64,000 nt of DNA from Chlamydiia bacterium. GTDB taxonomy: Bacteria; Chlamydiota; Chlamydiia; Chlamydiales; Rhabdochlamydiaceae. The DNA lies in the NCBI GenBank assembly GCA_963804085.1, contig CAWDOQ010000002.1, positions 160,001-224,000 of the forward strand. The letters run 5' to 3'. Position numbers and translations under genes: made by a program. Shown piece after piece: positions 1 to 64,000 of the stretch. The stretch's first letter is position 1; every line of letters starts with the position of its first letter. Under the pieces are notes generated by a model. It did not search any database. It saw nothing but the letters and a program-made list of their open reading frames with translations, and had not been told where the DNA came from.

Positions 1-363
1 TACTTGCCGGCGATGTGCGCACGCACGCGGTAATTATCCTCATCCGACAGGCCCGAGAACTGGTTGAGCCAGAGCTCGAAGTGGGAGAAGGTGTATATCT
101 CAAGCACCTTCATCTCAGCGATCTGTTCGATATAATCGGTCACAGCAGGCAACAGGAAGCCGGGAGTAGGCGCGCTTTGAATCAAGTCGCAGAAGCAGGC
201 GGTTGATCCGCTCTGTCTTTTGCATCTCATTGAGTCGTAAAAATTCTTTGGCGCGAAACTCCCTAAAAACCTTATCCAAATTTTTAAATTTGTACGGAGA
301 GAGAACAAAGTCTCCGAGATAAGAGGTCTGCTTCTTGAGCTTCACACTTTTACGCTTTGCCAT
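1..363 (-). CDS. Hypothetical protein, 5' part; runs off the window start; apparent single-base frameshift near 175-180
   Basis: ATG at 363 gives MAKRKSVKL...RLDS; after a one-base shift the frame continues open to the window edge as APTPGFLLPAVTDYIEQIAEMKVLEIYTFSHFELWLNQFSGLSDEDNYRVRAHIAGK. Confidence 0.6.
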
Positions 364-379
364 AACCACCTTGAAAAAT

Positions 380-452
380 CGGATTGAGCAGGACTCGAAC
401 CTGCGACCGCCCGCTTAGAAGGCGGGTGCTCTATCCACTGAGCTATCAATCC
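380..452 (-). tRNA. tRNA-Arg(TCT)
   Basis: Reverse complement GGATTGATAGCTCAGTGGATAGAGCACCCGCCTTCTAAGCGGGCGGTCGCAGGTTCGAGTCCTGCTCAATCCG folds as a cloverleaf; anticodon TCT; T-loop GTTCGAG. Confidence 0.95.
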
Positions 453-518
453 AAAACACCCAATTCTACCGCCCCACCCCCAATCTGGCAAGACTAAGAT
501 TGCGTTAACCCTTCTTCT

Positions 519-618
519 ACGTGCCCTTGCCCTGGCCCTGCCCGTGCCCGATTTTGCGGCGTTAGCCGCTGTGAATTTTTTAATTCGGGCAAGGGCACGG
601 GCAGGGGCACGGGCACGT
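519..618. repeat. GGGCAC/GTGCCC-type palindromic intergenic repeat
   Basis: GTGCCC-rich arm at 519-551 and GGGCAC-rich arm at 586-618; the right arm recurs identically at about 21897-21932. Confidence 0.85.
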
Positions 619-2208
619 TTACTTGTCAGTGGGGATGAGATTGCTGTCTTCTTGGGCTTGGGTTAGCTTGCGGTAGTCTTCGAAGGAGCGGATGATGTGG
701 GGGCGCACGAAGATGATCACGTTGCGCTTTTCATCTTGTCGCTTGGTTTTGCTAAAGGCGGCGCCGATGCCGGGGAGACCGCCGAGACAGGGAATGCCCG
801 CCTTGTGGTGAGACTTGGCATTGCGGATCATGCCGCTTAACACCAAGAAGTGTTTGTCGGGAACGTGGACGTGCGTGACCATGTTTGTCTTGGTAGTCCT
901 AATGCCATTTGCCGATGAGTTGGACACCATCGGATTTTCGCCAAGACTCTCCGTAATCTCCTCGCTTAAATCGAGAGTGATCACATCATCTTCGCCAAGC
1001 ATGGGCGTGATGCTCAAACTCACGCCGATGTCGCGGTACTCGACATTGGCAGTGGTCTGCTGGCTTTGACCCACCGTCTGCACAACCGAACCTGTAAAGG
1101 GAATGTTATCTCCGACAAATATCTTAGAGTTCTTGTTGTCCTGAGTGATGATCTTCTGATTGAGCACAATCGTGCTATCCGCATCCATTTGAAGCGCCGA
1201 TACGAGCGCGCCCAAAGAGAGATAAGATCTCCCCTTATGCATGATCAGATCGCCAATCACACCCAAATCAAAGCCGCTTCCAACCGGAATCTGATTGAGT
1301 CCTGTCGGAGTCGAACTCGCGTTTATCCCCTGTATCGTTTTTCCAAATCCGCCACCACCATTTCCATTAGGAGCAAAGTTTCCACCGCCAAAGCCGATCT
1401 TATCCAGCTTGCCGCCAGCCGCCCACTGCAGTCCAAACTCGGACCCCTTTCTCAAATCGGTCTCCACGACCAAAACCTCAATAAAGACCTGTCTTAAAGG
1501 AACATCTAAAGAGGAGATCAGCTTTTTCAAACTCTCGATTGTTTCCGGATCGCCCGAGCAGAGAAGAGAGTTGGTTGCCTTTACCCACTGCATCGACTGA
1601 ATCGAATTTAAAAGCTTCACCGGTCTGTCTGGCTGGCTTTGCAGATCCGCTGCGATCTTTTTGATAGAAGATTCGATCTCAGAGCCTTGATGGTATTGCA
1701 ATTTATAGACGAAAAACTCTGCGGGTAGAGAGGAGCCCGAAGGAGCAAAAAGATCTGAAGAAGAGGTGAGACGCGAAGAAGAAGGGGGCGACGAACCTTT
1801 AGAAGCATCCGCTGTATCTACAGAACCATGAGAAGCACTCCCCTTCTCTCCGGATCTATGGATGACGTAATAGTTTTCTTCTCTTGTCACACCCATGCCG
1901 TGTGCGCGCAGCATCTGGATAAGCGCTTTGAGCACATTATCAGAGCTCACCGCTTTACCCGATGCTAAGGTGACATTGAATTGAAGCTCCTTATTATTAT
2001 AAATGAAGTTCACTTCAGAGATCTTGCTCACAAAACGGATCACTTCAACGATCGGCACATCGTTGAAGTTGATGTTGTGCCCGCGCTCATCTCTAAAAGG
2101 AGAAGAAAAAGCGATCTCCTCTCCCTTTAAAGAAGCAAAAGGAGAAAGAGCGATCAGGCTACTCATCCAAACAATCTTGTGTGCAACTTTCCGAATCATT
2201 TTTTTCAT
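619..2208 (-). CDS. Compact secretin, paralog of CdsC/SctC
   Basis: Signal-like N-terminus, N0 domain (INFNDVPIVEVIRFVSKIS), one N3-like repeat (FFVYKLQYHQG), secretin domain (LDVPLRQVFIEVL, YRDIG, GIPCLGGLP); aligns by eye with CdsC at 49616-52987. Confidence 0.9.
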   Translation of the reverse strand: MKKMIRKVAHKIVWMSSLIALSPFASLKGEEIAFSSPFRDERGHNINFNDVPIVEVIRFVSKISEVNFIYNNKELQFNVTLASGKAVSSDNVLKALIQMLRAHGMGVTREENYYVIHRSGEKGSASHGSVDTADASKGSSPPSSSRLTSSSDLFAPSGSSLPAEFFVYKLQYHQGSEIESSIKKIAADLQSQPDRPVKLLNSIQSMQWVKATNSLLCSGDPETIESLKKLISSLDVPLRQVFIEVLVVETDLRKGSEFGLQWAAGGKLDKIGFGGGNFAPNGNGGGGFGKTIQGINASSTPTGLNQIPVGSGFDLGVIGDLIMHKGRSYLSLGALVSALQMDADSTIVLNQKIITQDNKNSKIFVGDNIPFTGSVVQTVGQSQQTTANVEYRDIGVSLSITPMLGEDDVITLDLSEEITESLGENPMVSNSSANGIRTTKTNMVTHVHVPDKHFLVLSGMIRNAKSHHKAGIPCLGGLPGIGAAFSKTKRQDEKRNVIIFVRPHIIRSFEDYRKLTQAQEDSNLIPTDK

Positions 2209-2350
2209 TTCCGCTTCTGGGTGTTATGGCACGCCACGAACATCTTATGAATGTTTGTTCTTTTTTTTCCACAAAAAATTTAGATGATTTTTTTGTTGCT
2301 AAAATCTCATTTCATACTGATACTAACGCCGCTGTGAGGAGTCATTTATC

Positions 2351-2869
2351 ATGAAAACTAAAGCTACGACAATCGATAACTTCGATATCAAGATCCACGA
2401 GCGGTATGCGCAAGATCAGGTCGCTCTCGATAAAACATTCATCGTAGAATCAGCTCTTCTCTCTGCTCATTTTGAGATCACCGGCACCTCTTCTATCTAC
2501 TCTTCCAAATGGGAAGAGCTGTTCGAGATCAATATCCGCAATATTCCCTGGGCTGCGTTCACTCCTCCTCCGCGCTACCATAAACAAGCAAAGCGCTTCT
2601 TTTCGTATCGCATCCTCCCCACCATTTATGTGGAAGATGAGGATGAAGAAGAAGGCGAAGAGCAGAAACAGCATGAGGAGTCTGAAGAGAAGAAGAGAGC
2701 AAAAGAGATTCTAAAAAAGGCGCACTCTGCCAAAAAGGGGGCATCCGAAGACCCTTACCTCTTTGAAAGAGACAAGAGCACCATCATTAACCTATTGCAA
2801 TCTGTCGTGCATCTTAATAAGCTCCTGACTCAAGTGTACTCGCGAAAATTGCAGTACCAGAAGGGGTAA
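2351..2869 (+). CDS. Chlamydial DUF5399 (CT273-like) protein
   Basis: TIDNFDIKIHERYAQDQ N-terminus, WAAFTPPP motif, acidic tract, C-terminal QYQKG; family assignment from recall. Confidence 0.55.
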   Translation: MKTKATTIDNFDIKIHERYAQDQVALDKTFIVESALLSAHFEITGTSSIYSSKWEELFEINIRNIPWAAFTPPPRYHKQAKRFFSYRILPTIYVEDEDEEEGEEQKQHEESEEKKRAKEILKKAHSAKKGASEDPYLFERDKSTIINLLQSVVHLNKLLTQVYSRKLQYQKG

Positions 2870-2871
2870 AT

Positions 2872-3654
2872 ATGAGCATCGCATTGAGCATCGTAGGCGC
2901 CACAGGAAAAATGGGGCGCAGCCTTCTTATGCTCGCTCTGAAAGACCCCTCTTTTAAAGTAGTGAGCGGCTCTGCGAGTTCGCGCTCGCCTCACATCGGT
3001 AAAGATTTAGCAGAGCTGCTAGCACTTGCACCGATCGGTGCACTTCTTGAGAGCAATGTCGAACCTGTCTTTGAAAAGGCGCATGTCGTCATCGACGTCT
3101 CTACCTCTGTTGCTACCATGAACCATCTTCAGATGGCAATAAAGCAGAGAAAACCTTTTATTATCGGCTCCACAGGACATAAAAGCGAAGAGAGGCTTGC
3201 AATTGAAACAGCCGGCAAAGAGATCCCTATTCTCTACGCCCCCAACTTCACCCTCGGCGTCTCTCTATGCAAACAGGCGATCAGCCTCTTTGCCAAACAT
3301 CTCAAAGATAGCTGCTATGTCGATATCATCGAGACACACCACACACAGAAAAAAGATGCGCCCAGCGGAACCGCTCTTTCTTTTGCAAGAGCCCTTAACT
3401 ATGGCCGCATCTGCCCCGGAACTGTCGTAGAACAGCCCAGATCCAAAGAGACAATTGCCATCCACTCCATTCGCAGCGGCGACGTCGTAGGCGAGCATAG
3501 AATCATCTTTGAATGCGCAGGAGAGCGGATCGAGATTAAGCATGAAGCCTTAACACGTGAAGCTTTTGCCAAAGGCGCCCTGAAAGCCGCACAGTTTCTC
3601 TCCAAACAGCCGGCCGGCTTTTACACCATGGAAGATATCGTCAAATATGAGTGA
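2872..3654 (+). CDS. dapB: 4-hydroxy-tetrahydrodipicolinate reductase
   Basis: GATGKMG Rossmann motif; ETHHTQKKDAPSGTA catalytic motif. Confidence 0.95.
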   Translation: MSIALSIVGATGKMGRSLLMLALKDPSFKVVSGSASSRSPHIGKDLAELLALAPIGALLESNVEPVFEKAHVVIDVSTSVATMNHLQMAIKQRKPFIIGSTGHKSEERLAIETAGKEIPILYAPNFTLGVSLCKQAISLFAKHLKDSCYVDIIETHHTQKKDAPSGTALSFARALNYGRICPGTVVEQPRSKETIAIHSIRSGDVVGEHRIIFECAGERIEIKHEALTREAFAKGALKAAQFLSKQPAGFYTMEDIVKYE

Positions 3655-4168
3655 TCGAGTCTATCTGGGACTTGGCAGTAACCTAGGCAACCGCCTCGTT
3701 CTTCTAGAATCCGCCTTCGAAGCAATCCAAAAGCTCCCCATGTGTTCCTGTTTTGAAGCTTCGAAAATTTACGAAACCAGTCCTGTCAGTCCCATCCCGC
3801 AAGGCCTCTTCCTCAATGCCGCTTGCAGCTTTCTAACAGACCTTTCGCCTGTCGATCTCCTCGCTCATCTTCAGCACATCGAGACCAAGCTCGGCAAAAC
3901 ACCAAAGCCCAAGACCGCCCCCCGCCCCATTGACATCGACATCCTCCTCTTCGGGCAAAAGCAGATAGACACCCCCACCCTCCAGATCCCCCACCCCCGA
4001 TGGCAAGAGCGCCTCTTTGTGCTCCTCCCCCTCCTCGACCTCACTGAGGAGATCCTCCTCCCCTCAGGAGAACCGATAAATCTGAACATGTTGCTCGTTA
4101 AACAGGCCGGGATTTTTTCCCCGCCGGAATTGGAGGTGGAGAGACGCATTCAGAACTTTTCCATTTGA
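3647..4168 (+). CDS. folK: 2-amino-4-hydroxy-6-hydroxymethyldihydropteridine diphosphokinase
   Basis: YLGLGSNLG, PRPIDIDILLF, IPHPR...RLFVL motifs. Confidence 0.95.
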   Translation: MSDRVYLGLGSNLGNRLVLLESAFEAIQKLPMCSCFEASKIYETSPVSPIPQGLFLNAACSFLTDLSPVDLLAHLQHIETKLGKTPKPKTAPRPIDIDILLFGQKQIDTPTLQIPHPRWQERLFVLLPLLDLTEEILLPSGEPINLNMLLVKQAGIFSPPELEVERRIQNFSI

Positions 4169-4227
4169 AAAAACTAAGAATTTTCTTAAATTAGCTCCTC
4201 GTTGGGCGGAAAAGATTCCTGTTTTTT

Positions 4228-4494
4228 AGGCCCGAAGGGCTGTAATATCAAAGCCCAGGTCGAAGCGCAGCGGAGGCCTGGGTAACAAAAGATCCATGTG
4301 GAGTCCTGTAAGGACGGCATTTTCAAGGAGATTGAAGAACTCCTGCGTTAACGCAGGAGTTCTTCAATCTTTAGATGAAAAATATCTATGGGATTAGAAA
4401 TACCGTCCTTACAGGACTCAAGATAGGTGTTCGAAATTACCCAGGCCTCCGCTTCGCTTCGACCTGGGCTAGGGTATTGCAGCCCTTCAGGCCT
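4228..4494. repeat. Nested palindromic (REP/MITE-like) element
   Basis: Outer arms AGGCCCGAAGGGCTG...GCCCAGGTCGAAGCG / CGCTTCGACCTGGGC...CAGCCCTTCAGGCCT; inner arms GAGTCCTGTAAGGACGG / CCGTCCTTACAGGACTC; perfect 42-bp palindrome at 4329-4370. Confidence 0.9.
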
Positions 4495-4559
4495 TTAGAA
4501 ATCAGTTTGGCTTAGTCTTCCGTTGAAGAAAAGGGGGAGAAGTTCCATGATGGACGCAT

Positions 4560-5396
4560 ATGCATACCATCAAGGTAAAAGATATTTTAATTGGAGAGGG
4601 GCAGCCGCTCGCGGTTCTGTCGGGCCCTTGCGTAATCGAGAGTGAAGAGCATGCTCTTTTTGCTGCAGAGAGTTTGAAAGAGATCTTTGAAGAGGTGAAG
4701 CTCCCTCTCATCTACAAATCTAGCTACGACAAAGCCAATCGCTCCTCCTACCACTCTTTTCGTGGGCCCGGACTCGAGCAGGGGCTGCGCATCTTAGAAA
4801 AAGTCAAAAGAGAGTTTGGTCTGCCTGTGCTCACCGATGTGCATTCGCCCGAAGAGGCAAGAGCCGCGGCTGAGGTGTGTGACATGATCCAGATCCCTGC
4901 TTTTTTATGCCGCCAGACGGATCTCCTCACGGCAGCCGGAGAAACGGGCATCCCTGTCAATGTCAAAAAGGGTCAGTTCCTGGCGCCTTGGGATATGGCA
5001 AACGTAATAGACAAGCTCCTTTCGACCGGCAACAAAAACATCCTTCTGACTGATCGCGGAACCTCGTTTGGCTACAACAATTTAGTGAGCGATATGCGAG
5101 CGATTCCGCTTATGCAGCGCTTAAACTTTCCCGTCTGCTATGACGCTTCCCACTCTGTTATGACACCGGGCGGCAATGGCCAGACATCGGGCGGCCAGCG
5201 CGATATGATCCCCTACCTTGCAAAAGCAGCAATCGCAGCAGGGGCAAACGCGCTCTTTGTCGAAGCGCATAACAACCCCAAAGAGGCCAAGAGCGACAAG
5301 GACTCCGTTCTCGCATTTTCTGAGCTTAAAGAGCTCCTCATCCAGCTTAAACAAATTTATCAAATCGTACAGAAAACAGCATGTTCCGTGGAGTAA
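4560..5396 (+). CDS. kdsA: KDO 8-phosphate synthase
   Basis: GPCVIE, KSSYDKANRSS, QIPAFLCRQTDL, KKGQF motifs. Confidence 0.97.
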   Translation: MHTIKVKDILIGEGQPLAVLSGPCVIESEEHALFAAESLKEIFEEVKLPLIYKSSYDKANRSSYHSFRGPGLEQGLRILEKVKREFGLPVLTDVHSPEEARAAAEVCDMIQIPAFLCRQTDLLTAAGETGIPVNVKKGQFLAPWDMANVIDKLLSTGNKNILLTDRGTSFGYNNLVSDMRAIPLMQRLNFPVCYDASHSVMTPGGNGQTSGGQRDMIPYLAKAAIAAGANALFVEAHNNPKEAKSDKDSVLAFSELKELLIQLKQIYQIVQKTACSVE

Positions 5397-5995
5397 CACT
5401 ACTCTCGCTTCTTATCTTTGCCATTTGTGCTCTTGTCTGGGGCGCCTTTGTCTCTATCGTGCGTCCGAGCGACATCGCTTTTTACAAGAAACTCGTGCGC
5501 GACCACGAGGCTGCCTCTTCGTCGCAAGCTCTCTCCTCGTGCGCCTATCAGACAAGACAAGGGGTACGTAAAGACATCTGGGCGACGCAAGACGATGGCT
5601 CGCGTTTGCACTACCTGATCGAAAGCGAATCTTCTCTGCTCTCTATGCACGTTAAGCAGAACCATTTCGACATCGTGGAAAATCTTGAGAAGATCCACTG
5701 CTGGATGCAAGACAAGCTCTACTTTTCAAATGAGAAGCGCCCCATGCAACAAGTGCGTTTTTTTGAAGCGGATCAAGGCACCTACCACTACTCGACCCAA
5801 AAGTTTGCAGCGCAAAGCGTCGCTCTCTCTTTGTCGCGCCTGGGCGGCCACGATCTTAAAGATTTTGACCATCAAAATGCATTCGTCCGCGGCATCGCAG
5901 AGGATGTCACCTTTTGCGTCTCGGGAAAAAATCCGCAATTCCAAGCACAAAACTTTAAAGCTAGTTTTACTCCTAGCAAAGGAAAAGGCGCATGA
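5381..5995 (+). CDS. Chlamydial LptC-like protein with N-terminal membrane anchor
   Basis: Single N-terminal TM helix, beta-rich body; lies between kdsA and lptB. Confidence 0.55.
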   Translation: MFRGVTLLSLLIFAICALVWGAFVSIVRPSDIAFYKKLVRDHEAASSSQALSSCAYQTRQGVRKDIWATQDDGSRLHYLIESESSLLSMHVKQNHFDIVENLEKIHCWMQDKLYFSNEKRPMQQVRFFEADQGTYHYSTQKFAAQSVALSLSRLGGHDLKDFDHQNAFVRGIAEDVTFCVSGKNPQFQAQNFKASFTPSKGKGA

Positions 5996-7474
5996 AAGCA
6001 GCTGTTTTTTCTCTATGTCTTGCCCTCTCCTCTCTTTGTGCAGAGGAGATAGCTCCCGATTCCGCTTCTCTCTCCTCGTCCAATGCCGCATATGATGGAA
6101 ACACGCTCGTTTTAACCGGCCACGTGATGCTCGATCATGGCCTGGGCAAGATGGCAGCAGACACAGCAAAACTTGAAAAACAAGAGACAGGAAAGGACTT
6201 TCCCTTCTCTCTCATCCACCTGCAAAACAACGTGCGTGTGGCTCTTAAAACTGATGCCGAGGTGCAGTGCGACTCTGCCGACTTTGATTTCAGCACACTT
6301 AAAGGCCTACTCCTCTCTCAAGGAGATAGCCGCGTTGTCTATTCCGACACGCTGAAAAGGAAAAAAGGAGAAAAAGCCTACTTCCGCCTCCTTGGAAAAA
6401 CTGTCGAGCTCGGCATGTCTAAAAAAGAGACAAGAAGGCAAAAAGAGCGACTTTGAGATCGAGACAATTTTAGCAAAAGAAGATGTCCTTATCGACTACG
6501 CTCAAGAGTTTACTCTGCGCGCGGGCCATGCGCTTTACCGCAAAGGCAGTACTCCAGAAAAAAAGGGCAACTACAAAGAGTTCCAGGGTACAATCACCGC
6601 TTATCCTCAAGACGCCGATCACCCTTGCCTGCTTGCGCACGAAGGCGATCTGATCCAGGCACAAGCTGTTGATCTAGATCTTATCCATTCCAAAATCTCA
6701 CTCTCCAATCCGCAAGGGGTCCTTCTCTCTTCTATTCTTCCCGGTGTGCAAAAAGGTGAGATGCGCTTTTCCTGTAAACACCTCGTCTGGGATCACATGA
6801 AAAACATCCTCACTTTAAAAGGGGATGTGCGTGTAATCGAAAATCTTCTGGGAGATCTCTCCTCAGATGGAATACTAGAGATCGTTCAAGAGAAACAAAA
6901 ACAGGAGAAACTCCTCAAGACGATCCGCACAAACGGCAAGACGACGCTCCATTTTAAAGACTCTGGCGATAATACCCATCACCTCATCTCGCACGGCTCC
7001 TTCTTGTTTGACAGGCAGCACGGCTCCGCTTTTATAGAGAGCCCTAAACAGGATGGTGTTGTTCCAACGGAGAAGCAGATCTATTACGAAGCTCAAAATT
7101 TTGGCCTCTATGCCGACAAGGGACGCATGGAGTATGCAGATGCGCATCCAACTAGCGTGCAGCTCTCCGGTGCTATCCGCCTCTTCTCTTTAGACAGCGT
7201 AAAGCCGCGCTATGCGATAGGAGACCGTCTGAGCTTTTCTACAACGACGCGCACACTCATTCTGTCGGCAAATCCAGGCAAAAACGTCCTCTTCTTCGAT
7301 GAGAAAGAGGCTTTGCGCATCTCGGCTCAAGAGGTGCATATCACACAAAATCCTGAGACACACGAAGAGAGCGTGCAAGGCATCGGCAGAGTCCAATTCT
7401 CCTTTAGCGACGAAGAAAATAGCCTGCTAACAAGAATTTTCCCCCACTACATACCCCCAAAAACAAGCCCATGA
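5992..7474 (+). CDS. Exported LptA/OstA-like beta-jellyroll protein; split into ORFs 5992-6456 and 6392-7474 by an apparent frameshift in the A-run near 6421-6426
   Basis: Signal peptide; repeated beta motifs (LVLTGHV, LTLKGDVRV); the two overlapping ORFs join on removing one A; directly upstream of lptB. Confidence 0.6.
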
Positions 7475-8208
7475 GTAGAGACCAAGACGCGATCCTAACT
7501 GCAGAAAATCTAGAAAAATCGTACGGCGGCAAACCGGTCGTAAACGGCCTATCCATCTCCGTCAAAAAGGGAGAGGTCGTAGGACTGCTCGGCCCCAATG
7601 GCGCCGGCAAAACCACCGCCTTTTACATGACGATCGGACTGATCCGTCCGGACAAAGGCGAAGTGTTTTTTAAGAAAAAACGGGTCACCGATCTTCCCAT
7701 CCACGAGCGAGCGCTCATGGGAATGGGCTACCTGGCACAAGAGCCCTCTATCTTCCGCCATCTGACCGTGGAAGAGAACATCCTCTGCATCTTAGAAACC
7801 CTTCCGATCAGTAAAGGCGAAAGAAAGAAACGCCTCGAGAGCCTTCTGCACGAACTCCATTTAGAGAAGCTGGCCAAAAAGCAAGCTATCAGCTTATCCG
7901 GCGGTGAGAGAAGAAGACTTGAGATCACACGAGCGCTCGTGACAGAACCCTCCCTCCTCCTATTGGATGAGCCCTTTGCTAACATCGATCCGCTTGCAGT
8001 GCGCGATGTCAAAGAGATGATCCGCCATCTAAAGAGCAAAGAGATCAGTGTGCTTATCACCGACCATAACGCACGCGAAATCTTTTCTATCGTCGATAGA
8101 AGCTATCTTGTGCGCGAAGGCAAGGTGCTGATGTCAGGTTCTGTAGATGCGCTCCTCGGCGACAAAGAAGCGCGCTTGTCTTATTTTGGCGAAGACTTTA
8201 GATTGTGA
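7471..8208 (+). CDS. lptB: LPS export ABC transporter ATP-binding protein
   Basis: GPNGAGKTT, LSGGERRRLEI, LLLDEPFA, ITDHNARE. Confidence 0.95.
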   Translation: MSRDQDAILTAENLEKSYGGKPVVNGLSISVKKGEVVGLLGPNGAGKTTAFYMTIGLIRPDKGEVFFKKKRVTDLPIHERALMGMGYLAQEPSIFRHLTVEENILCILETLPISKGERKKRLESLLHELHLEKLAKKQAISLSGGERRRLEITRALVTEPSLLLLDEPFANIDPLAVRDVKEMIRHLKSKEISVLITDHNAREIFSIVDRSYLVREGKVLMSGSVDALLGDKEARLSYFGEDFRL

Positions 8209-8224
8209 AAAAAAGGAGACAAAC

Positions 8225-8584
8225 ATGTCACGCACCGTCGAAGAGATCGCTAAAGACTACTACATCGGCTTAGACCAAGCATTCAAAGTAGGAAAGATCA
8301 ATCCGGTGAAATTCCATTTTGCCGATGATATACGCATCATTGGCCCCATGGAACAGATCGAAGGCAAGCCTCAGGCGCTCAAGATGCTCGATGAGAAGTT
8401 TGTTCCCATGGTGGACAAACTCATTCACAACCACCAGTTTTACGACAGAAGCTCCGTCTGCACCCTCTTAGATTGTGTGACAAAAAAACCACACATCACC
8501 ATCCCTGCCGCCGAATGGCTGAAAATCAAAAACGGCCTAATCTACGAGATCCACCTCTTCTACGACAGCGCCAAATGGTCTTAG
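8225..8584 (+). CDS. SnoaL/NTF2-like small protein
   Basis: RBS AAGGAG before ATG 8225; FADDI...GP and KNGLIYEIHLFYD pattern typical of the SnoaL-like fold. Confidence 0.7.
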   Translation: MSRTVEEIAKDYYIGLDQAFKVGKINPVKFHFADDIRIIGPMEQIEGKPQALKMLDEKFVPMVDKLIHNHQFYDRSSVCTLLDCVTKKPHITIPAAEWLKIKNGLIYEIHLFYDSAKWS

Positions 8585-8630
8585 ATTTAGATTAAGTTAA
8601 GTAGTTTGGGATTTGTCTAGTGGATACACT

Positions 8631-8732
8631 CTTATGTGGAGTGCGGCGACTCGTCGCCGCTTTTCTCCATCGAGACTTGTCACGATGTCTCTTCAAGAAA
8701 GAGCGGCGACAAGTCGCCGCACTCCATACAAG
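8631..8732. repeat. REP-like inverted repeat doublet (TGGAGTGCGGCGAC family)
   Basis: CTTATGTGGAGTGCGGCGACTCGTCGCCGC ... GCGGCGACAAGTCGCCGCACTCCATACAAG; related copy at 53943-54065. Confidence 0.9.
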
Positions 8733-9007
8733 AAGGATACACTCTTTAAGTGTGCTACTGCGACGCGACATGGAAGGGGCCCGCGACGAAGGAGTGGGGA
8801 GGGAATGCGCCGAGCAGCCATTCGACTCAGATCGCACAGCAAAATCGCTGTCGCAGGAGAGCGCGAGCGCGTGGGGGTTCGTGTTATACACAACCCTCCG
8901 ACGAGCACGCGATTTGGCACAGCGAGGTGAGGCGCAAGGGGGCAGCTGGGGGGCGGGACGAGAATCGCCAGACCCCCGACATGTCTATTGCTCCACTACA
9001 AAAACGC

Positions 9008-9814
9008 CTACTTTTTAAAGGGTTGTTTATTGGAGGCGATGAGGGCTTGCTGGGCTTCTTCTTGGGTGAGCCAGCGGTGGTCTCTCATCAAGGTCTTGAG
9101 CTGGTAGTCGGCGACCTTCTCATCGAGAGTTGGAATCGCTTTCTCACTAGCTGTGTAGTGGTAGGCCAGGCAAGGAATGTTCATCTCTTTGCATGCTTTT
9201 TCTACACTCTCTACCTGTTCGATACGATCATCGATGAAAATGATCTTCTCGGGCTTCTCTTTAAGGTTTGCGACAATCTCTTTAAGGACAGGACCTTTCA
9301 AATTCGCCTCTGTTTTAATCACCCCATTGTCATATTCATAGGTCTTTCCTGAGGGAAGCTCACGAAGAGCGTCTTGAAAAGGCAGTCCCAGTTTTTTCAG
9401 GTTGTCTATGCAGAAACCTTTGAGAGAAGAGTCCAGGTAGGTCTTTGTAAAAGCAATGACCTTAGCACCATTTTTTTGCGCTTGCGCAATGAGCTTTGGC
9501 CAGCTTTCCTCAACGAGCTCCCAATTTTGGGTGTCGCCCTCGACAATCCGCAACGCCTGGATGATCTCAGAACGGCTAATCCCCGGCTTTTGACTTTGGA
9601 TCCAAGAGCGCTTCCACCCCTCATTTTTCGAGTTAAAAATAGGGTCTTTATGCTTTGCAAGGGTCTGGCCGATGTCTACGAGAATGAGAGTTTTACTGCC
9701 CGAGGCTGCAAACTCCTGTTCGATCGGCTGTACAGAGTCTGTTTTACGGACTTCCGCATAGCCTGTAATCGTTAATAGAAGCGCTAGCGCCGTTATTAAA
9801 ATTTTTACTTTCAT
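9008..9814 (-). CDS. DUF2608 family HAD-like exported protein
   Basis: Signal peptide; LVDIGQTL, KG, KIIFIDDR HAD-like motifs. Confidence 0.8.
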   Translation of the reverse strand: MKVKILITALALLLTITGYAEVRKTDSVQPIEQEFAASGSKTLILVDIGQTLAKHKDPIFNSKNEGWKRSWIQSQKPGISRSEIIQALRIVEGDTQNWELVEESWPKLIAQAQKNGAKVIAFTKTYLDSSLKGFCIDNLKKLGLPFQDALRELPSGKTYEYDNGVIKTEANLKGPVLKEIVANLKEKPEKIIFIDDRIEQVESVEKACKEMNIPCLAYHYTASEKAIPTLDEKVADYQLKTLMRDHRWLTQEEAQQALIASNKQPFKK

Positions 9815-9863
9815 ATCTATCCCCTCCCTTTCTTTTGAAGCTAAAAGGATAGCATAAAACTCT

Positions 9864-10949
9864 TTAAAGAGACAGATCTTCTATAGCACTCAGGACATCT
9901 TTAACGGGAAGGGTAAAGAGGCAATCGCTCTTTTTGCTTCCCCCGCACCCGTCTAAAAAGCAGGGACGGCAGGAGGTCTGTTTGGTGACAACGCGGCTTT
10001 CACGGTGCATCCAAGGCCCCCAGTTCTGTTCTGAGGTCGGACCGAAGAGAGCCACAACGGGCGCTTTTAATGCCGATGCAATATGAAGAGGTACAGAATC
10101 GACACAGATTAAACATTCGCTTTTTGCAATCAGTGCAGAGAGCTCTTTCAATGTTAGCTTACCGGCAAAGTTAACGATATTGACCTGCGGCACAAACCTT
10201 ATGATCTCATCGATCATTTTTTTCTCTTCTAGATCTGGTCCTGAAGAGAGAACGATCCGTTTGTTTCTTCTGTTTAGCTCAGTGATAAGCTCGGCAATAA
10301 AAGTGGCCGGAGGACATTTGAATTTCCAGCGAGATACCGGATGGAGCAGAAAGTAGCCGCCCTCTTTTAATCCCTCTTTTTGGAGCAGCTCTTGCACGCT
10401 CTTTTGCGCAGATTCCGGAACATGTAAAAACAAGGAGCGTTCTGCGGGTGCTGGAAAGATACCAATCTTTCGCAGCACATCGATCTGCCTTTCTACCGTA
10501 TGCCGCTCTGATGGGCAGGGCTTTACAATGTGCGTGTAGATCTTCTTTTTACCCTTCATCCCCTTGCCTTGCGGATCAAACCCTACGCGAAAACGCGCCC
10601 CCGAGACAAGTGCTGCGATCGCTCCCCTATCCCCTTCTGTCAGATTGAGGACAAGATCATATTTCCCTCTTTTTATCCTCAGTAAAAGCTGCGCTTCTTT
10701 CCAGAGCCTTTTCCACAAAGGAAGTTTTTTAACCCCTCGATCGTAAAGAATAAATTGAGAGATCGCCGGATGCCCTTCTAGCATCGGCAAAGTGTCCTGG
10801 TAGATAAAAGCATCGATCTGGACATCGGGAAGATTTTTTTTAAGAAGAGTGAAGATCGGCGAAGTGAGAAGCACATCTCCGTGATGGCGCATTTTAATGA
10901 CTAAAGCGCGCCTAACTTGGCTTAAATCTGGGTAGTTTCCATACGTCAT
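9864..10949 (-). CDS. rfaQ: LPS heptosyltransferase (GT9, RfaQ/WaaQ-like)
   Basis: HHGDVLLT, HPVSRWKFK, VDSVPLHIASAL, LFGPT...WGPW. Confidence 0.85.
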   Translation of the reverse strand: MTYGNYPDLSQVRRALVIKMRHHGDVLLTSPIFTLLKKNLPDVQIDAFIYQDTLPMLEGHPAISQFILYDRGVKKLPLWKRLWKEAQLLLRIKRGKYDLVLNLTEGDRGAIAALVSGARFRVGFDPQGKGMKGKKKIYTHIVKPCPSERHTVERQIDVLRKIGIFPAPAERSLFLHVPESAQKSVQELLQKEGLKEGGYFLLHPVSRWKFKCPPATFIAELITELNRRNKRIVLSSGPDLEEKKMIDEIIRFVPQVNIVNFAGKLTLKELSALIAKSECLICVDSVPLHIASALKAPVVALFGPTSEQNWGPWMHRESRVVTKQTSCRPCFLDGCGGSKKSDCLFTLPVKDVLSAIEDLSL

Positions 10950-11026
10950 GAAAAATTCTCCATGAGAAAAATCTAGCAGATCTCTATAATTAAAGGCTGT
11001 TTTAAATTTAATCTGGAGAAACAATT

Positions 11027-11452
11027 ATGGCCGTAGAACAAACACTGTCTATCATCAAGCCGGACGCCGTGGCTGCAAACAACATCGGCGCAATTTTAAG
11101 CCGTTTTGAAATCGCAGGATTAAAAATTGTCGGCGCCAAAATGGTGCGCCTCAACACAGAAAATGCAAAAGCTTTCTATGCTGTGCATGCGCATCGCCCA
11201 TTCTTTCAAGAGCTCGTCTCTTTTATGACGACAGGACCCATCCTTGCGATGGTGTTAGAAGGAGATGATGCCGTTGCTAAACACCGCACACTCATGGGCG
11301 CAACCAATCCCAAAGAAGCTGCCCCCGGCACCATCCGCGCAGACTTTGCCAAATCGATCGACAAGAACGCGATCCATGGCTCAGACAGCCGCGAGAATGC
11401 AAAAACCGAGGTGGCCTTCTTCTTCAAGCCCCACGAGATCTTCTCTCGGTAG
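11027..11452 (+). CDS. ndk: Nucleoside diphosphate kinase
   Basis: [26 protein letters not shown]. Confidence 0.97.
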
Positions 11453-11453
11453 C

Positions 11454-11837
11454 TTACTTTTTGAGTTCTTGCACTAAGGCTTCTGCGAGGTTTTTTACCT
11501 CTCTGAGATCTGCAGGAGAGATACGGTCAGGTCCGCTTCTAAGGAGGTTTTCTACTTTTTCAGTTAAAGCGTCTAACGTTACTTTAGCATCTCGTGGGAG
11601 CCCTGATTTCATCTGTTGGAGAATGCTGATATTTTCCATCATTTTATAAGTAAGTATTCGAATCTGACTGGCTCCTACTTGCGGATCGATTTTTCTATCT
11701 GCAATCTCCTCTTGTATCTTTGCTATCTCTTGAGCTTCATCTACAATTTTTTGAGCATATTTTTGAGCGCCTGGATTACCTTGATCTCCAACGCCTCTTA
11801 CATAACCTGGTCCTACCGGGGGAACGCCACCTACCAT
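11454..11837 (-). CDS. Small helical hypothetical protein with G/P-rich N-terminus
   Basis: 127-aa ORF, AT-rich, tail-to-tail with ndk. Confidence 0.7.
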   Translation of the reverse strand: MVGGVPPVGPGYVRGVGDQGNPGAQKYAQKIVDEAQEIAKIQEEIADRKIDPQVGASQIRILTYKMMENISILQQMKSGLPRDAKVTLDALTEKVENLLRSGPDRISPADLREVKNLAEALVQELKK

Positions 11838-11973
11838 AAAGCCTCTCTAAAAGTTTGTTGCCTATAGACAACCCTGTAAAATAAGGTGGGATAAAACACA
11901 AGGTTATTGGCTGGCGCAGGCGACGCGCTGCTCAAGAGCGCTTAGCTCTTTGCGACTTTGCCTTGAGATAGAG

Positions 11974-12440
11974 ATTCAACGCAAAGCCGCGATGACCCCA
12001 AGTCACAAAAACCCGCAAAGCAAAAATATCTAGCGATATTTTTGACTTTATGAAAGGAAGACAAAAGCGGGATTGCCACCCAAATCTTTGTACCACGAAG
12101 TGGTAACAAGCTGCGAAGCAGCGACAGGCGCTAGCCGTAGGTGACGAAGGAACCTACGGTCATGATATCCCTCATCTAAAAGAGCCACGCAAGTGGCGAC
12201 ACAATTTTGTTTCGCCACTTGCGTGGCTCTATGTAGTTGTGGGTAGATACCGGGGGTTCCCTTCGGTCACCCCCGGCTAACCTCTGTCGCTGCTACGCAG
12301 CTAAACACCGCTTCGCGGTTCAAAAATTTGAAGTAGCAATCCCGCCTTTTGCATTCCTTCCATAAAGTCACAAATATCTGCCGCAGGGCAGATATTTTTG
12401 CTTTGCGGCCTCTTCGCGACTTTGCGGCTTTGCGTTGAAT
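11974..12440. repeat. Multi-layer nested palindromic element
   Basis: Arm pairs ATTCAACGCAAAGCCGC/GCGGCTTTGCGTTGAAT, CCGCAAAGCAAAAATATCT/AGATATTTTTGCTTTGCGG, TGACTTTATG/CATAAAGTCA, AGCTGCGAAGCAGCGACAG/CTGTCGCTGCTACGCAGCT, AGAGCCACGCAAGTGGCGA/TCGCCACTTGCGTGGCTCT. Confidence 0.9.
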
Positions 12441-12450
12441 AAAAATTTCT

Positions 12451-14272
12451 TTAGCGTGGAGAGCCGCAGGCGACGCGCTCTTCAAGAGCGCTGAGCTCTT
12501 GCGAGATGCCCTTGGGAAGGTGGTGGCCAAAAAGAGGGAAGTAGTGCTCGAGCTCTTCGCACTCTTTTTTCCAGGCGTTCTGATCGATTTTAAATAGCTC
12601 CAGGTGCGCTTCTTTAGAGATAGAGAGGCCTGTCAGGTCTAAAGCTCCCTCTGCGGGGATGTAGCCGAGAGGAGACCTTGCTGCATGGTTTTTGCCTTGC
12701 GTCCTTTCGAAAATCCACTTTAAGACGCGGATGTTTTCGCCAAAACCGGGCCAGAGCCAGCTCCCATCTTGTGCTTTTCTAAACCAGTTCACATGGAAGA
12801 TGCGCGGCCGTTTCTCTTCTTGGATCTTCATCCCCATATCGAGCCAGTGTTGGAAGTAGTCGCCCATGTTGTAACCGCAAAAAGGGAGCATCGCAAAGGG
12901 ATCGTGCCGTAATTTTCCTACCTCTCCCTTGGCAGCAGCAGTCATCTCGGAAGAGACGCTCGCGCCAATGAATGTGCCATGCTGCCAATCAAATGCTTGG
13001 TAGACGAGAGGAACGCTTGTACTGCGTCTTCCTCCAAAAATAATCCCTGAAATGGGAACGCCTTTGGGATCATCCCATTTAGGATCGAGCACAGGACATT
13101 GTGAAAGAGCTGCTGTGAAGCGCGCATTAGGATGCGCAGCTTTTACTCCAAGCTCAGGAGTCCAGGGCTTGCCCATCCAAGAGGTCAGCTCTGGCGGAGG
13201 CACCTTTGTCATCCCCTCCCACCAGACATCTTTATCTGGCGTGAGCGCAACGTTGGTAAAAATGGTGTTCTTCTCAATCGTCCTCATCGCACTCGGATTG
13301 GAATCATAAGAGGTACCGGGCGCGACTCCGAAAAAGCCTGTTTCGGGATTAATCGCATAAAGCCGGCCATCTTCTCCTATTTTCATCCAGGCGATATCAT
13401 CGCCAACGCACTCTACCTTCCATCCCTTCAAGGTGGAATTCAGCATGGCGAGATTTGTTTTGCCGCATGCGCTTGGAAAGGCGGCGACAAAGTAGCGTTT
13501 TTCTCCCTCGGGATTCGTGATCCCCATGATGAGCATATGCTCTGCCATCCAACTCTCTTCTCTTGCCATGACGGAGGCGATACGCAAGGCAAAACACTTT
13601 TTGCCTAAAAGTGCGTTTCCTCCATAACCGCTGCCAAACGACCAGATGCTCTTCTCTTCGGGAAAGTGGACGATTGCGCGTTTTTGTGGATTGCAAGGCC
13701 AGGGCATATCTTTTTGGCCGCTCTCAAGAGGAACGCCGACCGAGTGCATGCACAGGAACAAAAAAGTCGTTTTTTAGCACATCGAGCGCCCGTTTTCCCA
13801 TGCGCGTCATGATCTTCATGCTGCAGACAACATAGGGCGAGTCGGTGATCTGCACGCCGATGTGAGAGATCTTGGAGCCGAGCGGCCCCATGCTAAACGG
13901 CATGACATACATCGTTCTGCCGCGCATACATCCTTTAAAAAGCGTTTTTAGATGCGCCTTCATCTCTTGTGGATCTTTCCAATTATTGGTAGGGCCCGCC
14001 TCCTCTTTTGTGCGCGAGCAGATAAAGGTCGACTCTTCTACGCGCGCAACATCGTCAGGATGGGAATGGCACCAGAAGGATCCGGGTCTTTTTTGAGGAT
14101 TGAGCGGGACGAAGACCCCTTGTTTTACAAGCTGGTCACATAAACTCTTGTACTCTTCTTCGGAGCCATCACAGAGATAAAGGGAGGAGGGGTTGCATAA
14201 GGAGACGGCTTCTTCGACCCAACGGATGAGATCTTGGTTGGTGGTCCAAGCTGTAAGATTGTCATGCGCCAT
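12451..14272 (-). CDS. pckG: Phosphoenolpyruvate carboxykinase (GTP); apparent one-base frameshift near 13750-13765
   Basis: [46 protein letters not shown]; two overlapping ORFs together make one full-length protein. Confidence 0.93.
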
Positions 14273-14287
14273 TTAAAAGACCTCAGA

Positions 14288-14359
14288 GAAACGACCAAAA
14301 GGACCTAAGGGACCAAAAGGACCTAAACGACAAAAAATTACTGTCCTTTAGGTCGTTTC
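14288..14359. repeat. GGACC/GACCTAA short repeat with inverted arm
   Basis: GACCAAAAGGACCTAA occurs twice, followed by TTTAGGTCGTTTC, which is complementary to the left end. Confidence 0.6.
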
Positions 14360-14370
14360 TTCAACGCTCA

Positions 14371-15471
14371 CTAGAGCATCGATTTGCGTTTCTTAAACTT
14401 ATCCAGATATTCAAGAGCTTTTCCTGTGCCCATGCAGACTGCAAGAAGCGGGCTAGGAGCAACGATAACAGGAAGACCGGTCTCTTTGATAAGCGCCTTG
14501 TCCAAGCCTTTGATGAGAGCGCCGCCGCCTGCCATTACCATCCCTCTTTCGACGAGATCTGCTGCAAGTTCGGGCGGGCATTTTTCTAGCGTGAGCTTGA
14601 CACCTTCGATGATCTGCTGAAGCGGCTCGGCAAGACACTCGCGGATTTCGACAGAGTTGATTCGTTTTGTGACAGGAAGGCCTGCCACCTGATCTCTTCC
14701 TCGCACCTCCATCTCCAGCTCGTTGTCTCCGAGCGGATAGGCAGAGCCGATGATCATCTTGATCTCTTCGGCAGTGCGTGGTCCAATCATTAAATTATAG
14801 GTTCTACGCATGTAGTTGACGATGCACTCGTCAAACTCATCCCCTGCAATGCGAAGTGAGCGTGATTCGACGATACCACCCAAAGAGATGATAGCGATCT
14901 CGGTTGTTCCACCCCCGATGTCGATGATCATAGTGCCAGAAGGCTCATGCACAGGAAGATCGACGCCGATCGCAGCTGCCATAGGCTCTTCGATGAGAAT
15001 TACCTCTTGGGCCCCGGCTCTTAAGGCAGAGTCTTCGACTGCGCGCTTCTCAACTCCTGTGATCCCCGAAGGGACAGCGATCAGGATCTTAGGACGAAAT
15101 AGTGTGCGAGCAGGAGTGACGCGCTTGATCAGCGCTTTTAACATCCCTTCTGCGATCTCAAAGTCGGCGATCACCCCATCTTTCATGGGGCGTACAGCAT
15201 GGATTTTGCGTGGAGTTTTACCGAGCATCGCTTTGGCTTTATGGCCCACTGCGAGCACTTCGTTTGTCGTCGTGTCGACTGCAACGACAGAGGGTTCGGC
15301 AAGTACGATGCCTTTACCACGGACGTAGATAAGCGTGTTGGCTGTACCCAAGTCGATACCGATATCACTCGAAAAGAGTCCCGATACTTGACCGCATTTA
15401 TCGAGGATGCTTCTTCCGAATTGTCCTACCAATCCCGGTAGATTCAACTGGCCTGATTTATTTTTGCTCAT
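14371..15471 (-). CDS. mreB: Rod shape-determining protein MreB
   Basis: [34 protein letters not shown]. Confidence 0.97.
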
Positions 15472-15482
15472 AAAAAAAATTT

Positions 15483-18400
15483 TTAAGTCTTAAGCAGCTC
15501 TAACACATCTTCCCATGTGAGCTTTGCTATGGCCTCATCATCGCAACTTACGATTTTCTTGACTAATCCTTTTTTCCTCTTCTGCATCTCGGCGATCTTC
15601 TCTTCGATCGTATTTAGGGTGATCAGCTTATAGGCAGAAACAGAGTTTTTCTGGCCCATTCTATGGACACGGTCGGTTGCCTGATTTTCTACAGCAGGGT
15701 TCCACCACATGTCGTAATGGATCACAGTATCTGCTCCCACAAGGTTGAGGCCGGTGCCCCCTGCTTTAAGAGAAACTAAGAAAACCGGGATGGTCTGATC
15801 TTCATTAAATGTTTTAACAACCTCTAAGCGGTTTTTGCTCGAACCGTCCAAATATAGAAAACGTATCCCTTTTTGTTCAAAGTCTTCTCGCATGATCTGG
15901 AGCATACGCGTGTATTGACTGAAGATCACCGTCTTGTGTTTGCCTTCGATCAGCGTCTGCAAAAGATCGAGTAGCATATCATATTTTGCCGAGTCGCCCG
16001 GCTCTGCTTTCTCTTTAGCAAAAATTGCGGGGTGGCAGCAGATCTGCTTCAAGCGTGTAAGCGTAGCAAGCACATGTATCTGGACACGATCAAACCCATC
16101 TCTTTGCACCAGCTTGACCAGCTCATCCCTTGCCGATGCGGCATAGGAACGGTAGAGCTCTTGCTGCACTTGTGAGAGCTGACAGTGGTAGACGATCTCG
16201 GAGACGGGAGGAAGATCTTGCAGCACATCGCTCTTCATCCTGCGCAAAATGAAGGGAGAGACCTTCTTGCGCAAGTATTCGAGGTTTTTTGTCTGCTCCG
16301 TACCCGATAGACGTATATATTTTTCGACAAAGCGGTCGTAGCTGCTCAGAAAGCCCGGCATCAAGAAGTCGAAAAGACTCCAGAGCTCATCCAAAGAGTT
16401 TTCGATTGGCGTACCCGATAAGATCAGCCTATGCTCTGCAGGGACCATCTTGACAGATTTTGCGTTGCGCGTGCCGCGATTTTTGATGTGCTGCGCCTCA
16501 TCCAAAATCACGTAGGTAAAGGTGTGCGTTTTGTAGCTTTCGATATCTTTTTGTAGAAGCGTGTAGGAGGTGATCGCCACATCGCACTCATCCAGGTTAT
16601 CGATCAGCTTCTTTCTCTGGTTGGGCACCCCATCGACCACAAGAGTCTTAAGGTGTGAGTTAAACTTGCAAAACTCCTCCTTCCAGTTGTAGAGAAGAGA
16701 GGTAGGACAGACGATTAAAGAGAGCTTCTTTTTCTTAGATTGCAGCTGCGAGATTGCGACAATCGCTTGGAGTGTTTTTCCAAGGCCCATGTCATCTGCC
16801 AAAATCCCGTTCAAATACATCGTGCGAAGGCGCTCCAACCAACGCACCCCTTCGCTTTGATACGTGCGGAGTGTCGCCTTGACCTGCGTAGGCACTTCAG
16901 AGAACGAGAACTGCTTCTCTCCCAGCATCTGCTTGCGGATATCGACCAATCTATCCGAGATCGAGAATGTGATCGGCAGCCCAACAAATGAGGAGGCGTC
17001 GATGCTAGCTAGACTCCAAAGAGGCCTTTCGAGCTTATGCTCGTCCAAAACTGTAATACCTAGCTCATCGAAAATTTGGACGATGCCGCCGATGCGCTCC
17101 AAATCGAGCACCAGAATCTTGGGCATCTTATTCCCCTCAGGCGCTTTCTTAGTCTTGGCCTTGGGGGTCTCAACCTCGATGAAGGCTCTTTTCGAAGCCA
17201 TGCACTCCCAGAGAAGATCGAGCTTAACCCCTTTGAGGGCGCCCTGTACTTTTAGGTCGATCTCGTAGACATCTACTCGCTCAGAGGCTTCAAGATGCAT
17301 CTTGAACTTTGTCTGATCGTAAATGAACTGATCGAGCAGATTTTGCGGACAGTTAAATTTAACTCTGCTTTGGTTGCGCGGGATCACCTCTGTCATAAAT
17401 TCGACAATTTTCTTGTCCGATTTGGCGACATAAACTCCCGTTTCCGGATTGAAAATAAAGTCTTGAAAGAGATCTTCGATGATACGCCTCTCTTCAACCA
17501 GATTGCGTGCCAAAATACCTTGAGGAGTGACAAAAGTGGATACATCGTCATAGCGCAGCTGGTTTGCAGCTACAGGAATATCATTTCCGTCGTAAATGAA
17601 GTGGAGCTGAGCATCCAACTCCCCATTTAAGTAGGTGAGGTCGCAGCGCGCCTCAACATTGCCGACAAATGGGAGCGTGACAAAGTCCTCCATCATGTGT
17701 GGATTGGCAACTTCTGCAAAACGCAAGAGCTCAGGCATAGAATTTTCTACAAAAGTGCCAAAGAGCGGCTCCGGTAGCGTGATCTCGCGGATCGGGAGGA
17801 GGTTGCGCAAATGAAGGCGCGTGATTTGAGGAGCAAACCGGTAGTAGGCCCCCTTATGGAGCATGCCAGGTTTAGCACACTCAAAAAAGCGCGCGTCTTC
17901 CAGCTGAATCACATTGCCCTCTACCATTAGAGTAGGGTTCATCAGCATCTTGGTGGTAGGTGGCGGGATATATTCTAAGAAGAAACGGATCGTAGTCGGG
18001 TGCACAGAGAAACGCAGAGGCGTCTCCAAGCTCCCCTCATATAGTCCAGGTAGAATCGGAAGCTCCTCATCCCCTTGCGAAAAAGCAGGTTTTGCAGTGG
18101 TAAGAGAGATCTTATCAAAAACTTTAGCCAGAATCATCCCAAAAACTTCTGGGTCGATATGAGCCGCGCGCTGCGCCTTTTCCGTGGGTGCGCTCTCTGT
18201 AAAGCGAGCATGCTCCATCACAACCTGCACAATCTCTTTTTGCGCTCCTTCAAAAGAGTCGATCGAAAAACGGTAGCGCTTGCTTCCAATAAAGAGCGGC
18301 TCTTCATAGCGCACCCCTTCTAAAAACTGGCGCACATTGGGAATATGTAGTGGTTTGGAACGAAACGGGAGGCGAAGAGCGACCTGGATCTCTATCCCAT

Positions 18401-18986
18401 TTTTTGACTCCTTCTCTCTTTCCGTGGAGGCAGGCAGGGTAAAGACAAGAGCAAATTCGGCGCGATCGGTCTCAAATTTTTCTATAGGGCGGAAGAAGGG
18501 CGATACAGAAAGAAGTTCGGAAGAGGCGATATACTCCTGTAAAAGCTGTTTTTGAAACTGCTCTTCTTGGCGCAGAACCTCTTTACTCTCTGCCTCTTTA
18601 ATTTTTTTGATTAACTTTGCTTTTTCTTCTGCATCAAAATCGCTCTCGTCGTCCAGCTCTTTTAGATCATTCTCCTTAGAAAAAGCGACAAGGATTTTGT
18701 CGATATGTTCTTCTAAATAAAACAAGAGAGCTGCCAGATGGTTGCAATCGTAGTTATAAGGACAGTCGCAATCAGAGTCGGTAAGCTCGCACTCCTGCCT
18801 ATCAATCTCAATCTCACACTCGTAGCTATTCTCATACTGGCTTAAAATACGCCCCGAAATGCGCATCGACCGGCTATCCAAATGGAGAAGCTTGGCGGAG
18901 ACAACTTTCTTTTTTTCAAAGAGCTCTTTACCCTCTTTTACGATGGTGGAAGCAAAATCTTGTTTTAACTTACGAAAATTTAACAT
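15483..18986 (-). CDS. SWIM-domain SNF2/SWI2 family helicase (CT708-like)
   Basis: CDCP...CNH SWIM finger, [33 protein letters not shown]; chlamydial synteny with mreB and tig. Confidence 0.93.
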
Positions 18987-19108
18987 GACCTTAAGGATTT
19001 TTGAGTTTCACTGCTTTTTACAGTTTTTCTTTAACTCGTGCAACAAAAAAGCAAAAAAAGGATGAAAAAAAAGATATCACCGATTATCTTTTCCAATTTG
19101 CGCATCTT

Positions 19109-19180
19109 GCGGGTGTAGCTCAGTGGTAGAGCATCACGTTGCCAACGTGAGGGTCGTGAGTTCGAGCCTCATCACCCGCT
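19109..19180 (+). tRNA. tRNA-Gly(GCC)
   Basis: GCGGGTGTAGCTCAGTGGTAGAGCATCACGTTGCCAACGTGAGGGTCGTGAGTTCGAGCCTCATCACCCGCT cloverleaf, anticodon GCC. Confidence 0.96.
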
Positions 19181-19213
19181 AATTTTATTCAAAGTAAGGA
19201 TTTAGGGAACATT

Positions 19214-20575
19214 ATGGCAAAAAAGGAACAAGCGCACAAAGAAGTAGCGCCAAAAGAAGAAGCACAGGTGGTCGCACAAGAATTTTCAAATGATCAAGTG
19301 CGATTGCTCATCCATCGCAAGCCTCATTGCCGTGTAGAGTTTGAAGTAGAAGCCTCTCCCTCTCTTGTGCAAGAAGCACACAAAAAAGCAGTTAAGCGCC
19401 TTGCAAAAGAAGTAACGCTGCCGGGCTTTCGTAAAGGTAAAGCGCCCGATGAGATGATCCTCTCCAAATATCCGAACGAACTCGACAAAGAGTGGCAAGA
19501 AGCGATCGCAGATTTTGCTTTTAGACAGTGCATGCAGCTCGCACAAATCCCACTTTTGCACAAAGATTCGCGCGTCACATTTAAAATGATCAACCACTCA
19601 AAACAGGGCGCTAAACTCACGCTCACCTTTGAGACAGAGCCCGTACTTCCGGTGGTCGATCCCAAAAAGATCCAATTAAAAGCAGTGCCAAGACCCGAAG
19701 TAAATGAAGAGAAGGTCGAAGAGACGATCCGCCAAGTACGCCTCTTTTTTGCCACCTGGACACAAGTAAACGATCGCGCAGCAAAAGAAAAAGATTTTGT
19801 CCTTCTTGATGTCGATGTGATTGAAGAAGAGCCTCCCTTAAAACTCTTTTCTAACACACGCTTTGAAGTCACACACAAATCGATGGCAGAGTGGATGCGC
19901 AAACTCGTCCTCGGCATGAAGCCCGGAGAATCCAGAGAAGGCGTAAGCGTTGCCGATGAGAATGCAAAGCCGGAAGAAAAAGAGAGCTTCAAACCCAAAA
20001 AAGTGCGCATCACCTTAAAGGCGATCGAGCACGCGGAAGCACCACCACTTGATGATGCACTTGCTCAAAAACTCGGCGTCGCCAATCTAGAAGACCTACG
20101 CAACTCACTCACCAACCATTTAAATAAGCAAGCGGATGACCACGTGCGTGAAAAGATGCGCGAGCAGGTAAGCGAGGCTCTCCTCACTAAATTCCCCTTT
20201 GATCTTCCCCCATCGCTCATCGAAAAAGAGGCCCACTTCCGCATGAGACAGCTCATGCAAGATGCCGATTTCCAAAAACACTGGAATACGATGCCGGAAG
20301 AAGAGCGCAAAAAGATGGTCGAGTCTATCTACATACAATCTGAAAAGGCGATCCGCATGTTCTACCTCTGCCGTAAGATCATCGCAGATGCCAAACTCAC
20401 CATCACCGCCCAAGATATGCCGAAACCCGCATCAACCCCCTTGGAGGCGCTCCTCTCCCCCAATAGCCAGCCGCATCTCCCCGAGCACTCCGAAGTCCGC
20501 CAAGCCGAGATCTATTCCAAGCTCGTGCTCGAGAAGGCTGAGGACTATCTCATTCAGCATGCTAACGTAGAGTAA
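19214..20575 (+). CDS. tig: Trigger factor
   Basis: PGFRKGKAP ribosome-binding motif; lies upstream of clpP-clpX. Confidence 0.93.
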   Translation: MAKKEQAHKEVAPKEEAQVVAQEFSNDQVRLLIHRKPHCRVEFEVEASPSLVQEAHKKAVKRLAKEVTLPGFRKGKAPDEMILSKYPNELDKEWQEAIADFAFRQCMQLAQIPLLHKDSRVTFKMINHSKQGAKLTLTFETEPVLPVVDPKKIQLKAVPRPEVNEEKVEETIRQVRLFFATWTQVNDRAAKEKDFVLLDVDVIEEEPPLKLFSNTRFEVTHKSMAEWMRKLVLGMKPGESREGVSVADENAKPEEKESFKPKKVRITLKAIEHAEAPPLDDALAQKLGVANLEDLRNSLTNHLNKQADDHVREKMREQVSEALLTKFPFDLPPSLIEKEAHFRMRQLMQDADFQKHWNTMPEEERKKMVESIYIQSEKAIRMFYLCRKIIADAKLTITAQDMPKPASTPLEALLSPNSQPHLPEHSEVRQAEIYSKLVLEKAEDYLIQHANVE

Positions 20576-20589
20576 TAGACATCTCTTCC

Positions 20590-20653
20590 TTACGCGACGC
20601 GCCCGCTTCCGCGCCCGATCCGGATTAATTCGGGCGCGCATGCGGGCGCGTAA
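20590..20653. repeat. GCGCCC/GGGCGC palindromic repeat
   Basis: GCGCCCGCTTCCGCGCCCGATCCGGATTAATTCGGGCGCGCATGCGGGCGCG; near-identical core at 29589-29669. Confidence 0.85.
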
Positions 20654-20659
20654 AAGAGA

Positions 20660-21547
20660 TCAAGAGAAAAACGAAAGGCACCAACGGATAAAAGAGCTGA
20701 GTTTTTCGCAAAGAGAGGAGCAGATCTGGGACAAGGTTGCTGCCCAAGAGTCTTCAGCCGTCTTGCTTTCTTGGAAAAGGGCTTCCTCTAGTTCGGTATT
20801 TACAAAGAGAGCGGATACAATTCTGCAAGCATCTCTTTCTCTTTTTACATCAACACCAAGTGCAATTGGATCGCGAAGATCTGCGTTGATAATTTCGCAC
20901 ACTTGCTGACACATTTTGCGCTTTTGCATAGCGCTCTTATCGAGAATTAAACGATCTTGAGAAACATAACCCGCCATTAGCTGCACAAGAGGAGGAGGAA
21001 GGATAGCTGCTCTTGAAAAGTGCTGCTCAAGCTTTTCTCGCTCTTGCGCACTATCGATAAGCTCTGATGCTTGCACAAACTTCTCAGGATTGTGTACGAG
21101 GCTTTTATTCCCATTAGCTCTCTTTTCTACAAACCATTTTTGACCGAGTTTGAGTAAGAACAAGGGCTCTTGCCCAGGAAATTTAATGAGCATCCCCTCA
21201 TCCATATCCGTTTGATCAAGAATCAGGCGGGTAGCAAGGGTTCTGACACGAGTAAAATCTTCAGGGAACCCAAAGCAGCCTATGTGAGGTATAGCGGAAT
21301 TAATCTCGGTGTTCCAGCGACTAGGAATTTGATCAAATAGCACACTGCCACCAAAAATACCCACTTTGACCATCGTCTCTTGGAACTCTTCACTCCAAAT
21401 GACTTGTTTGACATCCCTAGAAATATCTTCCAACTCATAGTGTTGGTGGTCCAAAACAATTCTTTGTCCATGAGCCTGGAAATAGGCGCGCCAATCTGCT
21501 TTATCCCATTGTAAATAATTTTTTGCTGATTCAATGTTGTGTGTCAT
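20660..21547 (-). CDS. Orphan hypothetical protein inserted between tig and clpP
   Basis: About 295-aa ORF, lower GC, AT-rich upstream region, C-terminal Cys-containing amphipathic segment. Confidence 0.75.
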   Translation of the reverse strand: MTHNIESAKNYLQWDKADWRAYFQAHGQRIVLDHQHYELEDISRDVKQVIWSEEFQETMVKVGIFGGSVLFDQIPSRWNTEINSAIPHIGCFGFPEDFTRVRTLATRLILDQTDMDEGMLIKFPGQEPLFLLKLGQKWFVEKRANGNKSLVHNPEKFVQASELIDSAQEREKLEQHFSRAAILPPPLVQLMAGYVSQDRLILDKSAMQKRKMCQQVCEIINADLRDPIALGVDVKRERDACRIVSALFVNTELEEALFQESKTAEDSWAATLSQICSSLCEKLSSFIRWCLSFFS

Positions 21548-21696
21548 AATTAGCAGCAATTTTAATAAATTTTAGCGTATTAATACAGTAAAATAATAAT
21601 TATTTGCTTGACGACCAACATGCTAGCGCGGAGTAATCTTTTTTGGTGCGACGACTTATTGTTCATTGCACTCCAAAAAAGAGGCCCGTAAGAATC

Positions 21697-32150: not shown

Positions 32151-32405
32151 ATGACATTTCACTCACCCTGGTCGGGAACAGTTACCTTTTCAACGCTTGT
32201 AAAAGCATACATCGCTCTGCAAAGTCAGGTTGTACAAGCTGTAAAAAACGTTGCGAGCCGTATGTCGCAAGCAACACCCGGTAAGTTCCTGCTCCTCCAA
32301 TTCCAAATGAGCCAGGTGACACAGATTGGCGAGTCGATCTCTAACTTGATCAGTCAGATTCAGTCGACGATCAACAACACGATCCGTAACCAGAAGAGTT
32401 CGTAA
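32151..32405 (+). CDS. cdsF: Needle subunit CdsF/SctF
   Basis: 84 aa; FLLLQFQMSQVTQIGESISNL needle C-terminal helix; lies between cdsE and cdsG. Confidence 0.8.
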   Translation: MTFHSPWSGTVTFSTLVKAYIALQSQVVQAVKNVASRMSQATPGKFLLLQFQMSQVTQIGESISNLISQIQSTINNTIRNQKSS

Positions 32406-32424
32406 TTTTATATAGGGAGAGTTT

Positions 32425-32862
32425 ATGGCACAGCTGCAAAAGTTTAAAGACCACTTCATCCTGTTAGTAGAGGCGGGCTTTATCGCCGTCAACCAAGCGG
32501 ATGAGGATGCTGCAACAAAGCTCTTTCGAGCCTCCGAAATGCTCAACCCCGAAAACACACTTCCCAAAGTCGGCATGGGCTACATGCACCTATGCAAACT
32601 AGAGCTCAAGCAAGCTTGCAAACTCTTCGACGAAGTGCTCAAAAAAGAGCCGAGCAATGAGATGGCAAAGACCTTCTTGGGTTTGAGCATGGCTCTCAAC
32701 CCTGCCGAAGTAGTCAAAGGTGAGAAGATTCTAGAAGAGGCCGCCAAAAAGGCGCACGATCCTAACATCAAAAATCTAGCTAACACAGCTATCAACTTTG
32801 TCGAAAAGTTCGTGAAAAAGGCTCCTGGCCCCGGCCAAGGCCCCGCTCCTAAGAAGAAGTAG
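32425..32862 (+). CDS. cdsG: TPR needle chaperone CdsG (CT667-like)
   Basis: EAGFIAVNQADEDAA motif, TPR-like helices; synteny. Confidence 0.88.
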   Translation: MAQLQKFKDHFILLVEAGFIAVNQADEDAATKLFRASEMLNPENTLPKVGMGYMHLCKLELKQACKLFDEVLKKEPSNEMAKTFLGLSMALNPAEVVKGEKILEEAAKKAHDPNIKNLANTAINFVEKFVKKAPGPGQGPAPKKK

Positions 32863-33059
32863 CACTGACCTCTTGCATAACCTTCTTCGCGTGCCCCTGC
32901 CCGGATCGGCGGCGAATGCGGTTCAAAGCAACCAGGCACCCCCTAACCATCTCATTTATAACATGGTACGCAAGATGTTAATTAAAAATTTGTTTATATT
33001 GTATTAATATATTAATTTAACATATAATTTTTACTTTATTAACAAAACGGATAAAAACA

Positions 33060-33728
33060 ATGGCAATACCATTATCAGAATCAGATTTTTATAAAAGTCT
33101 AATGGCAGTCCAAAGGGAAATTGAAAGCGAAGAGTTCGAAGTTGTAGAACTTTCCCCACAAGACACTCGTATACAAAATGTCATGCAGCCCAAGATTGAC
33201 CAACTTGAACAGGCTCTCGCTATGCAGACTACGATGCAAGCCTCAGTATCCGATGCGGTAGTTTCTTCCGATACAGTGCAAAAATGCCTTTCTGCATCGA
33301 ATGCTATTAACTGGGGAAAGATTGCAAATCGTGCATGCACCTTTTTTGCATGCGTTGTTTTAGGCGCATTTACTGCGCTTTTATTATCCGGCCTCATGAT
33401 AAATCCTATTTTTTGGGGAATAGTTGGCGTGGCGCTCATTATTAGTTTAGCCACGGCAATAGCGAAAGGCGGCGTAAAAGAATTAGGCGTTCATTTAGGC
33501 ATAGGTGCAAGTGGATTTCTAATGGGCTGGGCACCTACTGCTGCTTTTGTCGAGCTCGCCACTGGTATGAAGATGTCTTTTGGTTATTCATTTGCTAGTC
33601 TATTTGTTAGCGTAGTCATGACGAGTGCTGGAATGGTTCCTGAAGGAATTCTTCTTAACACCATTGCGGATGGAAATCTGCCTGATTGTGATATTCTAGA
33701 GATGCACCGTAAAGCTAAGAAGCAATAA
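33060..33728 (+). CDS. Orphan membrane protein, Inc-like
   Basis: Bilobed hydrophobic domain (CTFFACVVLGAFTALLLSGLMINPIFWGIVGVALIISLATAI) plus further hydrophobic segments; no Sec signal; AT-rich upstream region. Confidence 0.7.
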   Translation: MAIPLSESDFYKSLMAVQREIESEEFEVVELSPQDTRIQNVMQPKIDQLEQALAMQTTMQASVSDAVVSSDTVQKCLSASNAINWGKIANRACTFFACVVLGAFTALLLSGLMINPIFWGIVGVALIISLATAIAKGGVKELGVHLGIGASGFLMGWAPTAAFVELATGMKMSFGYSFASLFVSVVMTSAGMVPEGILLNTIADGNLPDCDILEMHRKAKKQ

Positions 33729-33742
33729 CTCTCACCCCTTCT

Positions 33743-33846
33743 TGCCCCTGCCCGTGCCCTTGCCTCTGCCCTTGCCCGAATTTTTAAAAGAAAAGAATAA
33801 GAAAAGAAGAAATCGGGCACAGGCACGCACACGGGCACAGGCACGT
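33743..33846. repeat. GGGCAC/GTGCCC-type palindromic repeat
   Basis: TGCCC-rich left arm and GGGCAC-rich right arm. Confidence 0.8.
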
Positions 33847-33939
33847 AAATGAAGAGAGGATCCAACCTTCTTCATGACAAAAACACTACCCCCTGTTATC
33901 TTGAGGGTTGGGCGCCGCTAAACCCCAGAGGACACTCTC

Positions 33940-34266
33940 ATGACAGCAAGCACTCCTTTCGAAGATGTAACAAGCACCTCCAAAATTGACTCCACACAGC
34001 GTATTGGGGAAGATAGACACCTGGGCTCCACGGGCCAGCCCTTCTCGACATACATGCAAGAGGGGCAGGCAAATGTGCTGGGCACACCCGGTAAACCTGC
34101 TGCTGTTTCTCCTTTCGATCTGGCTCATGGTCCTACTACTCTCCCTGCAGCTCCTACTTTTGACACGCTTTTAGGTCAGGTGAACAATGCGCAAAGCACA
34201 ATGGGAGACGTGAATAGTTACCTCTCCAACCCCAACTTAAAATTGAAGCAGTCGAGCAAGTACCTG
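33940..34266 (+). pseudogene. Truncated duplicate of the CT668-like gene (5' half)
   Basis: 33861-34266 matches 39613-40021 nearly base for base. Confidence 0.92.
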
Positions 34267-34420
34267 CCGAAGTAGTCAAAGGCGAGAAGATTCTAGAAGA
34301 AGCCGCCAAAAATACGACCCTAACATCAAAAATCTGGCTAACACAGCTATCAACTTTGTCGAAAAGTTCGTGAAAAAAGCCCCTGGCCCGGGCCAAGGCC
34401 CCGCTCCTAAGAAGAAGTAA
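34263..34420 (+). pseudogene. Duplicate 3' fragment of cdsG
   Basis: Matches 32701-32862 with a small deletion and third-position changes. Confidence 0.92.
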
Positions 34421-34539
34421 TTTGATTATTAAATTTCTGGCAAATTGACAAACCCCATGGAGGATTGTCTATTTGCGATTCAGTGTAATTTTCATTTGTA
34501 TAATCGCCAATTACTCTTCTCCAAAATTTTGTTGCTAAT

Positions 34540-34878
34540 TCAGAACCGGGAAATTTGCCTTATTCGCCATGGCCCAGGATGTTTATTAAAAACAGCAAAA
34601 GCCATATTTTTACCAACCATTTTCTTTCTGTAAGCAGGAATAACATAAAAGTCTACGATCTCAGAATAACCATCAATAGCCTCGATAATGGAAAAACCAA
34701 CTATATTGGAGCCTTCTTTCCAATAGTAACCGATATTGGGAATATGCCAGTCGACGTCTATAGAGTATTTCCCGTCTTGATTTTTCTTTTTTCCAGTGAT
34801 AGAGGAAAATTCATCCTCATAATCCTGAACTAATTCATCGAAGATATGGGAATTCGATTCGTTAATCAGTTCTAACAT
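34540..34878 (-). pseudogene. GNAT acetyltransferase, probably C-terminally truncated
   Basis: IVDFYVIPAYRKKMVGK...PGPW GNAT motif A; ends abruptly after WRIRQI. Confidence 0.65.
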
Positions 34879-34910
34879 ATACCCTTTCCCATGAAGTCTC
34901 GACAGATGTC

Positions 34911-35687
34911 TCAACGACTTCTTGTCGCATCAGCCATGCAGAATTCTAAGGCCCAATCAGCCAACTGATGTAGGTTATTTCTGACCGCTGGCTCTTTGAT
35001 CCGAGGAACCCAATCTTCTTGGGTGATCGAATCGCTGATGACGAATAGGGTGAGCGTCTGTACCTCTTTCCTTGCCGATCGCATAAAGAGTTGCGGCTTC
35101 CATTTCTACTACGCTGCATCCTTGCTCTTGCACTCTTAAAACATCATCGACGGTTTCGCGGAAAATGGCTGAAAAGCTCCATGCCATCGCAGGATCAAAT
35201 TGTGGTAAAGAGCGCTCTTTAATAAAGTGGTTCCATTCGAGCATCATTTCGGGGTCTGCATCGATCGTTTCCTGGTCTTCTGGAAGATAGAGGTGAGCGA
35301 CCCCATCTTCGGCAAGAGCTTTTGGACAGAGGACGAAATCGGCGATCTTATGAGCATTCATAAGTCCGCCGGCTGTTCCAACAGCGATAAATCGTTTAGC
35401 ACCGAGCGCGATGAGTTCTTCCATCTTAATAGCAAGTCCTGGTGCGCCTACCCCCCAATCTCCCAAAATACCGACCTTGCTATCATTTGAAAGATAAAAG
35501 TGGGTGACCGCTTTCGAAGGCTTAAATTCCGGATGCTTTTTGAGGAATACTACCATCGTGGAGGATTGATAGCAGACAAGAACGGTCTCAGGTGCTTTAA
35601 AATGGCGAGGTGACCATAGGCTCGTTTGTGCTCAAGTAATTTTTTAGCAGTGACGATTGGTTCTTTAGAACTTATCTGAATATTCAT
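34911..35687 (-). pseudogene. Nucleoside (uridine/purine) phosphorylase family gene with two frameshifts
   Basis: GVGAP, VGTAGGL, FRET, VEMEAATL motifs; the N-terminus (MNIQISSKEP) and C-terminus (VQTLTLFVISDS) lie in other frames. Confidence 0.75.
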
Positions 35688-36735
35688 GAACACCGAAAAG
35701 ATTATAAGTAAAAATTTTAAAAACATAATTTGTTATTTAATAATGCCATTATCGCTATTTTTATTCAATAACATATGTTCTTATTCCAATCTTGATTTTT
35801 ATAAAATAATTTTTTTAAAAATAAAGATGCAAAAATACAACTAATACCGTTAAAATAACTGTCTTTTTGGAAATACTCGTCGAGGATAATCATGACCGTT
35901 GAAATGACTGGACTAAAATACATTGAAAACCAGATCGAGAGCTTAAAATACAAACCCAAGCTATCAGAGGCTGAATGGATCATTGGCTTTGCACCTGCAC
36001 TAAGCGCAATGGGAATAGCCAACTTTGGCGTCAATTCAGTCTAAGAATCACCACGGCGATTCCCACAACAATTTATGATTTGGCATGTAGTATCCTTTTT
36101 CAAGAATCTCAATCATCTTAGGGACGGGTTAGTCACCATCCCTAAAGCTGTAGTGCATTTAGTTGTCGATAGCTTGATATTGGTACCTTCTCTTGCTCTT
36201 GGACTTAGTCGTCATCGCCGCCATAGTGTATCTGTTATTACAACGACTCGTTGAAATTATTGCGGAGAGCATTGTCTCATGTCTTCGCCCAGTTGGCTCA
36301 TGCTTTGCAAACATTTACAACGCATAATTTTAGCAACTTGAAAACGAGCTTGCTCCAGCGCGTTTTGTAAGGGTTTTTAGTTGGATTGGCATAGCTTCTA
36401 GGGTTTCCGCGTTTTGCGAGTCTGAAAGTGAATTTTTTTAAACAAGGGTTCTTTCAGTTTGCGATATTGCTCGACATCGTGGTTAGCTTCTATAAATGCG
36501 TTTAAGTAGGTCGGTTTGTGGTGGGACATCGTTAGAATACTCTCGCATATAAAGCACCTCTTTATAATCAGAAACTCTTGCTGTCATATTTTTCCCATTG
36601 TTTTTGCAACTGTTTTAATTGTTTTTAAATTAGGTGAAACAAAAATATTATCGATTAAAGTATTTAATAAAAAAGTTTTAGATGTGTTTATATTTGCACG
36701 GAAGGTATACTTCATGCAAAACAAGGAGATCTATC

Positions 36736-37068
36736 ATGGCATCAGGAATTAAACCGTCGGCAGCTAACATCATAGCAGAGTTTTGTGGACCGATTGTGCG
36801 AGAAAAAGAAAATGAACCAGACACAACATCGATGGTTCGTGAGGTCATCACAAATCTTGCAATCTCGAAGATCCGCTCTGAGAAGTCCGTGGAGTCAGAT
36901 CGTTTTGAATTTGATATTCTTTCAATCGACGGCAACGAAGGCGGGAGCCCTTTTTTAAGTGTACTCTGGCCACAAAGATTTTCAAATTTGAATAGAGATA
37001 CCGAGGTCTTTGCGGGCAACGACCTGACATTGAGCTCTCCTACGATGTCTGTTAAGATCGACTTCTGA
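36736..37068 (+). CDS. Hypothetical protein
   Basis: RBS AAGGAG before ATG 36736; 110-aa ORF after an AT-rich region. Confidence 0.5.
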   Translation: MASGIKPSAANIIAEFCGPIVREKENEPDTTSMVREVITNLAISKIRSEKSVESDRFEFDILSIDGNEGGSPFLSVLWPQRFSNLNRDTEVFAGNDLTLSSPTMSVKIDF

Positions 37069-37244
37069 TAACGATCTTATTCTCTGGTTATCCAAAGACG
37101 TAACATCCTGATAATTAGCGCGATAAGATTTGCTCAACCAGATCTAAGATCTTGATTATCAACATCATGCAACAAGTTATTTTGTTGACTTATTAACTTA
37201 TTTCATATAAAATTATTTAACAGGCTAACTTTATTTTAAAAATT

Positions 37245-38240
37245 ATGACATATCGCACTAATAATACAGATTCAACTGCAGTCGTCCTATACAATCCAAA
37301 CCTGCCTCATAATTTAGCAAGATCGAATTTAGAAGCTAGAACGCAGGCAGCTTACCAGCGTTCATTCGAAGTCGCAAAAACAGGAAGGCATCCAGTTTCC
37401 CTATCAAATATATATCTAATCGCGCCGAAAGGTCTCCAGACAGATCCGCGTATCGACATCGAAATTTTTGCTGCCCCTACTGGTGATCACAAACCTCCAA
37501 TCTTGATCTTTTCTCATGGGATGGGGACCTCTCCTGTACGCTATCGACCTCTTTTGGCGGAATTGGCAAGCCACGGCTTCACTGTTCTAAGCTTAAATCA
37601 CGCATCAAGCTTACAAGCACTACCCGAACAGAGTCCAGAAGAGGAACATGCAACGGCTGAAAAGCTCTCCCACATCATGGCTAATAATATTCAATATGTC
37701 TTAAGCGAGGTTCGCAGCGGAAAACTTAAAGGCATCGGCGATGCGAACAAGATTGTATTGGGAGGGCACTCTTTAGGAGGTGCGGCTTCAATCATGGTTT
37801 CAAGAAACGATACGGAGGTTGCCGGCTGTGTGAACTTGGACGGCTTCTTACATGGCAAAATGAAAACGGAGGGGCTGAAACAGCCTCTTCTGATGGTTAT
37901 CGGCGATTATCAGAATGACATAAGCGTGCTAGAACAAGATCCTCAAAAAGAGGCAAAAGACTATGCGAAGCATGTGAGCCAATCCCTCCAAGAATACAAT
38001 ACGCTTAATCGCAATTCTCGAGATTCTGAAAAACTCATGATCCAAAACGCCGTTCATATGGACTTTACCGACCAACCTTTCTTTGATCATCTTGCAGGGA
38101 AAAAAAGTAGTGCTGACGCAATGAGAGTGCATACCATTGTGTCCCAGCAAATGTTAAAATTTATGAATGATCTGAGCAGCCCAAACTATGTCCATCTCTC
38201 CGCAAGATCATGGCATTTCAACCGCTCTTGCGCAGAGTGA
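37245..38240 (+). CDS. Alpha/beta hydrolase (PAF-acetylhydrolase/lipase-like)
   Basis: IFSHGMG, LASHGFTV, GHSLGG nucleophile elbow, NLDG, HMDFTD. Confidence 0.85.
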   Translation: MTYRTNNTDSTAVVLYNPNLPHNLARSNLEARTQAAYQRSFEVAKTGRHPVSLSNIYLIAPKGLQTDPRIDIEIFAAPTGDHKPPILIFSHGMGTSPVRYRPLLAELASHGFTVLSLNHASSLQALPEQSPEEEHATAEKLSHIMANNIQYVLSEVRSGKLKGIGDANKIVLGGHSLGGAASIMVSRNDTEVAGCVNLDGFLHGKMKTEGLKQPLLMVIGDYQNDISVLEQDPQKEAKDYAKHVSQSLQEYNTLNRNSRDSEKLMIQNAVHMDFTDQPFFDHLAGKKSSADAMRVHTIVSQQMLKFMNDLSSPNYVHLSARSWHFNRSCAE

Positions 38241-38309
38241 CACAAGCCACTCTGAGTCATAAAAAGGGGAAAGTTTGCGCTGTAAGGCTTAAAGACATAC
38301 TTCGTCATT

Positions 38310-38590
38310 TCATTCATTGGAAATATCTTCGTCATTCTGATTTTCTAAGCGTTGGCGCGCACGCTGGATAGCTTTGATCAATTTATCGCGAAGAACTGCT
38401 TTGGATGGCAAGACTGTAAGGTATTCTGCAACATGAATCCCTTACCATAACCTGCTGTCAATTGTCGCCACAGTGTGGCGACAATCTTTTGTCCATATTC
38501 GGCACGTTCATTCTTAAGGATTTCCCTGCGGATACGGAATCCTACATGCCAGTAGAGTAAGGTCAATCCCGCGTTTACATTGGACGCTCT
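38310..38590 (-). pseudogene. DUF1016/YhcG remnant with an internal deletion
   Basis: N-terminal VNAGLTLLYWHVG...RAEYG...YGKGF joined out of frame to the C-terminal GIHVAEYLTVLP. Confidence 0.8.
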
Positions 38591-38950
38591 GGATTTGAGC
38601 CAGAGACCAGCGGGTAATGAGAGCCTTGCTCCTAAGAAGAAATAACTCTTGAGATCTTTATCATCAGAGCGGCAAATCGACATTTGTATATTTGCCGCTC
38701 TAAAGCGATCTCTGAATTTTACAACACACTAAAAATAAGTGACTTGTAAAAGCCCAATCTCAAACAACTTTTGATTTGAATGTCGATTTGGCTATTTGTT
38801 AAGGTGCTTCCCAGCCCGCTTCCGAACGCCACTGACCTCTTGCATAACCTTCTTCTCGTGCCCATGCCCGATCTTCAGCCTCTTTGTGTTAAATTCTCTT
38901 ATTGCTAAGAAATTATTTTAATTTTAAGCTAAGGGAAACGGGAGGTTTTT

Positions 38951-39319
38951 ATGGAAATACGCGGTGCAGGCCCAACTTATGGGGCAACAGGTCCAAATAT
39001 GGATCCCAGAACTCAGGCACAATATGATGTAAACGCTTTAGAACGCTACACACAGCAGTTTAAAGACGATTTGGCAGCACTGAGCAAGGATCCAAGTAAT
39101 CCACAGCTCAAACAAGCCGTACAAAACGACTTTAAAGCTATGTCCGCTGCGATGTCAGATTTGCAAAAGCTCGCTCCATTGTTACCTAAAAATGTTCAAG
39201 AGTTAATCGGAAATGCAGCGGACCTATTGGACAAGATGGGGTCGCAAATGCAGCAAATAAGTTCCCTCAAAATCGACCAATTTCAGGCGATGCTGGATAC
39301 GATTAAGGACAACCTTTAG
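38951..39319 (+). CDS. Small helical hypothetical protein with G/P-rich N-terminus
   Basis: RBS GGAGG; 122-aa ORF. Confidence 0.75.
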   Translation: MEIRGAGPTYGATGPNMDPRTQAQYDVNALERYTQQFKDDLAALSKDPSNPQLKQAVQNDFKAMSAAMSDLQKLAPLLPKNVQELIGNAADLLDKMGSQMQQISSLKIDQFQAMLDTIKDNL

Positions 39320-39487
39320 AGATTTGGAATCTAGAATCAATCTCAACAAATAAACGCGCGAAGAAGTGGACGCCCCCAACGGACAGAAAGGACCATGGAC
39401 GCAAACAGACGTCTAACGGACAAAAATGGACGGGGGCAAAAGAACAACTAAGAAGTAGCACTGACCCTTCTTGCCCTTGCCCGAATT

Positions 39488-39588
39488 CCGTTACCGTCAC
39501 CGTTTTCCGTTGCCGTTACCGGATTAAAAGATAAGAGAAAAGAGAAGAAAGAATCGGTAACGGGAAACGGTGACGGTAACGGTAACGG
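39488..39588. repeat. CCGTTA/TAACGG palindromic repeat
   Basis: CCGTTACCGTCACCGTTTTCCGTT...CGGGAAACGGTGACGGTAACGG; the left arm recurs at 49232-49265. Confidence 0.85.
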
Positions 39589-39691
39589 GATTGCGACTCG
39601 AAAAAGAGTATCTCCAACCTTCTTCATGACAAAAACACTACCCCCTGTTATCTTGAGGGTTGGGCGCCGCTAAACCCCAGAGGACACTCTC

Positions 39692-40348
39692 ATGACAGCA
39701 AGCACTCCTTTCGAAGATGTAACAAGCACCTCCAAAATTGACTCCACACAGCGTATTGGGGAAGATAGACACCTGGGCGTCCCTACGGGCCAGCCCTTCT
39801 CGACATACATGCAAGAGGGGCAGGCAAATGTGCTGGGCACACCCGGTAAACCTGCTGCTGTTTCTCCTTTCGATCTGGCTCATGGTCCTACTACTCTCCC
39901 TGCAGCTCCCACTTTCGATACGCTTTTGGGACAGGTGAACAATGCGCAAAGCACAATGGGAGATGTGAACAGTTACCTCTCGAATCCCAACTTAAAATTG
40001 AAGCAGTCGAGCAAGTACCTGCTGAAAAACAAGCTCACAGATGCCAACACACACATGCGCACGGCGGCGACTCATCTGGGAGCACAGACACCTGAAGAAG
40101 CGGAGATCGCGCCGGGTTCTGGACCGATTGCCCGTTTTGTCAGTTATGTCACAAATGGTCAGAATCAGTTAGAAGCTGCCAAACAGCGCCTGGCTGATCT
40201 TAAAAATTCGGGGCAAGATTTAAAGCCGGCCGACTTTCTTCTGGTCCAGATACAGCTAAACTTAGCGCAGCAGAGCTTGGAGTACTCCTCTGTCGTGCTC
40301 AGTAAAGCGATGGACGATATCAAGATGCTCATGAACATTCAGCTCTAG
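39692..40348 (+). CDS. CT668-like T3SS-associated protein
   Basis: Lies between cdsG and cdsN; C-terminal LLVQIQLNLAQQSLEYSSVVLSKAMDDIKMLMNIQL resembles a needle/rod-type tail. Confidence 0.8.
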   Translation: MTASTPFEDVTSTSKIDSTQRIGEDRHLGVPTGQPFSTYMQEGQANVLGTPGKPAAVSPFDLAHGPTTLPAAPTFDTLLGQVNNAQSTMGDVNSYLSNPNLKLKQSSKYLLKNKLTDANTHMRTAATHLGAQTPEEAEIAPGSGPIARFVSYVTNGQNQLEAAKQRLADLKNSGQDLKPADFLLVQIQLNLAQQSLEYSSVVLSKAMDDIKMLMNIQL

Positions 40349-40357
40349 TTTTAAACT

Positions 40358-41677
40358 ATGGAACGCACCACTGATTTTGACAAGCTGATCTCCCACCTAG
40401 ATGAGGTGGAGCTTTCTACCGTGCATGGCAGGATCACAGAGGTGGTCGGCATGCTTATCAAAGCGGTGGTCCCTCAAGTCAAAATGGGAGAGGTGTGCCT
40501 GATCAAACGCGAAGGCGAGGACCCTCTTTTTGCAGAGGTGGTCGGTTTTACGCGCGATGAGGTCTACCTATCGCCCTTGGGCAATATGACTGGCATCGGC
40601 CCCTCATCCGAAGTGATCCCGCTGCGTATGCCCCTGCATATCAAAATCGGCCCTGAGCTGTTAGGAAGGGTGTTAGATGGTCTCGGCCACCCTCTTGATG
40701 TGGACACAAAAGGGCCGCTGGACCTGAAAGAGACCTTCTCGATAATCAATCCTCCTCCCGATCCGCTCAAACGCAAGATGATCAAAGAGCCGATCTCGGT
40801 GGGTGTGCGTGCGATCGACGGTGTGCTCACCTGCGGTAGGGGCCAGCGTATGGGTATCTTCTCGGGAGCAGGCGTCGGAAAATCGACTCTTTTGGGAATG
40901 ATTGCGCGTAACGCAAAAGCTGATGTTAACGTGATCTCGCTGATCGGTGAGAGGGGTCGCGAGGTAAGGGAGTTTCTAGAAAATGATCTGGGCGAAGAGG
41001 GCATGAAACGCTCCGTCATCATCGTCTCAACTTCTGATCAGGCAGCCCAGCTGCGCATAAACGCAGCCTATGTGGGAACCGCTATTGCCGAGTACTTCCG
41101 CGAGCAGGGCAAGACTGTCATTTTGATGATGGATTCTGTCACGCGTTTTGCACGTGCACTTCGCGAGATTGGTCTGGCAGCCGGAGAGCCGCCGGCTCGT
41201 GCGGGATTTACCCCCTCTGTGTTTGCCACGCTTCCTAAGCTTCTTGAGCGCTCGGGCAACTCGGAGAAGGGTTCGATTACAGCGTTTTATACAGTGCTAG
41301 TAGCAGGGGACGATATCAATGAGCCTGTCTCCGATGAGACGCGCTCGATTTTGGACGGCCACATCATCCTCTCATCCGAGCTCGCCCGTCAGTACCACTA
41401 CCCTGCAATCGATGTTTTGAGTTCTATTAGCCGTATTTTAACTCATATCGTCGATGCCGAGCACTTGCAGCTCATCGGGAAGGTGCGCGAGGTTTTGGCT
41501 AACTACAAGAAAAATGAGCTCTTGATCCGCATTGGTGAGTATAAACCGGGTTCTGACAAAGGGGCCGATTTTGCAATCAAATACATCGACAAGGTGAACC
41601 GTTTCCTCAAACAGCAAGTCGACGAAAAGTCCTCTTTCGAAGAGACCTTGCAGCAGCTTAGAGCACTCTTTAGGTAG
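40358..41677 (+). CDS. cdsN: T3SS ATPase CdsN/SctN
   Basis: GAGVGKST, LIGERGREV, DSVTRFARA, LDGHIILS. Confidence 0.96.
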   Translation: MERTTDFDKLISHLDEVELSTVHGRITEVVGMLIKAVVPQVKMGEVCLIKREGEDPLFAEVVGFTRDEVYLSPLGNMTGIGPSSEVIPLRMPLHIKIGPELLGRVLDGLGHPLDVDTKGPLDLKETFSIINPPPDPLKRKMIKEPISVGVRAIDGVLTCGRGQRMGIFSGAGVGKSTLLGMIARNAKADVNVISLIGERGREVREFLENDLGEEGMKRSVIIVSTSDQAAQLRINAAYVGTAIAEYFREQGKTVILMMDSVTRFARALREIGLAAGEPPARAGFTPSVFATLPKLLERSGNSEKGSITAFYTVLVAGDDINEPVSDETRSILDGHIILSSELARQYHYPAIDVLSSISRILTHIVDAEHLQLIGKVREVLANYKKNELLIRIGEYKPGSDKGADFAIKYIDKVNRFLKQQVDEKSSFEETLQQLRALFR

Positions 41678-41692
41678 GGGGAGTAACAAGTA

Positions 41693-42223
41693 GTGAATGG
41701 CGTCGAATACCCTCTTGAGCAGCTCGCAATCATCAAACAAAAAAAGCTAGAAGAAGCGGAAAAAAACTTACGCGAGAAAAAGAATGCTCTTCTCAAAGAA
41801 GAAGAGAAACTGGCAAAAGTAGAAGAGGAACGCGACAAGGTCAAAGAGCATAAGATGGCCAAGCTGACGCAGCTGCGCGAAAAGATGGATGAGGGGACGA
41901 CGAGTGACAAGATCCATCAGATGAGACAGTACATGAAAGTGGTCGATGAGCAGCTGAAGCAAAAAGAGCACAAGGTCAAAGAGCAGAAGAAGCTGGTAGA
42001 AACGGCGAGCAAGCAGGTGGAAGCGGCAAGAGAGGAGCTTTTAAAAAAGCAGCAGGATGTAGAGAAATTGAATCTGCACCGCAAAGAGTGGGAAAAAGAG
42101 ATGCACGCGCTGATGCTCCATCAAGAGGGTATAGAGTCTGATGAGATGGGAGCTACGATGCACCAAGCAAGAAAAAAGAGTAAGCGAGGCAAAACGCCTC
42201 CTCACCATAAGAAAAAAGAGTAA
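41693..42223 (+). CDS. cdsO: T3SS stalk protein CdsO/SctO
   Basis: YPLEQL N-terminus, long charged coiled coil; follows cdsN. Confidence 0.88.
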   Translation: MNGVEYPLEQLAIIKQKKLEEAEKNLREKKNALLKEEEKLAKVEEERDKVKEHKMAKLTQLREKMDEGTTSDKIHQMRQYMKVVDEQLKQKEHKVKEQKKLVETASKQVEAAREELLKKQQDVEKLNLHRKEWEKEMHALMLHQEGIESDEMGATMHQARKKSKRGKTPPHHKKKE

Positions 42224-42229
42224 GTAGCC

Positions 42230-43465
42230 ATGGCAGAAGTGAGTCGTGTTTCAGGCCCCGGAGGCTCCGAAGATTCCTCGAAAAAAGATAAGAAGGTCGC
42301 TGACGCCCAAAAATTTCGAGAGCTTATGAAGGTCCAGAAGGTCGACGAAGTAGACGAAGAGCAAAAAAAGAAGAGAAAGCGTCCGCAAGAGGCCGAAGAG
42401 GATGCCAAAGCGCAAGAAGCCGCGCAAGGTGCGCCACCGCCCGTTGGGGTCCCTCCCACAGACGCGCCTCCCTTTGCTCCCCACTCTGACAAAAAAGTGG
42501 GCGGTGTTTTAAAATCGGGACAGCTAGGCGGGCCCGCTCCCACGGCTCCCCCTCCTTCTGCACCTGCTCCCTCTGAGCCAGAGGATGGCTTTTGGGAAGG
42601 AGAGACCTACATGCAGACGTTTCCTGATACAACACCCTCTCAAAAATCTGCGCAGCCTCCTCTCAAAACTCCTGCCCCATCCGCTCCCCTCTCTGCCCCT
42701 GAACCTATGCAGCCTACGCGTGCAGAGCAACCGCAACCTCCCGCTCCTGTTATCGGTCCGCCTCCTACCAAAAAAGCGGCTCAAGCGGCACAAAAACCAG
42801 AAGTAGGCCCTCCCAAACCCGCACACAAAGAGGAGAAGGAGAGCTACTTCACGCAAGCAAAAAAGACGGGAAAGAAGAAAGAGGAGATACCTTCCGTGCC
42901 AGAAGAGATGGAGGGCACAGCGGTGACCCCGCCTGCGGCAGCTGGAGAGACAAGATCTACTAAAAAAGCAAAAGGCGAAGAGAAAATAGAGGAGATGACT
43001 CCACAAACCGGGCAGATGCAAACGCCGGAACTACCGCTCGAGGCCCCAGGGCCTATAGGCGCACCAACTCCTCCGCCCTCTTATGCCTACTTGCACCCGC
43101 ATGTGCTCGACATGTTCGAGAGAATGGTGGGCGTGATGACCGTAATGACAAATGCGGGCATTAGCGAAACCACCATTACTTTGAGCGCTCCGCAATACAA
43201 CTCTTCGATTTTCTATGGAGCGCAGATCATCATCCAAGAGTATAGCACAGCACCCAAAGCATTTAACGTGCAGCTGATAGCTAGTCCACAAGCGGTGAAG
43301 CTTTTTAACGCGAATGCAGACGATTTAATGGCAGCTTTTCAGGGCGGCAAATACAATTTCAGAATCAACCGGCTAGAAGCCTCCCTTGCATCCGACCGTC
43401 CCCTATTTAAACGAAAAGAGGGTATTTCCGGAGAGGGCAAAGGAAAAGAGAAAGGAGAACGGTAA
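42230..43465 (+). CDS. cdsP: CdsP/SctP-like needle-length ruler (CT671 position)
   Basis: Long Pro/Lys/Glu-rich disordered region plus a C-terminal globular switch-like domain; lies between cdsO and cdsQ. Confidence 0.75.
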   Translation: MAEVSRVSGPGGSEDSSKKDKKVADAQKFRELMKVQKVDEVDEEQKKKRKRPQEAEEDAKAQEAAQGAPPPVGVPPTDAPPFAPHSDKKVGGVLKSGQLGGPAPTAPPPSAPAPSEPEDGFWEGETYMQTFPDTTPSQKSAQPPLKTPAPSAPLSAPEPMQPTRAEQPQPPAPVIGPPPTKKAAQAAQKPEVGPPKPAHKEEKESYFTQAKKTGKKKEEIPSVPEEMEGTAVTPPAAAGETRSTKKAKGEEKIEEMTPQTGQMQTPELPLEAPGPIGAPTPPPSYAYLHPHVLDMFERMVGVMTVMTNAGISETTITLSAPQYNSSIFYGAQIIIQEYSTAPKAFNVQLIASPQAVKLFNANADDLMAAFQGGKYNFRINRLEASLASDRPLFKRKEGISGEGKGKEKGER

Positions 43466-43467
43466 AG

Positions 43468-44097
43468 ATGATCAACTCCTCCAAATTAGTGCACGAAAAA
43501 ATAGAGGGTTCGCCTCTTGAGACACAAGAAGAGAAAAAGATCCCTCCCTTTAAACCTCTTTTAGAGAAAGAGGAGAAGGCGCGAGATACAAAAGAGGAGA
43601 GCTTTTTCGATCTTTTGGCATCTCGAGAAAAGAAGAAGAGCGAAAAAGAGGAGAGTGAGATAGGGCTTAGCGCCCTTCCGCCTCCCCTTCTCTCCCCTCT
43701 TCTCCTGGCATCAATCGAAGCGCCGCGCTTTTTAGCAGCTTCCTTAGCTCCGCTATTCGAAGCGATGGTGGGACAGATGCAAGTGATGACAGAGAAGGGT
43801 GTCGTCGAAACAACGGTTACTCTCAATGCTCCTAAATACGCAAACTCTCCTTTTTACGGGACGCAGATTACGATCCGCGAATATAGTACCGCTCCCAAAA
43901 TCTTCAACATCGAAGTGAGCACATCTGTGCAGGCAGCGGCTCTGCTACAAAAGAATCAAGAACAGCTCCTCTTTGCTATGCAAGGACAAGGGTATAACTT
44001 TAAGATAAACCGCTTTGAGGCATCGCTCTTAAGAGCAAAAGATGAGGAGCAAGCCTCATCCGATGACCAACAACAACAAGGAAACGAAAGACAATGA
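43468..44097 (+). CDS. Short paralog of CdsP
   Basis: FEAMVGQMQVMT...ETTVTLNAPKY...FYGTQITIREYSTAPKIFN aligns with the CdsP C-terminal domain. Confidence 0.85.
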   Translation: MINSSKLVHEKIEGSPLETQEEKKIPPFKPLLEKEEKARDTKEESFFDLLASREKKKSEKEESEIGLSALPPPLLSPLLLASIEAPRFLAASLAPLFEAMVGQMQVMTEKGVVETTVTLNAPKYANSPFYGTQITIREYSTAPKIFNIEVSTSVQAAALLQKNQEQLLFAMQGQGYNFKINRFEASLLRAKDEEQASSDDQQQQGNERQ

Positions 44098-45281
44098 GCG
44101 CAGCTCCTGCTTTCTGGGTAAAAAAAGTCGAATCGGCAATAGAAGAGATGAAGCTTATCCCGCTATGGGGCTCGCCTCCCCCTTTTCCGTGGGAGGAGTT
44201 TACAGAAAAACTAAAAGAAGCTCTGAATCTTCCCAAGCTTGAACTCTCTTTACAAAAGACAGAATGGAAAGAAAAAGAGGAGCTTCTCTCCGGTATGGGC
44301 GATCAGCCGATCCTATCCTCATGCCTCCTCTCTCCCATTGCTACACCTCTGTTTTTTGTCATGCCGCAGGAAGATGCCTTCCGTCTAAGCGCTTACGCCC
44401 TTTCGCCTGAGCAAGAAACCAGAGGCTTTACCAATCCCCATTTCCAAGAAGGGTTTTACCGCTTTCTTTTGCTTCATGTCCTGGATACGATAAGCCAGCT
44501 TAACCCTTTTCCCTCTCTTTCTTTAAAATTGGCGAGCAAGACCTCCCTTCCTGAGGAGGGAGCGCTTGCACACGAGATCAAGATCAAGTTAGGAAGAAAG
44601 GTGCTCTGGGCAAGAGTTCTCATCCCCTCCTCTTTTCATGAGGCCTTCCGCGTACACTTCTCTCAAGAGAGGCCGCCTCTACTAGAGAGCCCGCTTACAC
44701 ACGAGCTTCCCCTCTCGCTCCACGCAGAGGTGGGCAGCGTAAACTTAAAAGTGCATGAGTGGCAGAAGCTTGGCATTGGCGACCTGCTGATCTTAGACCG
44801 CTGCACATTTGATCCGGATGAACAAAAGGGCAGTGCTGTGCTTGTGCTAGATAAGACGCCTCTTTTTCAAGCGCGCTACAAGCACGATCAGATCAAAATT
44901 GTCGATTATGCATTCTACTATGAGGAGAATATGGACACATCCAACGAATCAGGAGAAGAGACTCCCGGCGAAGAGCTCTCTGAAGAGGAAGCTAAAGCCG
45001 ACGAAAGCCACCTCTGGTCTACCAAGAGTGAAGGAAGAGAAGAAGATGTGGAAAAGCTGCTCTCCGCAGAAGAGATCCCACTCACTTTAACCGTGGAGTT
45101 AGGAAGAGTGACTCTCCCCTTAGACAAGCTGCTTAAACTTGCACCGGGCAATCTGGTCGAACTCCCCACAAAACCCGAACAAGGCGTCTCTCTCACCATA
45201 CACGGCAAGCGCGTGGCAAAAGGAGAGCTAGTCAAACTCGGAGAGGTCATCGGCGTAAAGATTCTCGAGATCGGTGAGTAA
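44094..45281 (+). CDS. cdsQ: T3SS C-ring protein CdsQ/SctQ
   Basis: Two SPOA domains; IPLTLTVELGR...GELVKLGEVIGVKI. Confidence 0.92.
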   Translation: MSAAPAFWVKKVESAIEEMKLIPLWGSPPPFPWEEFTEKLKEALNLPKLELSLQKTEWKEKEELLSGMGDQPILSSCLLSPIATPLFFVMPQEDAFRLSAYALSPEQETRGFTNPHFQEGFYRFLLLHVLDTISQLNPFPSLSLKLASKTSLPEEGALAHEIKIKLGRKVLWARVLIPSSFHEAFRVHFSQERPPLLESPLTHELPLSLHAEVGSVNLKVHEWQKLGIGDLLILDRCTFDPDEQKGSAVLVLDKTPLFQARYKHDQIKIVDYAFYYEENMDTSNESGEETPGEELSEEEAKADESHLWSTKSEGREEDVEKLLSAEEIPLTLTVELGRVTLPLDKLLKLAPGNLVELPTKPEQGVSLTIHGKRVAKGELVKLGEVIGVKILEIGE

Positions 45282-46902
45282 AAAGCGGATGAATGAAAAG
45301 TCGTTTCATAAACAGAATACGCTGCCCGACCTTTCGACGGGAGAGGCGGGCTCTGTCCCTTTTCCTTCTAGAATCGGACCCTACAAAATCGAAAGCCTTT
45401 TAAACCGCGGAGGCATGAGCCTTCTCTATCTAGGCATCCATCCAGATACAAAACAGACTCTTGCGATCAAGGTGCTCTCTCCCGATTATCTGACACATCC
45501 TGAAGCGGTCGATCGCTTTTTAAAAGAAGCGCGCATCATCGGCATCACCAACCATCCCAATATTGTAAAACTCTATGGACAAGGAGAGTGGGAAGGAGGG
45601 CTGTATATCGCAATGGAGTTTATCCGCGGCATTTCGCTCAGCCAGTTTATCGTGCAGCACTCGCTTTCACTTAAACGGTGCGTAGACATACTGCTCCAAG
45701 TCGCCTATGCGCTCTTACACCTACACACCCATGGCGTGATCCATCGCGACCTAAAACCGGAAAATATTCTGATCACAGAGGATGGCGAGATCAAAGTAAT
45801 CGATTTTGGCATCGCACAACTTCATGAGGAGATCCCGGAAAAAGCCTCTTCACAGACACAAATCTTAGGCACACCGAGTTACATGAGTCCCGAGCAGAAA
45901 GAGAACTCGGCAAAGGTCACCTTTGCATCAGATATCTACTCTTTGGGGGTGATCGGTTTCGAACTGGTTTTGGGCAAGCTCAGCTTTGGCGTGATCAACC
46001 TCTCACTTCTTCCTAAAGGCTTAAAAAAGATCATCGAAAAGACACTTGCCGTATCACTCAAAGAGCGCTATCAGGATATCGTCGACTTTATCAGTGATCT
46101 CTCAGATTATTTAAAATCAGGAGAGCTGGAAAGAGAACGTCCCGGCAGCGACCAGGCCAAAGAGGTGCTAGAATCGCTGCAAAAGGCTGCAAGCCTCCTC
46201 TCACCCATCAGCCTCCCCGAGTGGCCTGAACTAGAAATGGGACTTGCCAAACACAAAGGCCCAGCCCAAATGGGAGTCTACTACGACTTCTTCAAGTTCC
46301 CCAATGGGAGCTTTGGCATCGTGCTAGCAGAATCTCTTTCGTCTAATATCGATGCCGCCATCTATATCGCCGGCTTTAGAGGCATTGTCCGCACGCTTAT
46401 CCAAGAAAAAGCACCTTCTGACAAAAATGTCTTTCCTGTGATCCCCTTTCTATCCACGTTGCAAGAGCTCCTTATCGAAGATGGGATGAGGCAGTCCTTT
46501 GCATTAGGCTTCGTCCTACTCGACCCTTTGCGCGAGCAGCTGGCATTTGTCTCTTGCGGTCTTGGAAGACTTATCCACCTAGCGCAAGGGAGCAGCAAGC
46601 CGCGCCTACTCGCCTCAGAAAACTTACCTCTGGGTGTCTCCGGAACAAGAGAGTTTGAAGAGACCGTGGACAATTGGAAGATGGGAGACACTCTCATTCT
46701 CCACACCTTCGAAACAGCCTTTTCCAAAGAGGATGCCCTTCAAAAGGAGCTAGAGACCTCTCTTTTGAACGCCATCTCAGATAGCTCTCTTCTCTCAGCT
46801 GAGCGCCAGGGCGAAGCAATACTGAAAAAAATGGTCAATCTTCCCATCTTTGCGCAGCAGCGCCTCCCTAAGATTATCCTCACCCTCCGCCGCATCTCTT
46901 AA
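45274..46902 (+). CDS. pkn5: Ser/Thr kinase Pkn5-like, with a C-terminal SpoIIE/PP2C-like domain
   Basis: GGMS, AIKVL, HRDLKPEN, DFG, GTPSYMSPE; the C-terminus has YYDFF, NLPLGV, GDTLILHT. Confidence 0.88.
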   Translation: MSKKRMNEKSFHKQNTLPDLSTGEAGSVPFPSRIGPYKIESLLNRGGMSLLYLGIHPDTKQTLAIKVLSPDYLTHPEAVDRFLKEARIIGITNHPNIVKLYGQGEWEGGLYIAMEFIRGISLSQFIVQHSLSLKRCVDILLQVAYALLHLHTHGVIHRDLKPENILITEDGEIKVIDFGIAQLHEEIPEKASSQTQILGTPSYMSPEQKENSAKVTFASDIYSLGVIGFELVLGKLSFGVINLSLLPKGLKKIIEKTLAVSLKERYQDIVDFISDLSDYLKSGELERERPGSDQAKEVLESLQKAASLLSPISLPEWPELEMGLAKHKGPAQMGVYYDFFKFPNGSFGIVLAESLSSNIDAAIYIAGFRGIVRTLIQEKAPSDKNVFPVIPFLSTLQELLIEDGMRQSFALGFVLLDPLREQLAFVSCGLGRLIHLAQGSSKPRLLASENLPLGVSGTREFEETVDNWKMGDTLILHTFETAFSKEDALQKELETSLLNAISDSSLLSAERQGEAILKKMVNLPIFAQQRLPKIILTLRRIS

Positions 46903-46905
46903 ATC

Positions 46906-48486
46906 TTATTCGGAGATTGTGACAGGAGTGCTAGCACCGGTTGCGCTGAGCGCAACCACCGAATAGGTATTCACGGTTTTTTTGCTCTGATTGTGATCGT
47001 CGTAGGAGAGCTGCGTAGAGGGCACAGTCGCAATGACTGTTCCATTGCGCGAAATTTGATAGGAAGTAACGTCAGTCGTTGGACTCGCAAGCCAAGAGAT
47101 GATTTTAATATAATCGCTTTGGGTCGCAAAACGATTGGTAAGTGCGCTCGCCGAAATCCCTGCAGGAGGCAGGGGAGGAGAAGAAGGTGAGGTCGCAGGA
47201 AAGAAACTAGCGAAAACTTCGTCGGGTCCAGATCCACCGGTGTTATTGAAATCGTAAGCCACGATTCCTGCATTATTATCATTCATAACAACTGGTAAGG
47301 AATTGGCATCCACAACGTCGCCAGTTGCAACTGTAATAGAAGGACCCCAACTCCCCGCTGTCAAGAAAGAGCTTTCAACAGAGTTATTGTTAGAGTCCCA
47401 AACAACAACACCGTTTCCCAAATTGTTGAATGCAAGCGTCGGGCCAAATTCATCCTCTGATGGAGGTGAAAGATCAGGATTCACCGTCCAATTCGTTCCA
47501 TCAAAAGTAGCGGCTTGAATTACAGAGTTACCGAAGCCAATGTTAAAATAGGTCCAAGCTGCAGCACCATTATTAGAATCATTCAAGACAATTTGAGGAT
47601 TAAAAACTGTACTATCCATCGGGGAAAGCGGTGCCACTGTGTCACCGGATGACCAAGCAGTCCCGTCGTAATAAGAGGCGAAGGCAGCGCTACGAGAGAA
47701 GGGGAGTGTACCCATAAAAGAAACAAGAGCATGTCCTAAATTATTTAGCGAAATTGATGTTGGCAAGACACCGGATAGAGAGATCGAAGTGGGAAAGGGT
47801 ATTTCTATAGCCCCGCCCCAGCTTGCACTGCTAAAGCTATATATATCTGAAAAAGGGATTGTACCATTGATGATAGTGTTCTGCCCCCAGGCCACCAAAG
47901 CTTGTGAATTGGTTCCCAAATTATTCAACGAAACTTGAGTGGAAGTAGTTACCTCAGTAGGGTCAGACAATAGTGTTGACGCTGACCAGTTGCCCCCAGA
48001 AAAAATAAAGGCATTGACAGTTGTAATTGCCAGAGTATTTCCCGTATAAACTAACACTGCTAAGTTATCGTCATTCAGCTTTACAATAGAATTATCATTC
48101 GTAGAAGAGGAGGTCAACGCAACAGGAGTATCCCAGTTCGTTCCGTCGTAATGACTCACCTTGATCTGGTTAGCCTGCGTCCACGATGCCCATGCCTGTC
48201 CTAAGTTGTTCATCGAGACAGAGGGGTTGCTAGCACCACCTCCATTAGAAATAGGCGCAGAAAAAAACATGTATGTACCGCTCGTGCCATTAAAAAATGC
48301 ACCTTTAATGTCACCAATATCTGTCTCATCCATCCAAACTATTATTGCATTATCTGAGTTGTTCATGGAAACTTTCGGACTCTGACCGGCATTATCGAGA
48401 AGCTCGGGCGTGCTCCAAGGGGCATCAGCTTGTATTAGCGATGTTAAAAGAGTGAAGAAAAGAAAAAGCGCACGTTTTATGAACAC
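46906..48486 (-). CDS. Exported repeat protein (beta-propeller-like repeats plus a C-terminal Ig/FN3-like domain)
   Basis: GTG start after AGGAG; signal peptide; repeats P-x-V-S-[ML]-N-[ND]-x-G-x-A and YDGTNW; C-terminal W..SPT..V.SY.I.RNG. Confidence 0.75.
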   Translation of the reverse strand: MFIKRALFLFFTLLTSLIQADAPWSTPELLDNAGQSPKVSMNNSDNAIIVWMDETDIGDIKGAFFNGTSGTYMFFSAPISNGGGASNPSVSMNNLGQAWASWTQANQIKVSHYDGTNWDTPVALTSSSTNDNSIVKLNDDNLAVLVYTGNTLAITTVNAFIFSGGNWSASTLLSDPTEVTTSTQVSLNNLGTNSQALVAWGQNTIINGTIPFSDIYSFSSASWGGAIEIPFPTSISLSGVLPTSISLNNLGHALVSFMGTLPFSRSAAFASYYDGTAWSSGDTVAPLSPMDSTVFNPQIVLNDSNNGAAAWTYFNIGFGNSVIQAATFDGTNWTVNPDLSPPSEDEFGPTLAFNNLGNGVVVWDSNNNSVESSFLTAGSWGPSITVATGDVVDANSLPVVMNDNNAGIVAYDFNNTGGSGPDEVFASFFPATSPSSPPLPPAGISASALTNRFATQSDYIKIISWLASPTTDVTSYQISRNGTVIATVPSTQLSYDDHNQSKKTVNTYSVVALSATGASTPVTISE

Positions 48487-48499
48487 CTTTGTTCTCCTG

Positions 48500-49156
48500 T
48501 TAAAAATGATATCCAAAGCCTCCGCCAAACTGTAGGCCACCTGTTTGCACTTGATGAGTTGTCACACCGTTGTGCTTTTCAAAATGGATCCAATTTAAGC
48601 GATAGGAAGTAAAGGCATCGAAGAAAAACCCATCTTTAATATCCAGCGTAATGCCGGCTTGAAAAAGCGAAGAGAAGCCCCACCTGATAGTGGTGGGTTT
48701 AACAAAAGAAGAGTGGTCTCTAAAATGGGTATAAACAGCACCGACTGCCACTCCCACATAAGGCTGATAAAAGAGTTTCGGATTCAAGAAATACCCTTTT
48801 GCTCCCGCTGTTATCGGAATGAAATAGGCGCTCGTCCTATTATGTAACCCGGTGCTATGACCGCTTTTGCTGGTATAGGCAACATTGGCAAAAGTAGAAA
48901 AATGGGGATGGAATCGACAGTCAAACTCTATAGAGTACTCGGGCCAAAAATCTTTATAGATTTTGCGCAAGACTCTCTCTTGGGGACGAAAAGCCGCAAC
49001 CCGGCCTTTAAGTGAGATGTGTGCAAACTTTTTCTCTTCGACAACTTTGACTCTATTGCGATTTTTGTAGCTATTCTGGGCATTAGGAGCATCTTCTGCA
49101 CAAAGAAACACAGTGGGCAAAAGAGCGGTTAAAACAAGTAGTCTTTGGATGTTCAT
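48500..49156 (-). CDS. Outer membrane beta-barrel protein (small, OmpW/OmpA-barrel-like)
   Basis: Signal peptide, alternating amphipathic strands, QPYVGVAVG, C-terminal GGFGYHF. Confidence 0.8.
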   Translation of the reverse strand: MNIQRLLVLTALLPTVFLCAEDAPNAQNSYKNRNRVKVVEEKKFAHISLKGRVAAFRPQERVLRKIYKDFWPEYSIEFDCRFHPHFSTFANVAYTSKSGHSTGLHNRTSAYFIPITAGAKGYFLNPKLFYQPYVGVAVGAVYTHFRDHSSFVKPTTIRWGFSSLFQAGITLDIKDGFFFDAFTSYRLNWIHFEKHNGVTTHQVQTGGLQFGGGFGYHF

Positions 49157-49290
49157 GAGTTTGGATCTTTCAGAATTCAAACAATTTCTGCAACAGGATT
49201 TTGACAATCATATTCTGGCATCTCCTGACATCCGTTACCGTCACCGTTTTCCGTTACCGTTACCGATTTGCGTCTGCTTTACGTTAATAG

Positions 49291-49466
49291 GGAGATTCAA
49301 CGCAAAGTCGCAATGACGCAAAAGACGCAAAATTTACGACTTCGCGGCATAAAGATTTTGATAGAATACTTCTATTTACTTTTGCATTCCTTCATGCAGC
49401 CAAAAATATCGGCAGATATTTTTGCTTTGCGTCTTTTGCGTCATTGCGACTTTGCGTTGAATCTCC
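49291..49466. repeat. Palindromic element sharing outer arms with 11974-12440
   Basis: GGAGATTCAACGCAAAGTCGCAATGACGCAAAAGACGCAAA / TTTGCGTCTTTTGCGTCATTGCGACTTTGCGTTGAATCTCC; contains GCAGATATTTTTGCTTTGCG as in the 12.4-kb copy. Confidence 0.9.
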
Positions 49467-49615
49467 TAATCGCGAAGAGAAAAAAATCGGGCACGGGCAC
49501 GCACGCGGGCACGGGCACGTTGTCTAGAAGAGGCAGAGCTCGATTCTATGGTTTACAATAATCCGCAGAGTATTTTAGGATTCGAAGACAAGTTTCTTTA
49601 TTTTTTGAATACAAT

Positions 49616-52600
49616 ATGAAACGACGCAGACCGCGCCGCAGCTCTTTAAAGTTACGAAAAAATCGCCTCTTCCAGTTTACGGTAGGGGGGCTGTTCATCT
49701 ATGTCCTCAATTTTAGCGTTCTCTTCGGTAAAGAAGAGATGCAGAACTACTCTGATATCGACCCGAAAGAATTAGAAGAGACGCCCCCGAAGAAGGCCGA
49801 TAATTACACGATCAACTTCAAGAACGTGGGGATCATCGAATACATCAAGTTCGTTAGCAAGATCTCTAATGCCAACTTTGTCTTCGACGAGGAGGAGCTC
49901 CAATTTAACGTCACGATTGTATCCGAAGAGCCGATCAGCACTAAAAACATCATGTCCGCGTTAATTCAAGTGCTACGCATCCACGGGCTCACTCTTTTGG
50001 AGCAGGACAACAACTTCATCATCACAAAAAATACGGCCGTTACGCAGATTCCTACGATCATCTCCTCCGATCACATGGATCCGCATGCAAAAACTGCGCC
50101 GATTGTGACGCGTATCTTTCGCATTAAAAATGCCAACTTAAACACTGTAGCTTCGATCATCCGTCCGATGGTCTCTTCTACTGCTCTCATCGAAGTGTCT
50201 AGCGAGACGAAGCAGCTCATCGTTACGGACATCTTGACAAACGTCGATAAGATCGCCTCTCTTCTTTTTAGCTTAGATGCGCCCCATACCTCCCTTGAAG
50301 TGGAAAGCTATACCGCCAAAAACATCGCTCCGGCTGAGCTTATTACCCTTGCCACTCAGATCATCACTCCTTTTGCAGACGGTAACACCCTCCTCTTCGT
50401 CCCTCAAGTAGACACCAACACTATTTACATCGTATCGACCGCTTATCTCATCGAAAGAGCGATGACAATCATGGAGGATCTAGATATCTCCTCCAAAATC
50501 ATACATCTTTCTGCAGAGAATGTTTTCGTCTATAAAATTCTGCAGCGCTCGGGTCAAGATTTAGAGGACTCTCTCTTTCAGATCGCAGATGATCTTAAAG
50601 CTTCGCCCGCACCTCCTCGTAAACTTGTGCTGGCTCTAGAAAGCGTCCGATGGATAAAAGATTCCAACTCTCTTCTCTTTGTCGGCGATAGCGACACGAT
50701 TACAAAAATAAAAGAGATCCTAGTCAATGTCGACACTGCGGTCTCCGCTGCCCCCGCAGAGGGAAATGCTTTTTATCTCTATAAACTCCAATTTGCATCG
50801 GGAGAAATAGTTTTAAAACAGTTAGAGAAAATCGCAGACCATCTTCCCAATGACGATGTGACCCATACAGGTGTTGTCAAGACGATCCGCAACATGAAGT
50901 GGATTAAGGAGAACAACTCTCTTCTAATCACCGGGCCCGCTTCTGCACTGGCAAAGATCCAGGATCTCGTGGCAGAATTTGATGTCGCCGGTGCCGGTGG
51001 TGGCGGAGTCCCTTCCGGAAAGTCCTCATTTGTTATTTACAAGCCCAAGAACCAGTCAGCCGAATCTATTCAACATTCACTCGAAAATATCACGACCGAC
51101 TTAAAAGAGTCTGGCCTGATCGATCCCGACCTTCTTCATACGCTCTCTACCGTGCGCTATGTGCCTGCGACAAACTCCCTTCTTTTGACCGGCACACCCG
51201 AGGCTTTAGATAAAGCGCAAGGCCTTCTAGAAACTATCGATGTTGTCGGCGCCCAAGGTGTTGCCATTCAGCATATCGGCAACCTTACCTTCTTAATCTA
51301 TAAATTAGAACATGTGCCTGCCGCACAGTTTATCAGTTCGATGAAGTCGGTCGCAGCAGAGCTCGACAAGTCCAATGTTTTAGACAAAGAACTCGGAAAA
51401 ACGATCGCTTCGATGAAGTGGATCAAAGAGACTAACTCGATCCTCTTCACGGGTACACCTCAATCCCTTGAAAGAATCGAAGAGCTCGCAAAAAAGTTTG
51501 ATTTCGCTACAGGAGCTGCGCGCGCAGCAGCTTCGCTCACTTACATCGTCTACACCCCCAAGTTCCAATCGGGAGAGGACCTGATCAACACCTTATGTAC
51601 CTTTGAGAACAACTTGTCCGAATCGGGGGTCTCCGATCAGGGGCTCTTCGATGCGATCAACAATTTGAAGTTTATGGAACAGACCGCATCCCTCATCATC
51701 TCGGGGGATGCCGAGTCGATTAAAAAGATCGAAGCACTTTTAGAGCGATTTGACGTACCCAGAAAAGGAGGCGGCGAACTCCCCTCCATCGAGACAATCG
51801 AAAACACCAGCTTCCTCGTCTACAAACTGCAGTACCACCAAGGTCAAGAGATCTTAACTGCTCTAAAACAGGTTTCGGGTGAGCTCGGGAGATCTCCCTC
51901 TCCTGCCACACAGAGCCTGGTCAACTCGATCAACTCACTCCAGTGGATCACTGTGACCAACTCTTTACTTGCCACAGGCGATCAAGAGGTACTGACAAAA
52001 CTAAAAGGGTTAATCGAGAATCTCGATGTGCCTTTAAGACAGGTCTTCATCGAAGTGCTCATCATCGAAACCAGCTTGGCTAATTTGCAAAACTTCGGCG
52101 TCCAGTGGGGAGGCCTTGCCAAATACAAAAACAAGCTCGCGATGAAAACGGGCAACTTCCCCGGCGCCAACCCCTTTTCAGCTTTTCCGACAAATCCAGG
52201 GATTGTACCTGGCTTAAATCGAGTGAATGCAACCACCTTCCCAAATCCTGCAACCGATATTCCCTTCTTGCAAGGATTTGATTTGGGCTCGATTGGCGAC
52301 ATCATCCTGCACAAGGGACAAACCTTCGTCAACTTAGGCGCTCTTGTCAATGCTTTGCAGTCTGACGCCGACACGACGATCCTGCTCAATCCCAAGATCA
52401 TCACGCAGGACAACAACAACTCGACCATCTTCGTTGGACAGAACATTCCCTACTTAGGCTCGCAACAAACGATCACGGGCGCTTCCAATTCGACCGCGAC
52501 CAACTTCGAATACCGCGATATCGGGATGAACCTGAGCATCACTCCGATGCTTGGAAATGGCGATATCATCACCCTCGAAATCTCTAACGACCTTAGCACC

Positions 52601-52987
52601 CGAATCAGTGCGTCTCTACAACAGCCCATTCCTGACGGCACCATTTTGACGACGCACACAAGCCTTAATACGCGCGTTCACGTCCCCAACGACCATTTCA
52701 TCATCTTGAGCGGGATGATCCAAGACACCAAGACACACTTTAAATCGGGCATCCCCTGTCTCGGCGGCCTTCCTGTCCTCGGAGTCTTCTTTAGTGAAAA
52801 CGACAGGAGCGATTCAAAAGACAACCTGGTGATCTTCCTGCGTCCTCACATCATCAACTCTTTCGAAGATTACAAAGCGCTCACTTCTCACCAAGAGAAG
52901 CTCTACAAAGAGCAAGCGACACTTCCCGCGCTGAAAGAGGATTTTGACGAAGCAATCAACCTCGTCAAACAACCCGAAAATGAATAA
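49616..52987 (+). CDS. cdsC: T3SS outer-membrane secretin CdsC/SctC
   Basis: N0 domain, multiple N3-like repeats, secretin domain (LDVPLRQVFIEVL, YRDIG, GIPCLGGLP); end of the cds cluster. Confidence 0.95.
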   Translation: MKRRRPRRSSLKLRKNRLFQFTVGGLFIYVLNFSVLFGKEEMQNYSDIDPKELEETPPKKADNYTINFKNVGIIEYIKFVSKISNANFVFDEEELQFNVTIVSEEPISTKNIMSALIQVLRIHGLTLLEQDNNFIITKNTAVTQIPTIISSDHMDPHAKTAPIVTRIFRIKNANLNTVASIIRPMVSSTALIEVSSETKQLIVTDILTNVDKIASLLFSLDAPHTSLEVESYTAKNIAPAELITLATQIITPFADGNTLLFVPQVDTNTIYIVSTAYLIERAMTIMEDLDISSKIIHLSAENVFVYKILQRSGQDLEDSLFQIADDLKASPAPPRKLVLALESVRWIKDSNSLLFVGDSDTITKIKEILVNVDTAVSAAPAEGNAFYLYKLQFASGEIVLKQLEKIADHLPNDDVTHTGVVKTIRNMKWIKENNSLLITGPASALAKIQDLVAEFDVAGAGGGGVPSGKSSFVIYKPKNQSAESIQHSLENITTDLKESGLIDPDLLHTLSTVRYVPATNSLLLTGTPEALDKAQGLLETIDVVGAQGVAIQHIGNLTFLIYKLEHVPAAQFISSMKSVAAELDKSNVLDKELGKTIASMKWIKETNSILFTGTPQSLERIEELAKKFDFATGAARAAASLTYIVYTPKFQSGEDLINTLCTFENNLSESGVSDQGLFDAINNLKFMEQTASLIISGDAESIKKIEALLERFDVPRKGGGELPSIETIENTSFLVYKLQYHQGQEILTALKQVSGELGRSPSPATQSLVNSINSLQWITVTNSLLATGDQEVLTKLKGLIENLDVPLRQVFIEVLIIETSLANLQNFGVQWGGLAKYKNKLAMKTGNFPGANPFSAFPTNPGIVPGLNRVNATTFPNPATDIPFLQGFDLGSIGDIILHKGQTFVNLGALVNALQSDADTTILLNPKIITQDNNNSTIFVGQNIPYLGSQQTITGASNSTATNFEYRDIGMNLSITPMLGNGDIITLEISNDLSTRISASLQQPIPDGTILTTHTSLNTRVHVPNDHFIILSGMIQDTKTHFKSGIPCLGGLPVLGVFFSENDRSDSKDNLVIFLRPHIINSFEDYKALTSHQEKLYKEQATLPALKEDFDEAINLVKQPENE

Positions 52988-53930
52988 GACCCTTTTTGCT
53001 GTTTCAATAATGGCAGGGGCGCTTACCTCCTGCTACCGCGTCCCCGACAAGATCGAACCGAAAATGAACTATGCGGTGCAGGACCGCTATCTTAAAAGCC
53101 TGCCCTCTCCCTTTCCCCCGCTTACAGAAGCTGAGAGAAGCACAGATTGGGGCAAGGAGTACCAGATTGGCTTTGGCTTTGCGCACGCACTCGACCTCTA
53201 CCAAGCGATCACAGCATTTAAGCGTGCCGAGATCTTAGCTCCTGTTGAGCTACAAGAAAGACGTCGCGAGATCCTCTACGAGATCCTCCTTTGCTACTAC
53301 CTAGGAAAGAAGTATGAGGATGTGATCAATACATTTGAAAATAGCGAGCTGCGCTTTGTAAACCAGAGCTTTACACCCTATCATGACCTGCTCCTCTTTC
53401 TATATGATAGCTACCGAGAAACGCACCAAGAGGAAAAAGCTGCTCGCATGATGGTCTTGATGCAAGAGAGTGCACCAGACACTGCTGACAAGCTCGATCT
53501 TTCAACCGCATTCATGGAGGGCGATGTCCAAAAACTAGACGAGCGCTCCAAAACTCGTCCGAACGAGGAGTACCTCTCCACCTTTCTTACCTCCTATGAG
53601 AACGAAAAGAAATCGATTGCAAAAGCCCAGACACTCAACGCCCTTCTTCCGGGTGCGGGATACCTCTACCTCGGCCAAAAAAAATCAGCTTTAACTGCCG
53701 TTCTTTTGAACGGACTCTTCATCGCCGCCACCGTCCACTTTTTCCAGCACGGTCATGTGGCAGCAGGGGCGATCTTTGCAAGCTTTGAAGCCGGCTGGTA
53801 CTTTGGAGGCATCTACGGAGCAGGCGAAGAGACCAAATTTTATAACGAGCGCCTTTTTGAAAGAAAAGCGACACCCATCATGAACAACCGCGGACTCTTC
53901 CCCGTCCTCATGCTCAACTATGCCTTTTGA
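52980..53930 (+). CDS. TPR-containing lipoprotein with C-terminal hydrophobic segments
   Basis: Lipobox LTSC; YQAITAFKRA TPR-like helices; LLPGAGYLYLG motif. Confidence 0.8.
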   Translation: MNKTLFAVSIMAGALTSCYRVPDKIEPKMNYAVQDRYLKSLPSPFPPLTEAERSTDWGKEYQIGFGFAHALDLYQAITAFKRAEILAPVELQERRREILYEILLCYYLGKKYEDVINTFENSELRFVNQSFTPYHDLLLFLYDSYRETHQEEKAARMMVLMQESAPDTADKLDLSTAFMEGDVQKLDERSKTRPNEEYLSTFLTSYENEKKSIAKAQTLNALLPGAGYLYLGQKKSALTAVLLNGLFIAATVHFFQHGHVAAGAIFASFEAGWYFGGIYGAGEETKFYNERLFERKATPIMNNRGLFPVLMLNYAF

Positions 53931-53942
53931 GAAGATCAACCT

Positions 53943-54065
53943 CTTGTATGGAGTGCGGCGACTTGTCGCCGCTTTCAAAGACAGCGACTCGTCGCTGCTC
54001 TTGAAAAGCACCGTGACAAGTCCCGGTGGAGAAAAGCGGCGACAAGTCGCCGCACTCCACACAAG
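53943..54065. repeat. REP-like inverted repeat doublet (TGGAGTGCGGCGAC family)
   Basis: CTTGTATGGAGTGCGGCGACTTGTCGCCGC ... GCGGCGACAAGTCGCCGCACTCCACACAAG; a partial third copy starts at 54492. Confidence 0.9.
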
Positions 54066-54078
54066 AGCGCGTCAAATA

Positions 54079-54474
54079 TTGACAGGTTACCGTGTTTTTC
54101 GATGGTCACTTCTTCTTATCTTCTTTCCATTTTCCGCCTATGCACTACCAGGCTATGTCGAACCGTGGGGAAAAGATGCGGACCTTGCCGCCCCAAGAAA
54201 AGCGATCGAACAAAAAGCTGAGCCCTCGATCGCTGTACGCCTCGCAGAACAAGCGATTCTCTTTCATCAAAATGTGCTGACAAAAGTCGATGGCCCCCGC
54301 AGCCACTTCCGTCCCAGCTCATCCGCCTACATGCGACAAGCGATGCACAAACACGGCTTTTTCAAGGGCTTCATCATGGGCTGCGACCGCCTCCTGCGCG
54401 AAAACGACGCCCCCTGGGTCTACCGCACCATAGAAGTCGACGGCAAGCTCTTCAAATACGACCCTCCGCACTAA
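54079..54474 (+). CDS. yidD: Membrane protein insertion efficiency factor YidD-like
   Basis: HFRPSSSAY...KHGFFKGFIMGCDRLLR motif; start uncertain (TTG 54079 chosen). Confidence 0.75.
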   Translation: MTGYRVFRWSLLLIFFPFSAYALPGYVEPWGKDADLAAPRKAIEQKAEPSIAVRLAEQAILFHQNVLTKVDGPRSHFRPSSSAYMRQAMHKHGFFKGFIMGCDRLLRENDAPWVYRTIEVDGKLFKYDPPH

Positions 54475-54663
54475 AGCAAGCCTCGATCCTTCTTATGTGG
54501 AGTGCGGCAACGCAGCACCCCAAATGAATACGCCTACACACTAAAATTTTTAATACACCGCCTGCAGCGCTGAGATTGAATTATATAATATTATTTAATA
54601 ATTGATTTGTTTGATTAATAATGTTAAATTTTAATCTCAATTTAATTTAAAACGAGGTTGTTT

Positions 54664-55563
54664 ATGACACAAGCCGCAGGATCTACTGCAGTGAGCCGCT
54701 TTTTGGCCACGCCTCTATTAAAAAATGGTGTGGTTCCTTTTTTGGAAGCGAAGCCGCTGCCAAAAAAACAGGATCCACTTTGGGGATTTAATGAGGGGTG
54801 TGTACCAGATGCGATGCTGCCTGTTTTAGATAGGACACATGCTTTGACAGAGCGACTGTACGCTCTTCTTCCCTTGTCAGTTGTATCAAAAGCTTTTAAG
54901 GGGGAATCTGAAAACGCAAGAAAAGAGCTAAGAGAGCGCATTGTTGTAGAGATCACCCTCATTCATGAAGGCAGCCGTGGTTCTAAAGTTCTCAGACATC
55001 TGGTCGATGCTGGCGGCTATCTTAGAGCTTTGCGCGTCTACTTCTTTGTAAAGCCGCAGGCTTTGCACAACTTTGTCTCGGATAAGAAGCAGCAAGAAGG
55101 ATTTACTCGAAACATTTTACACAATGCCGCTGCTCCCGATTACGGATATGGTCGGTTATCAGAACCCTTTGTCGCTTTTGTCCTGGCTACGGATCTTCAG
55201 CATAATTTGGGCCTTTCGAAACAACAGGATTCCAATCAACGCACTCCTCTAGAACATTGCAGAAAACGCATAGAATTACACCGTGATGCTCCAGAGGGAT
55301 TAGCCATCTTTCAGCGAATAGAGCAGAAGCTTATAGAGCATGAAGCTAGAATTGTGCCGACTCCCATTTTACCGCCTGCACCAAAAGCCCAGCCATTTGC
55401 GCTTCCGGCTCTTGAGCTCCCCGCATCGCCGCCTGCTTTAGCCGAACCTCTTCCTGCTCCTGTTGCTAAAGAAGAGCAATCGCCTTCTCTACTCTGCCAG
55501 TTCTGCTCGGCATGTTATGATGCGTTTGCTCGTCTGTTCAACTGGATAAGAAACTTGATCTAA
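54664..55563 (+). CDS. Orphan effector-like protein with an ankyrin-like fragment
   Basis: NILHNAA...DSNQRTPLE ankyrin-like motifs, Pro-rich linker, Cys-containing amphipathic C-terminus; AT-rich upstream region. Confidence 0.7.
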   Translation: MTQAAGSTAVSRFLATPLLKNGVVPFLEAKPLPKKQDPLWGFNEGCVPDAMLPVLDRTHALTERLYALLPLSVVSKAFKGESENARKELRERIVVEITLIHEGSRGSKVLRHLVDAGGYLRALRVYFFVKPQALHNFVSDKKQQEGFTRNILHNAAAPDYGYGRLSEPFVAFVLATDLQHNLGLSKQQDSNQRTPLEHCRKRIELHRDAPEGLAIFQRIEQKLIEHEARIVPTPILPPAPKAQPFALPALELPASPPALAEPLPAPVAKEEQSPSLLCQFCSACYDAFARLFNWIRNLI

Positions 55564-57395
55564 CGAGCGCGAAGGGCGTTTAAGATGACGGCAACGTCGA
55601 TGATCTCTTGAAGGAGCGCGCCGATGGGAGGCGAGATGTGCCCGAGCGCTGCGATGACCATTAGGACTGTGCTAAGCCCGATGCCGATCCATATGCCCTG
55701 CTTGGCGATGAAAAGCATGCGCTGGCCGATGTAAACTGCATCGGCGATTTTGCCGACATTATCCACAATCAGAACCACATCCGCCGCCTCCGCTGAAATA
55801 GCACTCCCTTGCGCTCCCATCGCAACCCCCACCGTTGCGGATGCAAGCGCCGGCGCATCGTTGATCCCATCCCCTACCATCATTGTCAGGTACTTTTTTT
55901 CCGTCTCTTTAACAATTTCGACCTTCTGCTCCGGAAGCAGTTCTGCCTTAAAATCTGCGATTCCCGCTTGTTTTGCGACCACTTCCGTGTTGCGGGTATT
56001 ATCTCCCGTGATCATCATGATCTCCTCTATTTTTAAGGAGTGCAAGCGCCTGACCATGTGGGGAACCTCTTTGCGCATTTTGTCTGTGAGGACAATCATT
56101 CCTGATAGTTGATTACCAATGCCCACAAAGACCAGAAGTTTCCCCTCTTTTCTTGTCTGATCGATGAGCCCTTGCTGTTTTTCGAAAATCCCTTCTCCCA
56201 ACTTCTGTTCAAGAAGGGGTTCAGATCCGACGACAATCTGTTCATGATCCACTACCCCTTCCGCTCCACGTCCCGGAATCTCCCGAAACTCTTTGGGAAA
56301 CTCCAGTTTTCCCGAAGACTTTGCGTGACGAAAGATCGCCTGTGCAACCGAATGCGAAGAGAGCTGTTCAATGCACGCTGCTTTGTAGAGAAGTGCTTCT
56401 TGAGATGTATCCCCAAACGAGATCACCTGATCCACAAAAGGCATTCCATAGGTGATCGTTCCGGTTTTATCGAAGAGAGCGGCTTTTATTTTTCCGATCT
56501 GCTCAAGAGGAGCTCCCCCTTTGAATATGATACCCTCTTGAGCTGCTCGATTGATCCCACTAAGAACAGCGATGGGCGTCGCAAGAATTAAGGGACACGG
56601 CGTTGCGACGACAAGCACGGCAAGTATCGTCGTGGGATCTTGTGTTATCACCCATCCCAAAAAGCTGATGACGATGACAAGCGGCGTAAAGTAAACAGCG
56701 TAACGATCCGCTAATCTCTGGATGGGAGCTTTTTCTGCTTGAGCTGCTTGAACAAGACGTACGATTTTTGCGTACTGGCTCTCCTCGCTGATCTTGTCGG
56801 CTCGCATGTTGAATGCACCATCCAGGTCGATCGTACCGCTGAGCACTTTGGATCCGACTATCTTGTGGCGGGCAAGCGGCTCTCCCGTCATCGAAGACTC
56901 ATCGATCTCAGACTCTCCTTCGATGATCGTTCCATCGACCGGAATAAAATCTCCTGTTCGAACAACAAGAATGTCCCCTACTTTGATCTGTCCGACATCG
57001 ATCTCTTCAATCTTACCATCATCTTTGCGATGCGCAGTGCGCGGTGCGCGCGCAAGTAGTGCAGTGAGAGACGATGAGGCGCGCCTAAAACCATATTTTT
57101 CGATCGCCTCGCCTCCCGATTGCATGAGGACGACGATAGCGCCGGCAAAAGCCTGATCCATCAGAACTGCCGTAATAATGGCCAGCATGGCAACGATGTC
57201 GGCCGCGAACTGCCCGCGAAACATCCCCTTCACAGTGCTCCAGACGATGGGAGAGCCACCGCCGATGAGCGTGAGATACCAGACTATATGAGCTATCTCA
57301 ACTTTGCTAAATGCAAAGAAGAGCACACCCACCATCAAACCGACAAACGCAAATAGCGGAAGCGCATTACCGCGAAGAAATTTGATCTTGTGCAT
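55560..57395 (-). CDS. Heavy-metal P1B-type ATPase (P1B-5-like)
   Basis: TGE, ATPCPL, DKTGT, GDGINDAP, QEIID in the last TM helix. Confidence 0.92.
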   Translation of the reverse strand: MHKIKFLRGNALPLFAFVGLMVGVLFFAFSKVEIAHIVWYLTLIGGGSPIVWSTVKGMFRGQFAADIVAMLAIITAVLMDQAFAGAIVVLMQSGGEAIEKYGFRRASSSLTALLARAPRTAHRKDDGKIEEIDVGQIKVGDILVVRTGDFIPVDGTIIEGESEIDESSMTGEPLARHKIVGSKVLSGTIDLDGAFNMRADKISEESQYAKIVRLVQAAQAEKAPIQRLADRYAVYFTPLVIVISFLGWVITQDPTTILAVLVVATPCPLILATPIAVLSGINRAAQEGIIFKGGAPLEQIGKIKAALFDKTGTITYGMPFVDQVISFGDTSQEALLYKAACIEQLSSHSVAQAIFRHAKSSGKLEFPKEFREIPGRGAEGVVDHEQIVVGSEPLLEQKLGEGIFEKQQGLIDQTRKEGKLLVFVGIGNQLSGMIVLTDKMRKEVPHMVRRLHSLKIEEIMMITGDNTRNTEVVAKQAGIADFKAELLPEQKVEIVKETEKKYLTMMVGDGINDAPALASATVGVAMGAQGSAISAEAADVVLIVDNVGKIADAVYIGQRMLFIAKQGIWIGIGLSTVLMVIAALGHISPPIGALLQEIIDVAVILNALRAR

Positions 57396-57447
57396 CACTT
57401 GCGGAACATAACAGACCCTTGCTAAATCGGCAAAGCTCTAGAAGATA

Positions 57448-57568
57448 AGAAAAGAGGAAGAGTTAAAACAGGATGGCAGGATAAGCAGGATGAAGAAAGA
57501 TATTTTAACTCTTTTTCTTTCTTATCCTGTTTATCCTGCCCATCCTGTTGTAACTCTTTTTCCTTCTT
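57448..57568. repeat. CAGGAT/ATCCTG palindromic repeat
   Basis: ACAGGATGGCAGGATAAGCAGGAT / ATCCTGTTTATCCTGCCCATCCTGT. Confidence 0.8.
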
Positions 57569-57576
57569 AAAAAGAT

Positions 57577-58971
57577 TTACCCTTCGTGTATGGATTCTTC
57601 TAGGACTTCGTCGAGTTCGTCGTCGGAGACGAAGGTGGCGGGGGCGGGTTTGGGTTCGGATTGTTCAACTTTCTCGCGTCTGCCCTTCAGTGAGAAGATA
57701 AGCGGGACGCCTTTAAAGCCGTAGGTTTTGCGGAACTGGTTAATCAGATACTTTTTGTAGGTGTCGACCATCAGTTCGGGATAGTTGACGAAGAGGACAA
57801 AGTGGGGAGGCGCGATAGAGACTTGCGCCATGTAGTAGACGCGTAGGCGTTTTCCCTGGATCATCGGTGGGTGGTAGGCTTGCATCGCCTTCTCTAAGAA
57901 CTTGTTGAGCTGGCCGGTTGTGATGCGTAGCATCTGTCCCGCGTAGATCTCTTGGACGAGCGTAAAGAGGTTCTCTAAATTTCTACCTGTCTCGGCCGAT
58001 ACAAAGAGTGTCGGACAGTGAGCCAAGAAGGAGACGTCGTATTGCAGGCTCTTTAAGCAGTGCTCCATACGGAAGCCTTTGACTAGATCCCACTTGTTAA
58101 AAAGTATGAGGCAGCCTTTTCCGGCGGCTTCAATTTGCGCAGCAATTCTCTTCTCTTGTGCGGTCATCCCTTCGACTGCATCGATTAAAAGCACGCAGAC
58201 ATCAGCGCGCTCAATCGCACGCTCGGTGCGGATATAGGCAAATTTATCTACAACCTCATGCTCGGCACGTTTACGCCGAATACCGGCTGTGTCGATGAGC
58301 GTGAAAGGTGTGCCGTCTACTGTTATCGGGATGTCGATGCTATCGCGTGTTGTCCCTGCAATGGGGCTTACCACGCAGCGGTCTTCCTGTAGCAAGTAGT
58401 TGACGAGGGTTGATTTTCCGACGTTAGGTCTTCCGACAATGGCGATATGAATACCCGGGCTTCTTGGCTCTTCCTCTTCGAAAGAAACTCCTTCGAATGC
58501 CATTTCTAAAAGCTCTGCGATCTGAAAGTTTTGTGTCGCAGAAACGGGGACCATGCGCGAGATGCCCAAACTGCAAAAGGGGTACATGCGATCGACATGC
58601 GCATGCTCTTCGATCTTGTTTACGGCAAGACAGACCGGCTTTTTAGTGCGCAAAAGTATCTTTGCCACGCGCTCATCTAATGAAGTCACACCTACTTGAG
58701 CGTCAACCACCATGACCAGCACATCCGCCTCAATAATCGCGATCTCTGCCTGGCGGCGTATCTCCTCTTGAAAGGGGAGCTTGGACTGGGCATCGATCCC
58801 GCCCGTGTCTACCACCTCAAAGGGCTGACCAAAAAAGTCTGCTTTTGCATAGAGGCGATCGCGGGTTATACCCTCTGCCTCATCGACAATAGCAATCTTT
58901 TTTTTACAGATGCAGTTAAAGAGCGCCGACTTGCCCACATTGGGGCGGCCGACCAAAGCTAATTTCTTCAT
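57577..58971 (-). CDS. der: Ribosome biogenesis GTPase Der/EngA
   Basis: Two GRPNVGKS G-domains, DTGG and DTAG, KH-like tail. Confidence 0.97.
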   Translation of the reverse strand: MKKLALVGRPNVGKSALFNCICKKKIAIVDEAEGITRDRLYAKADFFGQPFEVVDTGGIDAQSKLPFQEEIRRQAEIAIIEADVLVMVVDAQVGVTSLDERVAKILLRTKKPVCLAVNKIEEHAHVDRMYPFCSLGISRMVPVSATQNFQIAELLEMAFEGVSFEEEEPRSPGIHIAIVGRPNVGKSTLVNYLLQEDRCVVSPIAGTTRDSIDIPITVDGTPFTLIDTAGIRRKRAEHEVVDKFAYIRTERAIERADVCVLLIDAVEGMTAQEKRIAAQIEAAGKGCLILFNKWDLVKGFRMEHCLKSLQYDVSFLAHCPTLFVSAETGRNLENLFTLVQEIYAGQMLRITTGQLNKFLEKAMQAYHPPMIQGKRLRVYYMAQVSIAPPHFVLFVNYPELMVDTYKKYLINQFRKTYGFKGVPLIFSLKGRREKVEQSEPKPAPATFVSDDELDEVLEESIHEG

Positions 58972-59103
58972 GTTCGAGCGATTATAAAAGCGACCCTCTT
59001 AAATCTAAAGCAAATCTTTCATTATAAACTTTATTTTATTTTCCACTTAATTATTGAAATTATGCTATTATTGATCCCACTTAAGACAAAAATTGAGGAA
59101 AAC

Positions 59104-60615
59104 ATGACAACTCCAGGCCTTGGATTAGACCCATCAAAAAGAACTCCCCCAGGCAATCTGGGCGGCGGCGCACCTGCAGGAAAAGGAAATCCCCCTCATG
59201 CCCCGGATAAGTTAGTTACGGCTGCAGGCACAGATGATAATTGCTGCTGCAAGCCCCTCATAGATGCCCTCTCCTCTCTAATTTCCACTATTTGTGACGG
59301 CATCCAAAGCGTTATCTCCTCGATCAAAAATTGGATCTCTCCTGAGCCGGACGCTGCGCCTCCTCGCCCCGCTTCCATCCCACCTAAGCCAAAACCCGAT
59401 GAGAAAAAAACCGATGAGAAGAAAGCGGAAGCAAAAGGCGATGCTAACGAGCTGGAAGAGTTATCTATCCCTCCCCCATGCACGACTGTTTATGCAGAAA
59501 CACCGGCCGTATACAACCACGTAAAGGGAAGATTGCAAAGGCTGCCTCCAGATATTTTGAATAGAATCAATTTCCAAGACACCGATCGGATGATCGATTT
59601 TCGCATGAGCAAATTGCTCCTTTATTCCACATTACCAACAACAAAAGACTATCCCATTTTTAAGTATATTTTTGGGCCAGAAGAAGGGGTGCGCATGAGA
59701 GGCATCCAAGTTCCTCCCTGGGACCTTAATGGAGTTTCTACTGAAGGGCAAAAATTAATAGATACAGCTCATCGCTACTACAGTAGACCGCACCTTCAAA
59801 TCCCATGTCCTGTGAATTTCGAGGCGATCCACGTGGGTCCTCTATTTTCCGCACATGAGCTATTTAAAACACTTGCCAGACAGGGCCATGGCATAAGTCT
59901 TATTGAATCCCACAACGACTCCTGTCCGTGTTACACTCCTTGGCTTCATATGGAAGTTTTACAAGAAGAAGGCATAGACACATTCTTCCATGAAGGACTG
60001 CCTTACGATATGCAAGACCTACTCGACGCCTATTTTGCTATGCCTAAAGGCTCCGAGCCCCCTCCGCTTTTAAGTGCGATATTAGATCAAGTTACACAAA
60101 GTCAAGAAATTTATAGACAGCTGGTACGCTTAACAAAAGAACCTGCGCCTGCTAAAAAGCCGAAAATAGCCGGACTAAATGGTCCGGTCGAAATGGTTCG
60201 AGAAGCGCCAATGAACAGTAAACCGAACTACTACACGTTAAAAGATATGGTGATGAAGGCACAAAGACTTGGTATCCGTGTTGTGGGTATCGAAGACGAT
60301 GCTACTAGCTTTATAGGTACAGGCCACGGCCCAGAACGGAGCGGAAAGCGCATGCTATCGATGAACTACCGAACACTGCAGATCATCAAAAAAGAGCAGC
60401 GCGGCAAATACCTTCTCCATACAGGTTCTGCACACGGAGTCGAGACTGAGGGAGTAACCGGTCTTGCCAAATCGTTGGGTTTACCCACAGTGCTGGCAAA
60501 AGATCGTCAAAGAGAAGAGGTTGTCGGAGTCCATAAACAACGAGCTGTTTCTCATGCGGGTAGGCACTACACCCCTGACTTCACGATCATTTTGGAAGAG
60601 CCACAAAAAAACTAA
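59104..60615 (+). CDS. Candidate secreted effector with a PMT-C2/RRSP-like (TIKI/EreA/ChaN fold) domain
   Basis: ESH...GIDTFFHE...GIRVVGIE...MNY...GKYLLHTGSAH...GVTGLA motif order; disordered P/G-rich N-terminus. Confidence 0.7.
   Translation: MTTPGLGLDPSKRTPPGNLGGGAPAGKGNPPHAPDKLVTAAGTDDNCCCKPLIDALSSLISTICDGIQSVISSIKNWISPEPDAAPPRPASIPPKPKPDEKKTDEKKAEAKGDANELEELSIPPPCTTVYAETPAVYNHVKGRLQRLPPDILNRINFQDTDRMIDFRMSKLLLYSTLPTTKDYPIFKYIFGPEEGVRMRGIQVPPWDLNGVSTEGQKLIDTAHRYYSRPHLQIPCPVNFEAIHVGPLFSAHELFKTLARQGHGISLIESHNDSCPCYTPWLHMEVLQEEGIDTFFHEGLPYDMQDLLDAYFAMPKGSEPPPLLSAILDQVTQSQEIYRQLVRLTKEPAPAKKPKIAGLNGPVEMVREAPMNSKPNYYTLKDMVMKAQRLGIRVVGIEDDATSFIGTGHGPERSGKRMLSMNYRTLQIIKKEQRGKYLLHTGSAHGVETEGVTGLAKSLGLPTVLAKDRQREEVVGVHKQRAVSHAGRHYTPDFTIILEEPQKN

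Positions 60616-64000: not shown

Follow-up and report, generated by a model that had tools for sequence, protein, structure and literature searches.

The cdsG-CT668 joint of this environmental chlamydia is occupied by a 6.8-kb stack of accessory and decayed genes, and each block in the interval has a leftover stub of the cdsG end ahead of it. Within the 64,000-nt stretch that we analyzed (the window), the ORF of intact cdsG (32425..32862) encodes a 145-amino-acid TPR-like needle chaperone and ends in APKKK and a stop codon (tail copy T1). The product has weak Pfam matches to HrpB1_HrpK and TPR; a needle-chaperone role for CdsG is described in the accessible part of PMC2734247. On the far side of the interval are a CT668 leader (39613..39691) containing a promoter-like site (39626-39654), an intact ORF for the 218-amino-acid CT668 homologue (39692..40348), and cdsN (40358-41677). 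Outside the 4.2-kb cargo block described below, all features of the interval lie on the plus strand.

We compared the locus with those of 40 relatives, all outside the genus (best cdsG match, 78%). Orthologues of cdsG were found in 37 relatives, and cdsG and CT668 were adjacent in 35 of the 36 having both. Spacers measured -4 to 235 nt in 21 of 26 loci, and in the remaining five no more than 33 nt separated the start of the CT668 match from the cdsG stop. Thus, the joint is tight in relatives, in agreement with the view of the first-pass annotation that the operon is normally contiguous. Four of the 26 relatives carry hairpins at this joint, in spacers of 157-235 nt. In one relative (G008), a tig-to-cdsG inversion breaks exactly at the cdsG-CT668 joint. 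Among metagenome loci, L046 has at least 477 nt of other DNA after cdsG, and L037 has a motif there that is similar to the CT668 promoter-like site.

Directly behind the cdsG stop is post-stop module A (32863..32907), in which an 8-mer precedes a TIR-like motif and a pair of hexamers; the module represents the orphaned left end of a hexamer-repeat hairpin element. Next comes an ORF for a 222-amino-acid Inc-like membrane protein (33060..33728) with adjacent hydrophobic segments (residues 90-140 and 181-199). The protein has no Pfam match, and the ORF was not found among the 40 relatives. Atlas look-alikes of the protein, SseF (0.82) and IncV (0.78), are leads only. The last five codons of the ORF are supplied by tail stub T2 (33714..33728), a 15-nt sequence match that precedes a diverged post-stop 8-mer. 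Hairpin element B (33736..33846), defined by its TRF arrays and fold, has GCCC-type hexamer arms and a purine-rich loop.

Beyond hairpin B, alignment revealed fragments of both flanking genes, neither of which was in the first-pass annotation. A copy of the CT668 leader (33861-33939, 100% identical to the leader of the intact gene) and CT668 codons 1-107 spans 33861..34262, with a 111-amino-acid ORF at 33940-34275. This 5′ stub is fused to a 158-nt cdsG 3′ stub (34263..34420, cdsG nt 277-438) that ends in tail copy T3. The tail recorded earlier at 34403 is thus present, but as the end of a gene stub rather than as a short motif. The two parental alignments, which pair 33861-34267 with the CT668 leader and 5′ end (39613-40022, 410 nt) at 97% identity and 34263-34419 with cdsG 32701-32861 at 92.5%, overlap at an illegitimate joint (34263..34271) with 9 nt of microhomology that include one mismatch. 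Such a joint is the head-to-tail signature of illegitimate recombination.

Comparison of the stubs with the intact genes revealed 17 substitutions, all silent third-position changes. Of the eight in cdsG, counted away from a deletion, seven are synonymous and one is a TAG/TAA stop variant; all nine in CT668 are synonymous and are accompanied by one in-frame indel. The sole damage is a 4-nt frameshifting deletion in the cdsG stub, with an adjacent change. If one copy had drifted freely, about half of the changes would fall at codon positions 1-2, and by our arithmetic the probability of finding none among 17 is ~1e-6. Since all 17 substitutions are synonymous, the pattern suggests that they accumulated while the genes were functional, in a different lineage.

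The 4.2-kb cargo block (34421..38622), characterized by Pfam matches and frame analysis, has genes on both strands. On the minus strand are a frameshifted GNAT gene (Pfam, frame analysis), an incomplete PNP_UDP_1 phosphorylase gene, and an N-terminal DUF1016 fragment. Frame analysis also identified frameshifted small membrane ORFs (35892-36327); an ORF of 110-128 amino acids lies at 36682-37068, and a PAF-acetylhydrolase-like alpha/beta hydrolase is encoded on the plus strand (37245-38240). The hydrolase was present in only three of the 40 relatives, with a best identity of 47%. The cargo of the interval is partly pseudogenized, and the GC content of the block drops to 0.30-0.41, compared with 0.479 for the genome. 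Except for DUF1016, the ORFs of the block were single-copy in the genome in a test that left out the third piece of the 35892-36327 frames. The stop of the GNAT frame is created by tail T3 read in reverse complement, which is what a convergent neighbor in a donor would show. At the other end, the DUF1016 gene is truncated beside tail stub T4 (38623..38649), which lies outside the stretch of the fragment that matches paralogues. T4 comprises 18 nt, possibly 25 nt, with one silent change, and is trailed by 4 nt that it has in common with T2.

A non-coding block of ~180 nt (38650..38829), with a hairpin of 17-nt arms at 38666-38701, separates T4 from post-stop module E (38830..38874), another orphaned left end of a hairpin element, which no tail precedes. 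The o122 block (38897..39447) that follows contains a leader, a 122-amino-acid ORF (38951-39319), and the left arm of a GGAC 9-mer hairpin (39367-39445). The hairpin is cut in its loop, with CTAAG microhomology at the joint. Although o122 was not found among the 40 relatives, the genome carries a paralogue (contig C8, 19948-20274) with a homologous leader and a complete downstream hairpin. Tail stub T5 (39448..39468) combines 6-11 nt of tail and a stop with the post-stop 8-mer and probably marks where cdsG originally met the spacer. Hairpin element F (39465..39597) begins as a short GCCC-type arm remnant and continues as a CCGTTA-type hexamer hairpin, after which the leader of intact CT668 starts.

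We asked if the recurring sequences exceed chance. Allowing three mismatches, the 17-mer at the cdsG end has four matches in the window: 32845 and 34403 (no mismatches), 38628 (one), and 61441 (two), the last of which is unrelated and on the minus strand. Shuffled sequences gave an expectation of 0.20, and none of 100 shuffles reached four. The post-stop 26-mer occurs exactly twice, at 32863 and 38830 (0.00 expected from shuffles), and the homology between modules A and E extends for 41 nt at 95%. T5 is identical to 32854-32870 at 17 of 17 nt. T2 is weak alone; it agrees with the 38632 copy in 17 of 18 positions, and the sequence downstream of it is homologous to that downstream of T5. When 210 nt covering the cdsG end and the post-stop sequence were searched against the 2.13-Mb genome, all three matches (self, 34263, and 38830) fell within the interval. 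Thus, the five tail copies and the second post-stop copy listed in the first-pass annotation are all where it placed them and exceed chance, and the blocks between the tails are distinct, as it described. The remnants are ~0, 6-11, 15, 18-25, and 158 nt long, and their stop codons differ (TAG or TAA).

The post-stop motif is itself the left end of a hexamer-repeat hairpin family found throughout the genome, which contains ~96 paired arrays of inverted tandem hexamers. The TIR-like motif of module A also flanks hairpin elements elsewhere, and at C10:17476, C10:160172, and C7:6785 (the same as C19:343628) the arms enclose PF05635 genes. Hairpin B (-49.5 kcal/mol, z -4.85), which has dozens of dispersed matches in the genome, and hairpin F (-64.7 kcal/mol, z -7.98) fold strongly. 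Modules A (z -0.03) and E (z -0.50) fold no better than shuffles.

Since several blocks are each bounded by a cdsG-tail remnant, repeated events anchored at the gene end are the simplest reading, and this part of the earlier proposal of a cassette-like array stands. The best account of these events, to which we give somewhat less than an even chance, is a series of imports with their anchor in cdsG. Diverged lineages within the same chlamydial group would have donated DNA that recombined repeatedly into the locus; homology to conserved cdsG or to sequence further upstream would have anchored one end, and the other end would have been joined illegitimately in the resident cdsG tail or close to it, using a few bases of microhomology. 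Through this process of homology-facilitated illegitimate recombination, leading to serial displacement, each import would set a new cdsG end and the donor's downstream DNA in front, pushing the resident tail remnant and the DNA behind it towards CT668. Neither a donor nor a simpler allele was found (the best cdsG match elsewhere has 78% identity), so that we infer from the arrangement both in what order the events occurred and that the blocks are of foreign origin, with the oldest adjoining CT668. The original junction (T5 and hairpin F) would have been followed by the o122 block, the ~180-nt block, the 4.2-kb GNAT-to-DUF1016 block, and, last, a block carrying module A, the Inc-like gene, T2, hairpin B, and the first 107 CT668 codons, whose far end may have landed within resident cdsG at nt 277. 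Uptake would presumably have been by transformation.

Several features suggest such imports. These are the stub-to-stub joint at 34263, the silent substitutions, and the variable tail lengths and stop codons, together with the arbitrary ends of the blocks (the cut GGAC hairpin, the ORF running into T2, the truncated DUF1016 gene, and the GNAT stop). The breaks at the same joint in G008 and L046 point the same way, as do the diverged variants that co-occur in the assembly (contigs C3, C7, and C9) and the presence of ComEC and RecA. Orphan arrays behind T6SS effector and Rhs genes offer a possible precedent (PMC5361080, available part). However, modules A and E are 95% alike yet stand ahead of unrelated genes, so that donors with the same post-stop module and different genes behind it are needed, which the import model does not explain. 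It also gives no account of how cargo reached the cdsG end in the donor, and measured rates of homology-facilitated illegitimate recombination are low, according to the accessible part of PMC5361080.

The silent-only pattern can also result from duplication in place if the intact genes were later overwritten in patches. An unlikely reading, though the strongest of the alternatives, is that all events occurred in one lineage at a fragile spacer, where a tandem duplication from cdsG nt 277 to CT668 nt 327 was accompanied by separate illegitimate insertions. The long palindromic hairpin repeats just past the cdsG stop may have been the trigger, and later homologous recombination with other strains would have produced the synonymous differences. 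A tandem duplication would generate precisely the joint seen at 34263, the genome contains many tandem duplicates, and strong hairpins (B and F) occupy the spacer, as hairpins do in four relatives. Moreover, the CT668 differences cluster in a 76-nt patch (39910-39985) between identical sequence, which fits duplication followed by patchy overwriting through ordinary homologous recombination. Nevertheless, extra recombination steps are needed to make all 17 substitutions silent in both stubs, and the different stop codons of the tail stubs are left unexplained. The tested cargo ORFs, being single-copy except for the DUF1016 paralogues and the distant o122 paralogue, were not copied from elsewhere in the genome. 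Considerably less probable is an assembly chimera, in which two allelic versions of the locus from at least two strains in the sample were strung together. Contigs C3, C7, and C9 duplicate parts of C1, C19, and C10 at 98.1%, 98.5%, and 95.2% identity (with third-position bias in two of the three pairs), the stub divergences (92.5-97%) are in the same range, and estimated contamination is 4.97%. But an assembler would not be expected to create a 9-nt, mismatched joint at non-homologous positions of two genes without spanning reads, the 4-nt frameshift marks the cdsG stub as a dead fragment rather than a second strain's working gene, and stubs of 6-25 nt cannot stem from co-assembly.

We consider it somewhat less probable again that the hairpin elements were the vehicle, with the genes between their ends (A to B and E to F) captured or moved as cassette passengers into the element of the spacer. 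A and E show the TIR-like motif and arm of a canonical left end of the family, B and F are complete members, copies elsewhere enclose genes, and the C8 paralogue of o122 is also flanked by hairpin repeats. However, no pairing is seen between the arms on either side of the two genes, the arms of F are of another type, the supposed cassettes contain tail stubs, and no transposase or other mobilizing enzyme is linked. Least probable of all is a site-specific system in which an integrase or the host Xer recombinases act at the cdsG stop and duplicate the tail at each integration. T3 and T4 do flank the 4.2-kb block as direct repeats (~22 of 25 nt), and the genome encodes three tyrosine recombinases (PF00589). 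As noted in the first-pass annotation, none is within the window; the nearest (C2:231191) is ~7 kb beyond its end, and all are at least 31 kb from the locus or on other contigs. Two breakpoints (T3 and E) fall exactly at the stop codon, as expected in any case because coding conservation between lineages ends there. The repeats have no core of constant length, the blocks end in truncated genes and a truncated repeat, cargo lies on two strands, the largest tail is part of a two-gene duplication joint, and the post-stop sequence belongs to a dispersed repeat. An integrase or cassette system is therefore unlikely, and the cassette-like mechanism proposed in the first-pass annotation is not supported.

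The import model resembles arrays described elsewhere. In the available part of PMC5361080, serial displacement, with homology-facilitated illegitimate recombination as the proposed process, accounts for Vibrio cholerae T6SS effector-immunity orphan arrays and Rhs/CDI C-terminal displacement. There, as here, a conserved upstream gene would be the homologous anchor, incoming DNA displaces resident downstream DNA, and 3′-end fragments of the anchor are left in a string without an integrase. Unlike those anchors, cdsG is not a polymorphic toxin gene but belongs to a structural operon and encodes a T3SS needle chaperone. The interval lacks toxin-immunity logic, its cargo mixes orphan ORFs and pseudogenes with genes for an Inc-like protein and a hydrolase, and one displacement would also have carried the CT668 start. 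Homology-facilitated illegitimate recombination in transformable Acinetobacter, Pseudomonas stutzeri, and pneumococcus (PMC3240628 and PMC5361080, accessible parts) likewise joins one end by homology and one by microhomology, adding foreign DNA with or without loss of resident DNA; those cases are experimental, whereas here the mechanism is read from scars and uptake is putative, with ComEC and RecA present. Integron arrays and 3′-end islands with att duplication share one-directional unrelated blocks, with a short sequence recurring between them, beside a conserved gene end, but the present interval has no adjacent integrase, no constant core or attC-like boundary site, truncated block ends, and cargo on both strands. 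REP/BIME/MITE-like hairpins and 23S_rRNA_IVP (PF05635) cassettes are similar to A, B, E, and F in having arms of inverted tandem hexamers; here such repeats form part of the interval and may have made it fragile, but do not alone explain the gene-end stubs.

At cdsG|CT668, strong hairpin repeats are followed by a conserved promoter-like leader. The joint seems to separate transcription units in this clade, which may be why the site tolerates insertions. The interval looks like the product of repeated recombination with other strains rather than of a dedicated cassette system.

The cdsD-to-cdsQ type III secretion cluster is among the most conserved gene blocks of Chlamydiae. In the host genome (2.13 Mb in 24 contigs, 47.9% GC), a cluster of this type lies inside the window (contig C2, 160001-224000). 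A gene for a CesT-type chaperone (29704-30138) is followed by CdsD as two overlapping ORFs (30156-30887 and 30884-31882), a DUF5398 protein (31899-32141), an 84-aa ORF (32151-32405), and an intact cdsG (32425-32862). The CT668 homologue (39692-40348) lies 6.8 kb after cdsG and precedes cdsN (40358-41677), a YscO-like gene, and others. No tRNA genes were found within 28000-44000. The two CdsD ORFs overlap by 4 nt directly after a run of C, and in a relative, genome G008, CdsD is one 573-aa ORF; the split may be a frameshift, a genuine domain-boundary split, or a sequencing error. One study in Chlamydia describes CdsE and CdsG as chaperones for the needle protein CdsF and places Ct668 in a structural-gene operon (PMC2734247).

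We compared the interval across 40 relative genomes, all of other genera, in which the closest cdsG is 78% identical. Both cdsG and CT668 were found in 37 genomes each and together in 36; 35 of these 36 have them on one contig, in the same orientation, and close by alignment coordinates. This bears out the premise of the first-pass annotation that the two genes are contiguous in the normal operon. At 29 loci examined closely, 26 hold both genes. The stop-to-start spacer is -4 to 235 nt at 21 of the 26 (the four spacers of 157-235 nt contain hairpin-like sequence), while at the other five the CT668 alignment starts at the cdsG stop or no more than 33 nt from it. The exception is G008, where the block from tig-clpP-clpX to cdsD-E-F-G is reversed with respect to CT668-cdsN and one of the breaks coincides exactly with the cdsG/CT668 joint; here, cdsG is followed by a candidate SWIM/SNF2-like helicase, named from its translation (C5:7500-21500 of that genome). 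Twenty metagenome loci (best full-length cdsG match 76%, two partial matches at 78%) were also inspected: nine hold both genes with gaps of 34-186 nt, and the others are too short to tell, except for L046. At this locus (65% cdsG identity), cdsG is followed by at least 477 nt of other sequence (3020-3496) without CT668, ending in a short ORF start whose first residues may resemble those of Rpn/PD-(D/E)XK "transposase-like" proteins. Thus, the tight spacers in relatives, together with the G008 inversion and L046, indicate that the joint is normally tight but has been opened independently elsewhere. A limited literature search, short of a thorough survey, returned no description of an interrupted cdsG-CT668 joint.

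Sequence comparison confirmed that the end of cdsG recurs at 33714, 34403, 38628, and 39448, as previously noted. The 17-mer at the cdsG end is found exactly at 34403 and with one mismatch at 38628; four matches were obtained compared to 0.20 expected from shuffles (none of 100 shuffles reached four), the fourth, at 61441, being unrelated. At 39448, the copy agrees with 32854-32870 at all 17 nt, while the copy at 33714 matches that at 38632 in 17 of 18 nt and is followed by sequence homologous to that after the 39448 copy. Chance origin of the stub at 38623-38649 was considered and set aside (a 17-mer with one mismatch; expectation < 0.001 by our own arithmetic). Likewise, the sequence after the cdsG stop recurs at 38830 as an exact 26-mer (expectation 0.00) within a 41-nt repeat at 95% identity. 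A genome-wide query with the cdsG end plus post-stop sequence recovered its own site and only 34263 and 38830, both within the interval. The pattern is of an intact cdsG upstream, then stubs at 33714, 34263-34420, 38623-38649, and 39448 ahead of displaced blocks. Stub lengths vary (about 0, 6-11, 15, 18-25, and 158 nt), and stop codons differ among stubs. When all ORF ends in the genome were scanned for such stubs, 53 of 4516 had a downstream copy, compared to 36 matches in upstream control stretches; the matches were mostly tandem paralogues and internal repeats.

The interval also contains two larger copies that the first-pass annotation did not report. Positions 33861-34267 reproduce the CT668 leader and codons 1-107 (39613-40022) at 97% identity, and 34263-34419 reproduce the final 161 nt of cdsG at 92.5%. 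The two stubs meet at 34263-34271, where their parents share 9 nt with one mismatch. The interval thus consists of two units. The left unit contains cdsG, a post-stop module (A, 32863), an Inc-like gene (33060-33728), the stub at 33714, a hairpin element (B, 33736-33846), and the CT668 5′ stub. The right unit begins with the cdsG 3′ stub, which ends in the tail copy at 34403, and continues with 4.2 kb of cargo, the stub at 38623-38649, about 180 nt, and a second post-stop module (E, 38830). The gene for a 122-aa protein (o122, 38951-39319), a repeat arm containing GGAC, the stub at 39448, a second hairpin element (F, 39465-39597), and CT668 complete it.

Away from indels, the stubs differ from the intact genes by silent changes only. 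In the cdsG stub, all eight substitutions away from one indel are silent and at third positions (seven synonymous, one TAG/TAA), and its frame is lost through a 4-nt deletion, next to which there is a further change. For CT668, 9 of 9 stub substitutions are synonymous and cluster at 39910-39985, and one 3-nt indel is in frame; the 79-nt leader is identical between its two copies. All 17 substitutions are therefore silent, with none at codon positions 1-2, an outcome with a probability of about 1e-6 (our own arithmetic) if one copy were unconstrained. Since a duplicate drifting freely in place should change at all codon positions, the differences arose in working genes. As judged from sequence, they fit either stubs that came from another lineage's alleles or later patch overwriting of the intact genes, and both readings need recombination between lineages at the cdsG-CT668 locus. 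The CT668 leader also contains a promoter-like motif (39626-39654), duplicated with the stub at 33874-33902, and a motif like it lies after cdsG in a relative at 72% (L037, about 848-895), which hints that CT668 may start its own transcription unit in this clade.

The post-stop sequence turned out to be part of a genome-wide hexamer-hairpin repeat. TRF identified 297 GC-rich arrays with periods of 6, 12, or 18 nt, and 96 adjacent array pairs form hairpins whose arms are inverted tandem hexamers of three main types. The outer inverted motif of one subfamily is also found in modules A and E. Hairpins B (fold -49.5 kcal/mol, z -4.85) and F (-64.7 kcal/mol, z -7.98) are complete family members, each matching dozens of dispersed genome copies, while A and E are left halves only, with fold z about 0. 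At three distinct loci (e.g., C10:17476-18060), hexamer arms enclose a PF05635 (23S_rRNA_IVP) gene. Thus, A, B, E, and F belong to hexamer-repeat hairpin elements, which have inverted arms, dispersed copies, and gene-bearing full forms. An Rfam search with B and F gave only sub-threshold microRNA-hairpin matches. Within the window, members of this intergenic family lie at 522-617, 21898-21929, 29591-29667, 33741-33844, 39488-39588, 49232-49265, and 49488-49519. Elsewhere, at C10:12916-15229, an 18-nt unit is repeated about 58 times (64% matching); in one frame this long array gives Gly-Pro-Val-type repeats and may encode a collagen-like repeat protein. A second hairpin family, with GGAC-containing 9-mer arms, follows o122 and is cut in its loop at the CTAAG common to the cdsG tail. 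Hairpins of this family lie at 39367-39445 and on contig C8 (L063, 1280-2030), where complete copies flank an o122 paralogue, and at least ten more matching copies occur elsewhere in the genome.

As the first-pass annotation had stated, different cargo lies between the tail copies: the Inc-like ORF, the 4.2-kb block, and o122. The Inc-like ORF has adjacent hydrophobic segments, no Pfam match, and no counterpart found among the 40 relatives; its look-alikes in an atlas search, SseF (0.82) and IncV (0.78), are leads only, as is the best look-alike of o122 (0.77). o122 was likewise not found among the 40 relatives, and its paralogue on C8 (37%) has a homologous leader and a complete hairpin downstream. 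Homology between the Inc-like and o122 genes was considered and dropped, as DNA comparison gave no match. The 4.2-kb block, where GC drops to 0.30-0.41, contains GNAT and small membrane ORFs with frameshifts, an incomplete nucleoside phosphorylase, a PAF-acetylhydrolase-like hydrolase that is intact (found in 3 of 40 relatives, best 47%), and a DUF1016 fragment. Pfam detected no toxin or immunity domain in the cargo. The stop of the GNAT frame is the reverse complement of the tail at 34403, as would be seen, judging by the sequence, if GNAT had faced cdsG as its convergent neighbour in a donor whose operon was split. A scan of genome contigs for a cargo donor, using the hydrolase, yielded one locus (54% identity) with no other cargo gene or T3SS gene adjoining.

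The mechanism we favor is homology-facilitated illegitimate recombination, in which DNA would be imported serially, one end anchored by homology in cdsG and the other sealed illegitimately. Such import fits the unequal stub lengths, differing stops, arbitrary block ends, and silent-only differences, as well as the microhomology at both joints open to assessment (9 nt with one mismatch at 34263-34271, CTAAG at 39448). The genome encodes RecA and ComEC; in Chlamydia trachomatis, gene transfer requires a ComEC homologue. The same import model was put forward in one study to explain Rhs C-terminal displacement and the orphan immunity arrays that follow T6SS effectors, and that study describes the process as rare where measured (PMC5361080). 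The likeness to polymorphic toxin systems (Rhs, CDI, T6SS effector-immunity) is in mechanism alone, since these have a variable toxin tip and a cognate immunity gene and Pfam gave no domain of either kind in the cargo here. Serial import does not account for the position of A and E, at 95% identity to each other, in front of unrelated genes, or for the way in which cargo first came to a cdsG end in a donor.

Other origins would account for parts of the structure. Tandem duplication would produce the head-to-tail joint that we observe, but plain duplicates should be identical or decay neutrally, and here 0 of 17 substitutions fall at codon positions 1-2. A version in which duplication and insertions occurred in place at a fragile site made by the hairpins, followed by patch recombination, is a possible but less probable origin. 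A recombinase or cassette system acting at the cdsG stop is disfavored: the stubs share no constant core, and element ends are not intact. An integrase-borne island at a gene 3′ end needs a direct-repeat core of fixed extent and intact ends; here the stubs are of unequal length, the GGAC hairpin breaks off within its loop, the Inc-like ORF runs into a stub, and only a fragment of DUF1016 is left. For an integron array, an IntI-type tyrosine recombinase is expected beside the array and an attC-like site at each boundary. However, the three PF00589 matches in the genome all lie outside the window, consistent with the earlier statement that it holds no integrase, and the nearest (C2:231191-231715) is about 31 kb beyond CT668. 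The boundaries show tail stubs of about 0-158 nt, and strong hairpins occur at B and F only, both from the genome-wide repeat. The earlier interpretation holds in part: repeated events anchored at the tail are likely, a cassette system is unlikely; the observation itself is confirmed.

An assembly chimera of co-assembled strain variants deserves weight, since contigs C3, C7, and C9 are 98.1%, 98.5%, and 95.2% copies of parts of larger contigs. In two of the three pairs (C3 and C1, C7 and C19, C9 and C10), differences are biased to third codon positions. This suggests that the small-contig copies are co-assembled strain variants or recent large duplications. However, the 9-nt joint, the dead cdsG stub, and the short stubs speak against a chimera and for a genuine arrangement. 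Because the cdsG stub is frameshifted, it is a dead fragment of a real genome rather than a second strain's working gene. A search of sequencing runs matched only three soil runs, each with 6-8% of words, and no RNA run. Depending on confirmation at the read level, the structure would be a recombination scar array of known type in a new form.

If serial import is correct, the 6.8-kb stack within the cluster marks where the operon can be opened, and its scars are the trace of several distinct recombination events in which diverged relatives took part. In uncultured intracellular bacteria, where gene flow is difficult to observe, a trace of this kind is of use. The finding also connects a poorly described hairpin-repeat family with a site of structural instability, and the hexamer-repeat hairpin cassettes might act as a break-prone or capturing element. 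Should the intact cargo ORFs be secretion substrates, the site would serve as an effector slot that varies between strains and as a convenient marker for strain typing and for questions of gene gain. We tentatively raise a broader idea, which we hold to be rather improbable: that the cdsG/CT668 joint is a natural landing pad at which an environmental chlamydial population exchanges and stacks secretion-linked accessory genes by uptake and half-homologous recombination. Its cargo may include the Inc-like membrane protein, the o122 family, and the PAF-acetylhydrolase-like hydrolase. If true, transformation-type gene gain in these obligate intracellular bacteria would have left a direct footprint in the genome at this joint.
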